From NCBI GenBank assembly GCA_045638265.1, contig JAZUBA010000044.1, positions 146,862 to 210,861 of the forward strand: DNA of 64,000 nucleotides. Reading direction: 5' to 3'. Shown in pieces: positions 1 to 64,000 of this stretch. Both the position numbers and the translations under genes were made by a program. Numbering within the stretch: the stretch's first letter is position 1; every line of letters begins with the position of its first letter. The notes under the pieces were generated by a model that ran no database searches, was not told the DNA's origin, and worked only from the letters and a program-made list of their open reading frames with translations. This DNA is from Alphaproteobacteria bacterium (lineage in GTDB: Bacteria; Pseudomonadota; Alphaproteobacteria; CAAHEQ01; UBA3637).

Positions 1-9031: not shown

Positions 9032-10849
9032 TTGCAATTTGTGCAAGTAATGGTATTAAGTTTGGTTGCCACGACACAGGCTTGGTCTGCTCCGGCTACA
9101 TTAAATGATGCTGTTACGTTAAATGAAGTGCGTACAGATGCGAAAACACCGGTGGAAACAGACCCACAAACTCAAATAGATAATTATCAATATCAAATTG
9201 ATGGTAAATACGTTCTTGATCCATCAAAAGTCATTGCCAAAGGTGATTTTGATTATCTTGATAAAAACGGAGACAGAACCAATTTAGGTGCTAATGATAA
9301 TCCGGATTATGTTTTAAGTGCTTCAAATGGCAAAGATTATGATGCTGCTAAAGGTGATAAAATTCTTGAAAGCGATTATACGGTTTCAACTTCAAAAGGC
9401 AGTCTAGGATTAGATAAAATCAAAACAGATACAGATGGTAATTTAAGTAAAGACGGTTATACATATAATGGTATTTCTTTAGAAACATCAGTTTTGGACC
9501 GAATCGATAGTGGTGCTTATACATACACAGACAAAAATGGCAAAGAATATGCTTTGCAAGTTGTACAAGATGCGAGTGGTAACTATATCGGTGTTATTCC
9601 GAAAGATTTAGTCAGTGATTCGGTTGCTGTTACAAATGCAAATCAAGCATACGGCAAATTTACGCAAGACCAAACAGCATATAATGGTATTTATGAAACT
9701 TGGTCAAATGATAATGACTCATATCAAAATACTTTGAATAACTATAATGAAGATGTTGATACATTAGGTAAATATGAAGATAACTACAAAACATTTGCTG
9801 ATGCTTCAACGCAATATGGTGAATTTGCTGCTGATGAAACAAAATATGTAAATTATACTGGTTCATTGGGTGGTATCATTGATAACCGTGCTGAAACGAT
9901 TGCTAAACAAACAGTTAGTGAAGCCATTAATGGTGAATTAGAAGGTTTAGACGGTATTGTTGGTAAAGTTGATGCTAATGAAGAAAATATTGCAAGCAAC
10001 AAAAAAGCTATTGAAGAAAATGCAACTGATATTGAAACGAATACAGCCAATATTGCTAAAAATACAACTGATATTGCAACAAATACAGCCAATATTGCTA
10101 AAAATACAGCAGCAATTGATGTGTTAAATGGCGATGTTAATACGGAAGGATCTGTCAAGCATACAGTTTACAACGAAGCTCAAAATGGTAAGTACGATGG
10201 CCAAGTCTTGAATGGTTCTGATGCAACAACATTGGGTGGTGCTTTGTCGGATACAATTGGTCAAGTTAATACATTAAACGGTGATGTTAATACGGCGGGT
10301 TCTGTTCAACATACAGTTTACAACAATGCTGAAAATGCTGTATATTCAGGTACACAAGTTGCAGGTACGTCAACACGTGCAACAGCAACATTAGGTAGTG
10401 CTTTGTCTGCAACAACCGAACAGGTAAATATCAATACAGGTAATATTGCAACAAATACAGCCAATATTGAAACCAACAGACAGAATATTGCAAGCAACTT
10501 GGCAAAAATTGAAACAAACCGTCAATCTATTGCTGATTTGAGAAGTGATTTCAATGCTCAAAATGTACGCAATGAAGCTCGTTTCAGTAAAGTTGAAAAG
10601 AAAATTGAAGAAGTCAGTGATGAAATGAATAAAGGCTTGGCCTCAACGGCCGCATTAACTTCTTTGGTGCCATTATCCAGCAGACATAGAACACAGTTGT
10701 CTTTGGGTATGGGTGGTTATCGTGATAAACAAGCGGTTGCTGCCGGTGGTTACCATTATGTAGCAGGCAATGTATTGTTAAATGCAGGCGTTGCTTGGGG
10801 AGGAGATAATAGTGTATCATACAAAGCAGGTGTAACTTACGGATTCTAA
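9032..10849 (+). CDS. Trimeric autotransporter adhesin (YadA-like). The main ORF is given as in the track (TTG start); the probable true initiation is the ATG at 8998, in another frame (see findings).
   Basis: C-terminal YadA-type membrane anchor (LASTAALTSLVPL...GVTYGF). Stalk repeats NTANIAKNTTDIATNTANIAKNTAAI, seen as a 27-nt exact DNA repeat at 10040-10066 and 10082-10108. Duplicated LNGDVNT(E/A)GSV(K/Q)HTVYN modules. Confidence 0.9.
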   Translation: MQFVQVMVLSLVATTQAWSAPATLNDAVTLNEVRTDAKTPVETDPQTQIDNYQYQIDGKYVLDPSKVIAKGDFDYLDKNGDRTNLGANDNPDYVLSASNGKDYDAAKGDKILESDYTVSTSKGSLGLDKIKTDTDGNLSKDGYTYNGISLETSVLDRIDSGAYTYTDKNGKEYALQVVQDASGNYIGVIPKDLVSDSVAVTNANQAYGKFTQDQTAYNGIYETWSNDNDSYQNTLNNYNEDVDTLGKYEDNYKTFADASTQYGEFAADETKYVNYTGSLGGIIDNRAETIAKQTVSEAINGELEGLDGIVGKVDANEENIASNKKAIEENATDIETNTANIAKNTTDIATNTANIAKNTAAIDVLNGDVNTEGSVKHTVYNEAQNGKYDGQVLNGSDATTLGGALSDTIGQVNTLNGDVNTAGSVQHTVYNNAENAVYSGTQVAGTSTRATATLGSALSATTEQVNINTGNIATNTANIETNRQNIASNLAKIETNRQSIADLRSDFNAQNVRNEARFSKVEKKIEEVSDEMNKGLASTAALTSLVPLSSRHRTQLSLGMGGYRDKQAVAAGGYHYVAGNVLLNAGVAWGGDNSVSYKAGVTYGF

Positions 10850-10872
10850 TTTGGTGGTTCTCCCCCCAAAGG

Positions 10873-10906
10873 CACCCTCATAGAAATATGAGGGTGTTTT
10901 ATTTTT
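10873..10906 (+). terminator. Rho-independent terminator of the adhesin gene
   Basis: 9-bp stem CACCCTCAT/ATGAGGGTG followed by a T-rich run. Confidence 0.8.
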
Positions 10907-10947
10907 GAAAAATGTCAAAACTAATACTTCATATTGTTAAATAGACC

Positions 10948-10976
10948 TTGACAATTTTGTTTTTTTAGTGATAAAT
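10948..10976 (+). promoter_or_regulatory. Sigma70-like promoter for ndk
   Basis: TTGACA (10948-10953)-N17-ATAAAT (10971-10976). Confidence 0.45.
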
Positions 10977-11015
10977 TACGTTCAGTTTTATAACAGCTAA
11001 CAAAAGGAGTAAAAA

Positions 11016-11438
11016 ATGGCTATTGAAAGAACTTTCTCTATGATTAAACCCGATGCAACGGCTCGTAATTTAACAGGAGCAATTAATGCTAAAATTGAAG
11101 AAGCAGGATTGCGTATTGTTGCACAAAAACGTGTACATATGACACGTCAACAAGCCGAAAGATTTTATGCAGAACATGAAGGTCGTCCGTTCTTTGAAGA
11201 ATTGGTTGAATTTATGTCTTCTGCTCCGATTGTTGTTCAGGTTTTAGAAGGTGAAAATGCAATTGTTGCTTATCGTACGGTTATGGGTAAAACAGATCCG
11301 GCTGAAGCTGATAAAGGTACTATTCGTGCCGAATTTGCCGAAAGTAAAGGTCGTAATTCCGTACATGGTTCCGATTCGCCAGAATCAGCCGCTCGTGAAA
11401 TTGCTCAATGGTTCAGTGTTAACGAAATCGTTGGATAA
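11016..11438 (+). CDS. ndk: Nucleoside diphosphate kinase
   Basis: [14 protein letters not shown]... and the NSVHGSDS active-site region; 140 aa. Confidence 0.97.
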
Positions 11439-11455
11439 GATTGACGGTATCAGAC

Positions 11456-11486
11456 AAAAAGCCGTGTTGTCAAACACGGCTTTTTA
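11456..11486 (+). terminator. Rho-independent terminator of ndk
   Basis: Stem GCCGTGTT/AACACGGC followed by T5. Confidence 0.8.
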
Positions 11487-11567
11487 TGTAAAAAAGAAAA
11501 TTGTTTATAAATTCTTAATGAAAATATGATACATTAAATAAGATGTACAAAACGATAGGAGTGTATA

Positions 11568-12497
11568 ATGACTGAACAACCACACATTCCGGTATTGCTG
11601 AATGAAGTATTAGAATATTTAAATTGTCAGGAAGCCGGTGTTTATGTGGATGGTACTTTTGGTGCCGGTGGTTATACACGTGCTATTTTAAATGCTAATA
11701 TTAGTAACAAAGTTTATGCATTTGACAGAGATCCGTCTGTTTGGGAAACAGCTGAAAAATTCAAAAAAGAATATGGTGAAAGATTTGTTTTTATTGCCGA
11801 TTGTTTTGGTAATGTATTAAGTCATATTTCGGAAAAAGTGGATGGTTTTGTTTTAGATATAGGCGTTTCTTCAATGCAGATTGATAAACCTGAACGGGGT
11901 TTTTCGTTTCGATTTGATGGTCCGTTAGATATGCGTATGGCACAAAACGGTATTTCAGCTCGTGAAGTTGTTAATATGTTTAGTGAGCAGGAGTTGGCAG
12001 ATATTTTATATAAATACGGTGAAGAAAGAGCTTCACGTCGTATTGCTCGTATGTTGGTACAAGAACGTTTAAAACATCCTATTATTACGACAAAACAACT
12101 TGCTGATTTAGTTCACAAAGTGATGCCTAAACCAAAAGACGGATCTGATAGTGCTATGCGTACGTTTCAGGCTTTGCGTATTTTTGTCAATGATGAGTTA
12201 AGTGAGTTAGAACGGGCATTGGAATCGTCTTTTGATTTATTGGCAACAGGTGGGCGCTTGGTTGTGGTAACGTTTCATTCGTTAGAGGATAGAATCGTCA
12301 AGAACTTTTTAATTCAAAATTCTGCTTTAAAACCAAACGGAAACAGACACATGGTTAAAGGTTACGAACCGTTGCGAAAATATGATTTTGAGGTAGCAAC
12401 CAAAAAAGCTGTGAAACCAAGCGAAACGGAGCTTAAACATAATTCACGAGCTCACTCGGCAAAATTGCGATGCGGTATTCGGTTGGAGGGTTTATGA
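11568..12497 (+). CDS. rsmH: 16S rRNA m4C1402 methyltransferase RsmH (MraW)
   Basis: HIPVLLNEVL, DGTFGAGGYT and TFHSLEDRIVK motifs. First gene of the dcw cluster. Confidence 0.95.
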   Translation: MTEQPHIPVLLNEVLEYLNCQEAGVYVDGTFGAGGYTRAILNANISNKVYAFDRDPSVWETAEKFKKEYGERFVFIADCFGNVLSHISEKVDGFVLDIGVSSMQIDKPERGFSFRFDGPLDMRMAQNGISAREVVNMFSEQELADILYKYGEERASRRIARMLVQERLKHPIITTKQLADLVHKVMPKPKDGSDSAMRTFQALRIFVNDELSELERALESSFDLLATGGRLVVVTFHSLEDRIVKNFLIQNSALKPNGNRHMVKGYEPLRKYDFEVATKKAVKPSETELKHNSRAHSAKLRCGIRLEGL

Positions 12498-13033
12498 AAC
12501 AATTGTTTTTAAATCTTTTTTGTTTTATGCTTGCCTTAATATCGGGTATTTCTCTGTTCGTTCTAAAATATCATGTTAAAGAATTGGAAGAAACATTAAA
12601 AGTAACGCATCGTGAAATTTTGCAAACAAAAAGAGATATTCATATGTTGGAGGTTGAATGGGCGCATCTAAATGATCCGGCTATTTTATTAGATATTGTT
12701 CAAAAACATACAAATTGGGAAATTATTTCGCCAAAACAAATCAGTATATTATCAGATATCCCGATGAAACCTGTTTTGTTGCCGGCAGAACCCGAAGTTG
12801 TATCTGAACAAAAAAAGGAAGACGGCGCTAAAACGGTTGAAAAGAAAACAATTAAAGAACAAATTAAAGTTGCTGTTTCAACATCCAAAACAAAACCAAC
12901 AGTCTTACAGCAATCATCTAAAAAGGGAACAAAAACAAAAGAAGTAACCAAACAAACTAATAATACAAAAGAAAGTTTTTCTTTGAAAAAAGGATCGGAA
13001 GCCCTTTCTTCTTTGAAAGAAAGGAGAAATTAA
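12494..13033 (+). CDS. ftsL: Cell-division protein FtsL (alphaproteobacterial type), trimmed to the ATG at 12494
   Basis: ATGA overlap with the rsmH stop. Single TM helix followed by a coiled-coil (EVEWAHLNDP). Position between rsmH and ftsI. Lys/Thr-rich C-terminal tail. Confidence 0.8.
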   Translation: MKQLFLNLFCFMLALISGISLFVLKYHVKELEETLKVTHREILQTKRDIHMLEVEWAHLNDPAILLDIVQKHTNWEIISPKQISILSDIPMKPVLLPAEPEVVSEQKKEDGAKTVEKKTIKEQIKVAVSTSKTKPTVLQQSSKKGTKTKEVTKQTNNTKESFSLKKGSEALSSLKERRN

Positions 13034-13035
13034 TC

Positions 13036-14784
13036 ATGTTTCGTAAAAAGAAAGAAATCTTTTATTATTTAGGGCAAGAAGTTCCTATTAATCCAGACGA
13101 TAAATATAAATGTTTGGATATGGCGACAAGAGGGGCATTACAGCAGGCAAATGCTCGCATTACGATTGTTATGCTTGTTTTTGGGTTGTGTTTTGCCATT
13201 ATTGCGGGTCGTTTGTTCCAGTTGAGTGTGATGAATTATCAGTCTCGTCAATTTACACCATCTGTTTTGAAAACAGAGATAGATTTTTCCCGTTATAATA
13301 TATTGGATAGGAATGGTATGATTTTGGCAACCAGTATTCCGACAAAAGATTTATCGGTTAATCCAAAAAAAGTCAAAGCAAAAGACAGAGCAGAAGTGGC
13401 CCGAAATTTAGCTTCTGTTTTGTCGGATGTATCGGAGGAAGAAATTTTGAAGAAATTAAATTCATCCGGTTCATTTCGGTATATTAAACGAAAAATTACA
13501 CCACAAGAACAACAAGACGTAAATTGGTTGGGATATTATTTTTTGCAGGAAACTCCTGGTGAAAAACGGGTTTATCCGCAAGGGAATTTGTTTTCTCATT
13601 TGTTGGGAACGGTTGATATTGATAATTATGGGACGTCCGGTTTAGAAAAGGCTTATGATAAAACGTTGCAGTATAAAGATTTAGTATTATCTCTTGATAT
13701 TACAGTTCAGGAAATTGTCCGCAAAACATTGCAGGAACAAATTGCCAAATATAAAGCAACCGGCGGTATGAGTTTGGTTATGGATGTGCGTACAGGAGAA
13801 GTGATTGCCAGTGTGTCTTTGCCTGATTATGATCCGAATCAGCCGATTGACGGGAAAGGTGATAATAGATTTAATAAGGCGACATTAGGTGTTTATGAAT
13901 TTGGTTCTGTTTTTAAATTATTTACTGTTGCTATGGGGTTAGATCATAAACTTATTAAGCCTACAGATAGTTTTGATGCGACAAAACCGGTTAAAGTAAA
14001 CCGTAAAATTATTTCGGATTTCAGAGGGCAAAATCGTTCATTGCTTGTGCCGGAAGTTTTGATTCATTCCTCTAATATCGGTGCTTATCGGATTGCCTCA
14101 AAAGTTGGGTATCAAAAGCATCGTGATTTCTTAAAAAAATTAGGATTTTATGAACCTTTACCGATTTTATTACCTGAACGAGCCAGAACACAAGTGCCTC
14201 GTTCAAAAAAATGGTCTGAGATTACAACAGCTACCGTTTCATACGGATATGGGATATCTGTTTCACCTTTGCATATTATCAGTGCTGTTTCAGCTTTGGT
14301 TAACGGAGGATATTATCGTGTGCCGACATTTTTAAAAGACGGAAACAAAGGAAAACCTGAATTTCAAGTCATTTCAGAAAAAACCTCACAAATTATGAGA
14401 CATATGATGTGGGGTGTCATTAATTGGCAGATGAAAGAAAATGATTTGGGTTATGGATATGCTATAGGTGGTAAAACAGGAACGGCAAACTTAATTAAAA
14501 ATGGTAAATATGTACAAGGTTCATCCAGAACGACTTTTGTCGGTGCCTTTCCGATGAATGATCCGAAATATGCCGTAATGGTTACATTAGAAGATCCGAA
14601 AGTCATCACAGAAACACGTGGGTTTAATAATGCCGGTTGGAATGCTAAACCAACGGGTTTAATGATTATGGAACGAATTGCCTCTTATTTGGGCATTGCA
14701 CCAGATGAACCATGGTCGCAACCGCCTTATATGAAACGAGCCATTACAAATTCATTAGAAGCTAAAAAAGCAAAGAGAAGGTAA
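13036..14784 (+). CDS. ftsI: Peptidoglycan D,D-transpeptidase FtsI (PBP3)
   Basis: N-terminal TM anchor, PBP dimerisation domain, and transpeptidase motifs (GSVFK as SxxK, SSN as SxN, KTGT). Confidence 0.95.
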   Translation: MFRKKKEIFYYLGQEVPINPDDKYKCLDMATRGALQQANARITIVMLVFGLCFAIIAGRLFQLSVMNYQSRQFTPSVLKTEIDFSRYNILDRNGMILATSIPTKDLSVNPKKVKAKDRAEVARNLASVLSDVSEEEILKKLNSSGSFRYIKRKITPQEQQDVNWLGYYFLQETPGEKRVYPQGNLFSHLLGTVDIDNYGTSGLEKAYDKTLQYKDLVLSLDITVQEIVRKTLQEQIAKYKATGGMSLVMDVRTGEVIASVSLPDYDPNQPIDGKGDNRFNKATLGVYEFGSVFKLFTVAMGLDHKLIKPTDSFDATKPVKVNRKIISDFRGQNRSLLVPEVLIHSSNIGAYRIASKVGYQKHRDFLKKLGFYEPLPILLPERARTQVPRSKKWSEITTATVSYGYGISVSPLHIISAVSALVNGGYYRVPTFLKDGNKGKPEFQVISEKTSQIMRHMMWGVINWQMKENDLGYGYAIGGKTGTANLIKNGKYVQGSSRTTFVGAFPMNDPKYAVMVTLEDPKVITETRGFNNAGWNAKPTGLMIMERIASYLGIAPDEPWSQPPYMKRAITNSLEAKKAKRR

Positions 14785-14787
14785 AAT

Positions 14788-17640
14788 ATGAAGTTTTCTG
14801 ATTTTTTGGAATATACAAAATTTTTATTTGATTCAGTTGTTTATCCTGATAATAAATCGGTAGATTTGTTCGTTGATAAAGACATTCTTGGTATAAGCAA
14901 TCAATCGGCGCAATCATGTGAGAATATGATTTTTGTTGCTGTTAAAGGTGCAAAATTTGATGGGTTGGATTTTGTTGAACAGGCTGTTCAAAATGGTGCT
15001 ATTGCTGTTGTATCTGACAGATTGATACAAACCAGTGTGCCTGTTATTTTAACATCAGATGTTCGTCATGCGATGGCAGTTATGGCAAGTGTACTTTATC
15101 CGACTCCCAATATGTGTCAATTAGCCGTTACAGGTACAAACGGTAAAACATCAACGGCGTATTTTGTTAGACAAATATTAAATCATTTAAATTGTTTGAC
15201 GGCAAGTATCGGTACAATCGGTATAGAATCACCCGTATATAATCAATCCTCCTCTTGTACGACTCCGGATAGTATATCAATGCATCGTGCTCTATGTGAA
15301 TTAGCTAATAAAGGTGTTCAGGCAACTGTTATGGAGGCATCCAGTCATGGATTACATCAAAAACGATTGGATGGTATTACTTTTAAAGCAACGGCTTTTA
15401 CTAATTTAACAAGAGATCATTTAGATTATCATCAGACAATGGCAGATTATTTAGATGCTAAAATGCTTTTGTTTACGCAAAGAACGGATAAAAACGGATT
15501 AGTTGTTGTGAATGCAGATACCCCAGAATGTGAAACAATTGTTTCAGCTGTTCAAAAACAAGGGATTCAGGTATATACATACGGTGTTAACGGTCAAGAA
15601 TTGAAATTATTATCACAAAAACCAACTGTTAACGGGCAGGATATTGTTGTCAATGTGTTAGGTCAAGAATATGCTTTATCTGTTAATATTTACGGTGAAT
15701 TTCAGGTAATGAATATTTTGTGTGCTGTTGGGTTGTGTTTGGGTGCGGGTTTGTCTGTTGAAGATATTATGCGTGTTTTGCCAAAATTACAAGCTCCTTC
15801 GGGTCGAATGGAATTAATAGATACGGTTAAAGGTTCTCAAATTTTTGTTGATTATGCACATACACCGGATGCTTTGGAACGTGTTTTGTTGTCCTTGCGA
15901 CCTCATACGGAAAATAGGCTTGTTTGTTTATTTGGTTGTGGTGGAAACAGAGATACGGGTAAACGTTCACAAATGGGGAAAATCGCTGAAAAATTGGCTG
16001 ATGTTGTGTATATAACTGATGATAATCCTCGTTTTGAAGATGCGGCACTGATTCGTCAGGAAATTAAAAAGGCTTGTCCAAAAGGGATTGAAATTGGTGG
16101 ACGAATTAAAGCCATTGGCACAGCGGTTCATTCATTGGAAGAGGGTGATGTTTTGGTTTTATGCGGAAAAGGACATGAAACAGGACAAACTGTTGGAACA
16201 ACAGTATACCATTTTAATGATAAAGCCGAAGTATTGGCGCAAACGGCATTGTTGAAAAAAGAAGTTTTATGGGATTCTTCTGAATTGTCTATGGTTTTTA
16301 ATACGCCTGTTTCTTCGGAAATTAAAGTAACAGGTATCTCTATTGATACGCGTACGTTAGAACCAGGTGATATGTATATCGCATTAAAGGGTGAACATTT
16401 AGACGGTCATCAGTTTGTTGAAATGGCGTTGGACAAGGGAGCTGTTGTTTGTTTGGTAGATCATTTGATTGATACTGTTCCTACCACAAAACAAATTGTT
16501 GTTTCAGATACAATGTTGGGATTGGAATCGTTGGCACGGTTTGCCCGTATGAGAAGTGAAGCGGTTTTTATCGGTATTACGGGGAGTTCCGGCAAGACGA
16601 CAACGAAAGAAATGTTAAAAGCCGTTTTAAGTGAACAAGGACGAACATTTGCCACATCAGGCAATTTTAACAATCAAATCGGTGTGCCGCTTATGTTGGC
16701 TCGGATGCCTTTAAACACGGAATATGCCGTGTTAGAGATGGGTATGAATCATACAGGTGAAATGACGTATTTATCTGATTTGGTTCGTCCGAATTATACG
16801 TTAATAACAGTTATTGGATCGGCTCATCGGGCTTATTTTAAGGATGATGGAGCTATTGCCGAGGCAAAAGCAGAAATATATACATATGCCGATAAATCTG
16901 GTGGAACGGTTATTAATAAAGATTGTCCTTTTTTTGACTTTTTGTCTGATGTTGCTCATCAATATGGTATTCGTAAAATTATTTCATATGGTAGTACAAA
17001 AAATGCCGATTTTGAAATGATTTCTTGTTCTGTTGGTGCCGGTCAAACTAAAATTAAAATGAAATGGCATGGGACGGAATATGCATATCAAATTGCTTTT
17101 ACGGGAAAACATTTTGCTTTGAATTCTTTGGCAGTTTTGGCAATGACGGATATTGTCGGTGCTAGTGTTGAGTTGGGTATGAAAACTTTATCACAAATAA
17201 AACCGACGTCTGGACGGGGTGCAACGGAAAAGATCAGATTAAAGAATGGTGTAGAAGTAACATTAATTGATGATGCATATAATGCGAATCCAATGTCCAT
17301 GAAAGCATCTATACAAACGTTAGGTGCATATCGTTTAGGGAGACGGATAGCCGTATTGGGTGATATGTTGGAATTGGGTGAAGAATCAAAAAAGTTACAT
17401 GTTTCTTTGGCTCAGACATTAATTGAGAATGATATTGATAGTGTTTATACGGTCGGTACTGAAATGCAGGCATTGTATGATGTATTGCCAAAAGAAATGC
17501 AGGGTTATGCAACAAAAACCGTTGATGAAATGATAAAAATACTTGACAATTCATTACAAGTAGACGATACGGTTTTAATAAAAGCTTCAAACGGGATTGG
17601 TTTGAACAAAATTATTCACGCCTTGAAAGGAGAAAAATAA
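14788..17640 (+). CDS. murE-murF: Fused MurE-MurF (UDP-MurNAc-tripeptide synthetase plus UDP-MurNAc-pentapeptide synthetase) in one 950-aa ORF
   Basis: N-terminal half has the MurE P-loop TGTNGKTST and DNPR-like DDNPRFED. C-terminal half has the MurF P-loop TGSSGKTTTKEML and DDAYNANP. No stop codon between the halves; junction near nt 16260. Confidence 0.9.
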   Translation: MKFSDFLEYTKFLFDSVVYPDNKSVDLFVDKDILGISNQSAQSCENMIFVAVKGAKFDGLDFVEQAVQNGAIAVVSDRLIQTSVPVILTSDVRHAMAVMASVLYPTPNMCQLAVTGTNGKTSTAYFVRQILNHLNCLTASIGTIGIESPVYNQSSSCTTPDSISMHRALCELANKGVQATVMEASSHGLHQKRLDGITFKATAFTNLTRDHLDYHQTMADYLDAKMLLFTQRTDKNGLVVVNADTPECETIVSAVQKQGIQVYTYGVNGQELKLLSQKPTVNGQDIVVNVLGQEYALSVNIYGEFQVMNILCAVGLCLGAGLSVEDIMRVLPKLQAPSGRMELIDTVKGSQIFVDYAHTPDALERVLLSLRPHTENRLVCLFGCGGNRDTGKRSQMGKIAEKLADVVYITDDNPRFEDAALIRQEIKKACPKGIEIGGRIKAIGTAVHSLEEGDVLVLCGKGHETGQTVGTTVYHFNDKAEVLAQTALLKKEVLWDSSELSMVFNTPVSSEIKVTGISIDTRTLEPGDMYIALKGEHLDGHQFVEMALDKGAVVCLVDHLIDTVPTTKQIVVSDTMLGLESLARFARMRSEAVFIGITGSSGKTTTKEMLKAVLSEQGRTFATSGNFNNQIGVPLMLARMPLNTEYAVLEMGMNHTGEMTYLSDLVRPNYTLITVIGSAHRAYFKDDGAIAEAKAEIYTYADKSGGTVINKDCPFFDFLSDVAHQYGIRKIISYGSTKNADFEMISCSVGAGQTKIKMKWHGTEYAYQIAFTGKHFALNSLAVLAMTDIVGASVELGMKTLSQIKPTSGRGATEKIRLKNGVEVTLIDDAYNANPMSMKASIQTLGAYRLGRRIAVLGDMLELGEESKKLHVSLAQTLIENDIDSVYTVGTEMQALYDVLPKEMQGYATKTVDEMIKILDNSLQVDDTVLIKASNGIGLNKIIHALKGEK

Positions 17641-18723
17641 ATGTTTTACTATTTATCGGCATTATCTGCTGATGTCAGCTTTTTAAATATTTTCAAATAT
17701 ATAACCTTTCGTAGCGGTGGAGCCTTAATGACGGCTTTTTTGATTATGCTTATTTTTGGTCCTCGTTTTATTTGTTGGTTAAAGAAAAAACAGGGAGAAG
17801 GTCAACCGATTCGGGAAGATGGTCCGCAAAGTCATTTATCAAAAAAAGGCACACCTTGTATGGGCGGTTTGCTTTTATTAACAGCCACTTTGGTTTCTTC
17901 CTTGTTATGGGCACAGTTAAGTAATCCGTATATTTGGGTATTGATTTTTGTTATGCTTGGGTTTGGTTTAGCCGGTATGGTTGATGATTACAAAAAATTA
18001 ACACAACACAGTTCAAAAGGTATTTCGGGAAAACAAAAGATTTTTGCTCAATTTATTATCAGTTTAATTGCGTGTTTATGGTTGATTTGTTTAGAAAAAG
18101 GTTCTATGGGAACAACTTTAACGGTGCCGTTTTTTAAAGATTTTATGATTGATTTGAGCTATTTTTATATTCCGTTTGTTTTGGTTGTTATGGTTGGCAG
18201 TTCAAATGCCGTTAATTTAACAGATGGATTAGACGGATTGGTTAGTGTGCCTGTTATTATGTGTTGTTTGGTTTTTGCTATTATTGCCTATTTAGTCGGA
18301 CGTGCAGATTATGCTCTATATCTTCATTTACATCAAGTGGAAGGAGCAGGTGAAATGGCTGTATTCAGTTGTGCCGTTATTGGAGCCACACTTGGATTTT
18401 TGTGGTTTAATGCACATCCCGCACAAGTGTTTATGGGTGATACGGGTTCATTAGCCTTAGGGGGTATATTGGGCGCTTTGTCCGTTGCAACAAAACAAGA
18501 ATTTCTATTGGCGATTGCCGGCGGTGTTTTTGTTATAGAAGCTCTTTCTGATATTATTCAGGTCGGTTCATATAAATTAAGAGGTAAACGAGTCTTTTTA
18601 ATGGCACCGATTCATCACCATTTTGAGAAAAAAGGATGGAGTGAAACAACAGTTGTTGTTCGTTTTTGGATTGTTTCTATTTTGTTGGCTTTATTGGCCT
18701 TGTCAACACTTAAAATCAGATAG
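17641..18723 (+). CDS. mraY: Phospho-N-acetylmuramoyl-pentapeptide transferase MraY
   Basis: Polytopic membrane protein with NAVNLTDGLDGL, FMGDTGSLALGG and APIHHHFE motifs. Confidence 0.97.
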   Translation: MFYYLSALSADVSFLNIFKYITFRSGGALMTAFLIMLIFGPRFICWLKKKQGEGQPIREDGPQSHLSKKGTPCMGGLLLLTATLVSSLLWAQLSNPYIWVLIFVMLGFGLAGMVDDYKKLTQHSSKGISGKQKIFAQFIISLIACLWLICLEKGSMGTTLTVPFFKDFMIDLSYFYIPFVLVVMVGSSNAVNLTDGLDGLVSVPVIMCCLVFAIIAYLVGRADYALYLHLHQVEGAGEMAVFSCAVIGATLGFLWFNAHPAQVFMGDTGSLALGGILGALSVATKQEFLLAIAGGVFVIEALSDIIQVGSYKLRGKRVFLMAPIHHHFEKKGWSETTVVVRFWIVSILLALLALSTLKIR

Positions 18724-18731
18724 GAAAGAGT

Positions 18732-19859
18732 ATGAGCGGATATTTGAAAAAGCTGTGTTCTTATGTTAAAACAGGCTATTTAAGTTTGGACAGTGGTTTA
18801 TTCTACGGTATAGCTGTTTTGATATTATACGGTATTTTTCTAACTTTTGCTGCCAGTCCCGGTGTTGCGGAACGAACGAATCGGGAAACATTTTATTTCA
18901 TTAATCGTCAACTTGTTTTTTTAGTGCCAGCTATTATGGTTTTATGTGTTACAACCTTTTTAGATACCAAATTAATTCGTCGTATCAGTGGATTGGTTTT
19001 AATCGGTTCATTAATTTGTATGGTTTATGTTGTTTTATTTGGAACAGAAATACAAGGTGCAAAACGGTGGATTAATATAATGGGTGTCGGGTTACAGCCG
19101 TCTGAATTTGTGAAGCCCTCATTTGCGGTTGTATGTGCTTGGTTATTGGCATCCGGTCGTTTAATTAAAAAATTCCCCGGATATATTTGTGCTTTTATTT
19201 TAGTGGGAATTGTTTCACTACTGCTTTTATTACAACCTGATGTCGGTATGTTTATTACTGTTATCAGCATTTTTTCAGTTGAATTATTTTTATCGGGTAT
19301 TCCTAAAATTGTTGTTGTTGTTTTAGGCAGTTTGTTTGTTGGATTCTTAACAATGGCCTACTTTGTTTTTGACCATGTTCATCAACGGGTTAATCGCTTT
19401 TTAAATCCAGAACAGGGTGAAGCATATCAAGTTGAGAAATCATTAGAAACACTTAAAAATGCCGGTTGGTTTGGAAAAGGACCAGGAGAGGGTATTGTTA
19501 AATACGAGTTACCCGATGCACATACAGATTTTATTTTGGCTGTATCAGCAGAGGAGTTTGGCTTTATTTTGACAGCTTTTTTAATCTGTACATTTGCCTT
19601 TGTTGTGTTGCGTGGTTTTTATTTAATGAAACAAGAAACAAAATATTTTTGTCAGATTGCTGTTGCCGGACTGTTGACACAAATTGCAATTCAGGCTATT
19701 GTAAATATGGGTTCAACACTCAATTTGTTGCCGACCAAAGGTATGACGTTACCGTTTATTTCATATGGAGGGTCTTCTTTGGTTTCTATCGGATTCGCAT
19801 TCGGCATTATTTTGGGATTGACGAAACGGCGTGGTACGTTTAGTAACGGATTAGAGTAA
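18732..19859 (+). CDS. ftsW: SEDS peptidoglycan polymerase FtsW
   Basis: LQPSEFVKP, PDAHTDFILAV and LPFISYGGSS motifs. It follows mraY directly, with no murD in between. Confidence 0.93.
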   Translation: MSGYLKKLCSYVKTGYLSLDSGLFYGIAVLILYGIFLTFAASPGVAERTNRETFYFINRQLVFLVPAIMVLCVTTFLDTKLIRRISGLVLIGSLICMVYVVLFGTEIQGAKRWINIMGVGLQPSEFVKPSFAVVCAWLLASGRLIKKFPGYICAFILVGIVSLLLLLQPDVGMFITVISIFSVELFLSGIPKIVVVVLGSLFVGFLTMAYFVFDHVHQRVNRFLNPEQGEAYQVEKSLETLKNAGWFGKGPGEGIVKYELPDAHTDFILAVSAEEFGFILTAFLICTFAFVVLRGFYLMKQETKYFCQIAVAGLLTQIAIQAIVNMGSTLNLLPTKGMTLPFISYGGSSLVSIGFAFGIILGLTKRRGTFSNGLE

Positions 19860-19872
19860 CAGAGAGGTTGCT

Positions 19873-21015
19873 ATGACAGAAAACACAGAACAAAAACAAA
19901 CAACAAAACAAGAAGCACCGTTGATTATTGTAACAACGGGTGGTAGTGGCGGACATATTTTTCCAGCCGAATCTATATCAGGAGCCTTATTAAAAAAAGG
20001 ATATCGGGTTGCGTTTGTTACAGATAAACGGGGGGCCAACTTTCATTCATTGCCTAACGTGCAGACGTATCGGTTAGTAGCAGAATCGGTTGCTGGTGGA
20101 TCACGTTTGCATAAAATAATGGCTATGATAAAGTTGTTGTTTGGTGCAGCTCAGGCACTTCATTTGATTATGAAATTAAAACCGTCATTAGTTATCGGTG
20201 TTGGGGGGTATGCTTCTTTTCCTGCCGTAATTGCAGCATATATGTGGGGTATTCCGGTTATGTTGCATGAACAGAATGCTGTTTTGGGACGGGCTAATCG
20301 GTTTTTATCTAATTGGATATTTGGCAAACGGGCAGAAGTAATTGCAACATCGTTTGAACCGACATTGTTGGTCCCTAGTAATATCCCACAAGTCCGAGTC
20401 GGTATGCCGGCAAGACCCCAGGTTTTAAAATCGGAAAAAACACCATATCAACCGATTAAAGATACCATTCAGTTGCTTATTTTTGGCGGTAGTCAAGGAG
20501 CCTCTTTTTTTAGTCGGAAATTTCCTGAAGTGCTGGCCTTATTGCCAGAAGAATTGCAACGTAAAATTGTATTGACACAACAAGCTCGTCCCGAAGATGA
20601 AGAATATTTACAGGAAGTTTATCAAAAAATACCATTTAAAAAAGTGACTATATCATCATTTTTTGATAACATGCCTATGTTGATTAAAGAGTCTCATTTG
20701 GTTATTTCTCGTGGTGGTGCATCAACGATTACAGAGTTGGAGATTATTGGACGACCGGCAATGATTGTTCCGCTACCGACAGCTGCGGATAATCATCAAA
20801 TGGAAAATGCTCGTCAGTTTTGTGATGATGGTGCCGGTTGGTTGATTAATGAAAAAACGTTTTCAGTTGAACAGACAGCACAACGATTGACTGAATTGTT
20901 GCAGGATAAAGATATTTTGATAAATGCCGCTAGTTGTGCTTATAATCGCTCTAAGCCGGAAGCAGCTCAACAAGTTGCACAGTTGGCTGATAATATTATT
21001 AAAGGAAAAAAATAA
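19873..21015 (+). CDS. murG: Lipid II glycosyltransferase MurG
   Basis: TGGSGGHIFPA at the N-terminus and a GGASTITEL ... QMENA C-terminal region. Confidence 0.95.
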   Translation: MTENTEQKQTTKQEAPLIIVTTGGSGGHIFPAESISGALLKKGYRVAFVTDKRGANFHSLPNVQTYRLVAESVAGGSRLHKIMAMIKLLFGAAQALHLIMKLKPSLVIGVGGYASFPAVIAAYMWGIPVMLHEQNAVLGRANRFLSNWIFGKRAEVIATSFEPTLLVPSNIPQVRVGMPARPQVLKSEKTPYQPIKDTIQLLIFGGSQGASFFSRKFPEVLALLPEELQRKIVLTQQARPEDEEYLQEVYQKIPFKKVTISSFFDNMPMLIKESHLVISRGGASTITELEIIGRPAMIVPLPTAADNHQMENARQFCDDGAGWLINEKTFSVEQTAQRLTELLQDKDILINAASCAYNRSKPEAAQQVAQLADNIIKGKK

Positions 21016-22409
21016 TGAAATTAACGTGTCCGTTACAAAAAATTCATTTTATCGGTATAGGTGGAATTGGTATGAGTGCCATAGCAGAAATGCTTGCTGA
21101 TTTAGGTGTTCAGGTTCAAGGCTCTGATGCAAAAGAAAGTGCCAATACCATTCGTGTCCGTAATTCGGGTATTCCTGTTTATATCGGGCACTGTGCTGAG
21201 CATTTACAGGGAGTTGATGCTGTTGTGGTAACGAGTGCCATAACATCTGATAATCCGGAATTGCAAGAAGCGAAACGTTTGGGAATACCTATCGGCCATC
21301 GTTCAGAAATGCTTGCTGAAATTTTGCATTATAAACAAAGTATTTGTGTGTCGGGAACACATGGTAAAACAACAACATCTTCTTTGATTGCCAGTATGTT
21401 AATGACGGCAGAAAGAGATCCGAGTTTTATTATTGGCGGTATTTTAAATTCGCAAGCTTCCAATGCCCGATTAGGAAAAGGTGATTATGTTGTGGTGGAG
21501 GCAGATGAATCTGATGGTTCATTTTTGAAATTACCGACAAGTATTTCCGTTGTAACCAATGTTGACCCGGAACATATGGAATATTATCGTACCTTTGATA
21601 ACATGAAAGCTGCTTATGGATTGTTTATGAAAAATACGGCTTTTTATGGTGCTTGTATAGCTTGCATTGATCATCCTGTTGTAAAAGAGTTGGTGACAAA
21701 AATTGAAAATAGACGTTGTATTACTTACGGAACGGATAAAGAGGCAAATGTGTATGCCGAAAATATTGTCGCAACGGAACGAGGAATGTGTTTTGATATT
21801 CGTATTTCTTATAAAAACAATGTTTGTTGTATGAAAAACGTATTTTTACCTATGTTTGGGCATCATAACGTGTTAAATGCGTTGGCAAGTGTTGCCGTTG
21901 GGTTTTATTTGGGGATAGAAGAACATTTTATCCGAAAGGCTTTATCTGAATTTTCAGGTATACAACGCCGTTTGACATATCGTGGTGTTTTAAACGATAT
22001 GCCTGTTTACGATGATTATGCACATCATCCGATTGAAATTAGTGCGACGTTAAGTGCTGTAAGAGCCAGTACAAAAGGAAAGGTTATTGCTGTTTTTCAA
22101 CCACACCGATACACTCGTTTGAGAGATTTGTGGGATTCATTTTTAATGTGTTTTGAAAATGCTGATATTGTTTATGTATGCGATGTATATAGTGCTGGAG
22201 AAAATCCGATAGAAGGAGTAACAGCTTTGACATTTAGTCGTGTTTTGGCTCAAACACATCCACAGGTTAAACATTTACCTATTTTTGAGGATTTAATTAT
22301 GCTGACACAAGGTTTGACAGCTTATGATACGCTTGTTTGTTTAGGAGCTGGAAGCATATCTTCACAAATAACAGGGTTGTTGGATTCTTTAAAAGGAGAA
22401 AAAAAGTAA
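21015..22409 (+). CDS. murC: UDP-N-acetylmuramate-L-alanine ligase MurC
   Basis: HFIGIGGIGMSAIAE, GTHGKTTTSS and YDDYAHHP motifs. Confidence 0.96.
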   Translation: MKLTCPLQKIHFIGIGGIGMSAIAEMLADLGVQVQGSDAKESANTIRVRNSGIPVYIGHCAEHLQGVDAVVVTSAITSDNPELQEAKRLGIPIGHRSEMLAEILHYKQSICVSGTHGKTTTSSLIASMLMTAERDPSFIIGGILNSQASNARLGKGDYVVVEADESDGSFLKLPTSISVVTNVDPEHMEYYRTFDNMKAAYGLFMKNTAFYGACIACIDHPVVKELVTKIENRRCITYGTDKEANVYAENIVATERGMCFDIRISYKNNVCCMKNVFLPMFGHHNVLNALASVAVGFYLGIEEHFIRKALSEFSGIQRRLTYRGVLNDMPVYDDYAHHPIEISATLSAVRASTKGKVIAVFQPHRYTRLRDLWDSFLMCFENADIVYVCDVYSAGENPIEGVTALTFSRVLAQTHPQVKHLPIFEDLIMLTQGLTAYDTLVCLGAGSISSQITGLLDSLKGEKK

Positions 22410-23374
22410 TGGCAGGATTGTGGCATAAAAATATGATTTCATTTTTTAAAGATACTTTTTCAAAAAAAGAAAAGTTAATTAATCAGTTGCCTAATGTGCG
22501 AGGTAAATTAGTTGAAAATGAGCCGTTACATAAAAAGAATTGGTTTGGGGTCGGCGGATCGGCTCAGGTTTATTTTGAACCAGCGGATGCGGCTGATTTA
22601 GCACATTTATTGAAGAATATGCATCCTATGCCTTTAACCATATTGGGTGCAGGAAGTAATGTTTTAATTCGGGATGGTGGTGTTCCCGGATTAACGGTAC
22701 ATTTAGGGAAATCTTTTTCACAGATTTATGTTGAAAATGATTTGATTTCATGTGGTGCTTCAGTGAGTGTCATGGAAGTTGCTCGTACAGCTCTTAAAAA
22801 CAGTATCAGCGGTTTTGAATTTTTGTGTGGTATTCCTGGTTCAGTTGGTGGAGCTGTTCGTATGAATGCCGGTGCATATGGTTCACAAATGCAAGATTGC
22901 ATTAAAAGCATTACCATTGTTACACGAGAAGGTGAAATAAGAGTATTATCAGCAGATGAATTGAAAGATTCATTTGAATATAGAAAGTGTTTGTTACCGC
23001 AAGAATGGATTTTTGTTGGTGCCGTGTTAAAGGGTACGCTTGTAAAAGACTCAGCAGTTATTCGTGAAAAAATGGAATCTAATCGTCAAAAAAGAGAAAA
23101 AGGACAACCGTTAGGTGTTCGCACAGCAGGGTCAACATTTAGAAATCCGGACGGAACACCGGCTTGGCAGTTAATTGATAAAGTCGGTATGCGTGGTGCA
23201 AAACAAGGCGGTGCTTCTGTTTCAACAAAACATTGTAATTTTTTAATTAATAATGGGAATGCAACGGCAAAAGATATTGAAGCATTGGGTGAAGAAATAC
23301 GCCGTCAGGTTTTAGAAAAAGAAGGCATTCAACTGGAATGGGAAGTGAAAAAAATAGGAGTAGATAAAAAATGA
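22409..23374 (+). CDS. murB: UDP-N-acetylenolpyruvoylglucosamine reductase MurB (trimmed to the ATG at 22409)
   Basis: TAATG overlap with the murC stop. Motifs FGVGGSAQVYFEP, GAGSNVLIRD, GSTFRNP. Confidence 0.93.
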   Translation: MAGLWHKNMISFFKDTFSKKEKLINQLPNVRGKLVENEPLHKKNWFGVGGSAQVYFEPADAADLAHLLKNMHPMPLTILGAGSNVLIRDGGVPGLTVHLGKSFSQIYVENDLISCGASVSVMEVARTALKNSISGFEFLCGIPGSVGGAVRMNAGAYGSQMQDCIKSITIVTREGEIRVLSADELKDSFEYRKCLLPQEWIFVGAVLKGTLVKDSAVIREKMESNRQKREKGQPLGVRTAGSTFRNPDGTPAWQLIDKVGMRGAKQGGASVSTKHCNFLINNGNATAKDIEALGEEIRRQVLEKEGIQLEWEVKKIGVDKK

Positions 23375-24279
23375 AAGTAGCAGTTCTGATGGGCGGAAAA
23401 TCCACGGAACGATTGGTTTCGTTAGAAAGTGGAAAAGGTGTTTTAAAAGCTTTGTTAAATCAAGGCTATCAAGCTTTTGCACTTGATATTCCCGAACAGA
23501 TTTCAGGATTGGTTGATTTGTTGGAAGAACAAAAACCCGATGTTGTTTTTAATGCCTTACATGGACGCTATGGTGAAGACGGTTGTATTCAAGGGTTACT
23601 TAATTTAATGGAAATACCTTATACTCATTCAGGTGTTTTGGCTTCGGCATTATCTATGGACAAACAACGGGCAAAAGTAATTGTGGCTTCTATGGGTATT
23701 GACGTGCCACGTGGTTATATGATTACAAAAGAACAATTAATTCAAGGAAACATGCTTTCTAAACCATACGTATTAAAGCCGAATGATGAAGGGTCATCCG
23801 TTGGTGTTCATATTATCAGAACAGATGAAGACGAACGAAGAGTTATTGATGAGTGGTCTTACAATAAGCCTGTTTTAACAGAAGAATATATTGGTGGTCG
23901 GGAAGTTTCCGTTGTTGTAATGGATGATGGTGCCGTTGGTGTTGTTGAAATTGTCCCACACACAGGTTTCTATGATTATCATACAAAATATACCGTCGGT
24001 GTGGCAGATCATATTGTTCCGGCTGATATTTCAGGAGAATGGACAAAAAAACTGATGCAGCAAGCTTATAAAATTCATCAGGCATTAGGGTGTCGTGGCG
24101 TTTCCCGTTCTGATTTTCGGTTAGATGAGCAAACAGGTCGGTGTGTATTTCTAGAAATTAACGTTAATCCGGGTTTAACACCTTTATCATTGGTACCGGA
24201 AGTTGTATCAAAAATAAAAGGTATGTCATACGATGATTTAATTGTTCAATTAATAAAGGTGGCCGGCTATGAAAAATAA
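23371..24279 (+). CDS. ddl: D-alanine-D-alanine ligase
   Basis: LHGRYGEDGCIQGLL, an ATP-grasp region, and FLEINVNPGLT. Confidence 0.95.
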   Translation: MKVAVLMGGKSTERLVSLESGKGVLKALLNQGYQAFALDIPEQISGLVDLLEEQKPDVVFNALHGRYGEDGCIQGLLNLMEIPYTHSGVLASALSMDKQRAKVIVASMGIDVPRGYMITKEQLIQGNMLSKPYVLKPNDEGSSVGVHIIRTDEDERRVIDEWSYNKPVLTEEYIGGREVSVVVMDDGAVGVVEIVPHTGFYDYHTKYTVGVADHIVPADISGEWTKKLMQQAYKIHQALGCRGVSRSDFRLDEQTGRCVFLEINVNPGLTPLSLVPEVVSKIKGMSYDDLIVQLIKVAGYEK

Positions 24280-25099
24280 GCGTACCAATAAAAAACAAAC
24301 AGTCAACCAAAACAGAAAAAAATTTCAGAGAATAAAACGTCAGATTGTTTTCGGTTGTGTTTGCTTGTGTGTTGTTGGTATGATAGGATTCTTTTGGACA
24401 CCGACAGGGAGAAGTGTATTAACAAAAGGAAATGAATTTTTAACTCTTGTTAAAGAAAAAGCACATTTAGAATTAGAACAAGTGCACGTAGAAGGGCGTG
24501 TTCGGACACAGTTAGATGATATTAATAAAGCTGTTAGCGTTACACAAGGTATGCCGATTTTTGAAATTAATCTGATTGAATTGAAAGAAAATATTTTGCA
24601 GCTTCCTTGGGTCCAAAATGTTTTAATAGAGCGTCATTTGCCAAATCAAATTTTGATTCGTTTAACAGAGAAAACGCCGATTGCTATTTGGCAACATAAA
24701 AAAGAATATTGGCCGATAGATGAAACTGGGCAAAAGATAGCAGATAATAAAACTGTCTTATCAAATGTTTTACTTGTTGTTGGGGAAGATGCTCCGGAAC
24801 ATACACCATCATTAATGGCAGAATTGAAAAAATACCCGAATATTGCTAAAAATGTTATTTCAGCTGTTCGTGTTGGGAATAGGCGTTGGAATTTACACTT
24901 GAATGATGTTGACGGATTAGTGGTTTATTTGCCCGAAACAGAGATTGGAAAAGCTTTGGAACGATTACAGGAATTTGATGAAAGAGGTCAAATTTTAGAT
25001 CGTAATTTAAATATTATTGATTTGAAATTGCCTGATAGATTAATTGTTCGCAGTCAGGAAGAAGAAACAACAACCAAACAACAAAAAAAGAAGAAATAA
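24269..25099 (+). CDS. ftsQ: Cell-division protein FtsQ
   Basis: Basic N-terminus, single TM helix, POTRA-like region. Position between ddl and ftsA. Confidence 0.88.
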   Translation: MKNKRTNKKQTVNQNRKKFQRIKRQIVFGCVCLCVVGMIGFFWTPTGRSVLTKGNEFLTLVKEKAHLELEQVHVEGRVRTQLDDINKAVSVTQGMPIFEINLIELKENILQLPWVQNVLIERHLPNQILIRLTEKTPIAIWQHKKEYWPIDETGQKIADNKTVLSNVLLVVGEDAPEHTPSLMAELKKYPNIAKNVISAVRVGNRRWNLHLNDVDGLVVYLPETEIGKALERLQEFDERGQILDRNLNIIDLKLPDRLIVRSQEEETTTKQQKKKK

Positions 25100-25112
25100 T
25101 TGAGGAAGAAAG

Positions 25113-26363
25113 ATGGGTAAACAGAATAAGTTAAAATCTATTGTAACACTACTTGATATCGGAACATCCAAAATTTGTTGTATGATTGTCAAATTTGGGA
25201 CTGATGGTATTGCAGAAGTTATCGGAACGGGTTATACACCGGCAAGCGGCATTCAAGCAGGTGCTATTATAGATAAAAAACAGGCAACGGAATGTATCAG
25301 CAATGCTTTGGCACAAGCTCATAAACAGGCAGATTTTAGACCGAAAAGTGTTGTCGTCAATATTTCATCAACACAAATGAAATCACATCATATTTTTAAA
25401 GAAATAGAAATAAGTGATAACAAACCGATTACGGCAAATGATGTTAAATCATTAGTGGATAAGGTTATTTCTTCTTGTTTGGCTCAAAAAGATGAAGTAG
25501 TGCATGCTTTCCCATTGGAGTATGTGGTAGATAATGAACGTAATGTACAAGATCCTCGCGGATTATATGCAACACGTTTAGGTGTACATATGTATATTAT
25601 TACATTGCCTGAAAGTCAGTCTCGTAATTTAGTTAGTGTATTGGATAGTTGTTTGGTTAGTGTTGATATGAAAGTCGCAACTCCATATGCCGCGGCATTA
25701 GCATGTGTCAACGAAGATGAAAAAGAAGCTGGTGTTACGGTTGTTGATTTTGGAGCCGGTACAACTTCTATTGCGATGTTTTTGAACGGAGGTCTTGTTC
25801 ATTTAGATTTAATACCGCAAGGGGGAAATGTTATTACCAAAGATATTGTACAAGGATTAAAAACTTCTTTTGCGGTGGCAGAACGGCAAAAAACACTTAA
25901 CGGTGCTGCTTTTTTATCACCACGTGATGAAATTGATAAATTAATTATTCCGATGTTAGGTGAAGAAAGTACAAATGTTCAGATTCCTCAATCACGATTG
26001 ATTTCAATTATTATTCCCCGTTTGGAAGAAATTTTAGGTAATATCAAACGTGTATTTGAAAAATACCCCTATTTTGGTGTGGCAACAAAACAAATTGTTT
26101 TAAGTGGTGGCGGTAGTATGTTGCAGGGAATACAGGAGAAAACAGCCACTATATTAAACAGTACCGTTCGTATCGGAAAACCCGAAACGATTCGCGGACT
26201 GTCTTCACAGTTTGAAGTATATACATTTTCTACTTGCATTGGACTGTTAAAATATGTAATGATAAAAGAGAAAAGTTTGTTAAACGAAAAATTTAAATCA
26301 CAATCAACCCCAAAGAAAGGTTTTATCGGAAAGGTAACACAATGGCTAATTCAGAATTTTTAG
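25113..26363 (+). CDS. ftsA: Cell-division protein FtsA
   Basis: Actin-like fold motifs ([27 protein letters not shown]). Position upstream of ftsZ. Confidence 0.95.
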
Positions 26364-27958
26364 AAGTACAAGAAAACGGTTTATCAATAGGTTTGGCATC
26401 TCCGGCACCGGAAATTTTATTAACACCAAATATTGGTGTTATCGGAGTAGGGGGTGCTGGTGGTAATGCCATTAATAATATGGTTATGGCAAATTTGGGC
26501 GATGTTGCTTTTTATGCAGCAAATACAGATGCACAAGCTTTATCCAAGTCATTGGTTGCCGATAGAATCCAGTTAGGTATAACAATTACTCAAGGTTTAG
26601 GCGCCGGTGCTAATCCGGAAGTCGGTAAAGCTGCAGCAACAGAAGCAGAAGAAAAAATCAGAGAACATATTAAAGGGTTACATTTATTGTTCATTACAGC
26701 CGGTATGGGTGGGGGAACCGGTACAGGAGCAGCACCTGTTATTGCCCGAATCGCAAAAGATTTAGGCATTTTAACAATTGGTGTTGTGTCCAAGCCATTT
26801 CAATTTGAAGGTGCAAAGCGGATGAAAACAGCAAAAGCCGGTATTGAAGAATTAAAAAAATACGTGGACACTTTAATTGTTATTCCTAATCAAAATTTGT
26901 TTCGTATTATTGCTGCAAATACAACATTTATTGAAGCTTTTAAAATTGCAGATGATGTATTATGTCAAGGCGTTCGTTCAATTACGGACTTAATTATTAA
27001 TTCAGGTAATGTTAATTTGGATTTTGCTGATTTAAAAACAGTTTTATCAGCCAAAGGACGTTCTATTATGAGTACGGGTGAAGCATCGGGAGAAAATCGG
27101 GCAGAAATTTCTGTTGAAAAAGCCATTTTCAATCCGTTACTTGATGATTCTTCCATTAAAGGGGCAAAAAGTATTTTAATTAATATTTCCAGCGATTCGG
27201 ATTTAACTTTATCCGAAGTTGATTTGGCTGTCAGTCGTATTAATCAGGAATTAGATGATGAACAGGCTGAAATTTATGTCGGAACTCGTGTAGATGAAAC
27301 ATTGCAGGGTAAAATGCGTGTTTCATTGGTGGCAACGGGAATTGATGAAGATTATCCGATTGAAAAATATGTTGCCCCGAAAAATGTTGTGAAAGAAACA
27401 CTTGTTGAAGTGCCAGTTAGTGAAGAACCGGAAATCATTGCAACGGAAAAGGAAAACGTTGAAGAGGTGACTGAAACGGAAAATAATTTTTCATTTGTAC
27501 AAGATATGCCACCGGTAGAAAATATGGTGAAGAATGAACTTCAAAATCCGTATGGTTTTTTCAGTGATTTTGGAAACGATGATTTAAATTATGATAATAT
27601 AGCCATTGATATAACAGAAAAACCAATAGCACAACCATTGTTAATTGATGATGAGCAACCGAAACTTCAACCGATTATACCTGTTGTCCAAATTCCGGAT
27701 GTTAAAGAAGAATTAAATATGGACGCCCAAAAGGTTACGGAAAATGTAAAACCGGTACCTTTTAAATCAGCAGGCAGAAGTTTTGTGGATAAATTATTGA
27801 ATCGAGATAAACCTGCCCCGATGAATGAACAACCACAGATGAAAATGGCGGCAAAACCGGTTCAATCAAAGGAAATTATTCCTAATACAGAGTCTAAAAA
27901 AGATTTTGTTGATCATTCGTATGAAGAAAATTTTCCACGTTTTTTGCTTAATCCATAA
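26342..27958 (+). CDS. ftsZ: Cell-division GTPase FtsZ
   Basis: [13 protein letters not shown] and the tubulin signature [10 protein letters not shown]. Long acidic linker and a C-terminal FPRFLL peptide. Confidence 0.96.
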
Positions 27959-27974
27959 TAAAATTGGTTAACTG

Positions 27975-29240
27975 ATGAACGAAAATCAAAGTAGATTGGC
28001 AGCATTTTATATTTTACAAGGGATTATCTTGAATGAAAAGACCTTGATGAATGCTTACAATCACTTTGATTTATATGATAGATTGGGCGATTCGGATAAG
28101 CAGTTTTGTCGGTTGCTTGTGTTGACTGTTTTACGTCGGTGGGGGCAACTGCAATCATTTTTACAGCTTTTCTTATCAAAACCATTGCCGAAAAAACGGC
28201 AGGATATTTTAATTATACTCTGTATGGGTATTGCTCAAATTTATTATTTGAAAACACCAATATATGCTTCGGTTGATACTAGCGTGCAATTAACCCGATT
28301 AATTAAACAATCATCATTTAGTCGTTTGATAAATGGTGTATTACGTTCTTTTATTCGCAAAATGGATGATATATCTGAACCGGATGTATTACATAATCTA
28401 CCGAAATGGTTGTTTGATGCTTGGCAAAAAACGTATACGCTTGATGAGATACGCATTTTTGTAACGGCATTTTTACAAGAAGCACCTTTGGATATAACTG
28501 CTAAATCACATCCTGAACAATGGGCAGATAAATGGCAAGGTGAGGTTTTAACGACGAATACGATTCGTTGTGCTTTTCAAGGGAATGTGGCATTAATGGA
28601 AGGATATGAAGCAGGAGAATGGTGGGTTCAGGAAGCTTCTGCTTCTATCCCTGCTCAATTATTTCCAGATTTAGTCGGCAAAAAGGTGGCTGATTTATGT
28701 GCGGCACCTGGTGGAAAAACAGCTCAAATGGCAGTGAATGGTGCAAAAGTTGATGCGTATGATATTTCAGAGAATCGTTTAAAACGGTTAAATGAAAATA
28801 TGAAACGCTTAAAATTAGAACAGAATGTTCAAACCGTTTGCCAAGATGTTTTACTTTTAAAAGATACAGATAAATATGATGCGGTTTTATTAGACGCACC
28901 TTGTTCGGCAACGGGAACAATTCGACGTCATCCGGATTTGTATTTTCATAGAACACAAGCAGATGTTATCCGATTAAGTCGCATGCAAAAAAGATTGTTG
29001 GAACAAGCGGTACGGTTGACAAAACAAAATGGATATATTGTTTATTCAACCTGTTCTTTGCAAGCGGAAGAAAATGAAGACGTTGTGAATGCTGTTTTGC
29101 AAAAAATACCGACTTTAAAAAGAGTATCTTTGCCAAACAAATGGCAAAAATATTGCAATTTACAAGGTGCCGTTCAGATAACACCAGCGTTTAATCAAGA
29201 TGGTTTTTATGCTGTATTGTTACAGAAAACCGTTGCTTGA
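27975..29240 (+). CDS. rsmB: 16S rRNA m5C967 methyltransferase RsmB/Sun
   Basis: NusB-like N-terminus. Motifs DLCAAPGGKT, LLDAPCSATGTIRRHPD, YSTCSL. Confidence 0.9.
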   Translation: MNENQSRLAAFYILQGIILNEKTLMNAYNHFDLYDRLGDSDKQFCRLLVLTVLRRWGQLQSFLQLFLSKPLPKKRQDILIILCMGIAQIYYLKTPIYASVDTSVQLTRLIKQSSFSRLINGVLRSFIRKMDDISEPDVLHNLPKWLFDAWQKTYTLDEIRIFVTAFLQEAPLDITAKSHPEQWADKWQGEVLTTNTIRCAFQGNVALMEGYEAGEWWVQEASASIPAQLFPDLVGKKVADLCAAPGGKTAQMAVNGAKVDAYDISENRLKRLNENMKRLKLEQNVQTVCQDVLLLKDTDKYDAVLLDAPCSATGTIRRHPDLYFHRTQADVIRLSRMQKRLLEQAVRLTKQNGYIVYSTCSLQAEENEDVVNAVLQKIPTLKRVSLPNKWQKYCNLQGAVQITPAFNQDGFYAVLLQKTVA

Positions 29241-29289
29241 TTTTAAAAAAGAAGATATTATATAAAATAAAGATATTTAAGGAGTTCTA

Positions 29290-29652
29290 ATGGCAAAAAT
29301 TTTGATTGTTGAAGACAATGAAATGAATATGCGTTTGTTTTCGGATTTGTTAAAATCACGTCAGCATACGGTTATTTCATGTGGTGAATCCGTACGGGCA
29401 ATAGACATGATTATGCAAAACAGACCGGATATTATTTTAATGGATATACAAATGCCTGAAATATCCGGATTAGAATTAACACGTTTGATTCGCAAAAATA
29501 ATGAAATTAAAAATACAACCGTTATTGCTGTTTCTGCCTTTGCTATGGCGGATGATGTTCAACGGATTAAAGAATCCGGTTGTACGGATTATATTTCTAA
29601 ACCGATTGAAATTAATTCGTTTTTTGAAACGATAGATAAATATTTACATTAA
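29290..29652 (+). CDS. divK: Single-domain response regulator, DivK-like
   Basis: ILIVEDNEMNMRLF, ILMDIQMPEISGLE, AVSAFAMADD and YISKPI closely resemble Caulobacter DivK as I remember it. 120 aa with no output domain. Confidence 0.8.
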   Translation: MAKILIVEDNEMNMRLFSDLLKSRQHTVISCGESVRAIDMIMQNRPDIILMDIQMPEISGLELTRLIRKNNEIKNTTVIAVSAFAMADDVQRIKESGCTDYISKPIEINSFFETIDKYLH

Positions 29653-29782
29653 TTGAGAGAATTTTATCGTTATTTTACAAAAAAAATAAAAAGTGTAACA
29701 AAAGTGTCATTTGATTTTTTTGACAGAATTGTTTATAAGAAAGAAACGTATGTATGTGTTTAACCAAAAGAAGGAAAAATAA

Positions 29783-30616
29783 ATGAAAACAGGAATTATG
29801 GCCGGCAAAAAAGGCTTGATTATGGGTGTTGCAAATGACCATTCAATCGCATGGGGTATTGCAAAAGAAATGGCTGAACAAGGTGCTGAATTAGCTTTTA
29901 CATATCAAGGCGAAGCTTTGGAAAAACGTGTTCGTCCGTTAGCTGAATCAGTTGGTTCCGATATGTTGGTTCCTTGTGATGTTTTAAACGAAGAATCAAT
30001 GGACAATGCTTTTAATATGATTAAAGAAAAATGGGGTAAATTGGATTTCGTTGTTCATGCTATTGCTTTTTCTGATAAAAACGAATTAAAAGGTCGTTAT
30101 GTAGATACATCTGTCGGTAATTTTACAAATTCTATGTTGATTTCTTGTTATTCATTTACAGATGTTTGTCGTCGGGCATCTGCTTTAATGCCTGATGGTG
30201 GTGCTTGTTTGACATTGACATATTTAGGTGCTGAAAGATATTTACCGAACTACAATGTTATGGGTGTTGCTAAAGCAGCTTTGGAAGCTTCTGTTCACTT
30301 TATTGCTTTTGATTTAGGTCATCAAAATATTCGTGTGAATGCCATTTCAGCCGGTCCGATTCGGACATTAGCAGCTGCCGGTATTGGTGATTTCAGACAA
30401 ATTTTAGGTTGGACGGAAAATAATTCTGCCTTGTGTCGTAATGTTACTATTGAAGATGTTGGTAAGACAGGTATGTTCTTGTGTTCTGATTTGGCTTCGG
30501 GCATTACATCAGAAATTATTCACGTTGATGCCGGATATAACAAAAATGCAATGATTAATCCCAGAAATGCTAAAAAATCAGCAGAATTGCTATCAGCTTT
30601 TAAATTGTCTGACTAA
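29783..30616 (+). CDS. fabI: Enoyl-ACP reductase (NADH) FabI
   Basis: GLIMGVANDHSIAWGIAK and the YNVMGVAKAALEA catalytic Y/K region. Confidence 0.95.
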   Translation: MKTGIMAGKKGLIMGVANDHSIAWGIAKEMAEQGAELAFTYQGEALEKRVRPLAESVGSDMLVPCDVLNEESMDNAFNMIKEKWGKLDFVVHAIAFSDKNELKGRYVDTSVGNFTNSMLISCYSFTDVCRRASALMPDGGACLTLTYLGAERYLPNYNVMGVAKAALEASVHFIAFDLGHQNIRVNAISAGPIRTLAAAGIGDFRQILGWTENNSALCRNVTIEDVGKTGMFLCSDLASGITSEIIHVDAGYNKNAMINPRNAKKSAELLSAFKLSD

Positions 30617-30634
30617 TATTTAGCTTGTATGAAT

Positions 30635-30670
30635 AAAAACGCCAATCGTAATCGGTTGGCGTTTTTTTTG
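30635..30670. terminator. Bidirectional hairpin terminator between the convergent fabI and antiporter genes
   Basis: Stem AACGCCAA/TTGGCGTT flanked by A5 and T8 runs. Confidence 0.75.
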
Positions 30671-32431
30671 TCATTTACTGACAGGTAATTTAAAAAAATA
30701 GGTTTTAATTTTGGTATTTGGTGTAACGTCAATGCCGAGTTGTGTAATGTTTTTCTTATTGCGAGATCGAATGATTAAATCAATATTTCCAAGAGAAATT
30801 CTATCACCAATATCTGCTTCAGGAAAAGCATTTTTAATAAAATCATTTAATGTTAAGTCGGGTTCAGAAATATAAGAATCAATCCCATATAAAAATTGCA
30901 ATTCTTTGATAGTAGTTGAGGGAGAAATGGGAAAATCACCCCATATCTTTAATTTGTCTTGTGTGCATGAATTGGCATACAATCTATCCAGTAAAGGAAT
31001 TTTATTTTCGGATGGGGCAAAAACATAAATAATATCACCTTGCTGAAAAGTTGGAATATTATTGGATTGAAAAACGAGATTTTTACGTTTTAATAAAAGT
31101 GGTTGTGCCCATTTTGGTAATGATTGACCACACAATACGGCTGAATGTTCGCCTAATTCGTAACTGATAAGAGAACTACGCAAAAAATCAGGTAAATCTA
31201 TTTCTGTTTTTTGTGGTTCAGGACCGTTGTATGGAAGGAGAACCTGACATTTTTTTGCTACATACGGAATAAGTAAACCTTGAAGTGTCAGACTTAATAA
31301 AACCATAATAAAAATAATGTTGAAAAAAATCAAACCGAAGGGAAAGCCATATACAATAGGTATTAATGCCAATAAAACAGAGGTTGCTCCCCGCAATCCG
31401 ACAAATGAAATGAAGAATTTTTCAAGTAAGGTATATTTTTTAAAAAAAGCCAAGACACTAAAAACCATAATCGGTCGGGCAATAAAAATCAGGGCTGAAC
31501 CGCATAATAGGGCAATTGGTAAAACAGTTAGCAGTTGTTGGTAATGTACAAATATGCCTAAAACAGTAAACATTAAAATCTGGCTTAACCAAGCGATTGT
31601 TTTTTGAAATTTTGCAAGTGATGAATGTGCTTTAATTGTGCTGTTCCCTAAAAGTAGTCCACACAAATAAAGAGCCAGATATCCGCTTCCTCCAATTAAT
31701 GTGATTAAAGCAAAACCTAACATAACAACAGATAAGACAAATAACGGATACAGGGCTTGTTCTAATGATAATTTATAAATGGATTTTTTTAAAATATAAA
31801 ATAATAAAAAGCCGCATCCGACACCTATGAATAGTTGTTTTAAAAAATAAGATAAAAAATTTAAAGTAGTGTTTGAATGAGAAGGAATAATGCCGCTTAA
31901 TATTGTTATACATAGAAAAGTTAAAAAAATAGCCATCGGGTCATTAGAGCCTGATTCTATTTCCAAAGTTGCCTGAATTTTAGGTTTTAATTTTAATCCG
32001 TGTGAACGGAGTAAAAAAAAGACGGCAGCAGCATCAGTTGAACCGATGATTGATGCTAACAGAAGTGCTTCCGTAAAAGAAACAGGTAGAATAAACAAAA
32101 TAATCGGTACTAGAAACAGGACGGAAACAATAACACCGATTGTTGCTAAAATGAGAGATGGTACTGCATATTTTTTAAAATAATCTATTGGTGTTGAGAA
32201 ACCGCTTTCAAATAAAATTATAGCTAAAGCCACAGAACCAATAAAAAAAACATTTTGAGGTGTTAAAAATCCTGTAAACAATAAAACAGTTTGTTGAGAA
32301 CCGACAATAATTCCGATAATAATGAATAACAAAATAAGCGGAATACCGAAACGAATAGAAAAAAGGCTTGTTAAAATACTAGTCAGTAACAAGCCTGTAA
32401 AAAAAATAATCGGTAAACAAATAAATTCCAT
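30671..32431 (-). CDS. K+/H+ (CPA1, NhaP2/CvrA-type) antiporter with a C-terminal TrkA-C-like domain
   Basis: About 12 TM helices with a GSNDPMAIFL motif, followed by a soluble ~180-aa C-terminal domain. Confidence 0.85.
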   Translation of the reverse strand: MEFICLPIIFFTGLLLTSILTSLFSIRFGIPLILLFIIIGIIVGSQQTVLLFTGFLTPQNVFFIGSVALAIILFESGFSTPIDYFKKYAVPSLILATIGVIVSVLFLVPIILFILPVSFTEALLLASIIGSTDAAAVFFLLRSHGLKLKPKIQATLEIESGSNDPMAIFLTFLCITILSGIIPSHSNTTLNFLSYFLKQLFIGVGCGFLLFYILKKSIYKLSLEQALYPLFVLSVVMLGFALITLIGGSGYLALYLCGLLLGNSTIKAHSSLAKFQKTIAWLSQILMFTVLGIFVHYQQLLTVLPIALLCGSALIFIARPIMVFSVLAFFKKYTLLEKFFISFVGLRGATSVLLALIPIVYGFPFGLIFFNIIFIMVLLSLTLQGLLIPYVAKKCQVLLPYNGPEPQKTEIDLPDFLRSSLISYELGEHSAVLCGQSLPKWAQPLLLKRKNLVFQSNNIPTFQQGDIIYVFAPSENKIPLLDRLYANSCTQDKLKIWGDFPISPSTTIKELQFLYGIDSYISEPDLTLNDFIKNAFPEADIGDRISLGNIDLIIRSRNKKNITQLGIDVTPNTKIKTYFFKLPVSK

Positions 32432-32470
32432 TTTTTCTCCGCTTATCCTGTTTATAAGCGGAGATATGAT

Positions 32471-33529
32471 TTAAAGAAAACTGCCTTTTTTGTGACGTTT
32501 CTTTAAATCATTTAATTTATCGCTGACGATAGCCGTATCTTTCCCCGCTTTGGCAAGACGTTCATACATGCGTTCAATTTCTTTATTTAGATAGGCCATT
32601 TCGATATCTGTTCGCAACTGTTCTTTTTCATGGGGTAAACCGTTTTCATAAGCATCACGCATTTTGGATAAGATTGTTTTTGTCGGGCGAGATGGGTGTA
32701 ATTTACGCTGTTGAATAACATAGGGTAAAATATACAACAAATCTTCAATAATTTGGGTAACGGATAATTTGTTTTTAGGGTCTTTCACTCTTTTTGAATA
32801 ATAAGCATCTAACATATCAAAAGCAACACCTGCTTCAAAACTGTCATCAACAACAATAAAAGGAACACTATTTGAAAATCCTTTTTGTTGAATTTCTTTG
32901 AGATATTCAAGTAGATGATAGAAAAATCCGTCTACATTGAATAAAACAAAGGGCTTTAAATCTAAAAATCCGTCTTGCATGGCAACACAATCATAAACCA
33001 ATTCATCTAATGTACCGACACCGCCAGGGGCAAAGATAACAAAATCAGCACCGAGTAATTGTTGTTTTCTTTCTTCTAATGTATGAGCTACGATAATTTC
33101 GGATACACTATCAATAAGATCATCATTTTGATATAAAGCAAGATATTCTTTTGTGGTAATAGCGTGAATGGGTGTTTTGCAGGGTTTTTCTTGCTCATGC
33201 CATGATTGTAATACTCCTTTGGCAACAGCCCCCATAATACCCATAGAGGACAAACCGAAATCTAACCGAAAATTCTTTTTGCCGATTTCACGACCCAGTT
33301 CAAATGCCTGTTCTTCATAAATCGGGTCATTTCCCGAACGAGAACCACCGGCAACAAAGACACGTGTTTCACCTTTTTCATTTTGTTTGATAAATTCTTC
33401 AACAGCTGTTTTATATTCTGATGAGTCGTTTTTTTGCATATCTTTTTTTGTTTTGGAAAGCAACGCTGAACCTCTGGTAACTGACAGTTGATTCGCAGCT
33501 GAAACATTTGTATTCTTTTTATTTTTCAT
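32471..33529 (-). CDS. LOG/TIGR00730-family nucleotide 5'-monophosphate nucleosidase-like protein with N- and C-terminal extensions
   Basis: VFVAGGSRSG and PGGVGTLDEL motifs typical of LOG (lysine-decarboxylase-like) proteins. About 100 extra C-terminal residues. Confidence 0.8.
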   Translation of the reverse strand: MKNKKNTNVSAANQLSVTRGSALLSKTKKDMQKNDSSEYKTAVEEFIKQNEKGETRVFVAGGSRSGNDPIYEEQAFELGREIGKKNFRLDFGLSSMGIMGAVAKGVLQSWHEQEKPCKTPIHAITTKEYLALYQNDDLIDSVSEIIVAHTLEERKQQLLGADFVIFAPGGVGTLDELVYDCVAMQDGFLDLKPFVLFNVDGFFYHLLEYLKEIQQKGFSNSVPFIVVDDSFEAGVAFDMLDAYYSKRVKDPKNKLSVTQIIEDLLYILPYVIQQRKLHPSRPTKTILSKMRDAYENGLPHEKEQLRTDIEMAYLNKEIERMYERLAKAGKDTAIVSDKLNDLKKRHKKGSFL

Positions 33530-33640
33530 TGGTTCCTCATATAAAAAATTAACAAATTTATGAAAATAATTATAGACTTTTTTAAAAGAAAATGCTACAT
33601 ATTTTTCATTATTGATTCGTTTTTTTTGAGGAGAAATATA

Positions 33641-34816
33641 ATGAGTTCTGAAAAATTAGGTAAAGAAAAAAAGAAAAATAAAAACAAAATAATAGTATCA
33701 TGTATTGCCGGATTACTTCTTTGTGGAAGTGCTTGGTATGGTTATAAATATTTTCAAAAACCAGCCGTTATGCCAACAGCTATTCAAAACGTATCAGTTT
33801 ATAAAATTGAAATGCAGAATGTTTATCCTGAAACAAGTTTTGTTGCCAAAATTGAATCAAAAGATAAAGTGGGTTTGCGGGCACGTGTACAAGGTTTCTT
33901 GATGAAGCAATTGTTTAAAGAAGGCGATATGGTTCAAGAAAATCAACCGTTGTTCATTATAGAACCGGTTAATTTTGAAGCAACTGTTCGTGAAGCAGAA
34001 GCTAATGTTGCTAAAGCAGAAGCACAAGTTAAAAACTCAAAAGCACAATTTGAAAGAACTCAAAAATTGTTTAAGACAAAAGATGTTTCTGAATCAAAAT
34101 TAGATGAAATGGAAGCAGCTCATCGTTCTGCCGAAGCCGCTTTGGCACAGGCTAAGGCAAAATTGGATATTGCCAAAAAAGATTTAGAATATACAACAAT
34201 TGTTGCACCAATGGATGGTAAAATTGGTGAATCAACATATTCAGTTGGTGAATTAATCGGCCCGTCATCCGGTATTTTGGCATGGGTTGTTCGGATTAAT
34301 CCGATTGATGCTGTTTTTTCAGTAAGTGAAAATCAGTTATTAAGTTTGCAAAAAAATTATGCCAATACACCTAAAATTAAAGTTACTTTTGTTAAATCTG
34401 ACGGTACGGTATATGCTCAACAGGGAACAATAGATTTTGTTGATGTCACGATTGATGAAACAATGAATACGTTAAAAATAAAAGCTTCATTCCCAAATGA
34501 AAAGGGTGAATTGATTTCTGGTCAATATGGTCGTGTGATTCTGAAAAGTTTAGATCCGTTATCAGAAATTGTTGTCCCTCAAAAAGCTGTTCAACAAGAT
34601 ATGACTGGAACGTATGTTTATGTTGTATCCGATGATGATAAGATTGCACGACGTGAAGTTGTTCGTGGTGAAGAATTGCCTGATTTTAAAGTTGTTATTA
34701 CACAAGGTTTACAAGCCGGTGATGTTCTTGTAACAGAAGGTTTCCAAAAAATTGCTCCGCAAATGACGGTCAAACCTGTATTTAACGATGAAACAAATAC
34801 AACACAGTCAAAATAA
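33641..34816 (+). CDS. RND efflux periplasmic adaptor (membrane fusion protein), trimmed to the ATG at 33641
   Basis: GAGGAG Shine-Dalgarno 7 nt upstream. TM anchor, alpha-hairpin (AEANVAKAEAQVKNSKAQFERT... AKAKLDIAKKDLEYT), and the IVAPMDGKIG lipoyl motif. Confidence 0.92.
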   Translation: MSSEKLGKEKKKNKNKIIVSCIAGLLLCGSAWYGYKYFQKPAVMPTAIQNVSVYKIEMQNVYPETSFVAKIESKDKVGLRARVQGFLMKQLFKEGDMVQENQPLFIIEPVNFEATVREAEANVAKAEAQVKNSKAQFERTQKLFKTKDVSESKLDEMEAAHRSAEAALAQAKAKLDIAKKDLEYTTIVAPMDGKIGESTYSVGELIGPSSGILAWVVRINPIDAVFSVSENQLLSLQKNYANTPKIKVTFVKSDGTVYAQQGTIDFVDVTIDETMNTLKIKASFPNEKGELISGQYGRVILKSLDPLSEIVVPQKAVQQDMTGTYVYVVSDDDKIARREVVRGEELPDFKVVITQGLQAGDVLVTEGFQKIAPQMTVKPVFNDETNTTQSK

Positions 34817-34837
34817 GCTGAATAGGAGAAGTTTTTT

Positions 34838-37800
34838 ATGTTTTCAGATATTTTTATTAAACGTCCTCGGTTAGCTGCCGTTATTTCGGTTGTTATTGTT
34901 TTGGCTGGCGCATTGTGTATTTTTGCTATGCCGATTGAACAATATCCGAATATTGTTCCTCCCTCTGTCAGTGTTTCTGCAGTTTATCCGGGAGCAAGTG
35001 CTGATGTTGTGGAATCATCCGTTGCACAACAGATTGAATCAGCTGTTAACGGTGTGGAAGATATGTTGTATATGAGTTCCAACAGTAATGACGATGGTTC
35101 TTATAATTTAACAATTACGTTTAATATTGGCACAGACCCGAATATCGCAACGGTTAACGTTCAAAACAAGTTGAAATTGGTTGAAAGTTTATTGCCTGCA
35201 GAAGTGATTAAACAAGGTGTTGTTGTTCAATCTAAAATGTCATCTATGTTGCAGGTGTTCACGGTATCATCAACCAATCCGGATTATGATGATATTTTCT
35301 TAACAAACTATGTGTTAATTAACATTAAAGATGAAATTGCCCGTACACAAGGCGTTGGTGATGTGCATGTTTTCTCAACATTGGATTATTCAATGCGAGT
35401 ATGGTTGAATAATGATAAACTCAAAAGTTTAAAATTATCCACCAATGATGTTTTAAATGCCATTCAGGGACAAAATTTGCAAGGCTCTATCGGACGTATC
35501 GGTGTTATGCCGTCAACTGAAGACCAACAATTTCAAATTTCTTTGACAACAAAAGGTCGTTTGACAACAGTAGAAGAATTTGGTGATATTGTTATTCGTG
35601 CCAATGCGGATGGTTCTTATTTGTTCTTAAAAGATATTGCCCGCATTGAGTTAGGGGCAAAAGATGAATCTATTCGTGCAGCATATAATGGTGTTCCGGC
35701 AGTGGGTTTTGCTATTTTCCAAGCCCCTGGTTCTAATGCTGTAGCGGTGGCAACAGCTGTGAATGCTAAAATCAATGAGTTAAAAGCAAAAATGCCGAAA
35801 GATATTGAGTTTCATGCGTTATTTGATAATGCTGAATTTGTTTTGGATTCTACATCTGAAATTTTTCATACTATCTTTGAAGCCTTTTTGTTGATTGTTT
35901 TAGTTACATATTTATTTTTGGGAACTTTCCGTGCAACAATTATTCCGACAATAGCCATTCCGGTCTCATTAATCGGGGCTTTTATCGGTATGAGTTTGTT
36001 TGGTGTCAGTGCTAACACAATTTCATTGTTGGCATTGGTGTTGGCAATCGGTATTGTGGTTGATGATGCCATTGTTGTTGTGGAAGATGTGGAAACAGTT
36101 ATGCATGAGAATCCAAAATTATCTCCGCACGAAGCTGTTTCTAAATCAATGGGACGTATTACAGCACCGATTATTGCCATTACAATGGTCTTGTTAGCTG
36201 TGTTTGTTCCTGTTGCTTTTACTCCCGGTATTTCAGGATTGTTATATCAACAATTTGCTATTGCCATTGCATCGGCTATGATTATTTCAGGGATAAACTC
36301 ATTAACACTCAGCCCTGCATTGGCTGCCATTGTGATGCGTTCAAATGATAAACCGTTTAAATTGGTTCAAAAATGTATGAATGGTATTGATTGGTTACGT
36401 CATAAATATTCGGGTTTTGTTCGTAAAACAATGCCGTACGCCGTATTTTCTGTTGTGGCAATGGTATTGTTCGGTATTGGTGGGTATGTGTTTATGAAAA
36501 TAACTCCGTCCGGATTCTTGCCGGCTGAAGACCAAGGTGCTTTTATGATGGAAGTTCAATTACCATCCGGTGCTTCTTGGAACAGAACGGATGTTGTTAT
36601 GAAACAAGTTACCGAACGCTTTAAACAAATTCCTGAAATTGATTCTCATATGGCTATTATTGGTTATGGTATTATGAGTGGTTCACAATCTTCTTCAAAA
36701 GGATCATTTGTTGTTAAATTGAAACCGTATGCCGAACGGACCGAAAAAGGACAAGACGTGAATGCTGTTATCGGAAAAGTATATATGTTGACGGCAGACA
36801 TTAAAGAAGCACGTGTTTTTGCCTTTAACCTACCGGCTATTATGGGTTTAAGTATGAGTTCAGATGTTGAATATGTGTTGCAAAGTACTCAAGGGGCTTC
36901 TCCGGAAGAAATGATACAAGTTGCATCACAAATTATTCAAGAAGCTCAAAAAGATCCTCGCTTGCAACGCATTATGACTTTCTATACGGTAGATTCACCG
37001 AAAGTTGATGTTCAAATTGATCGTCAAAAAGCTTATGCTTTGGGCGTTCAGCTCTCTGATATATTCAGTACAATGCAAACAATGTTAGGCGGAACGTATA
37101 TTAATGATTTCAACTTATACGGTCGGACATGGCAGGTAAATGTTCAGGGTGATGTTTTGGAACGCAGAACATTGGAAGATATTTATAAAATTAATATCCG
37201 TAATAATAAAGGCGAAATGGTACCATTACGTTCACTGATTACAATTAAACGGACGATTGGTGCTCAATCCATTCAACGCTATAACAACTATCGGTCAATC
37301 AGTATGCAGGCTTCACCGGCAGTCGGATTAAGTTCGGGTTCTGCTATGCAGGCAATGATGGAGATTTCTGAACGGGTTTTACCGGAAGGTTATCAATATC
37401 AATGGACGGGTATGACATTGCAAGAACAATCGGCAGGTGACCAAACGGCTATGATTTTTGCGATGGCATTCTTGTTTGCGTATTTATTCTTGGTTGCTTT
37501 ATACGAAAGTTGGGTATTGCCTGTTTCCGTTATGGTTTCCATTATTGTCGGTTTATTCGGTGCGATTGGATTCTTATGGTTTAGAAATATTACCAACGAC
37601 TTGTATGCACAGGCTGGTATTGTTGTGTTGATTGCGTTGGCAGCCAAAAACGCCATTTTACTTGTTGAATTTGCTAAAGACGAACACGAAAAAGGTGTTC
37701 CTGTTAAAGAGGCAGCCATTAATGGTGCTCATATGCGATTCCGTGCTATTATGATGACAGCTATTGCAGCTTTATTAGGCTTTATTCCGCTTGTTTTTGC

Positions 37801-38002
37801 TAATGGGGCGGGGGCAATGGCTCGTCGGGCAATTGGTTCTTCTATTTTTGGCGGATTGTTTGTTTCCTCGTTTATTGGTATTTTCTTTATTCCGGCATTA
37901 TACGTTGTTTTCCAAATTATTGTAGAACGTAAATGGAAAAAGAATAAGTCTGAAAAATTATGGGAACGTAAAAAGAAGAAACATAAAAAGCATCCTGCTT
38001 AA
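34838..38002 (+). CDS. RND efflux permease (AcrB/HAE1 family)
   Basis: [20 protein letters not shown] start, 12-TM RND architecture and the [10 protein letters not shown] motif; 1054 aa. Confidence 0.96.
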
Positions 38003-38011
38003 TTAAATAAA

Positions 38012-38050
38012 AACAGTGTCTTTTTAAATAATGAAGACACTGTTTTTTTA
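38012..38050 (+). terminator. Rho-independent terminator of the RND operon
   Basis: 11-bp stem AACAGTGTCTT/AAGACACTGTT followed by a T-run. Confidence 0.85.
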
Positions 38051-38066
38051 TTTTATTTTCAATATT

Positions 38067-38105
38067 AAAAAAAAGAAAACGAATCCAGTTAGATTCGTTT
38101 TTTTT
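38067..38105 (-). terminator. Terminator of the small OMP gene (hairpin flanked by A8 and T8)
   Basis: Stem AAACGAATC/GATTCGTTT with the U-run on the minus strand. Confidence 0.75.
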
Positions 38106-38119
38106 AATTAAATTCATTC

Positions 38120-38659
38120 TTAAAAAGAATAACGTGCTTTCAGCATTAAAATATTACTGTGGAATTTTGACGGTGAATCCCATTTGCCTCCGACTTCATT
38201 AACTTTTAAATAACGATATTCGGCGCTAAGTGTAATTGGTAATGTCGGAATGCTGAAGTCAAGTCCGGCCATTCCTTGAAATGCAGATGAATTGTTGTGG
38301 TCAAAGCGAGACATCCCGATACCGGCACCGACATAAGGATCAACAACCGGAATAAACGGAATGGTAGCATATCCATTTAAAAAAGCACCGTCAAATTTTG
38401 CTTTTTCACCATGCTTTGCATCTGCGCTAATGTGCAAATATTCTGCTTCTACGCGTGGTGAAATAAAAGGAACGGGAAATTCATATCCGACTGCGCCGGA
38501 ATAAATCGGAGAGTTTTTATAACTTGTTTCCAGAGCTTCTCGTGTGACAGAACCGTCATTAAATGAAGCACCAATGCCAAGTTGACCATACAAACCAGCA
38601 AATGCTGTTGAAGAAATAAGTATACAACCAAGTGTAGTAAGCAACAAAATTTTATTCAT
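38120..38659 (-). CDS. Small outer-membrane beta-barrel protein (OMP_b-brl/Omp25-like)
   Basis: Signal peptide MNKILLLTTLGCILISSTAFA, alternating beta-strand pattern, and a C-terminal ...KARYSF beta-signal. Confidence 0.85.
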   Translation of the reverse strand: MNKILLLTTLGCILISSTAFAGLYGQLGIGASFNDGSVTREALETSYKNSPIYSGAVGYEFPVPFISPRVEAEYLHISADAKHGEKAKFDGAFLNGYATIPFIPVVDPYVGAGIGMSRFDHNNSSAFQGMAGLDFSIPTLPITLSAEYRYLKVNEVGGKWDSPSKFHSNILMLKARYSF

Positions 38660-38764
38660 AACATATCCTTTCTGTTATTTTTTTTACATTTGAAAGCATA
38701 CAATGTAATAATTAATAAATTCTTTACAAAATTGAATCATTTTTATTGCGTTTTAAAAAGAAGT

Positions 38765-38792
38765 TTGTTATACTGTCAATATTCGTTATAAT
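38765..38792 (+). promoter_or_regulatory. Sigma70-like promoter for the DUF1013-gapR unit
   Basis: TTGTTA (38765-38770)-N16-TATAAT (38787-38792). Confidence 0.4.
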
Positions 38793-38815
38793 TTTTTTTT
38801 AAGAAAGGATAAAAT

Positions 38816-39340
38816 ATGGCACTTCCATTAATGCCGAAAGCAACGGCAGTCTGGTTAGTAGAAAATACAACTTTAACATTTAATCAAATCGCAGATTTCT
38901 GCGGCATGCATACTTTGGAAATTCAAGCAATAGCCGATGGTGATGTTGCTTCAAATATTATGGGTTTTAATCCGATTACAAACGGGCAGTTAACCGCTGA
39001 AGAAATTAAACGTTGTGAATCGAATCCTAAAGCATCATTGGAATTATTGACGAATCCTGAAATTGAACGTTTATTAAATAAAGGCTCTCGTTATGTTTCT
39101 AATGCAAAACGTAATGACCGTCCGTCAGGTATTGCTTGGATTGTGAAACATCATCCGGAAATTTCAGATACACAAATTGTTAAATTATTACGTACAACAA
39201 AAACAACAATTACGGCAATTCGTGAAAGAACACATAAAAACATTCATAACATTCATCCGAAAAATCCGGTTACATTGGGTTTGTGTTCTGAATCTGATTT
39301 GAATAAAGCTATTGCCGTTTCTGTTAAACATACAATGTAA
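38816..39340 (+). CDS. DUF1013-family conserved alphaproteobacterial protein
   Basis: MALPLMPKATAVWLVENTTLTFNQIADFCGMH... is the characteristic N-terminus of this alpha-specific family (from memory). Confidence 0.8.
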   Translation: MALPLMPKATAVWLVENTTLTFNQIADFCGMHTLEIQAIADGDVASNIMGFNPITNGQLTAEEIKRCESNPKASLELLTNPEIERLLNKGSRYVSNAKRNDRPSGIAWIVKHHPEISDTQIVKLLRTTKTTITAIRERTHKNIHNIHPKNPVTLGLCSESDLNKAIAVSVKHTM

Positions 39341-39350
39341 GGAGTAATGT

Positions 39351-39614
39351 ATGTCAGACGATATTATTCAAGAAGAAAAAGATGCTGACGGAGGTAAACT
39401 CGTTGCATATATTGAACGCATTGAACGCCTTGAAGAAGAACGGAAAGAATTAGGGGCTGATGTGCGTGAAATTTTTGCCGAAGCAAAGGGAAACGGCTTT
39501 GATACAAAAGTCATGCGGCAAATTTTAAGGTTGCGTAAAATGACACCTGCTGATCGGGCAGAAGCAGAGTTTTTACGTGACAGATATAAAAAATTATTAG
39601 GAATTGAAGAATAA
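39351..39614 (+). CDS. gapR: GapR/DUF2312 nucleoid-associated protein
   Basis: YIERIERLEEERKELGADVREIFAEAKGNGFDTKVMRQILRLRK matches the conserved GapR core; 87 aa. Confidence 0.88.
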   Translation: MSDDIIQEEKDADGGKLVAYIERIERLEEERKELGADVREIFAEAKGNGFDTKVMRQILRLRKMTPADRAEAEFLRDRYKKLLGIEE

Positions 39615-39677
39615 TACTTGATTTTTAATAATTTGGAGTATAAACTAAAAACGATAACATACTATGGAGGATAACAC

Positions 39678-40376
39678 ATGAAAAAAACATCCGTTTCTTT
39701 ATTGGCTTTGGCCGTTGTTTGTGGTACAGCCGTCTTACCGATGATTGCTGAGGCTGCTGAACAAGTTGTTTCAAGAACAGAAACGACTTATACGTCACAA
39801 AATGAACGTATTATGGACGGTTACACACCGCTTGATGAAATTGACAATTCAGTTAAAACATCAACTAAAACATATAAGATTCCTGTTCAACAACCAGAAC
39901 CACAAGTACAACCGGCTGCACAAGTAGCTCCGACACATGTACAAGGTCAACCAATTGTTATTCAACAACCGACAGGTAATTTGCCGGCAGAAATTATGGC
40001 ACAAGGTCAAATCCCAAATAATGTTTGTTCCGCAAGTGCTAATTGTCCGGCAGCAGTAACAAGTGTTTCTTACACACAATCTCCTGTAAAAGTTCAATAT
40101 CCTGTTGTTCGTCAATATCCGGTTTCAGTAGAACACGCTGTTACAGTTAATCGTGATGTAACGGTTCGTCAACCGGTTGTTGTTCAACAACCTGTTGTTT
40201 TACAAAAACCAGTTGTGGTTCATCAACCTGTTATGGTTGAACGTGCTCCGGCTTATGTTCAACAAAAACCGGTTGTTATGCAACAACAAGCTTCTTATGT
40301 ACAAGGTCAACCAGTTGTTGTTCAAGCTCCGGCAGGACAAGTTTTACCGCCTTGCACATCAGGAAATTGTCAATAA
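39678..40376 (+). CDS. Secreted Pro/Val/Gln-rich repeat protein
   Basis: Signal peptide ...LPMIAEAAEQ, then degenerate QPVVVQQPVVLQKPVVVHQPVMV-type repeats. Two Cys pairs (CSASANC and CTSGNC). Confidence 0.7.
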   Translation: MKKTSVSLLALAVVCGTAVLPMIAEAAEQVVSRTETTYTSQNERIMDGYTPLDEIDNSVKTSTKTYKIPVQQPEPQVQPAAQVAPTHVQGQPIVIQQPTGNLPAEIMAQGQIPNNVCSASANCPAAVTSVSYTQSPVKVQYPVVRQYPVSVEHAVTVNRDVTVRQPVVVQQPVVLQKPVVVHQPVMVERAPAYVQQKPVVMQQQASYVQGQPVVVQAPAGQVLPPCTSGNCQ

Positions 40377-40419
40377 GACACATTTTTTGCTTGCAAAGTA
40401 AAAAATAGTTTGATAAAAT

Positions 40420-40451
40420 AAGCTATCCCAAGTGTGGGGTAGCTTTTTTTA
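40420..40451 (+). terminator. Rho-independent terminator
   Basis: About 11-bp stem AAGCTATCCCA/TGGGGTAGCTT followed by T7. Confidence 0.75.
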
Positions 40452-40507
40452 TTTTAAAGTCAAAAACAGACTTGTTTATTAATTATCATTTTTTATTTTG
40501 AGGCTTA

Positions 40508-41161
40508 ATGAAACCAAATCAGAAGAATCGCTATAATGGGCGACACAATAACCGAAACACTCGTTCAATGATTATGCGGAATACGGTTATGGAAAGTACG
40601 GGACCAATGGGTAAAATTCATGGAACGGCATTGCAATTATCAGAAAAATATCAAGCTTATGCAAAAGATTATTTAATTCAAAATGATGTTGTTATGGCTC
40701 AAATGTGCATGCAATATGCTGACCATTATATGCGTCTTCAAAATATTGCTATCGCTAACGAGCAATCGTTACGACCTCAAAATAATAATGAACAACGCCA
40801 AAAACAAGTTGCTGAAAAAACAGAACTACAACCGACTATTTCAGAAAACATTGAAGAAACACAAGAATTAAATACGAAAGAAGAAAGTGTTTCAGAAACA
40901 AAAACAGATGAAGTTGTTGAAACGGAAACACCGTCGGAACTAAAAGAAAAGAAAGTTAAATCGGCAAAAAAACAAGCTAATCGTAAAGTTGTCAAAAAGA
41001 AAGAAAAAGAATCAGATGATGAAATGGAAATCAAGGCTGAAGATGTGTTAGGGCGTGATTTATCCGTTCCGATTGCCGTTATGCAGGAAAACAATGAGTC
41101 GCCTGTTAAGACCAAAAGGGCTACATCACGTCAACAGACAAAGCAAGCAGTATCTCAATAG
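40508..41161 (+). CDS. DUF4167-family protein (alphaproteobacterial)
   Basis: N-terminal GPMGKIHGTALQLSEKYQAYAKDY...MQYADHYMRL core typical of DUF4167, then a charged low-complexity tail. Confidence 0.8.
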   Translation: MKPNQKNRYNGRHNNRNTRSMIMRNTVMESTGPMGKIHGTALQLSEKYQAYAKDYLIQNDVVMAQMCMQYADHYMRLQNIAIANEQSLRPQNNNEQRQKQVAEKTELQPTISENIEETQELNTKEESVSETKTDEVVETETPSELKEKKVKSAKKQANRKVVKKKEKESDDEMEIKAEDVLGRDLSVPIAVMQENNESPVKTKRATSRQQTKQAVSQ

Positions 41162-41179
41162 AGAAATGGGTAAAAATAA

Positions 41180-41211
41180 AAAAGCATACAAGGATGTATG
41201 CTTTTTTTTTA
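41180..41211 (+). terminator. Rho-independent terminator
   Basis: Stem AAGCATACA/TGTATGCTT followed by T9. Confidence 0.8.
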
Positions 41212-41216
41212 TACTT

Positions 41217-41245
41217 AAAACCACCAGTAAAACTGGTGGTTTTTG
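41217..41245. terminator. Hairpin terminator usable by the convergent minus-strand 937-aa gene
   Basis: Stem AAAACCACCAGT/ACTGGTGGTTTT flanked by A and T runs. Confidence 0.6.
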
Positions 41246-41264
41246 GTATATAGATCATGTAATA

Positions 41265-44078
41265 TTAAGAAGATAAAGCACACTTGTAACCAGTGATTTC
41301 GGAATCAGCGTTTTCAATTACTTCTATTGTTCGACCGCAAACAGTCTGACACATATTTTTAGAAACTTCATCTGTTCCGATTTCTTTTGTACTTGCTTCT
41401 TCGCAGAAATAACATTTACCGTCTTTATCTTGCCACATGCCCGACGGACAATCTTCAACACACAATCCTACTAAATTGCCTTGTTCTTCAAAACCGGTTG
41501 TCATTACACGCCTGTTTTCACAACTACTGCAAAGATTTGCAATATCTGGATTAACAGGAACATTTTTCTGTGAACAAGCAACACAAGTAGCACTTGTATT
41601 GAGGAATTGTTGACCTTCTGCACATAAACCTTTTAAACAATTTCCACCTTCATAACGTCTATTTTTACAACTGGCACATTGTTCTTGAGTTGTTGTATAA
41701 GATACATCTGAATCACATCGGCGACAATAACCATCATTAGAACGATAATATACACCATTATAATCCCCTTTAATATATGCCTCAGCAGCATCTTTTATTG
41801 TGGCAGTTAGGTTTGCATCAGAATAATAATCATTACCTATATTATTACAAATACCACTAACACCTGGATTAACCAATCTACAATACGGACTCCAATAAGT
41901 ATTATCTTTTACCACCATACGATTTCCACAATCATTACACAAATTGAAAGCACCTGGAGCTGTTGTTATAAATTGTATTGCATCATCATCACCACTATTT
42001 GCTCGAGTACATGAAACACAAACACCTGTTCTTGTTTTATAATATCTGGTTGTTTCAGTATGAGGACAATCAGCCATCACACAATATCGTTGAGTTCCCC
42101 ATTCAGTTCGTAACCAATCAGATGTTCGATTAGGACATTTTTCATCACAATCACTTTTTGCATTCAAATCAATAGTGATTGAAGACGTGGTTGATGTCGT
42201 ACCACAAGTCACACATGTTCCACCTGCATTATTAATGTAATTTTCAGCGCAAACCGGACGACACACAAGACCACTCTGTTTACTATTAAAGACTTCCATG
42301 GTTAAAATTGTCCCGTTTTCATCATACTCACCATTTTCATTTTTTTTACAACGTGATTCACAGCCAGAAATATCTTCTGATACAATTGTAACACTTGATG
42401 TTGTTTTGTCACAACTTCTGCAAACATTGTCCTTTCCTAAAAACTGACCTTGTAGACAATCTTCCTTTTTTTGTTCTAAAATACAATAATCACCATCAAC
42501 TTTACGACCACATTTTGTGCATAAATTTGATAAATATTCTTTTTGATTAGAAATGTTAATATTATTTGATGTTGTGACTGTTTTGCAATCAAAACAATTT
42601 CCATTTGCATTTTGCCACTTGCGTGTACATTTTTCATCCTTTGGATTAGCTTTGCAAATTTCTATTTGTTCATCTTCGTTTACCGGTTGTTCACAAACAG
42701 GCAAACAGTATCTTTCAATGACATGACGTGGTGCAGAATCTGGACAACTATTACATTTTTCCTCAGCATACGCTCTAAAATCACTATGTGTAGAAGAATA
42801 GTTTGTCCACCATATTTGAACTCGCTGATTCCTATTATCTGAACATTTAGTGCAAGTATAAGGTGTTCCTTCCTTAATAAATTCATCATCCGCACAATTT
42901 AGTTTTTGCTGACACCAATATCCTCCTAAGTATGAACCATACCATGCGTGATTTTCTGAACACGCTAAACATTGTGCTTTTGATATAGTTTCATTTTGAA
43001 TGCTATGACGAGTCATATCACTACATGGAATACATCCTTCACTGGATGATTGATAAGAATACCCCTCAGTACACATAAAGGAACAATACCCCCGAGAGCT
43101 ATCTTCTTGTAACTCACCACGCCAACGTTTGGTTCCCGCTGCTTCACATTCTCCGCACATCGTATAACCGTCTACCTCATCACTCGTATCAGGGAACCCT
43201 TGTCCGTCTTTTAACACAAAGAAATTACTTCCGTCATCACAACTGATACATGCTCCGTTTTGACTGCGGAATGTTCCTTCCGGACATGTCTTTTTTAATT
43301 CCGTACAAGTATTATTTGATTCATCACAAATCCAACCACGTCCCTTGTGTTGACAATCTTCATTTATTTTACATTCTACACATATACCACTTGCTCGCAT
43401 ACAGAATGGTTTATCTGTTCCGACACAGGCATCACGACATGTCATTGTTTTAGGATCGCATACGGCGCCCCCACATTCCTGCGGACAATCTTCTTCATCT
43501 ACACATGGCTCTAATGCCGGTCCATTCGGATTATCGGGATCTACAATCCCACCAACTGCACCACCACCTTCGCTCAAAAATGATGTAAACACCATTTGAT
43601 TCATCGTGCCACTTTCGCCACAGATAGCAATATCTCCTGTATAGCGTGTGAGATTTTCAGAATCAACATCACCGACTTGTACAAACTTTAATCCTTTAAT
43701 TGCATCATCTAAATTTTCTTGTAGCACTTTCTGACAAACAGCACTAGGGACATCATTAACCCATGTTTTGAACGCAATCGGCGGATGAGATGTTACCCCA
43801 ATTTCAAATCCTGTTTGCGTCATTTCACCATATTCAGGAAAGGCATCTTCATCAGGTGAATCGGGTAATTCTTTTTCACCGTCTTGATATAAATGCCAAA
43901 TATCCGTGGCACGCATATTGACTTCATTGACAATATCGTTTGCCCGATGTTTATCCATGGCATACTTATATCCTTGAATACCGCCGAATGATAATACACC
44001 AATAATGGCTAAAACGCCCAATATTTCAACCATTGAGCGACCACGTTCGTTTTGTGTAACAAGTGCTTTAAATGACAT
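41265..44078 (-). CDS. Giant type IV pilin-like protein: prepilin N-terminus and small pilin-like head, followed by a ~750-aa CxxC-rich cysteine-repeat region
   Basis: GGAGG Shine-Dalgarno. Class III signal ...NERG|RSMVEILGVLAIIGVLS with Glu at +5. Gly/Pro linker GGGAVGGIVDPDNPNGPALEP. Then, by manual count, about 74 Cys including about 18 CxxC pairs (CISC, CGEC, CIPC, CTKC, CNSC, CFDC, CRSC, CVTC, CNDC, CASC, CSSC ...). Confidence 0.85.
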   Translation of the reverse strand: MSFKALVTQNERGRSMVEILGVLAIIGVLSFGGIQGYKYAMDKHRANDIVNEVNMRATDIWHLYQDGEKELPDSPDEDAFPEYGEMTQTGFEIGVTSHPPIAFKTWVNDVPSAVCQKVLQENLDDAIKGLKFVQVGDVDSENLTRYTGDIAICGESGTMNQMVFTSFLSEGGGAVGGIVDPDNPNGPALEPCVDEEDCPQECGGAVCDPKTMTCRDACVGTDKPFCMRASGICVECKINEDCQHKGRGWICDESNNTCTELKKTCPEGTFRSQNGACISCDDGSNFFVLKDGQGFPDTSDEVDGYTMCGECEAAGTKRWRGELQEDSSRGYCSFMCTEGYSYQSSSEGCIPCSDMTRHSIQNETISKAQCLACSENHAWYGSYLGGYWCQQKLNCADDEFIKEGTPYTCTKCSDNRNQRVQIWWTNYSSTHSDFRAYAEEKCNSCPDSAPRHVIERYCLPVCEQPVNEDEQIEICKANPKDEKCTRKWQNANGNCFDCKTVTTSNNINISNQKEYLSNLCTKCGRKVDGDYCILEQKKEDCLQGQFLGKDNVCRSCDKTTSSVTIVSEDISGCESRCKKNENGEYDENGTILTMEVFNSKQSGLVCRPVCAENYINNAGGTCVTCGTTSTTSSITIDLNAKSDCDEKCPNRTSDWLRTEWGTQRYCVMADCPHTETTRYYKTRTGVCVSCTRANSGDDDAIQFITTAPGAFNLCNDCGNRMVVKDNTYWSPYCRLVNPGVSGICNNIGNDYYSDANLTATIKDAAEAYIKGDYNGVYYRSNDGYCRRCDSDVSYTTTQEQCASCKNRRYEGGNCLKGLCAEGQQFLNTSATCVACSQKNVPVNPDIANLCSSCENRRVMTTGFEEQGNLVGLCVEDCPSGMWQDKDGKCYFCEEASTKEIGTDEVSKNMCQTVCGRTIEVIENADSEITGYKCALSS

Positions 44079-44126
44079 AATACCTCCAAATTATCTAATA
44101 AATTCAGTTTTTTTACATTGTAATTA

Positions 44127-44146
44127 AAGGTACGTTTAATTGCAAC
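44127..44146. repeat. Left arm of the 20-bp perfect inverted repeat (AAGGTACGTTTAATTGCAAC)
   Basis: Exact reverse complement of 44257-44276. Extends to 44124 with one 1-nt indel. Confidence 0.95.
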
Positions 44147-44183
44147 ACTTTTTTTTATATTTTTGCATTTTTTTTAATTTTTT

Positions 44184-44213
44184 TTGATTTTGGTACGTGG
44201 GCGGATTTATAAT
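44184..44213 (+). promoter_or_regulatory. Sigma70-like promoter inside the IR-bounded segment, pointing away from the pilin-like gene
   Basis: TTGATT (44184-44189)-N18-TATAAT (44208-44213) on the plus strand. I found no comparable -35/-10 pair on the minus strand of the segment. Confidence 0.5.
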
Positions 44214-44256
44214 CTTTGTCACGATTCACCCTTTTTTGATTCTTATATGCGGAATC

Positions 44257-44276
44257 GTTGCAATTAAACGTACCTT
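44257..44276. repeat. Right arm of the 20-bp perfect inverted repeat (GTTGCAATTAAACGTACCTT)
   Basis: Exact reverse complement of 44127-44146; the spacer between the arms is 110 bp. Confidence 0.95.
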
Positions 44277-44304
44277 AATATGCAACGAGAACAATGTATT
44301 TTAT

Positions 44305-44345
44305 ATAAAAAAACGGATTATCTTCATTAAAGATAATCCGTTTTA
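44305..44345 (-). terminator. Terminator of the acetyl-CoA synthetase gene
   Basis: 14-bp stem AAACGGATTATCTT/AAGATAATCCGTTT with flanking A and T runs. Confidence 0.85.
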
Positions 44346-44363
44346 AAAGTCGTTAATTCAAAA

Positions 44364-46445
44364 TTATTTTAATAACATCTTGAAGTCAACAACAACTGCG
44401 CGGTCTTTTGTAACCAATGCAGGGTTGGCATCAATAGATGTAATTTCAGGAATTTCTAAAACAACTTGTTGTACTTTTTTCAATGTTTCAGCCAAAGGTC
44501 CGACTGCTTTCGGATCTTCTCCACGAACACCGTTTAAAATTGTACCGACTTTTGTTTCTTTAATCATAGCATCAAAGTCTTCTGCCGGTAAAATGCGTAA
44601 AGTTGTATCTTTCATAACTTCCGTATAAATACCACCTGTTCCGAAAACCATAATGCGTCCGAAGTTTTTATCGGAATTGACACCGATAATTGTTTCTGTT
44701 GCTTTAACAATCATTTCTTGAATTAAAACACTGGCTCCTTTTAATTGGAATTTTTCAATAGAACCGTTTAATCCATCCCATGCTTCGTTAAATGTTGCTT
44801 CATCATGAACATTTAAGTAAATACCTTTCATTTCTGTTTTGTGTAAAGCATCAGGAGCTGATAACTTTAAGACAACAGGTGATGGGAAGATTTTTTGACA
44901 GAAAGCATAAGCTTCGGCTTTATCTGTATAGTTACCGCTCTTTGGATAATCAATGCCATAATGATCCATAATCATATTGACAACATTTTGCGGTAAAGAT
45001 GCCAAACCTTCGGCTTTTGCAGAAGCAACAGCTTCTTTGATAGCTGTCGGAACTTCATTTGTTTCAACAGTAATGGTTTTTGCACCACGATATGCCATTT
45101 GAGCTTTTAACAAACCAAGTGAACGAATAATATCAATTGGATATTCATAGTTCAAAATGTGTGCTTTATTTAAAATCTCACGACCTTCTTTAACTTTAAC
45201 ACCACCGACAAATACAGCAAAAATATTTACATTTTTGTATTGTGGTGCAATGCGAACAATTGCTTCTGCCGTACCTGTTGCATCTGTAACCATTTGAGGT
45301 GTCAACAAGACGAGAATATTTTTGTATTCACCGCTTTCGCATAAGATTTTCAATGCTGTTTCATAACGATCGGCACGAGCATCACCAATAACGTCTATCG
45401 GGTTACCTAATGAAGCTTCAGCCGGTAAAGCTGCACGCAATGTTTCAATTGTTTTTTCACTTGGACGAGCTAAATCTAAACCGTTATCTTCGCACAAGTC
45501 ACTGGATAACACACCAACACCGCCGGCATTTGTCAAAATGGCAACTGAACCGTCAAATTCATGATGATGTGTATATTGTAAGATTTCTAACAAGCTGAAT
45601 AATTCACGTGTTGTGTAAGCTTGAATAACACCGGAACCTTTTAAAGCAATTTCCAAAACACGATAGTTTGGAGCTAATGAACCTGTATGTGACAAACTGG
45701 CAGCTTGTGCTTTTTGAGATTTACCCGGTTCCATAATAACAACCGGTTTTGTTTTTGAAACTTCTTTTAAGACACGCAAAAATTCTTTACCATTTTTCAA
45801 TGATTCCAAATAGAAAACAAAAGCTGTTGTGTTTTTGTCGTCTTTCAATGCAGCTAATAAACGGTCTTCAGCCAATAAAGCTTTGTTACCGATAGAAATA
45901 AAGTGAGAGAATCCAATGCCGTTTTCACGAGCCCAGTCCATTAATGCTGAACAATAAGCACCTGATTGTGAAATAAAGGCAACATTACCTTGTGAAGGGA
46001 AACCATCGGCAAAACTGGCATTGACTTTGTCAAATGTTGAAATATGACCTAAACAGTTCGGTCCTAACAAGTTAATACCATTTTCAGCACATTTTTGAGC
46101 AATTGTATCTTCTAATTCATGATTACCGACTTCACCGAAACCAGCTGTAATAATACTGATGTTTTTGGCTTTATTAGCAATGGCATCATCAATAACCGGC
46201 ATTGTGAATTTAGCCGGAACAACGACAACAACCAAATCAATGGCTTCCGGCAAATCACGAACGGAAGCATAACAATCTTTGCCATACAATTGTGTACCGG
46301 CACATTTTGGGTTAATGGCATATAAATTACCTTCATAACCGGCATCAATAAGATTATTAAAGACAACGGCACCTAATTTTGACGGATCATTTGAAACACC
46401 GACAACCGCAACACTTTGCGGATTAAAAAACGAATCTAATGACAT
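44364..46445 (-). CDS. ADP-forming acetyl-CoA synthetase / acetate-CoA ligase family (fused CoA-binding, CoA-ligase and ATP-grasp domains)
   Basis: N-terminal FFNPQSVAVVGVS...LYAINP CoA-binding fold, a GPNCLG motif, SQSGA, and a C-terminal ATP-grasp-like half; 693 aa. Confidence 0.88.
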   Translation of the reverse strand: MSLDSFFNPQSVAVVGVSNDPSKLGAVVFNNLIDAGYEGNLYAINPKCAGTQLYGKDCYASVRDLPEAIDLVVVVVPAKFTMPVIDDAIANKAKNISIITAGFGEVGNHELEDTIAQKCAENGINLLGPNCLGHISTFDKVNASFADGFPSQGNVAFISQSGAYCSALMDWARENGIGFSHFISIGNKALLAEDRLLAALKDDKNTTAFVFYLESLKNGKEFLRVLKEVSKTKPVVIMEPGKSQKAQAASLSHTGSLAPNYRVLEIALKGSGVIQAYTTRELFSLLEILQYTHHHEFDGSVAILTNAGGVGVLSSDLCEDNGLDLARPSEKTIETLRAALPAEASLGNPIDVIGDARADRYETALKILCESGEYKNILVLLTPQMVTDATGTAEAIVRIAPQYKNVNIFAVFVGGVKVKEGREILNKAHILNYEYPIDIIRSLGLLKAQMAYRGAKTITVETNEVPTAIKEAVASAKAEGLASLPQNVVNMIMDHYGIDYPKSGNYTDKAEAYAFCQKIFPSPVVLKLSAPDALHKTEMKGIYLNVHDEATFNEAWDGLNGSIEKFQLKGASVLIQEMIVKATETIIGVNSDKNFGRIMVFGTGGIYTEVMKDTTLRILPAEDFDAMIKETKVGTILNGVRGEDPKAVGPLAETLKKVQQVVLEIPEITSIDANPALVTKDRAVVVDFKMLLK

Positions 46446-46554
46446 TTTTCACTCCTTTTCTGTTCGTTAAATAATGAGCGTACTATACTCAAAGCACACA
46501 AAAAAGTCAATGCCAAAACGCATATTTTTTTGAAAAATTTTATATTTTTTAAAA

Positions 46555-46590
46555 TAAAAAAAGGTGTACATCACCATACACCTTTTTATT
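46555..46590 (-). terminator. Terminator of the AsmA-family gene
   Basis: Stem AAGGTGTA/TACACCTT with a U-run on the minus strand. Confidence 0.7.
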
Positions 46591-46609
46591 ATCACACACT
46601 GTTTAGTCT

Positions 46610-49600
46610 TTATTCAACCCGACGAATAGAACCTCTTAATCCCTGCCCGACTGTCATTTGACGAACAGCATCATTTTGAGTTTCCTCTACTGTCATTTTT
46701 TCAGTTGTATCATTCGCTTGCGGTAGCACATCATCCCGAGAAATATGACCTGTCAAGCCATTTTTTTCTTTTGCTGAATACGATTTTCTATCTTCAACTT
46801 GATTTTCAACACCTTCGGATTGTTTCGTTTGTGTGAGTTTGCTACTTTCAGAAACGACAGACAATGGCTCAATCGGTGTCGCATTTTCATCAAAACGCAA
46901 AATATAACGATATCCTTTTACAACGGAAATATAAGCTTCTTTGGCTGTTTCCATATTTAAATAATGTTCTTCATCCGATTCATTTTCATTTGATTTCATG
47001 GCAATCGTTGCCAACTGTTTCGTATGTTCTTTTGTTAATGGCAACAATCTGGAAACAATTTCAATATCCGGATAAGCATTATGAATCCGCTCAATTTCCT
47101 GTTGCATTAATTGGGATTGTTTCATATATGCCTTAATCAATTTTCTGTCTTCAAAAAACTTGTCATTTGTTGCCTCGGCAACGGCTTCTTCTGCTTTTAA
47201 AATTGCCAAACGGGATTGTTCCGTTAATTGCATATATTCGGCATCCGTCAATGTTTCTTTAACAGACAAATTATTCATAAAATCCATGGCATCTTGTGCA
47301 TTTTGCAACAAATCCAATGCCCGTTGATTATCTCCGCTCTTTACCTTGGCAGAGGCTTGTTTTACTGCTTCACGAGCATCAAAAACCGCCTGACGAGCCT
47401 TTTCTTCTCTTTCCGTACGAGCAACTGCCGTTTGACGTTCTTGTTCAACTTTTTTGGCATTGGCAATTTTAGCTTTGTCATCCTGAACAATATCAGATAC
47501 CGAATCAGATAAAACCATATAATCCGATTGATAAACCAAACGATTTAACTTTCCTTTCAACATCAGTTTAAACGGTGGCAAATCAGGACGTTTTGTCAAT
47601 GAAAGAGGCATTGAAACATCTAATTCTTTTGGTGCAATGCGCCATTCCATTTGAAAATCAGATGAATATCCGTTCCCTTGCAAAACGGCATCCATAGAAT
47701 GCAATACACCTTTATTAACCGTATATGATCCCGTAATGCTTTCTACGATTGTCTTACCTGAATTTAACAAAATATTTAAGGCTTTGTCAAAATTTGATTT
47801 TGGCACTTTATTTTCTATAGAACGCATAATCAACGGTTCTACTTTTTCAAGTCCGATGCCAATCCATTCTAAATTATTGATGGCATAATCACCTTTACCG
47901 TTTAATGATTGCAACATAGCATATGGTGAAGATCCTGTCGCTGATAATTGAGCTTTCCCCGTAAATATACCATCACCGATTGACATACCTTTTAATACAA
48001 TAATATTTTTATTTAAAGGCATTTTTTGCATAGATAAGTCCACATTGAGTTTTGGTACACCATCCCAAGATAAAGAACCGGACAATTCAACCGGTGCATT
48101 ATCATTACCGTATGTTCCTTTTATTTCGTTTAAAGTCAAAACACTATTATTCAGGCGAACATCAACAAAAGCGTTTTTCAACTCAATATCCCCTAATAAA
48201 AATTGATTCGTTTTAATTTTAATATGCTGATTTAAATTATTCAGTCCATTCAATTTAAACGGCACTTTTACTAAATTGTCTTTTAACGAAACGTTCTTTA
48301 AATCATTCCAAATATATCTGTCCGTATCAAAAGAAGGCGTTGTTAACGTAACATCTAACAAACCGTTTTCCGTTGTTGTATAAGAACCTTCGGCATTCAG
48401 GATATTTTCCCCGATTTGTATTTCTGCATTAGAAAAACGAACAACTTTTAAAGTACCGTTTGTTAAAGCTTTTAAAGTAAACGGTCCGGATAAAGAAGTA
48501 TTAATTGTACTTATCGGCATTACTTTTGTCGTAAACGTACGGAAATTAGGATAAGAAACAAACACATTCATGTTATTGTATGTTAATTCATCCTTTGTTG
48601 TATCAACATTTCCTTTAAACGAAAACTCTAAATCAGCAGATTTAATTTGTGTATCTGTTGTCCACACATTTTTGTCTGTTTCCGCTAAGCTGACATTAGC
48701 ATCAAATACCTTGGCAGAATTAATGATATTACTTGTTGATTTTAAATTAACTTTATCCATAAATAATTTCATATCGTTTGTTTTAAAATCAAATTTTAAA
48801 TCTGCTATACGCACAGCATCAGTTCCGACACCATTAATCGTTGCTTCACTCTTTAACGTTGCATTGGCAAAATCGGATGTTTCAAACTTATCAAATTTTA
48901 AAACACCATTTGATATTGATCCAACCAAAACACCTGCATTTATCGGCATCATACGGAAACGAATGTTTTTCAAATTCAAATCAAACGTACCGTTAAAACG
49001 GGCTAAATAATCGGCTTTTGAAAAATATTGTTTCATAAAACTGACAATTTGAGAAAGATCGGGTGTTTCTTTGGGTTTTGTAAAGCCGACATATTTATCC
49101 AAATCAAAACTGTCAACGGTTAAATTCATTGAAAGTTCAGGTAATTTGTCTGTTTTAAGATATGCAAATTTACCACTGATTTTACCTTTATCCAATGCCA
49201 AAGATTGAATATCCACCGTAATATCATTCGGATAAATCAAGGCTTCGCCGGAAAATTTGGCTTTTTTCATCAAATCATTCGGCACTTTTTTAACATCCGT
49301 TATTAAACCCAACACTTGTTTAAAATCTTCCGTTTCACTCACAATTTGTAATCTGGCACCTGATTTTTCATCTTGTTTTATAGAACTGCCTGAAAACGTA
49401 ACGGCGGTATTACCGATTAATGTCGCTTTACCGTTCTCAATTTGTAAACGATTTCCTTTTTTTGATAAATCACCTGTTAATTTTTGAATGGTATTTTTAC
49501 CGTAAATCAATTCACTAATATCAAACTTCAAATCAAAATTTGATGTTTTTTCAGAGGTCAAACCTGTCCATGTTAAGCCTGACAAAACACCTTTCCAATG

Positions 49601-50623
49601 TTCATAATTAAGCTTATTAATTGCAACGGTACTTTTATAATTCATACCGTTATTACCTTTTTCACATTCCAAAGAACCGGTTAAAGCAACGGAATTATCT
49701 TGATTGCCAAAACGAATCGTAAAGTTTTTAAGTCCGTCAATTCCATCTTCTACTTGATAGCTTAATGAACCGGCAGACTTAACATTTAATGAAGCATCTA
49801 ATGGTTTATAACCAAAAAACGCCAATATTTCATTCGGTTTTTTCACATTAAACGAAGCGTTTAATTCCATCTTCATTGTTTTAGTCCGACTCGGAGTCAC
49901 ATTTCCGTTAAACGTCATATCCAAATTATGATGTTCATCAATTAACACGCCTTTTTCAATGGCAACCGGTGTTTCATTACTGATTTGACCAACTTTCAAT
50001 TCAACACTCATTGTTTTTTTCTTAACACTGAATGTACCGTTATAAGTATATGGTCCTTGCAATGAATTCATGACCAAATTACCATTTACATTAGATAAAC
50101 GTTGTTTGGCATTAGTAACCTGATTAAAATATTCAATTGATCCGTCATGTATTGTCAAGGCATCAACGCTTGTACTGGCAACGTTTGTTGCCATCAAATC
50201 TCCCGTCATTTCTGGTGTAACTTTATCAAATAAGAACGGAAAATCCCAGTTCACGTTGGTTTCGGACAATCGCTCTAAATAAACATCGGGTTTTTCAACA
50301 TCAATTTTCTTAATTACCAATGGAGATTTAAATAAAGATGTCCATTCTAATTGAACAATAATTTTGTTAGCATGCAACATAATATTCTTTGCAGACTGTG
50401 ATTTATTGGATAATGTAACATCATTCAACACAATCTGCGGATTCGGGAACCAATTAATCTGCGTTTGACCGATAACGGTAAATTCACGTCCCGTCATATT
50501 CTTAACACCACGCACAATCTGCTGTTGAAAAGCAGTCGGATTAAAAGAGTGAACGACAAAAAAGCCTATTCCTCCAACGGTTAACAATATTAAAATTAAA
50601 ACTGCAACAAGAAATTTTTTCAT
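46610..50623 (-). CDS. AsmA-family outer-membrane assembly/lipid-transport protein with a long C-terminal coiled-coil extension
   Basis: N-terminal TM anchor plus the AsmA-type start (FNPTAFQQQIVRGVKNMTGREFTVIGQTQINWFPNPQIVLNDVTLSN). Long beta-rich body. Last ~300 aa are charged and helical. Confidence 0.85.
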   Translation of the reverse strand: MKKFLVAVLILILLTVGGIGFFVVHSFNPTAFQQQIVRGVKNMTGREFTVIGQTQINWFPNPQIVLNDVTLSNKSQSAKNIMLHANKIIVQLEWTSLFKSPLVIKKIDVEKPDVYLERLSETNVNWDFPFLFDKVTPEMTGDLMATNVASTSVDALTIHDGSIEYFNQVTNAKQRLSNVNGNLVMNSLQGPYTYNGTFSVKKKTMSVELKVGQISNETPVAIEKGVLIDEHHNLDMTFNGNVTPSRTKTMKMELNASFNVKKPNEILAFFGYKPLDASLNVKSAGSLSYQVEDGIDGLKNFTIRFGNQDNSVALTGSLECEKGNNGMNYKSTVAINKLNYEHWKGVLSGLTWTGLTSEKTSNFDLKFDISELIYGKNTIQKLTGDLSKKGNRLQIENGKATLIGNTAVTFSGSSIKQDEKSGARLQIVSETEDFKQVLGLITDVKKVPNDLMKKAKFSGEALIYPNDITVDIQSLALDKGKISGKFAYLKTDKLPELSMNLTVDSFDLDKYVGFTKPKETPDLSQIVSFMKQYFSKADYLARFNGTFDLNLKNIRFRMMPINAGVLVGSISNGVLKFDKFETSDFANATLKSEATINGVGTDAVRIADLKFDFKTNDMKLFMDKVNLKSTSNIINSAKVFDANVSLAETDKNVWTTDTQIKSADLEFSFKGNVDTTKDELTYNNMNVFVSYPNFRTFTTKVMPISTINTSLSGPFTLKALTNGTLKVVRFSNAEIQIGENILNAEGSYTTTENGLLDVTLTTPSFDTDRYIWNDLKNVSLKDNLVKVPFKLNGLNNLNQHIKIKTNQFLLGDIELKNAFVDVRLNNSVLTLNEIKGTYGNDNAPVELSGSLSWDGVPKLNVDLSMQKMPLNKNIIVLKGMSIGDGIFTGKAQLSATGSSPYAMLQSLNGKGDYAINNLEWIGIGLEKVEPLIMRSIENKVPKSNFDKALNILLNSGKTIVESITGSYTVNKGVLHSMDAVLQGNGYSSDFQMEWRIAPKELDVSMPLSLTKRPDLPPFKLMLKGKLNRLVYQSDYMVLSDSVSDIVQDDKAKIANAKKVEQERQTAVARTEREEKARQAVFDAREAVKQASAKVKSGDNQRALDLLQNAQDAMDFMNNLSVKETLTDAEYMQLTEQSRLAILKAEEAVAEATNDKFFEDRKLIKAYMKQSQLMQQEIERIHNAYPDIEIVSRLLPLTKEHTKQLATIAMKSNENESDEEHYLNMETAKEAYISVVKGYRYILRFDENATPIEPLSVVSESSKLTQTKQSEGVENQVEDRKSYSAKEKNGLTGHISRDDVLPQANDTTEKMTVEETQNDAVRQMTVGQGLRGSIRRVE

Positions 50624-50734
50624 ATCATCACCCTTTTAAAAATTATTATCTTTCTTTTATAACACATTTTTTTTCAAAAACAAGAGGCTTTTTTAAAAGT
50701 TTATAAGAAAATTGCAATATTTTTTATAGAAAAT

Positions 50735-52198
50735 CTAAATATTTTTCTTCCAAAAGAACGGAACCATTAAAATATAGACGGCAACGAACTCTAAACGTCC
50801 CAAAATCATCAAGAATGTCATAATTAACTTGACACCTTGTGGTAAAAGAGCAAAAGTTTTATCCGGACCAATCATATTACCCAAGGCCGGACCGATATTG
50901 GACAACATGGAAACAGCACCTGAAAAAACCGTTACCAAATCCAAATTATACAATGACAACAACAACATGGAACCAATCAAAGAGAGGGCATACAATCCCA
51001 TAAAAACCAGCACACCACTCATAACTTCTTCCGTAATCGGTTTTTTTCCGTAACGGGGAATAAAAACACCTTGTGGTCGGGCTGCGCTTCTTAATTTAAC
51101 CCGAATTGTTTTCATCAAAACAGCAAAACGAAACACTTTTATACCGCCAGAAGTAGATCCTGTACAAGCACCGATAAACATCAGCATCAAGAAAATAACA
51201 GAAGCATAGGCTCCCCAAGACGTATAATTATCAATTACAAATCCCGTAGAAGTAACTATTGATAATACATCAAAAATTGTTGTTCGCAATATACCGGATA
51301 ATTGATCATTGTTAAATGATGTTTGATACCACCGAGCAAAAATCAAAAATAACATCACACAAAAAACAAACCAACAAAACCAACGTATCTGTTCATTATT
51401 GCGAATTGCCTCAAAATGACGACGAAATAACAAAATACCTAACATTAACGGCAAACCGGAAATAAACATAAAGAACGATAATATCCACTCTATTGTCGGA
51501 CTGTTATAATAGGCAATTGATTCGTTATGCGTTGAAAACCCACCGGTTGCAATCACAGACATGGCATGATTAACGGCATCAAACATATCCATACCGGCCA
51601 ACCATAAACAAACTGTTGCCAAAACCGTTAAAAAAACAAAATAACTACATATACCCATTACATTTTTTGCCGTTGTCGGCGTATCTCTGTCTGATTCGCC
51701 TGAAACTTCTATATTAAACAACTGCATACCGCCAATTTGCAAAGCCGGCAAAATCAAAATAGCCACAACCAATATACCGATACCACCCATCCAATGCATC
51801 AATGACCGCCATAATAATGCACCGTGAGAGAGTTTATCCAAATCCGGAATAACTGTTGCCCCTGTTCCCGTTAACCCTGACGTTGCCTCAAATAACGCAT
51901 CAATAAACGTTAAATCTATTTTTAAAAAATAAAGCGGAAACGAACTAAACAAAATAAAAGTCAACCAAATAGCCGTTGTGGTTACAAACATTTCTTTCGT
52001 TCTTAATGGGACATGGCGTGTATCCGTCAATAACAAAACAATTAAACCGACAGCAACCGTTAAAGCCGAAGATAAAGCAAAAATAGAGGCAGAATCTTTA
52101 TTGCCGTAAAACCAATCCGTCAAAGAGGGGATAATCATCATCAATCCGCCTAAAACGGTCATACTACCTAATATTGAAAATATCAAACGAAAGCGCAT
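50735..52198 (-). CDS. trkH: Trk-type K+ uptake protein TrkH (trimmed to the ATG at 52198)
   Basis: Polytopic protein with repeated selectivity-filter-like segments (TGLTGTGAT, IATGGFSTH, TSTGF, CTGSTSGGIK). Confidence 0.9.
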   Translation of the reverse strand: MRFRLIFSILGSMTVLGGLMMIIPSLTDWFYGNKDSASIFALSSALTVAVGLIVLLLTDTRHVPLRTKEMFVTTTAIWLTFILFSSFPLYFLKIDLTFIDALFEATSGLTGTGATVIPDLDKLSHGALLWRSLMHWMGGIGILVVAILILPALQIGGMQLFNIEVSGESDRDTPTTAKNVMGICSYFVFLTVLATVCLWLAGMDMFDAVNHAMSVIATGGFSTHNESIAYYNSPTIEWILSFFMFISGLPLMLGILLFRRHFEAIRNNEQIRWFCWFVFCVMLFLIFARWYQTSFNNDQLSGILRTTIFDVLSIVTSTGFVIDNYTSWGAYASVIFLMLMFIGACTGSTSGGIKVFRFAVLMKTIRVKLRSAARPQGVFIPRYGKKPITEEVMSGVLVFMGLYALSLIGSMLLLSLYNLDLVTVFSGAVSMLSNIGPALGNMIGPDKTFALLPQGVKLIMTFLMILGRLEFVAVYILMVPFFWKKNI

Positions 52199-52267
52199 TT
52201 GTTTTTTCCTTTTGCAAGGCATATTACAGACATTATACAAAAAAATCAAGCATTTTCGTACAATGTC

Positions 52268-52963
52268 TTATTTCAGTAACAAATGTATCAGTTGTTCACG
52301 CATAACGGGTAATTGTTTCAAACCGGTATATGTTGTCAAAAAATAAGTCGTTAATGAAAAAGCCTGTATCAGTTCTAAATTGCTCGGATCATTTGTTTTT
52401 TGCCACAAAAAGCGCGGCAACGGCAACAATTTATCTTGATACGGCAATCCTTTTTCCCGACTGACTGCACGCCCGCTTTTAGGTGAAATATATGCCAAAT
52501 CATTTTTATCACCGCCACCGGCACATTCTGAAAAATCCAATCCAAACCCTATGGCTCTTAACAAGGCAAGTTCCCATTTAATATATTGTACCAAAATATC
52601 TGATTGCGCCATATTTTGTAACAGATGGATTGTTTGTTCATATAAATCATCTTCTTTCTGACGTTCAGGTAATAATTCGGCAAGCAAAACACAAACGGAA
52701 GATAAAATATACAAACGAATCTTATCATCTAAAAAATCAATAAAAAAAGATTTTGAATCATCCAAATAAAACGTTCCCAACTGTTCATTCAAACGAGCTT
52801 GCCAACGCAAAGACAAAAACGAACCGACATGCGGTGGTTGTTTTGTTTTTAGCACACCGCAAAAACGACCGTTCTCAGGCGTTAAAACAGATAACAACCA
52901 CGACCGTTCACCTAACGGTTTAGCAGATAACAATAACGCATTTTCGGTTTTAAAAGACGGCAC
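52268..52963 (-). CDS. recO: DNA repair protein RecO
   Basis: 231 aa with an OB-fold-like N-terminus (ALLLSAKPLGERSWLLSVLTPENGRFCGVLK). Conserved era-recO synteny. Confidence 0.8.
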   Translation of the reverse strand: MPSFKTENALLLSAKPLGERSWLLSVLTPENGRFCGVLKTKQPPHVGSFLSLRWQARLNEQLGTFYLDDSKSFFIDFLDDKIRLYILSSVCVLLAELLPERQKEDDLYEQTIHLLQNMAQSDILVQYIKWELALLRAIGFGLDFSECAGGGDKNDLAYISPKSGRAVSREKGLPYQDKLLPLPRFLWQKTNDPSNLELIQAFSLTTYFLTTYTGLKQLPVMREQLIHLLLK

Positions 52964-52984
52964 GTTTGATTACTTTTATTCAGG

Positions 52985-53902
52985 TTAAACGTTATAATCC
53001 AATCCCCATTCGGCAAAACGAGCCGGATCGGTTGACCAATTTTCTTTGACCCGAACCGTCAAAAACAAATGAACGGGTCGTTCCAGTAAATATGTTAATT
53101 CTTTTCTGGATGCTTCTCCGATTTTACGAATCATTGCTCCGTTTTTGCCCAAGACAATCGGTTTTAAACTTTCCCGTTCCACAAAAACGGTTTGTTCAAT
53201 ACGAATACCGTTTTCCCGTTCCTGAAACAATGTTGTTGTAACCGCCAATGTATATGGTAATTCCTGTTGCAAATACATAAATAATTTTTCACGTGTAATT
53301 TCAGCTGAAAATAATCTGTTAGGCAAATCCGAGAGTTGATCTTCGGGAAACATCCACATTCCCTTTGGAGCTCTGCTTAACAAATATTGTTTTAATTCAT
53401 CTGTTTTTTCACCCGTTTGAGCCGAAATTAAAAACGTTTCCGTAAAAATCGGGTATTCGTTTAAAGAAGCAATTAACGGCAACAATTTATCTTTTGCCAA
53501 CAAATCAATTTTATTCAACACTAAAACAGCTTTTTGGCGATTTTTAATTAAAGAATCAATAATTGATTTTGTATTTTTATCAATTCCTTTTTGCGCATCA
53601 ACAACCAATAGACGAATATCCGAATCATCTGATTCTGTCCAAGCAGAAGCAACCATCGCTCTGTCAAATTTGCGTGACGCTTTAAAAATCCCCGGCGTAT
53701 CAACCAAAACCAACTGCGTATTTCCCTCAACCAAAATACCCCGAATACGAGAACGGGTTGTTTGTGCTTTTGGTGAGACGATGGAAACCTTTGCACCGGT
53801 TAACCGATTAACCAACGTTGACTTACCGGCATTAGGGGCGCCTAAAACGGCAACAAAGCTAAAATGTTGATTATTGATGTCATTTATATTTTCTGTTTCC
53901 AT
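52985..53902 (-). CDS. era: GTPase Era
   Basis: G1 GAPNAGKST, G3 DTPG, G4 NKID, and a C-terminal KH domain. Confidence 0.96.
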   Translation of the reverse strand: METENINDINNQHFSFVAVLGAPNAGKSTLVNRLTGAKVSIVSPKAQTTRSRIRGILVEGNTQLVLVDTPGIFKASRKFDRAMVASAWTESDDSDIRLLVVDAQKGIDKNTKSIIDSLIKNRQKAVLVLNKIDLLAKDKLLPLIASLNEYPIFTETFLISAQTGEKTDELKQYLLSRAPKGMWMFPEDQLSDLPNRLFSAEITREKLFMYLQQELPYTLAVTTTLFQERENGIRIEQTVFVERESLKPIVLGKNGAMIRKIGEASRKELTYLLERPVHLFLTVRVKENWSTDPARFAEWGLDYNV

Positions 53903-53914
53903 AAACTTTTCCTT

Positions 53915-54562
53915 TTATTTTTTTGATTGTGTTAATATATCTAATAATGTCTGTGCTGCCATTTTCATTGCTTCTTTTTTAGAATGACCTTCTCCTGTTG
54001 CCTGACCGTAAGAGTCAATTTCAACCTGAATAACAAATGTCGGACAATGATCCTCGCCTGTTCGGGAAAGTTCTGTATAAACAGGCATTTTTCCTTTTTT
54101 TTGCGCCCATTCCTGCAAGGCTGATTTAGAATCTTTAATTGTTTCGTGTGATTGTTCCAAATACGGTGTCCACAACCATTCAACAAACTGACGAGCTTTC
54201 TTTTCTCCCTGATCTAAATAAATAGCGGCAATCAAAGCTTCACATACATCTGCTAAAATAGAATTATTGTCACGCAACGGATTGTCTTTTGTTCGTAATA
54301 ATTGAGGGATACCGATTTGACGGGCAATTTTGGCCAACATTTCTTCACGAACCAGCAAGGTAAAACGCATAGCCCAATCGCCTTCATTTTCTTTGGGAAA
54401 ATAACGATACAACAAATTAGCAACGTATAGACCCAAAACTCTGTCTCCTAAAAATTCCAATCGTTCATAAGGGGCAGATTTTCCATAATTAGCCAACGTC
54501 AATGCCTTACGATAAATCGGCGTATCTTTGATAAAATCGGATAACTGAAATTCAATACTCAT
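53915..54562 (-). CDS. rnc: Ribonuclease III
   Basis: RNase III signature ERLEFLGDRVL plus a C-terminal dsRBD (GEGHSKKEAMKMAAQ). Confidence 0.96.
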   Translation of the reverse strand: MSIEFQLSDFIKDTPIYRKALTLANYGKSAPYERLEFLGDRVLGLYVANLLYRYFPKENEGDWAMRFTLLVREEMLAKIARQIGIPQLLRTKDNPLRDNNSILADVCEALIAAIYLDQGEKKARQFVEWLWTPYLEQSHETIKDSKSALQEWAQKKGKMPVYTELSRTGEDHCPTFVIQVEIDSYGQATGEGHSKKEAMKMAAQTLLDILTQSKK

Positions 54563-54565
54563 TGT

Positions 54566-55333
54566 TTATTTTATCCCCGTAAAAAGACGTTCTTTTCGGA
54601 TAAATTCACCCCAACGCCAAAATTGAAAGAACCAACCATCTCCCGTTGTAGAATAAAAAATAAAACGGGCTTTACCTTCTAGATTAACTTGCGGAACGGG
54701 TCCGAAAAAACGACTGTCCAAAGAATTATCCCGATTATCACCCATGGCAAAAAAATAACCCTCCGGAATAACAAATTTTTGCGTATTATCTGCCTGTAAT
54801 CCGTCATTAATTTCATAAATAGGGTGTTTCAAACCGTTAGGTAATATTTCAATGTATTTATTATATATTATCTCACCCTGCTCCGTATTCATTTTTTCCT
54901 GACCGACAAATTCACGCTCGACCATAACATCATTAATATATAAACGGCCATCTTTCATTTGAACGGTATCCCCCGGCAATCCGATAACCCGTTTAATATA
55001 ATCAATATTCATACTTAATTGCGGATTAATTTGCGGTGTCATCCGAAAAATAACAACATCGCCTTGTTGTGGCTGACTGCCAAACAAACGTCCTTTGGGA
55101 ATGAGTGGCAATGAAAACGGAAAAGAATGACGTGAATAACCGTAATCATGCTTGGTAATAAACAAATAATCACCGACCAACAACGTCGGGAACATAGATC
55201 CTGACGGAATATTATACGGTTCAAACATAAATGAACGAATTCCCAAAGCAATCAACAAAGCAATTACCAATCCGACAACATCATGTAACGCACCTTTTTT
55301 CTTTTTTTGTTTTTGTTCACTCTCTTTTTTCAT
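54566..55333 (-). CDS. lepB: Signal peptidase I
   Basis: PSGSMFPTL (catalytic Ser), YIKRVIGLPGD (Lys box) and GDNRDNSLDSR. Confidence 0.96.
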   Translation of the reverse strand: MKKESEQKQKKKKGALHDVVGLVIALLIALGIRSFMFEPYNIPSGSMFPTLLVGDYLFITKHDYGYSRHSFPFSLPLIPKGRLFGSQPQQGDVVIFRMTPQINPQLSMNIDYIKRVIGLPGDTVQMKDGRLYINDVMVEREFVGQEKMNTEQGEIIYNKYIEILPNGLKHPIYEINDGLQADNTQKFVIPEGYFFAMGDNRDNSLDSRFFGPVPQVNLEGKARFIFYSTTGDGWFFQFWRWGEFIRKERLFTGIK

Positions 55334-55358
55334 TGAATTTTTTCCTTTTATATGATAG

Positions 55359-56522
<1,164 letters not shown>

Positions 56523-56537
56523 TTTCGGAGTTTATTT

Positions 56538-57086
56538 ATGGCAAAACCACATCCGGTAACATATCGCAAAATCAATGAGTCTCAAATTAAACGGGACAAT
56601 GCCGGTTATAAAAAACGCACTTACGAGGGATTGGAAAGACTTACAAAAGAAATTCGTGCCATTACACAACCGATTTTAGGCACAAGAGGTTTCGCCGGTG
56701 TAGATATTATTGAGGCTTGGACGGATATTGTCGGACCTGAATTATCTATGGGCATTCGTCCTGAAAAATTAACATTTGAGCGAGATAAACGCACAAACGG
56801 GACCTTGCATGTCAAAAGTGCCGGTGGCGCATTTGCTGTTATTTTTGAACATCAAAAACAACAAGTAATTGAACGCATTAACACTTTTTTCGGTTATCCG
56901 GCTGTTTCACGCATTCAAATTGCACAAGGGAAACTTTATTTTCCGAAACAACCGATTGAAAAAGCGAAGAAACGCCCGACACAAAAACAACTCAAAGAAT
57001 TGGAAGAAAAAGTCGCTCATATTGAAGATGAAAATTTAAAAAATGCGATGTATCAAATGGGATTATCTTTTTTACAAAATAAGTAA
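56538..57086 (+). CDS. DUF721/DciA-like protein
   Basis: Core W..IVGPEL...P..L....TL.V....A.A..L.....Q.IERIN..FGY pattern typical of DUF721 (from memory). Confidence 0.75.
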   Translation: MAKPHPVTYRKINESQIKRDNAGYKKRTYEGLERLTKEIRAITQPILGTRGFAGVDIIEAWTDIVGPELSMGIRPEKLTFERDKRTNGTLHVKSAGGAFAVIFEHQKQQVIERINTFFGYPAVSRIQIAQGKLYFPKQPIEKAKKRPTQKQLKELEEKVAHIEDENLKNAMYQMGLSFLQNK

Positions 57087-57114
57087 AAAAAATCGGCAAG
57101 AAAAACTTGCCGAT
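57085..57114 (-). terminator. Terminator of the OMP gene 57131..57700
   Basis: Stem ATCGGCAAG/CTTGCCGAT with U7 on the minus strand. Confidence 0.7.
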
Positions 57115-57130
57115 CGCTTTATCCAATGAA

Positions 57131-57700
57131 TTAAAATTGAACACGCATACCTAAAAGGAAATCATTTGATGTTACTTTTATATCAAACGGTTTACCGTAA
57201 TCAACATATTTATACATCGCATCAACACTGATTCTATCTGTTACTTTAACATTGACACCAGCACCGGCATTCCATGTGAACGTGGTGTCGTTACCATCTT
57301 CAAATTTATAGCCTAAAACTGTTGCCTCATAATTACTAAAAGCAACACCACCGCCTACATTAACAAAAGGTGTTACAGGTGTTTGTGTTGGAATATCAAC
57401 ATATAATTGTCCTGTAAGAGCATTTGTGTTCCAGTCTATATCTGCTAATCCTTCAATAGATCCGCTTTTAAATGTATAATCTAGCTCTGTTCTTAAATAA
57501 TCATTGACTCTATATCCTGCACCAATACCTAAATTGGCAACATTATGATCCTCAACATTAAAATCACTCATATCCATAGCAGATATACCAGCTTTAACAG
57601 ATACATAAGCTTTACTTGATTGTCCGACTTTTTGTTCTTCTGCTGCCAAAAGCGATGTAGATAACAAACAAGCGACACCTATTAATAAAAATTTTTTCAT
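57131..57700 (-). CDS. Small outer-membrane beta-barrel protein (paralog class of 38120..38659)
   Basis: Signal peptide MKKFLLIGVACLLSTSLLAA, beta-strand periodicity, and a C-terminal GMRVQF beta-signal. Confidence 0.85.
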   Translation of the reverse strand: MKKFLLIGVACLLSTSLLAAEEQKVGQSSKAYVSVKAGISAMDMSDFNVEDHNVANLGIGAGYRVNDYLRTELDYTFKSGSIEGLADIDWNTNALTGQLYVDIPTQTPVTPFVNVGGGVAFSNYEATVLGYKFEDGNDTTFTWNAGAGVNVKVTDRISVDAMYKYVDYGKPFDIKVTSNDFLLGMRVQF

Positions 57701-57732
57701 AATAATTTCTTCCTTTCTTTCTTATAAATTAT

Positions 57733-57918
57733 AAAAAAAATCGCCATGATGAAAGGCGACTGGAAGTTCGAAACTATTATTCCATAGTGTTGTGTATTGA
57801 CCAAAATGGCTATTAAACAACCTTCCAGTCATATAACTGAAAGGTGTGAATTTTTTTTGTCCTTCACAAGACAGGAATAAGAGGTTTCGACACCCCAAAG
57901 CACTCATCAAATGCTTCA
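57733..57918 (-). ncRNA. Candidate ~186-nt structured RNA, either a trans sRNA (6S-like shape) or a cis leader/attenuator of the downstream OMP gene
   Basis: Has its own promoter (57925-57953) and a terminator hairpin UCGCC-N9-GGCGA plus U8 (57733-57759). Long-range helix UCGAAACCUCUUAUUCC / GGAAUAAUAGUUUCGA. Apical hairpin ACCUUUCAGU-UAUAU-GACUGGAAGGU. No ORF of any length with a Shine-Dalgarno. Confidence 0.4.
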
Positions 57919-57924
57919 AGGAGA

Positions 57925-57953
57925 AATTTACAAAAATTTTAAATAGTTGTCAA
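57925..57953 (-). promoter_or_regulatory. Sigma70-like promoter of the candidate RNA
   Basis: On the minus strand: TTGACA (57953-57948)-N17-TAAATT (57930-57925). Confidence 0.5.
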
Positions 57954-58003
57954 CAAGAAAAATTATAAAAAAAATTCATATTTTTAATTTTAAAATTAAA
58001 ACA

Positions 58004-59893
58004 TCAAGCTTTGGTATGTTGTTTTGATACCGGAATGGGGCATCCTGACATCCAAGCACAAACAATACCATTTAAAACTTTTCGCCTGACATTTTGAGAT
58101 GGTAGTTGAAGTGCATTATTAATAGACATAATATATGGTTCTAAATCTTTCACTTCGTAATACGAATTATCATTTAAAGATTCTCCGGACAAACACATCT
58201 CTTGAAATGTAATTGCAAACAGATATAAATCCTGCAAAATTTGAGGATTTAATTTCTCTTTGTTTTTTGATTGCTTATATTGAAATGCCGACAAAAAAAC
58301 ATCCTTATCGGGATCGTTATCTACCGATACAGTTAAAAAGGGATACATTTTTTCAAAATCTATCGGTTCATTTTGAACCGTCTTTTGATTGGGATAATAC
58401 TCATATAATCCAGTTTGATATTTTCTTTCAATATTGTCTGAAATTTTTTCAACAATGCAAAAAACTTCGCCATACATATCTTGTGCTTTTTGAGCCAAAT
58501 TTTTATCCATTTTTGTATGACACAATGTATTTCTTAATTCCACGGCATCTGCTAATTTTTTATTTTCATCTGCCGTAATCATACCTAACTTTAAAAAAAT
58601 GTTTGGTTGATTCGGGTTTAAATTTGCCTGTTTAACACAAATATCACGTAAAGCCTTTCGTGCATCCATTAAAAGAATCAACATTCTGGCACTGGCTGTA
58701 AAATCCTCTTCTTTAATTGATTGAATTTTTTGCTGAATAGCTATTTCATCTTTATTTAACAATTTAGCTAAATACTTTGACATATTCAAAACAAAATTCG
58801 TCATATAATTAATATCATTCGCACTATTTGTTTTATCACCCATTGGTCTGAAATTATATTCCATCGGATGAGCTAATTGATTGCGAATAGTCAAATATTG
58901 TTGCATCTGTTGAATTTCTGTTGTTGAAAACAACTGTTTTAATCCGTTTATTTTATTGATATCCTCAAAAACATCAGTACTATTGGCAAGTGCTGAATCT
59001 TGTTTTAATTTCTGAACAAGCATACAAAATGTTTCTATGGCAAGAATGTTAAACTGCTCCAACAAATTTTCACCTTGTCGTTTAGCATATTCCATTCTCA
59101 TTTTTTTGCTTTCTGCATCCATCATTTTTTGAGAACAATTCTTTCCGAGTTTCTGATAGATTTGTTGTGCAAAAGCAATCATATAAAACAACTTATCTGC
59201 CACAAGCTTATTCTTTGACAAATAATCAAAAAAACTTTTATCCGTTAAAAAAGTTGCACGAACCATTAAATCATCATTTATCCAAATTTGATGATATACC
59301 GGTTTTGACGGTTTTGAACGTGAAGCCAAAACACTCACTTTTTCCTGAGATGCATACAGACCTAATTGATTGGTATCCCATATTGGAAAAAACGATTCAA
59401 ATACCGTATAATTCAAACCATAACATCGTTGTCCGACCGGCACTTTTGCTTTACGATTATATAAATTAAGGCGTCCGGCAGAATCATAGGAACGAGCATT
59501 TTCTTTTTGCGAAGCCAATACAATTTCAAAATCTCCCATCAATATCGCTTTTCTAACTTCTAACTTTGCCAGACTTTTATTATCAGCAATCTGATAAATA
59601 TTATAAGATGTTTGTTTCAACAACCGCTCAACGTCCATTTCATAATATTTTTTCAGATGAGGATTCTTTTCTTGATTAATTCTTTTTTTCAATTCACCTA
59701 AATAACAACGCATTTTTTGAGCATATTTTTGGGCGCGTTCTGTCGCAATATTTAAAAACGTATCAAAATCCGTTAAATTTTGAACTAATTGATATCGTTT
59801 GACTAAATATTGATATTGTGCAAGATTATAACAAATCAAATCTAATGTTTCATCAACATTTATTGATGGCGTTGTATTGTTTTGTTGCTTCAT
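58004..59893 (-). CDS. Hypothetical 629-aa protein with two HEPN-type RNxxxH motifs (tandem HEPN-like, putative RNase)
   Basis: TIRNQLAHPMEY (R337-H342, nt 58868-58885) and VELRNTLCHTKMD (R454-H459, nt 58517-58534). Each is preceded by a helical segment, as in DUF86/HepT HEPN domains. The ~330-aa N-terminal region is unrecognised. Confidence 0.55.
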   Translation of the reverse strand: MKQQNNTTPSINVDETLDLICYNLAQYQYLVKRYQLVQNLTDFDTFLNIATERAQKYAQKMRCYLGELKKRINQEKNPHLKKYYEMDVERLLKQTSYNIYQIADNKSLAKLEVRKAILMGDFEIVLASQKENARSYDSAGRLNLYNRKAKVPVGQRCYGLNYTVFESFFPIWDTNQLGLYASQEKVSVLASRSKPSKPVYHQIWINDDLMVRATFLTDKSFFDYLSKNKLVADKLFYMIAFAQQIYQKLGKNCSQKMMDAESKKMRMEYAKRQGENLLEQFNILAIETFCMLVQKLKQDSALANSTDVFEDINKINGLKQLFSTTEIQQMQQYLTIRNQLAHPMEYNFRPMGDKTNSANDINYMTNFVLNMSKYLAKLLNKDEIAIQQKIQSIKEEDFTASARMLILLMDARKALRDICVKQANLNPNQPNIFLKLGMITADENKKLADAVELRNTLCHTKMDKNLAQKAQDMYGEVFCIVEKISDNIERKYQTGLYEYYPNQKTVQNEPIDFEKMYPFLTVSVDNDPDKDVFLSAFQYKQSKNKEKLNPQILQDLYLFAITFQEMCLSGESLNDNSYYEVKDLEPYIMSINNALQLPSQNVRRKVLNGIVCAWMSGCPIPVSKQHTKA

Positions 59894-59907
59894 TTTTTTG
59901 ATTTTTA

Positions 59908-64000: not shown

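Follow-up and report, generated by a model that had tools for sequence, protein, structure and literature searches.

Type IV pilins enlarged by an additional module are an established kind, exemplified by PilB and PilC of S. sanguinis, in which a pilin module of small size, with a class III leader, is followed by a short linker and then by a bulky module foreign to pilins, presumably displayed at the tip of the pilus in the service of adhesion (Raynaud et al., 2021, PMC8179133). CofB (ETEC CFA/III), TcpB (V. cholerae), and the IncI protein PilV likewise combine a type IVb-like head with a large C-terminal adhesin part; they measure 420–520 aa and are encoded in pilus operons. The adhesin shown through PilV is decided by DNA inversion, with a tyrosine recombinase rearranging coding segments of one gene, the shufflon (PMC9045228). 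Inversion at many loci is known from the capsule loci of gut Bacteroides, where the serine recombinase Mpi turns around short invertible promoters (PMC10403206). Very high cysteine contents with frequent CxxC pairs, finally, characterize Giardia VSPs, ciliate surface antigens, and furin-like or GCC2_GCC3 repeats.

Here we describe a gene for a 937-aa protein that has features of all of these, found in a 64-kb window (the whole stretch of DNA analyzed) from an uncultured gut alphaproteobacterium. In the reading that we consider reasonably likely, it encodes a type IVb pilin of modular build whose expression is phase-variable.

Gene organization and the predicted pilin module

The ORF identified in an earlier note on this DNA is real, beginning with an ATG preceded by GGAGG, and the gene is judged to be monocistronic because terminator hairpins lie on both sides (Table 1). 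The product contains 76 Cys (8.1%), of which only C115 and C153 fall in residues 1–191 and the other 74 in residues 192–937, a figure that the earlier manual estimate of about 74 hit exactly. CxxC occurs 18 times, again as estimated, and GxCxxC seven times. Three of the strings previously read as CxxCxNR are true examples (CNDCGNR, CASCKNR, and CSSCENR), while CTKCSDNRN has one extra residue. In the remaining 47 ORFs of this stretch, Cys averages 0.97% with a single-protein maximum of 2.6%, and only five CxxC pairs occur in 18,785 residues; the cysteine enrichment is more than chance. The protein has no C-terminal membrane anchor.

Table 1. Positions in the window of the gene, its predicted protein segments, and the flanking DNA elements.
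Feature	Position	Strand	Remarks
Whole CDS	41265..44078	-	937 aa + stop codon; candidate modular pilin-like protein; 110 homologs
Shine-Dalgarno GGAGG	44083..44087	-	4 nt 5' of ATG; read from upstream sequence
Predicted leader peptide, residues 1–13 (MSFKALVTQNERG)	44040..44078	-	Last residue Gly-1; G13 invariant, 83 sequences
Predicted alpha-1 helix, residues 14–64	43887..44039	-	Invariant E18 (+5), hydrophobic alpha-1N; AF2 helix 17–64
Predicted globular pilin head, residues 65–170	43569..43886	-	Four-stranded sheet, invariant C115/C153; AF2 + Foldseek
Gly/Pro-rich linker, residues 171–191	43506..43568	-	Read directly from sequence
N-terminal Cys knot, residues 192–265	43284..43505	-	13 Cys; hhalign <5% probability vs. 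every repeat
Ten tandem six-Cys repeats, residues 266–937	41268..43283	-	hhalign all pairs 82–98%
Proximal 28-bp palindromic inverted-repeat site	44118..44145	.	TTGTAATTAAAGGTACGTTTAATTGCAA on + strand; expected by chance 0.00
Distal 28-bp palindromic inverted-repeat site	44258..44285	.	
Putative invertible segment, ~111 bp	44146..44257	.	State B (A-tract block adjoins -35); alignment + BLAST
Promoter-like TTGCAA-N17-TACAAT	44117..44145	-	Toward gene; 9/12 matches
Second promoter-like TTGATT-N18-TATAAT	44184..44213	+	Inside segment, pointing away from gene; 10/12 matches
Bidirectional terminator hairpin	41178..41207	.	Downstream of gene
Terminator hairpin of upstream acetyl-CoA-synthetase-like gene	44310..44344	-	Shields switch from read-through

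The N-terminus is as the earlier note described it, with the leader and mature start MSFKALVTQNERG/RSMVEILGVLAIIGVLS (Glu at +5), a region with two Cys, and a Gly/Pro linker. Viewed as MSFKALVTQNERG/RSMVEILGVLAIIGVLSFGGI, it fits the definition of a class III signal, a short hydrophilic leader with Gly or Ala at its end (here Gly) and then about 21 mainly hydrophobic residues including Glu+5, and cleavage by a prepilin peptidase is predicted on this sequence. G13 and E18 are invariant across the 83 sequences compared, and 197 of the 236 family proteins examined carry the logo N-E-x-G/R-S-M-V-E. Mean family identity is 85% over residues 14–35 and 76% over residues 36–64, falling to 27% in the linker, the least conserved segment, where the AF2 pLDDT is also lower. 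The predicted mature protein would start with Arg at +1, which is unusual for prepilin substrates.

The AF2 model (pLDDT 87.9) comprises a helix of 48 residues (17–64) and a four-stranded sheet with strands at residues 92–98, 102–111, 130–137, and 159–167. When the whole model was searched with Foldseek, matches were confined to the pilin head; the best was 9iuf_A, a subunit of the type IVb pilus of ETEC (E 1.3e-3, probability 1.0, TM-score normalized to the target 0.46), and TcpA (3hrv_B) was also among the top matches. Sequence searches gave fainter indications of the same kind. The full-length protein found nothing usable in Pfam or NCBIfam (in Pfam, no match at E up to 10); residues 1–70 alone scored 14.3 bits against PF07963, below its cutoff of 21.2, and 19.5 bits against NF007800 (E 7e-4), whose cutoff is 158. 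The sub-threshold alignments to N_methyl, NF007800, and NF007862 are in register with the alpha-1 helix, and the weak sequence matches of the pilin module were to prepilin-peptidase-dependent proteins, N_methyl, and LngA pilins. Plasmid matches to the pilin head (tblastn) were non-significant (E 0.9–9) and mostly on annotated pilin genes, chiefly lngA; the family profile had no significant match among PDB sequences, with pilin N-termini at E 0.3–2; and a literature search for the leader string GRSMVE returned no match. Taken together, sequence logic and predicted structure support a pilin-like N-terminus, and on the same basis we infer that the protein is a pilin.

No pilus assembly genes had been noticed in the window, and searches agreed: tblastn with T2SSE, T2SSF, secretin, PilO, TcpQ, and A24 peptidase from related contigs found none in the 64 kb, nor did scanning 30 of its other ORFs with Pfam (ORFs at about 11.5–30.6 kb were covered by tblastn only). 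The window also has no Dsb gene. The contig of the closest homolog (70% identical) has T2SSE and T2SSF 8 kb from that homolog, and related contigs L084 and L085 carry an operon TcpQ-secretin-PilO-T2SSE-T2SSF, which in L084 is devoid of a pilin gene. The T2SSF gene has more than 1100 homologs at 65–94% identity. A Peptidase_A24 ORF on a related contig scored 54.7 bits and has 165 homolog clusters; the A24 family of the lineage is short (228–236 aa). Judged by these matches, type IVb machinery and a prepilin peptidase are present in the lineage, on related contigs; the earlier note would have taken a genome with no peptidase, together with a lack of cleavage, as grounds for an ordinary membrane anchor.

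Nearly all relatives come from Alphaproteobacteria MAGs of gut or rumen origin, with many copies per genome, and the genes, including the one in the window, are scattered singly among housekeeping genes. These features bear on an alternative that we regard as unlikely, in which the N-terminus is only a pseudopilin-type anchor, i.e., an inner-membrane anchor or a type II-secretion-like targeting signal. The rod formed by the Cys-rich region would then never be in a filament but would span the periplasm or be released or displayed on the cell surface, and the paralogs would be exported surface proteins sharing a sorting signal. A leader and head common to thousands of proteins with unrelated C-termini (5953 cluster representatives, 115–1633 aa) resemble such a signal, and the location of the genes outside pilus operons also fits. 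Moreover, the rod needs no pilin: the same Cys-rich repeats follow ordinary Sec signal peptides in P0199 and P0218, so the Cys-rich module is independent of the pilin. On the other side, the invariant Gly-1 and Glu+5 and the strong conservation of alpha-1N correspond to demands of filament packing and peptidase recognition rather than of a simple anchor, and the predicted fold of the head is that of a pilin, closest to type IVb pilins. Pilin-sized paralogs with the same leader (115–200 aa, 2–4 Cys) could form the shaft, and the sole type IV filament machine found has a secretin and the PilO/TcpQ of the type IVb pilus kind. We prefer the modular pilin, while observing that the curated pilin models are not reached, that Arg is at +1, that the 64 kb hold no pilus, peptidase, recombinase, or Dsb gene, and that the gene is outside a pilus operon, unlike CofB, TcpB, and PilV, all of which count against this preferred reading.

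The cysteine-rich repeats

Beyond the linker, the protein is divided into an N-terminal Cys knot, which appears by profile comparison not to be homologous to the repeats, and ten repeats, all pairs of which are homologous (Table 1). BLASTP of the region against itself saw no repeats, and profile-profile comparison was needed. The repeats are 47–98 aa long, typically about 60 aa, follow the unit G-x-C-x-x-C ... C-x-x-C-(x)-N-R ... Y-C-x(3-10)-C, and give substance to the loosely periodic 50–60-aa modules noted earlier. A small two-Cys insert lies within the array at residues 465–484. In the predicted model, the second CxxC of the repeat is carried on a helix and many CxxC pairs are on beta-hairpin knuckles. 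A five-repeat sub-model (pLDDT 89.3) had nothing significant in Foldseek searches of the PDB (best E 1.5) or BFVD (best E 0.027), and 16 repeat regions gave only marginal single-member matches to Pfam (e.g., DUF4215, E 0.0095). The Cys-rich stretch of about 750 aa is without a relative in Pfam, NCBIfam, PDB, or BFVD. The earlier note had named a match to a well-described bacterial domain family as what would overturn it; none was matched, and the searches support the same statement for the family as a whole. Members of the family show hypervariability and mosaicism, and the surface of the rod is hypervariable.

Homologs lose Cys only in pairs (352/373, 412/445, 498/523, 541/553, 610/622, 877/889, and 475/484), which argues for disulfides, some of them joining neighboring repeats. 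The topology suggested by this covariation would have C2 and C4 of the same repeat bonded to each other, and C6 bonded to C1 of the repeat that follows. Metal binding by zinc-ribbon or CXXC-like repeats in place of disulfides, an arrangement fitting an anaerobe whose oxidative folding is weak, seems improbable to us. The 18 CxxC pairs, many of them on hairpin knuckles, could be read this way, as could one repeat that aligned weakly with the CXXC5 zinc finger when the family profile was compared with PDB sequences (E 0.33) and scattered single-member matches to zinc-ribbon Pfam models; however, these matches are all non-significant, and six Cys per repeat cannot give whole Cys4 sites. Loss in specific pairs, not in fours, is the signature of disulfide partners rather than of four-ligand sites, and the CXXC5 lead was rejected on that co-loss. 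In addition, the domain is predicted to be outside the cytoplasm, and the pilin head retains the usual two-Cys pair. We accordingly read the repeats as probable disulfide-bonded units in what follows.

The upstream DNA switch

The switch-like element previously seen upstream comprises two 28-bp palindromic sites enclosing a segment that is reversed relative to L081 and L083. The + strand of the window segment aligns with the gene-sense strand of these two loci at 83% mean column identity, and by BLAST the orientation relative to the gene is opposite in the window vs. L081 and L083. About 29 family genes have this switch upstream, with both states represented. On one contig, two tandem genes have switches in opposite states. 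In SIG53 and RGIG7750, the inner half-sites are swapped and reverse-complemented between the two states. The orientations compared are those of paralogous and homologous loci, not of one population at the window locus. These alignments support placing the gene behind a DNA-inversion switch. Conventional regulation through palindromic operators for a dimeric repressor or activator, e.g., by DNA looping over 140 bp, is very improbable, since despite near-perfect 28-bp palindromes spaced about 13 helical turns apart and no recombinase gene within the window, the inter-site sequence can face either way with respect to genes and flanks that are conserved, and the half-sites of sister genomes are exchanged exactly as a crossover at the palindrome center predicts, which operators do not do; the idea was rejected once the inner segment proved reversed.

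The promoter-like TTGCAA-N17-TACAAT directed toward the gene overlaps the proximal site: the -35 belongs to the inner half, the -10 to the outer half, which does not move. Only switches in the minority state have the -35 in related genomes; in the window's species TTGCAA stands at the proximal site in both states. The window is probably in the A-tract-adjoining, ON state, an assignment that is uncertain in this species. The better-scoring promoter-like site (10/12) faces away from the gene, which runs against the ON assignment. This internal TTGATT-N18-TATAAT, with which as driver the window would be OFF, was ranked second because it is kept in L081 but not in L083 or SIG53-type switches. No recombinase is encoded in the 64-kb window. 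Elsewhere we found a resolvase/invertase-type gene in L022, a fragment-like tblastn match in L019, and Xer-like tyrosine recombinases in L004, L021, and L030, none of which could be tied to the switch.

Proposed mechanism and comparison with known systems

In the mechanism that we propose, a short A24 prepilin peptidase would remove the 13-residue leader ending in Gly, and the alpha-1 helix with Glu+5 together with the small disulfide-bonded head would insert the protein into a type IVb pilus, whose assembly machine (secretin/TcpQ/PilO/ATPase/platform) may, to go by related contigs, be encoded elsewhere in the genome. The C-terminal 750 residues, with their ten six-Cys repeats, would make a rigid rod, most likely placed at the pilus tip because of its bulk and probably serving there as an adhesin. 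We know of no experimentally studied precedent for a 937-aa tip subunit. Inversion of the 111-bp segment between the two sites would bring, in one state, the A-tract block (in sister genomes, also the TTGCAA -35) next to the fixed -10 TACAAT. Genomes of the lineage each appear to have many such genes, dispersed and individually equipped with a switch, so that a cell could vary the tip or surface protein it displays. Of the phase-variable, disulfide-dense pilus-tip protein envisaged in the earlier note, phase variation is backed by the switch and disulfides by Cys covariation, while tip location and the bonds themselves remain matters of interpretation.

The arrangement is that of modular pilins, with a head (residues 1–170), a linker (171–191), and a separate Cys-rich module (192–937), and the same display at the tip is proposed here. 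It differs in that the grafted module is in no recognized family and the protein exceeds the 860-aa extreme quoted for modular pilins (PMC8179133). Also unlike modular pilins, the leader is below the IPR012902/PF07963 thresholds, and domain-based surveys would therefore miss such proteins; Arg stands at +1; there are many copies per genome, many with their own DNA switch. If the reading is true, modular pilins extend to proteins of about 1000–1600 aa with an undescribed disulfide-rich repeat, and a repeat with a confident model and no structural neighbor is a good target for structure determination. A rigid, disulfide-stapled rod might also be useful for protein engineering.

CofB, TcpB, and PilV are comparable in overall plan, and the machine of the lineage contains PilO (R64 family) and TcpQ, as type IVb systems do. 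In contrast to these pilus-operon genes, the gene here stands alone among housekeeping genes, and its C-terminal part has no sequence similarity to theirs. DNA inversion would decide the adhesin shown, as with PilV, but by flipping a promoter segment before each of many complete genes instead of rearranging coding segments of one (PMC9045228).

The system also resembles that of Bacteroides, with many unlinked surface-structure loci, each having a short invertible promoter, shared inverted repeats, and combinatorial variation (PMC10403206), and with most copies, as in Bacteroides invertons, appearing in one (OFF) state. The differences are the phylum, the control of pilin-like proteins and not capsule operons, the 28-bp palindromic sites, and a variant mechanism, seen in sister genomes, in which the -10 keeps its place and the -35 relocates along with the upstream A-tracts. 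A literature search for a Bacteroides inverted-repeat consensus found no match, and we do not claim similarity to Mpi sites. If true, multi-locus promoter inversion, best known from gut Bacteroides capsules, would also occur in gut Alphaproteobacteria, and an uncultured lineage widespread in human, ruminant, and rabbit guts would have a concrete, testable system of surface variation.

The Cys-rich region had been called eukaryote-like, and the resemblance in motifs is genuine: besides high Cys and frequent CxxC, it shares the string C-[PA]-x-G-x-[FYW]-x(4-6)-G-x-C-x-x-C with VSP, furin, and GCC-type repeats. The label found no backing in a Pfam family (furin-like, VSP, and GCC2_GCC3 were all absent from scans of the full protein and the 16 repeat regions) or in a significant structural match, the best hints being an ephrin-receptor-like viral protein (E 0.27) and Pfs25 (E 1.5). 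Unlike those repeats, the region is built on a six-Cys unit of its own, in which the second CxxC sits on a helix, and has no C-terminal membrane anchor, and the likeness would be either convergent or too remote to show. What the family does have in common with Giardia VSPs is large size, variability, and apparently switchable expression. We raise, tentatively, the broader possibility that uncultured gut Alphaproteobacteria have a system equivalent to the variant surface proteins of protozoa. In each genome, dozens of type IVb pilin-head genes at separate sites might carry different disulfide-stapled rods of a previously unseen repeat fold, many gated by their own copies of a conserved inverton that moves a -35 and an A-tract UP element to a fixed -10, and one pilus machine might thereby be fitted with interchangeable, mosaic, recombining tips for attachment to host or partner and for evasion of immunity or phage.

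Composition and Domain Structure of the 937-Residue Protein

Cysteine makes up 8.1% of the 937-aa window protein (76 residues), with two Cys (C115 and C153) within residues 1–191 and 74 within residues 192–937, and the sequence carries 18 CxxC and seven GxCxxC motifs. The window's 47 remaining ORFs have a mean Cys content of 0.97% and hold five CxxC motifs in 18,785 residues, which places the protein far outside the local background and agrees with its initial description as a Cys-rich, CxxC-dense ORF. Because terminator hairpins enclose it on both sides, the gene is monocistronic. Its neighbors are housekeeping genes: on one flank those for DUF4167, GapR, TrcR, an outer-membrane beta-barrel protein and an RND efflux pump (the pump read by eye), and on the other those for an ADP-forming acetyl-CoA synthetase, a 1337-aa ORF (AsmA-like by eye only) and TrkH. 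No pilus, recombinase, or Dsb genes were found within the 64-kb window; for pilus assembly genes, this is as the earlier note had stated.

Features of the window, of the encoded protein, and of fetched loci (L-numbers) from related MAG contigs
Feature	Location	Strand	Remarks
Pilin-like CDS	41265-44078	-	937 aa; ATG start, GGAGG before it
Terminator hairpin of upstream gene	44310-44344		
Bidirectional terminator	41178-41207		
28-bp palindromic sites	44118-44145 and 44258-44285		enclose 111-bp segment
Gly/Pro linker	residues 171-191		
Cys knot	residues 192-265		13 Cys
Ten repeats	after residue 265, up to C-terminus		47-98 aa each
Ankyrin-repeat protein	window 59908-61581	-	557 aa; strong Ank-repeat matches
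Ankyrin-repeat protein	window 6846-7586	+	246 aa
YadA-like anchored protein	window 9032-10849	+	605 aa; trimeric autotransporter adhesin
Secreted protein	window 39678-40376	+	232 aa; Pro/Gln/Val-rich; no Pfam match
ORF adjoining ankyrin-repeat gene	window 58004-59893	-	629 aa; no Pfam family
Two ankyrin-repeat genes	L081 7005-9754		adjoin closest homolog
Protein directly after T2SSE/T2SSF	L081 2161-4980		939 aa; no leader, few Cys, no Pfam match
Tandem leader-bearing genes	L076 12776-15671		one switch each
Serine recombinase	L022 15337-15939		201 aa; Resolvase + HTH_7
Type IVb-like operon	L084 1696-11125 and L085 600-10035		

The N-terminus reads MSFKALVTQNERG/RSMVEILGVLAIIGVLSFGGIQGYKYAMDKHRAN (slash, predicted cleavage point). 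G13 and E18 were invariant among 83 aligned full-length homologs, mean identity over residues 14–35 of the family alignment was 85%, and the logo N-E-x-G/R-S-M-V-E-[IM]-L-G-V-L-A was present in 197 of 236 family proteins, 189 of these 197 having Arg at +1 (median leader length, 13 residues). Curated pilin models (Pfam, NCBIfam) gave no match with the whole protein; on the first 70 residues, two NCBIfam “prepilin peptidase-dependent” models aligned in register at E ∼1e-3, and PF07963 reached 14.3 bits where its cutoff requires 21.2. AlphaFold2 run on the family alignment (pLDDT 87.9, pTM 0.71) produced a helix at residues 17–64 and a sheet of four strands within residues 92–167. The top two Foldseek matches in the PDB were type IVb pilins, namely 9iuf_A, an ETEC type IVb pilus subunit (E 1.3e-3, probability 1.0, target-normalized TM-score 0.46), and then TcpA (3hrv_B). 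Hits from tblastn of the pilin head against plasmids were non-significant, and most of them lay in genes annotated as pilins, lngA above all. The class III-type leader with Glu at +5 proposed earlier is upheld by the invariant residues and the predicted pilin-like fold, and we conclude that the N-terminus is probably a type IVb-like pilin module, atypical in its +1 residue, with a leader that would be cleaved.

Beyond the linker, the ten repeats share the unit G-x-C-x-x-C ... C-x-x-C-(x)-N-R ... Y-C-x(3-10)-C and were homologous in 45 of 45 pairs by hhalign (probability 82–98%), giving definite form to the periodic modules first noticed in the sequence; the preceding knot was unrelated to them by the same method. 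Across homologs nearly every Cys is invariant or almost so, and the other repeat residues average 29% identity. Where Cys are lost, they are lost in pairs: 352/373, 412/445, and 498/523 are the second and fourth Cys within a repeat, 541/553, 610/622, and 877/889 each combine the sixth Cys of a repeat with the first Cys of its successor, and 475/484 and 202/207 are further such pairs. Paired loss therefore points to disulfide partners, C2–C4 within repeats and a C6(i)–C1(i+1) staple joining consecutive ones, leaving a putative C3–C5 bond by elimination; repeats stapled in this way would form a rigid rod. Cys4 metal sites, which a zinc-finger alignment to CXXC5, weak at E 0.33, had raised, are disfavored by the same paired loss.

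A separate five-repeat model (pLDDT 89.3) matched nothing significantly, either in the PDB (best E 1.5) or in the viral models searched (best E 0.027), and Pfam returned nothing consistent on the repeat regions. The Cys-rich module is therefore an undescribed repeat family, and its modeled fold is possibly new. The label “eukaryote-like” did not survive, as the protein fails all tests for eukaryotic cysteine-repeat families and the likeness to furin-like, VSP, and ephrin-receptor repeats is at the level of motif only.

Several other features of the window are recorded here. GC skew in the whole-window profile is positive to ∼38 kb and negative from ∼40 kb, and gene orientation converges near this change (mostly + before 41 kb, mostly − after it), so that the pilin-like gene lies where the skew inflects, which may be the region of the replication terminus. 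Two ankyrin-repeat proteins are encoded in the window and two more beside the closest homolog; in a gut alphaproteobacterium such proteins are of the eukaryote-interaction type. The YadA-like protein is a second surface adhesin within the window, and the secreted 232-aa protein contains recurring QPVVV-like strings.

The Invertible Promoter Element

The 111-bp segment between the two palindromic sites, read on the window + strand (antisense to the gene), aligns with the gene-sense strand of the family loci L081 and L083 at 83% mean column identity, and by BLAST the orientation of the switch relative to the adjoining gene is opposite in the window and the homologous loci. In ∼29 family genes the same paired element precedes the leader motif, at distances of ∼220 and ∼90 bp. 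Both sites are imperfect in the sister MAGs SIG53 and RGIG7750, which allows two switch states to be distinguished: the proximal site is [CA]GGGAA-N17-TA[CT]ACT in ∼22 genes and TTGCAA-N17-TACA[ACG]T, immediately preceded by an A-tract block, in five genes including that of the window. Between states the inner half-sites are swapped and reverse-complemented, which is precisely the outcome expected of crossover at the palindrome center. The two genes of a tandem pair on one contig (L076) are in opposite states, their flanks being 94% identical in the same direction and their inner 158 bp 95% identical when reversed. What the earlier note called a switch-like element is an invertible promoter element, occurring in both states within the family.

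The minority state, to which the window's promoter-like pair TTGCAA-17-TACAAT belongs, was taken as ON because the −35/−10 pair is completed there and A-tracts are added. This call is only moderately secure, since TTGCAA is found in both states in the window's species and a 10/12 promoter-like site within the invertible segment is directed away from the gene; we lean toward the window switch being ON. Recombinase searches assigned no gene to the switch. A rabbit-gut MAG encodes the serine recombinase of L022 at ∼5 kb distance from a leader-bearing gene, and this enzyme is a candidate for the type of invertase acting on the 28-bp sites. Tandem arrays of two to four leader-bearing genes, one switch each, were also seen in L045, L049, and L002.

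Paralogs, Mosaicism, and Pilus Machinery

Full-length relatives (110) came almost only from Alphaproteobacteria MAGs of human, ruminant, rabbit, and other guts, and their source names, where given, were always “hypothetical protein.” At E ≤1e-3 an exhaustive profile search yielded 5953 cluster representatives, of which 4246 also reached E ≤1e-10; many of the best 150 matches listed cover the leader and head only. Leader-bearing proteins in the fetched loci range from 115 aa (pilin-sized, two Cys) to 1633 aa (112 Cys). Genomes carry many copies, e.g., at least 18 across nine contigs of SIG53, at chromosomal sites unrelated to one another.

Residues 1–265 and the last 115 residues of the window protein are 88–91% identical to a homolog, P0001, against 45% over repeats 4–6, and another, P0002, has the opposite pattern; such mosaic identity suggests segmental exchange between paralogs. 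The comparison also took in P0018; across the set, either the ends are near-identical and the central repeats highly divergent, or the converse. The 5′ 470 nt of the window gene, switch included, are 85% identical to the L083 gene, whereas past the pilin head the proteins share just 30–56% identity, suggestive of recombination among family members. Ordinary Sec signal peptides precede the same Cys-rich repeats in P0199 (818 aa, 94 Cys) and P0218 (2262 aa, 225 Cys), both without a pilin head, and the rod is therefore an independent module grafted onto pilin heads.

Pilus machinery and a prepilin peptidase candidate are known from related MAG contigs, other than the window's genome. On the contig of the closest homolog (70% identity), T2SSE and T2SSF genes lie 8 kb upstream of the homolog, followed directly by a gene for a 939-aa protein, and the T2SSF protein has >1100 relatives (65–94% identity) in MAGs of the lineage. 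Two contigs share the operon order orf363, TcpQ, secretin, PilO (PF06864, the R64 thin-pilus family), orf340, T2SSE ATPase (704 aa), and T2SSF, a TcpQ-secretin-PilO-T2SSE-T2SSF set of the type IVb pilus kind. No pilin gene was found inside this operon; immediately upstream, the opposite strand carries a TrbC/VirB2-type pilin gene. Another MAG of the group encodes a 234-aa Peptidase_A24 protein (54.7 bits; motifs DxxxxLLPD and GAGDVKM) with 165 homolog clusters, among which one bears the name prepilin peptidase. It has no methyltransferase-domain match, which would fit the non-canonical +1 residue.

Proposed Role and Comparison With Known Systems

Composition, repeats, pilin-like fold, family size, Cys covariation, inversion, and the relatives' machinery were established by computation, and from them we infer leader cleavage, filament assembly, tip location, disulfide chemistry, adhesin function, and the choice of ON state. 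In the best-supported picture the window protein would be a phase-variable modular type IVb pilin, one among many interchangeable paralogs, whose conserved head docks and whose hypervariable rigid disulfide rod extends, probably displayed at the pilus tip as an adhesin. The earlier interpretation was largely right as to pilin head and switch, its eukaryote-like aspect being the part to drop. Its switches make up a genome-wide system, so far undescribed, in a gut lineage without cultured members. The protein differs from type IV pilins in falling below the thresholds of curated pilin HMMs, and from type IVb tip or minor pilins in that the window gene lies outside any pilus operon. It would work like modular pilins (PMC8179133), like PilV, a type IVb adhesin with variants selected by DNA inversion (PMC9045228), and like the promoter inversions at multiple loci of gut Bacteroides (PMC10403206).

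Follow-up and report, generated by a model that had tools for sequence, protein, structure and literature searches.

A probable site-specific inversion switch upstream of a giant cysteine-rich pilin-like gene in uncultured Alphaproteobacteria

Introduction

Gut bacteria escape phages and the immune system of the host in ways that are set by phase-variable surface structures. To our knowledge, almost all well-studied invertons come from Bacteroidota, Enterobacteria, Clostridia and mycoplasmas. In Escherichia coli, fimS is a segment of 314 bp with 9-bp repeats and a complete promoter, and is flipped by FimB and FimE, tyrosine recombinases encoded next to it, together with IHF and Lrp. The element described here is likewise a short segment, putatively promoter-bearing, that is flanked by inverted repeats directly upstream of a pilin-like gene, as fimS lies upstream of a phase-variable fimbrial gene; unlike fimS it has no adjacent recombinase, its sites are of another type and its promoter is probably split.

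The capsular-polysaccharide invertons of Bacteroides fragilis, also a gut bacterium, are short invertible promoters upstream of dispersed surface-structure loci, with related inverted repeats at all loci and one serine invertase, Mpi, acting in trans. Here too, several unlinked promoters carry one repeat type, and the Mpi repeat consensus, which we take to be ARACGTWCGT, resembles the centre of the repeat in our window, AAACGTAC(C/G)T. The two systems differ in host and cargo (Bacteroidota and polysaccharide operons by comparison with Alphaproteobacteria and single giant pilin-like proteins), and the Bacteroides segments hold the whole promoter, whereas here the -10 box apparently lies outside.

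Classical Din segments are 1-4 kb long, with the invertase gene inside or next to them. The segments described here are only 131-140 bp, have neither an invertase gene nor an enhancer in or adjoining them, and leave no obvious room for an enhancer of the Fis type, nor would Fis itself be expected in Alphaproteobacteria. The sites of the Din family (Hin/hix, Gin/gix, Cin/cix and Pin/pix) are 26 bp long and laid out as 12-2-12; crossover takes place at the central dinucleotide, and the core is AAAC-N-NN-N-GTTT (PMC3241671). In Mycoplasma penetrans, scattered lipoprotein genes of the mpl (P35) family mostly have their own small invertible promoter and are switched independently, and the candidate recombinases are tyrosine (Xer-like) enzymes encoded near the genes (PMC2268961). 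One switch per paralogue is also the arrangement found here, although the site layout and exchange point suggest a serine enzyme, none of which is encoded nearby, and the hosts and proteins are unrelated to those of M. penetrans.

The pilin-like gene and its inverted repeats

The window (the whole stretch of DNA analysed, 64 kb) contains a gene at 41265..44078 on the minus strand for a Cys-rich protein of 937 amino acids with a prepilin-like N-terminus, preceded by a Shine-Dalgarno sequence, GGAGG, at 44083-44087. No Pfam family was found for the full-length 937-aa protein. The N-terminus matched Pfam N_methyl weakly (E = 0.091; 12.8 bits against a cut-off of 21.2) and an NCBIfam prepilin-peptidase-dependent protein family at E = 0.003, far below its cut-off; G13, E18 (at +5) and 66 Cys residues are invariant in 55 homologues. 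A sequence search of the PDB gave nothing useful, and exact-protein look-ups of the pilin-like protein, its DUF4167 neighbour and P0003 returned no records.

A gap of 285 bp separates the start of this gene (44078, minus strand) from the stop of the upstream open reading frame at 44364, the length given in the sequence-only reading. The upstream gene (44364-46445, minus strand) encodes an ADP-forming acyl-CoA ligase by Pfam. The hairpin noted in the gap was recovered by the scanner as terminator-like at 44310..44344, its 16 pairs leading into a run of T; it belongs to the acyl-CoA ligase gene on the minus strand and also insulates that gene from outward transcription leaving the switch.

The sequence-only reading had further proposed that an inverted repeat in this gap bounds an invertible promoter. 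The perfect 20-bp repeat, AAGGTACGTTTAATTGCAAC, is indeed present at 44127-44146 with its exact reverse complement at 44257-44276, enclosing 110 bp; it can be extended imperfectly to 38 nt at 79% complementarity. These are the only copies of the 20-mer in the 64 kb, even when up to three mismatches are allowed (0.02 copies are expected per window from shuffles, and none of 100 shuffles reached two), and the pair is the window's sole perfect inverted repeat of at least 14 bp with a spacer of 30-1000 bp.

Overlooked in that reading was the fact that each arm forms half of a ~26-bp quasi-palindrome of 12-2-12 layout. The gene-proximal crossover site (44119..44144) reads TGTAATTAAAGG TA CGTTTAATTGCA and has 10 of 12 palindromic pairs; it comprises a fixed outer half (44119-44130), the central TA (44131-44132) and an invertible inner half (44133-44144), and it ends 39 nt before the ATG, with its inner part covered by the perfect arm at 44127-44146. 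The gene-distal site (44259..44284), TGCAATTAAACG TA CCTTAATATGCA, has 8 of 12 pairs and is made up of an inner half (44259-44270), the central TA (44271-44272) and a fixed outer half (44273-44284). The two centres are 140 bp apart, and the invertible segment between them (44133..44270) is 138 bp long and contains no open reading frame. All 16 sites examined have 7-10 palindromic pairs out of 12 around a 2-bp centre.

The segment is reversed in related loci

Orientation was compared across paralogues, strains or haplotypes in assembled contigs. The search for flipped alleles among relatives that had been suggested for this locus yielded two reversed segments (in loci L003 and L007) and one contig with both junction types (L001). 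L003 is a paralogue in another genomic neighbourhood, its protein 70% identical to that of the window; its proximal site has the same sequence and its distal site is nearly identical. The segments of the window and L003 agree at 87 of 112 positions only after reverse-complementing, with the flanks fixed (alignment score 54 flipped and -37 in the same orientation, by comparison with -34 +/- 4.4 for shuffles), and the distal outer half-site keeps its position while the L003 segment is reversed.

A second set of loci, group 2, consists of eight loci from metagenome Ga0310690 and L011 from another metagenome. Here L007 is reversed relative to the other seven Ga0310690 loci, with 118 of 138 positions identical when flipped and an alignment score of 98 flipped versus 5 unflipped (shuffles -33 +/- 6). 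L011 has the orientation of the group-2 majority, so that eight of the nine group-2 loci of known orientation agree.

L001, from sample ERZ27297661, is the window's own locus in the same species: its CoA-ligase protein is 100% identical and its flanks are ~99% identical. Beyond the second site, the sequence continues as the reverse complement of the terminator-side flank, and the contig carries both junction types at this locus. The tail differs at three positions in the outer half-site, and this variant, GTTGCAGATAAAC, recurs in L086/L087 as their natural distal half-site; both junction types therefore exist in one sample. Given the three differences, the tail represents a second haplotype or a gene-conversion product, and not just the same molecule flipped. 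Comparison of the window with L002 by the segment alone gave a score of 44 (shuffles 34 +/- 5), which is not significant because the sequence is low-complexity A/T, and the orientation of L002 was called from the attached half-site.

The reversed segments in relatives and the two junction types in L001 lend good support to the core of the original proposal, that an invertible promoter region governs the pilin-like gene, and the element upstream of this gene is very probably a site-specific inversion switch.

A candidate promoter split across the gene-proximal site

The promoter scanner found a sequence that the sequence-only reading had missed, TTGCAA-N17-TACAAT (44117..44145, minus strand), which spans the gene-proximal repeat and points toward the gene. 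Its -35 box (44145-44140) lies in the invertible inner half-site; its -10 box (44122-44117), 38 nt from the ATG, belongs to the outer half that stays fixed. Directly upstream of the -35-like TTGCAA is an A-tract module (44146..44191, minus strand), AAAATCAAAAAAAATTAAAAAAAATGCAAAAATATAAAAAAAAGTG, a candidate UP element and/or intrinsic-bend element. Upstream of the -35 hexamer, a 23-nt stretch that stops 2 nt short of it is 86% A+T with 16 A as found; it would be 69% A+T with 5 A if the segment were flipped.

The hybrid geometry recurs in L003, L007, L029 and L022 and in 16 of 17 loci overall; L088 has an inverted repeat pair but no hybrid promoter. At 16 of 17 loci, and in four site families, the proximal outer half-site holds a -10-like box, 31-40 nt from the ATG, and the A-rich end of the segment always offers an equal or better -35. 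Among six loci of the window group the A-tract/-35 end is the best-conserved part of the segment, and a TGC-N19-hexamer spacing is common to the window, L004 and group 2. L007 has no gene-directed site other than the hybrid TTTACA-N17-(TG)AATAGT; in L029, this same hybrid is found at the distal site instead, facing away from the gene. In L022, flipping would create TTGACA-N17-(TG)TATAGT where ATTCCA stands as found.

These positions, kept across site families, bear on the orientation of the switch. The window had been called apparently OFF; with the -35/A-tract module adjoining the gene, this call is probably the wrong way round. We infer the promoter assignment and the direction of switching from this conservation, and give about an even chance to the promoter being split across the proximal site and the window being ON (or high). 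In the window and L003, and nearly so in L086, TTGCAA (or TTGCAC) stands in both inner half-sites; a -35/-10 pair is therefore present in both states and the upstream A-tracts alone differ, and the ON/OFF contrast in this subgroup is a predicted UP-element effect. The A-tracts could instead bend the very short inversion loop of 140 bp, and the half-sites may be A/T-rich recombinase-binding sequences that merely resemble -35 and -10 boxes. Promoter-like matches are not enriched in this region (3 by comparison with 2.2 +/- 1.5 in shuffles), and a literature search on split invertible promoters found no precedent, which is a weak negative.

The sequence-only reading had chosen a different promoter, TTGATT-N18-TATAAT at 44184..44213 on the plus strand, which lies wholly within the segment and, as the window stands, is aimed at the terminator hairpin and not at the gene. 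This would make the element an inverton of the fimS kind with a complete internal promoter: the window would be OFF, and flipping would place the promoter before the gene with a leader of ~100 nt. The match itself is real, and no other sigma-70-like site in the segment scores as high (10/12); in L003 it faces the gene as TTGATT-N18-CATAAT, and most assembled loci would then be ON. At the aligned position, the window, L003, L004 and L099-L101 retain an ATAAT-like hexamer, and L086 has TATCAT. Its choice as the promoter is nevertheless doubtful, since it is poorly conserved: the -10 is CGTAAT in L001, with the critical A at position 2 lost despite this being the same species; it is TAAAAC or GCAATC in L002; the -35 is displaced in the L004 type; and group 2 has no counterpart of TTGATT-N18-TATAAT. 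It lies in the less conserved half of the segment, eight of the nine group-2 loci of known orientation would have to be ON simultaneously, and the fixed -10-like box near the ATG in four site families would be left unexplained. We regard a complete internal promoter as unlikely. A weak fixed promoter, TTACAA-N17-TATTAG, that had been suggested between the repeat and the gene gave no match in the scanner.

Exchange at the central dinucleotide in group 2, and alternatives to inversion

The exchange point was examined in group 2 only, by comparison between paralogues. Set against L010, L028, L029 and L057, L007 shows the nucleotide on the 5' side of the central TT remaining with the outer half-site and the one on its 3' side travelling with the inner half-site. 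The base beside the centre of the outer half-sites (G at the distal site, C at the proximal site) is fixed in the group, and L007 swaps its inner halves only. Exchange at the central dinucleotide in group 2 therefore excludes re-insertion of a transposon there and speaks for a serine invertase that acts in trans; by homology, exchange in the window group would occur at the same position.

The element is short and A/T-rich, has inverted repeats at its ends and occurs at several unlinked loci, and assembly contigs often end at or inside it (L001, L100, L011 and L020), as contigs do at repeats; all of this would also suit a MITE with terminal inverted repeats that had reached the upstream regions of different genes by separate insertions, facing either way. 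Re-insertion would, however, carry the termini along, which is at odds with the fixed outer half-sites of group 2 and the swap of inner halves alone in L007. Further, all junctions are 12-2-12 palindromes in which the outer half mirrors the inner, a trait of recombinase sites and not of transposon ends; the distance to the ATG is constant and the gene family always the same; no target-site duplications were seen; and the 20-mer had a single match, L002, in 185,579 representative genomes, among which the source genome is evidently not included. A MITE origin is highly improbable. Just as improbable is the idea that a dimeric transcription factor uses the palindromes as operators, with a DNA loop of 140 bp between them and no inversion. 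Each site is quasi-palindromic, the proximal one overlaps the -35/-10 candidate and a 140-bp spacing would suit looping, but such operators explain neither why the segments of L003 and L007 are reversed while their flanks are not, nor the double junction in L001, and the arms are perfectly identical as inverted copies (20/20) and not as direct copies (79%). A hairpin in RNA or DNA (attenuator, terminator or sRNA) with no role in recombination is a very unlikely explanation of the repeat: a perfect 20-bp stem is thermodynamically possible, but the loop would be 110 nt, there is no Rfam match (the top hit, at E = 0.17, scores far under the gathering threshold), the arms share only 9-15 bp of identity in L002, L004 and L088, and flipped alleles exist. 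A hairpin would be expected to show compensatory arm changes at a constant orientation, and relatives show the opposite.

At the level of its sites, the switch can be compared with the Din family. The group-2 proximal site, TTTACAAAAACC AA GGTTTGTGTAAT, is strikingly like hixL, TTCTTGAAAACC AA GGTTTTTGATAA (PMC3241671 Table 3); both are 12-2-12 imperfect palindromes, and the exchange in group 2 is confined to the central 2 bp. Half-sites match the Din consensus at three to five of seven specified positions, with the AAAC/GTTT core kept and the outer TTC/GAA not, and the window group has a palindromic TA as its central dinucleotide, unlike Din sites.

No recombinase found beside the switches searched

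The statement that the window encodes no recombinase was borne out by a Pfam analysis of all open reading frames of at least 100 aa and one of 87 aa. No recombinase was found beside any switch in 417 kb (the window and 85 loci), searched with regular-expression motifs and a Hin probe, and no resolvase-type gene was found in the window or the other loci searched. The sole recombinase seen was of the XerC/D type, in L023, beside a gene without a repeat pair. We infer the class of the enzyme from the site layout and exchange point, and lean slightly towards a serine invertase that cuts at the central dinucleotide and is encoded elsewhere in the genome.

Discussion

Taken as a whole, the locus is best explained, with good probability, as an inverton worked by an invertase in trans, with a split promoter as the likeliest arrangement. 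Two ~26-bp sites of 12-2-12 layout (centre TA), inverted and 140 bp apart, would be recombined by an invertase encoded elsewhere, and recombination at both sites would flip the 138-bp segment. The fixed outer half-site would supply the -10 box, TACAAT, and the end of the segment a module of -35 and UP-like A-tract. In the window this module adjoins the gene, which would most likely be ON (or high); inversion would leave the A-tracts 140 bp away, and relatives whose inner half-sites differ would lose the -35 as well.

A more detailed picture can be drawn, although we offer it tentatively and consider it slightly more likely to fail in some part than to hold in full. Crossover would fall within the 17-bp spacer of the promoter, and a serine invertase in trans would shuttle a -35/UP cassette between two outward-facing -10 boxes; the OFF state of group 2 would be the same promoter reversed, making the switch a bidirectional toggle. 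Each 900-aa disulfide-rich pilin-like gene would have one 131-140-bp switch, its loop shorter than one DNA persistence length and formed without an enhancer or a local invertase, and the outcome would be combinatorial antigenic variation in uncultured Alphaproteobacteria of the gut and rumen.

The locus and its relatives extend a familiar strategy of phase variation to a new bacterial group and gene family: uncultured low-GC Alphaproteobacteria of the gut and rumen very probably also use one switch per gene, and the switched family is a large and so far uncharacterised one of giant Cys-rich pilin-like proteins. The split promoter, if true, would be a compact and portable design with a fixed -10 and a movable -35/UP cassette, of interest to synthetic biologists and, as a 140-bp loop formed without an enhancer, to those who study recombinase mechanism. 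Such switches also break metagenome assemblies, and the orientation seen in a metagenome-assembled genome gives only the majority state of the population.

The internal copy of GGTACG that the sequence-only reading regarded as a partial third repeat is present at 44192; it is not conserved in L003 or L086 and is probably there by chance. Most relatives that share only the N-terminus, found in a metagenome scan, have no repeat pair upstream, which places the switch in certain subfamilies and not with all proteins that share this N-terminus. When the locus was approached from the pilin side via TrcR, none of 23 contigs reached the switch, since they lacked the gene or ended inside it. The same design stands upstream of many paralogues, so that one invertase, acting in trans on many loci, probably switches the site of each member independently, as phase or antigenic variation. 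The window-type site occurs in three neighbourhoods, beside the CoA ligase (the window and L001), ankyrin genes (L003) and DHFR/ThyA (L086), and the group-2 site at no fewer than nine loci on at least eight contigs.

An inverted repeat pair precedes the pilin-like gene

The window is core chromosome of an alphaproteobacterium of approximately 35% GC and carries TrcR, GapR, DUF4167, FtsK, FtsZ and the dcw cluster. AAGGTACGTTTAATTGCAAC (44127–44146) and its exact reverse complement (44257–44276) are separated by 110 bp and lie in a 285-bp gap. On one side of this gap is a 937-amino-acid pilin-like ORF (41265–44078), on the other the stop of a gene for an ADP-forming acyl-CoA ligase (44364–46445), both on the minus strand; the terminator hairpin of the ligase gene occupies 44310–44344. 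Repeats, spacing and gap are as the sequence-only reading had described them; what it overlooked are the larger quasi-palindromes, one at each end, to which the arms contribute one half each. No other perfect inverted repeat in the window has arms of 14 bp or more and a spacer of 30–1000 bp, and a search of the 64 kb for the 20-mer with up to three mismatches returned just these two copies (0.02 expected from dinucleotide shuffles).

Elsewhere in the window, a 950-amino-acid ORF (14788–17640, plus strand) contains the full Mur-ligase set of middle and C-terminal domains twice and looks like a fused murE-murF gene within the dcw cluster. Further candidate host-interaction proteins (6846–7586, 59908–61581, 9032–10849 and 58004–59893) comprise ankyrin-repeat proteins, a YadA-anchor autotransporter and a 629-amino-acid ORF without a Pfam family.

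Homologous loci carry the segment in both orientations

Three independent lines of evidence, all from sequence comparison, support inversion of the 138-bp segment at 44133–44270. The first comes from L003, a 131-kb contig whose pilin-like gene is 70% identical to that of the window and lies in a different neighbourhood of ankyrin genes. The gene-proximal site and its flank are identical in the two loci and the distal site is near-identical; the 110-bp core of L003, however, aligns to that of the window only if reverse-complemented (87 of 112 positions identical; score 54, as against −37 in the same orientation and −34 ± 4.4 for shuffles). Two ankyrin-repeat genes (L003 1005–3754) are directly upstream of this switch.

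The second line is a distinct site family, group 2, found upstream of eight paralogues in metagenome Ga0310690 (outer repeat ACTATTACACAAAC; 134–135 bp centre-to-centre). Seven of these share one orientation and L007 has the opposite one (118/138 identical and score 98 when flipped; score 5 without the flip; shuffles −33 ± 6). A further such locus, L011, the ninth, comes from another metagenome and has the majority orientation.

The third is L001 (sample ERZ27297661), the window's own locus, with a 100% identical CoA ligase protein and flanks approximately 99% identical at the DNA level. This contig runs through the terminator, distal site, segment and second site, and then, in place of the pilin flank, into the terminator flank reverse-complemented. 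The outer half-site of this tail, GTTGCAGATAAAC-GTAC-G, recurs without change as the natural distal half-site of two other loci (L086 and L087), so the tail appears to be a genuine other-orientation junction, from a second haplotype at the window locus. Contigs also begin (L100, L011, L020, L053) or end (L001) in or at switches, which fits mixed orientations, although paralogue repeats could also cause such assembly breaks. The segment half away from the A-tracts differs between the window (44214–44256) and L001 (6192–6240) at about 12 of 50 positions despite the near-identical flanks, as if paralogous switches had undergone mosaic exchange (gene conversion).

Crossover sites and the point of exchange

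Every site falls into a 12-2-12 register in which 7–10 of the 12 pairs are palindromic. The window's proximal site is TGTAATTAAAGG TA CGTTTAATTGCA (44119–44144) and its distal site TGCAATTAAACG TA CCTTAATATGCA (44259–44284), with centres 140 bp apart. The central dinucleotide is TA in the window group, GA/TC in the L004, L099 and L101 type, AA/TT in group 2 and AT in L022. Partner sites in group 2 differ in the bases that adjoin the central TT on either side. Of these two bases, L007 retains the 5′ one next to its fixed outer half, and the 3′ one has travelled with the inner half, which confines exchange to the central dinucleotide. Exchange limited in this way is the signature of serine recombinases.

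Such confined exchange also excludes that a whole mobile element was re-inserted. In group 2, outer half-sites that stay in place argue decisively against a MITE having inserted in one or the other orientation; a MITE is also implausible in that the junctions are palindromic, the distance to the ATG is constant, target duplications are absent and the 20-mer has a single match in 185,579 genomes. An RNA hairpin formed by the inverted repeat is likewise implausible, given a loop of 110 nt, no Rfam family match and arm identity down to 9–15 bp in relatives. A looped operator pair leaves the flipped alleles unexplained and was rejected.

Another locus, L088, has an extra palindrome, GACGTAAAAACGATTCGTTTTTTATGC (~9660–9690), approximately 130 bp upstream of its own repeat pair; it resembles the L022-type site AAAAACGATCGTTTTT and may be a third, shufflon-like site or a remnant. 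In group-2 segments the variable middle of the 138 bp forms a hairpin with apparently compensatory changes (arms TCTCCATCCCTTG/CAAGGGATGGAGA in L028 and TCTCTATCCCTTA/TAAGGGATAGAGA in L057, among others), which might bind a protein or terminate transcription depending on orientation.

A proposed trans-acting recombinase

The sequence-only reading had noted no recombinase gene in the window, and none of any family is encoded there. Hin probe and motif scans of 417 kb (the window and 85 loci) found no recombinase adjoining any switch, and there is no invertase gene or enhancer in or adjoining the 138-bp segment. Hin/Gin sites are nearest in layout, and the 12-2-12 arrangement and AAAC-N-NN-N-GTTT core resemble those of Din-family sites such as hixL, TTCTTGAAAACC AA GGTTTTTGATAA (PMC3241671 Table 3), but window-type and related sites match the Din-family consensus at just 3–5 of 7 positions. 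Given this weak match and the lack of a local invertase or enhancer, we infer a trans-acting serine invertase that probably lies outside the classical Din group. A XerC/D-type tyrosine recombinase (Phage_integrase and SAM_1) is encoded at L023 1603–2586 (minus strand), ~1.2 kb downstream of the start of a family member without an upstream repeat pair, and is probably a housekeeping enzyme unrelated to the switch.

Promoter architecture and switch state

Two promoter models make opposite predictions for the window. The sequence-only reading placed an entire promoter, TTGATT-N18-TATAAT (44184–44213, plus strand), inside the segment and called the window apparently OFF. That sequence is real, but several observations favour a split promoter. 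In that arrangement the fixed proximal outer half-site would provide the −10, TACAAT (44122–44117), 38 nt before the ATG, and one end of the segment the −35, TTGCAA (44145–44140), with a conserved A-tract block (44146–44191). The window would then be ON, and we give this model as a whole roughly even chances.

A promoter scanner detected the hybrid −35/−10 in the window and L003. In flipped L007 the sole gene-directed promoter-like site is the hybrid TTTACA-N17-(TG)AATAGT; in L029, which is in the majority state, the same hybrid forms at the distal site, directed away from the gene. The inner half-sites of L022 differ precisely at the −35, reading ATTCCA as found, and a flip would yield TTGACA-N17-(TG)TATAGT. 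L002 and loci of the L004 type have TTGCAA or TTGCAT at the A-rich end only, the other end being GC-rich or unrelated. A −10-like hexamer lies in the proximal outer half-site 31–40 nt before the ATG in 16 of 17 loci (L099 is an outlier in this distance, an artefact of an early start-codon call), and in the 17-locus comparison the −35 at the A-rich end is always at least as good as its counterpart, with an upstream region that is richer in A/T. The A-tract module is next to the gene only in the window, the L001 main path and L007, with at least 16 distinct loci in the other state, and these counts fit a multigene family with few members ON.

When six window-group segments were aligned, the last ~50 columns (A-tracts, TGC, A-tract and the TTGCAA half-site) were conserved, even in divergent L002 and L004. 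The half holding the internal −10 was not, and this hexamer reads CGTAAT in same-species L001; an ATAAT-like internal hexamer is nonetheless partly conserved, and we regard a wholly internal promoter with the window OFF as possible but rather doubtful. The remaining probability falls to use of both promoters or neither.

Several findings also count against the split promoter. In the window, L003 and L086 either end carries the −35 hexamer, so that the states there differ in A-tracts only; the A-tracts might bend the 140-bp loop rather than serve as an UP element; promoter-like matches are no commoner than in shuffles; and L088 is without the hybrid.

Relation to known inversion systems

The window repeat may resemble the Mpi consensus of Bacteroides. 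Functionally, the switch is an instance of the known inverton strategy. Its nearest counterpart in regulon logic is the Mpi system, in which one invertase serves many dispersed promoters (PMC4747536), and in gene-family layout the Mycoplasma penetrans mpl family, in which each paralogue has a small invertible promoter (PMC2268961). The host group and the regulated protein family are new, as would be, if confirmed, a split promoter with the crossover inside its spacer, for which a limited literature search found no precedent.

The regulated protein family

No full-length Pfam family was found for the 937-amino-acid protein, and matches of its N-terminus to N_methyl and prepilin-peptidase-dependent protein families were weak and below threshold. 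This N-terminus (…ERG|RSMVEILGVLAIIGVLS…) has G at −1 and E at +5, which together with 66 cysteines are invariant in 55 homologues. Nearly all of the ~110 homologues come from gut and rumen alphaproteobacterial MAGs or metagenomes, apparently often with several per contig.

Close relatives differ in the presence or absence of the pilin-like gene (window 40508–44078; L089–L093, L097). In L089–L091, which have an identical TrcR protein, DUF4167 is followed by a pair of small minus-strand genes, after which come TIM, SecG and enolase, with neither the pilin-like gene nor a CoA ligase at that place, and the contigs of L092, L093 and L097 break inside the pilin-like gene; this pattern suggests a variable or rearranged island.
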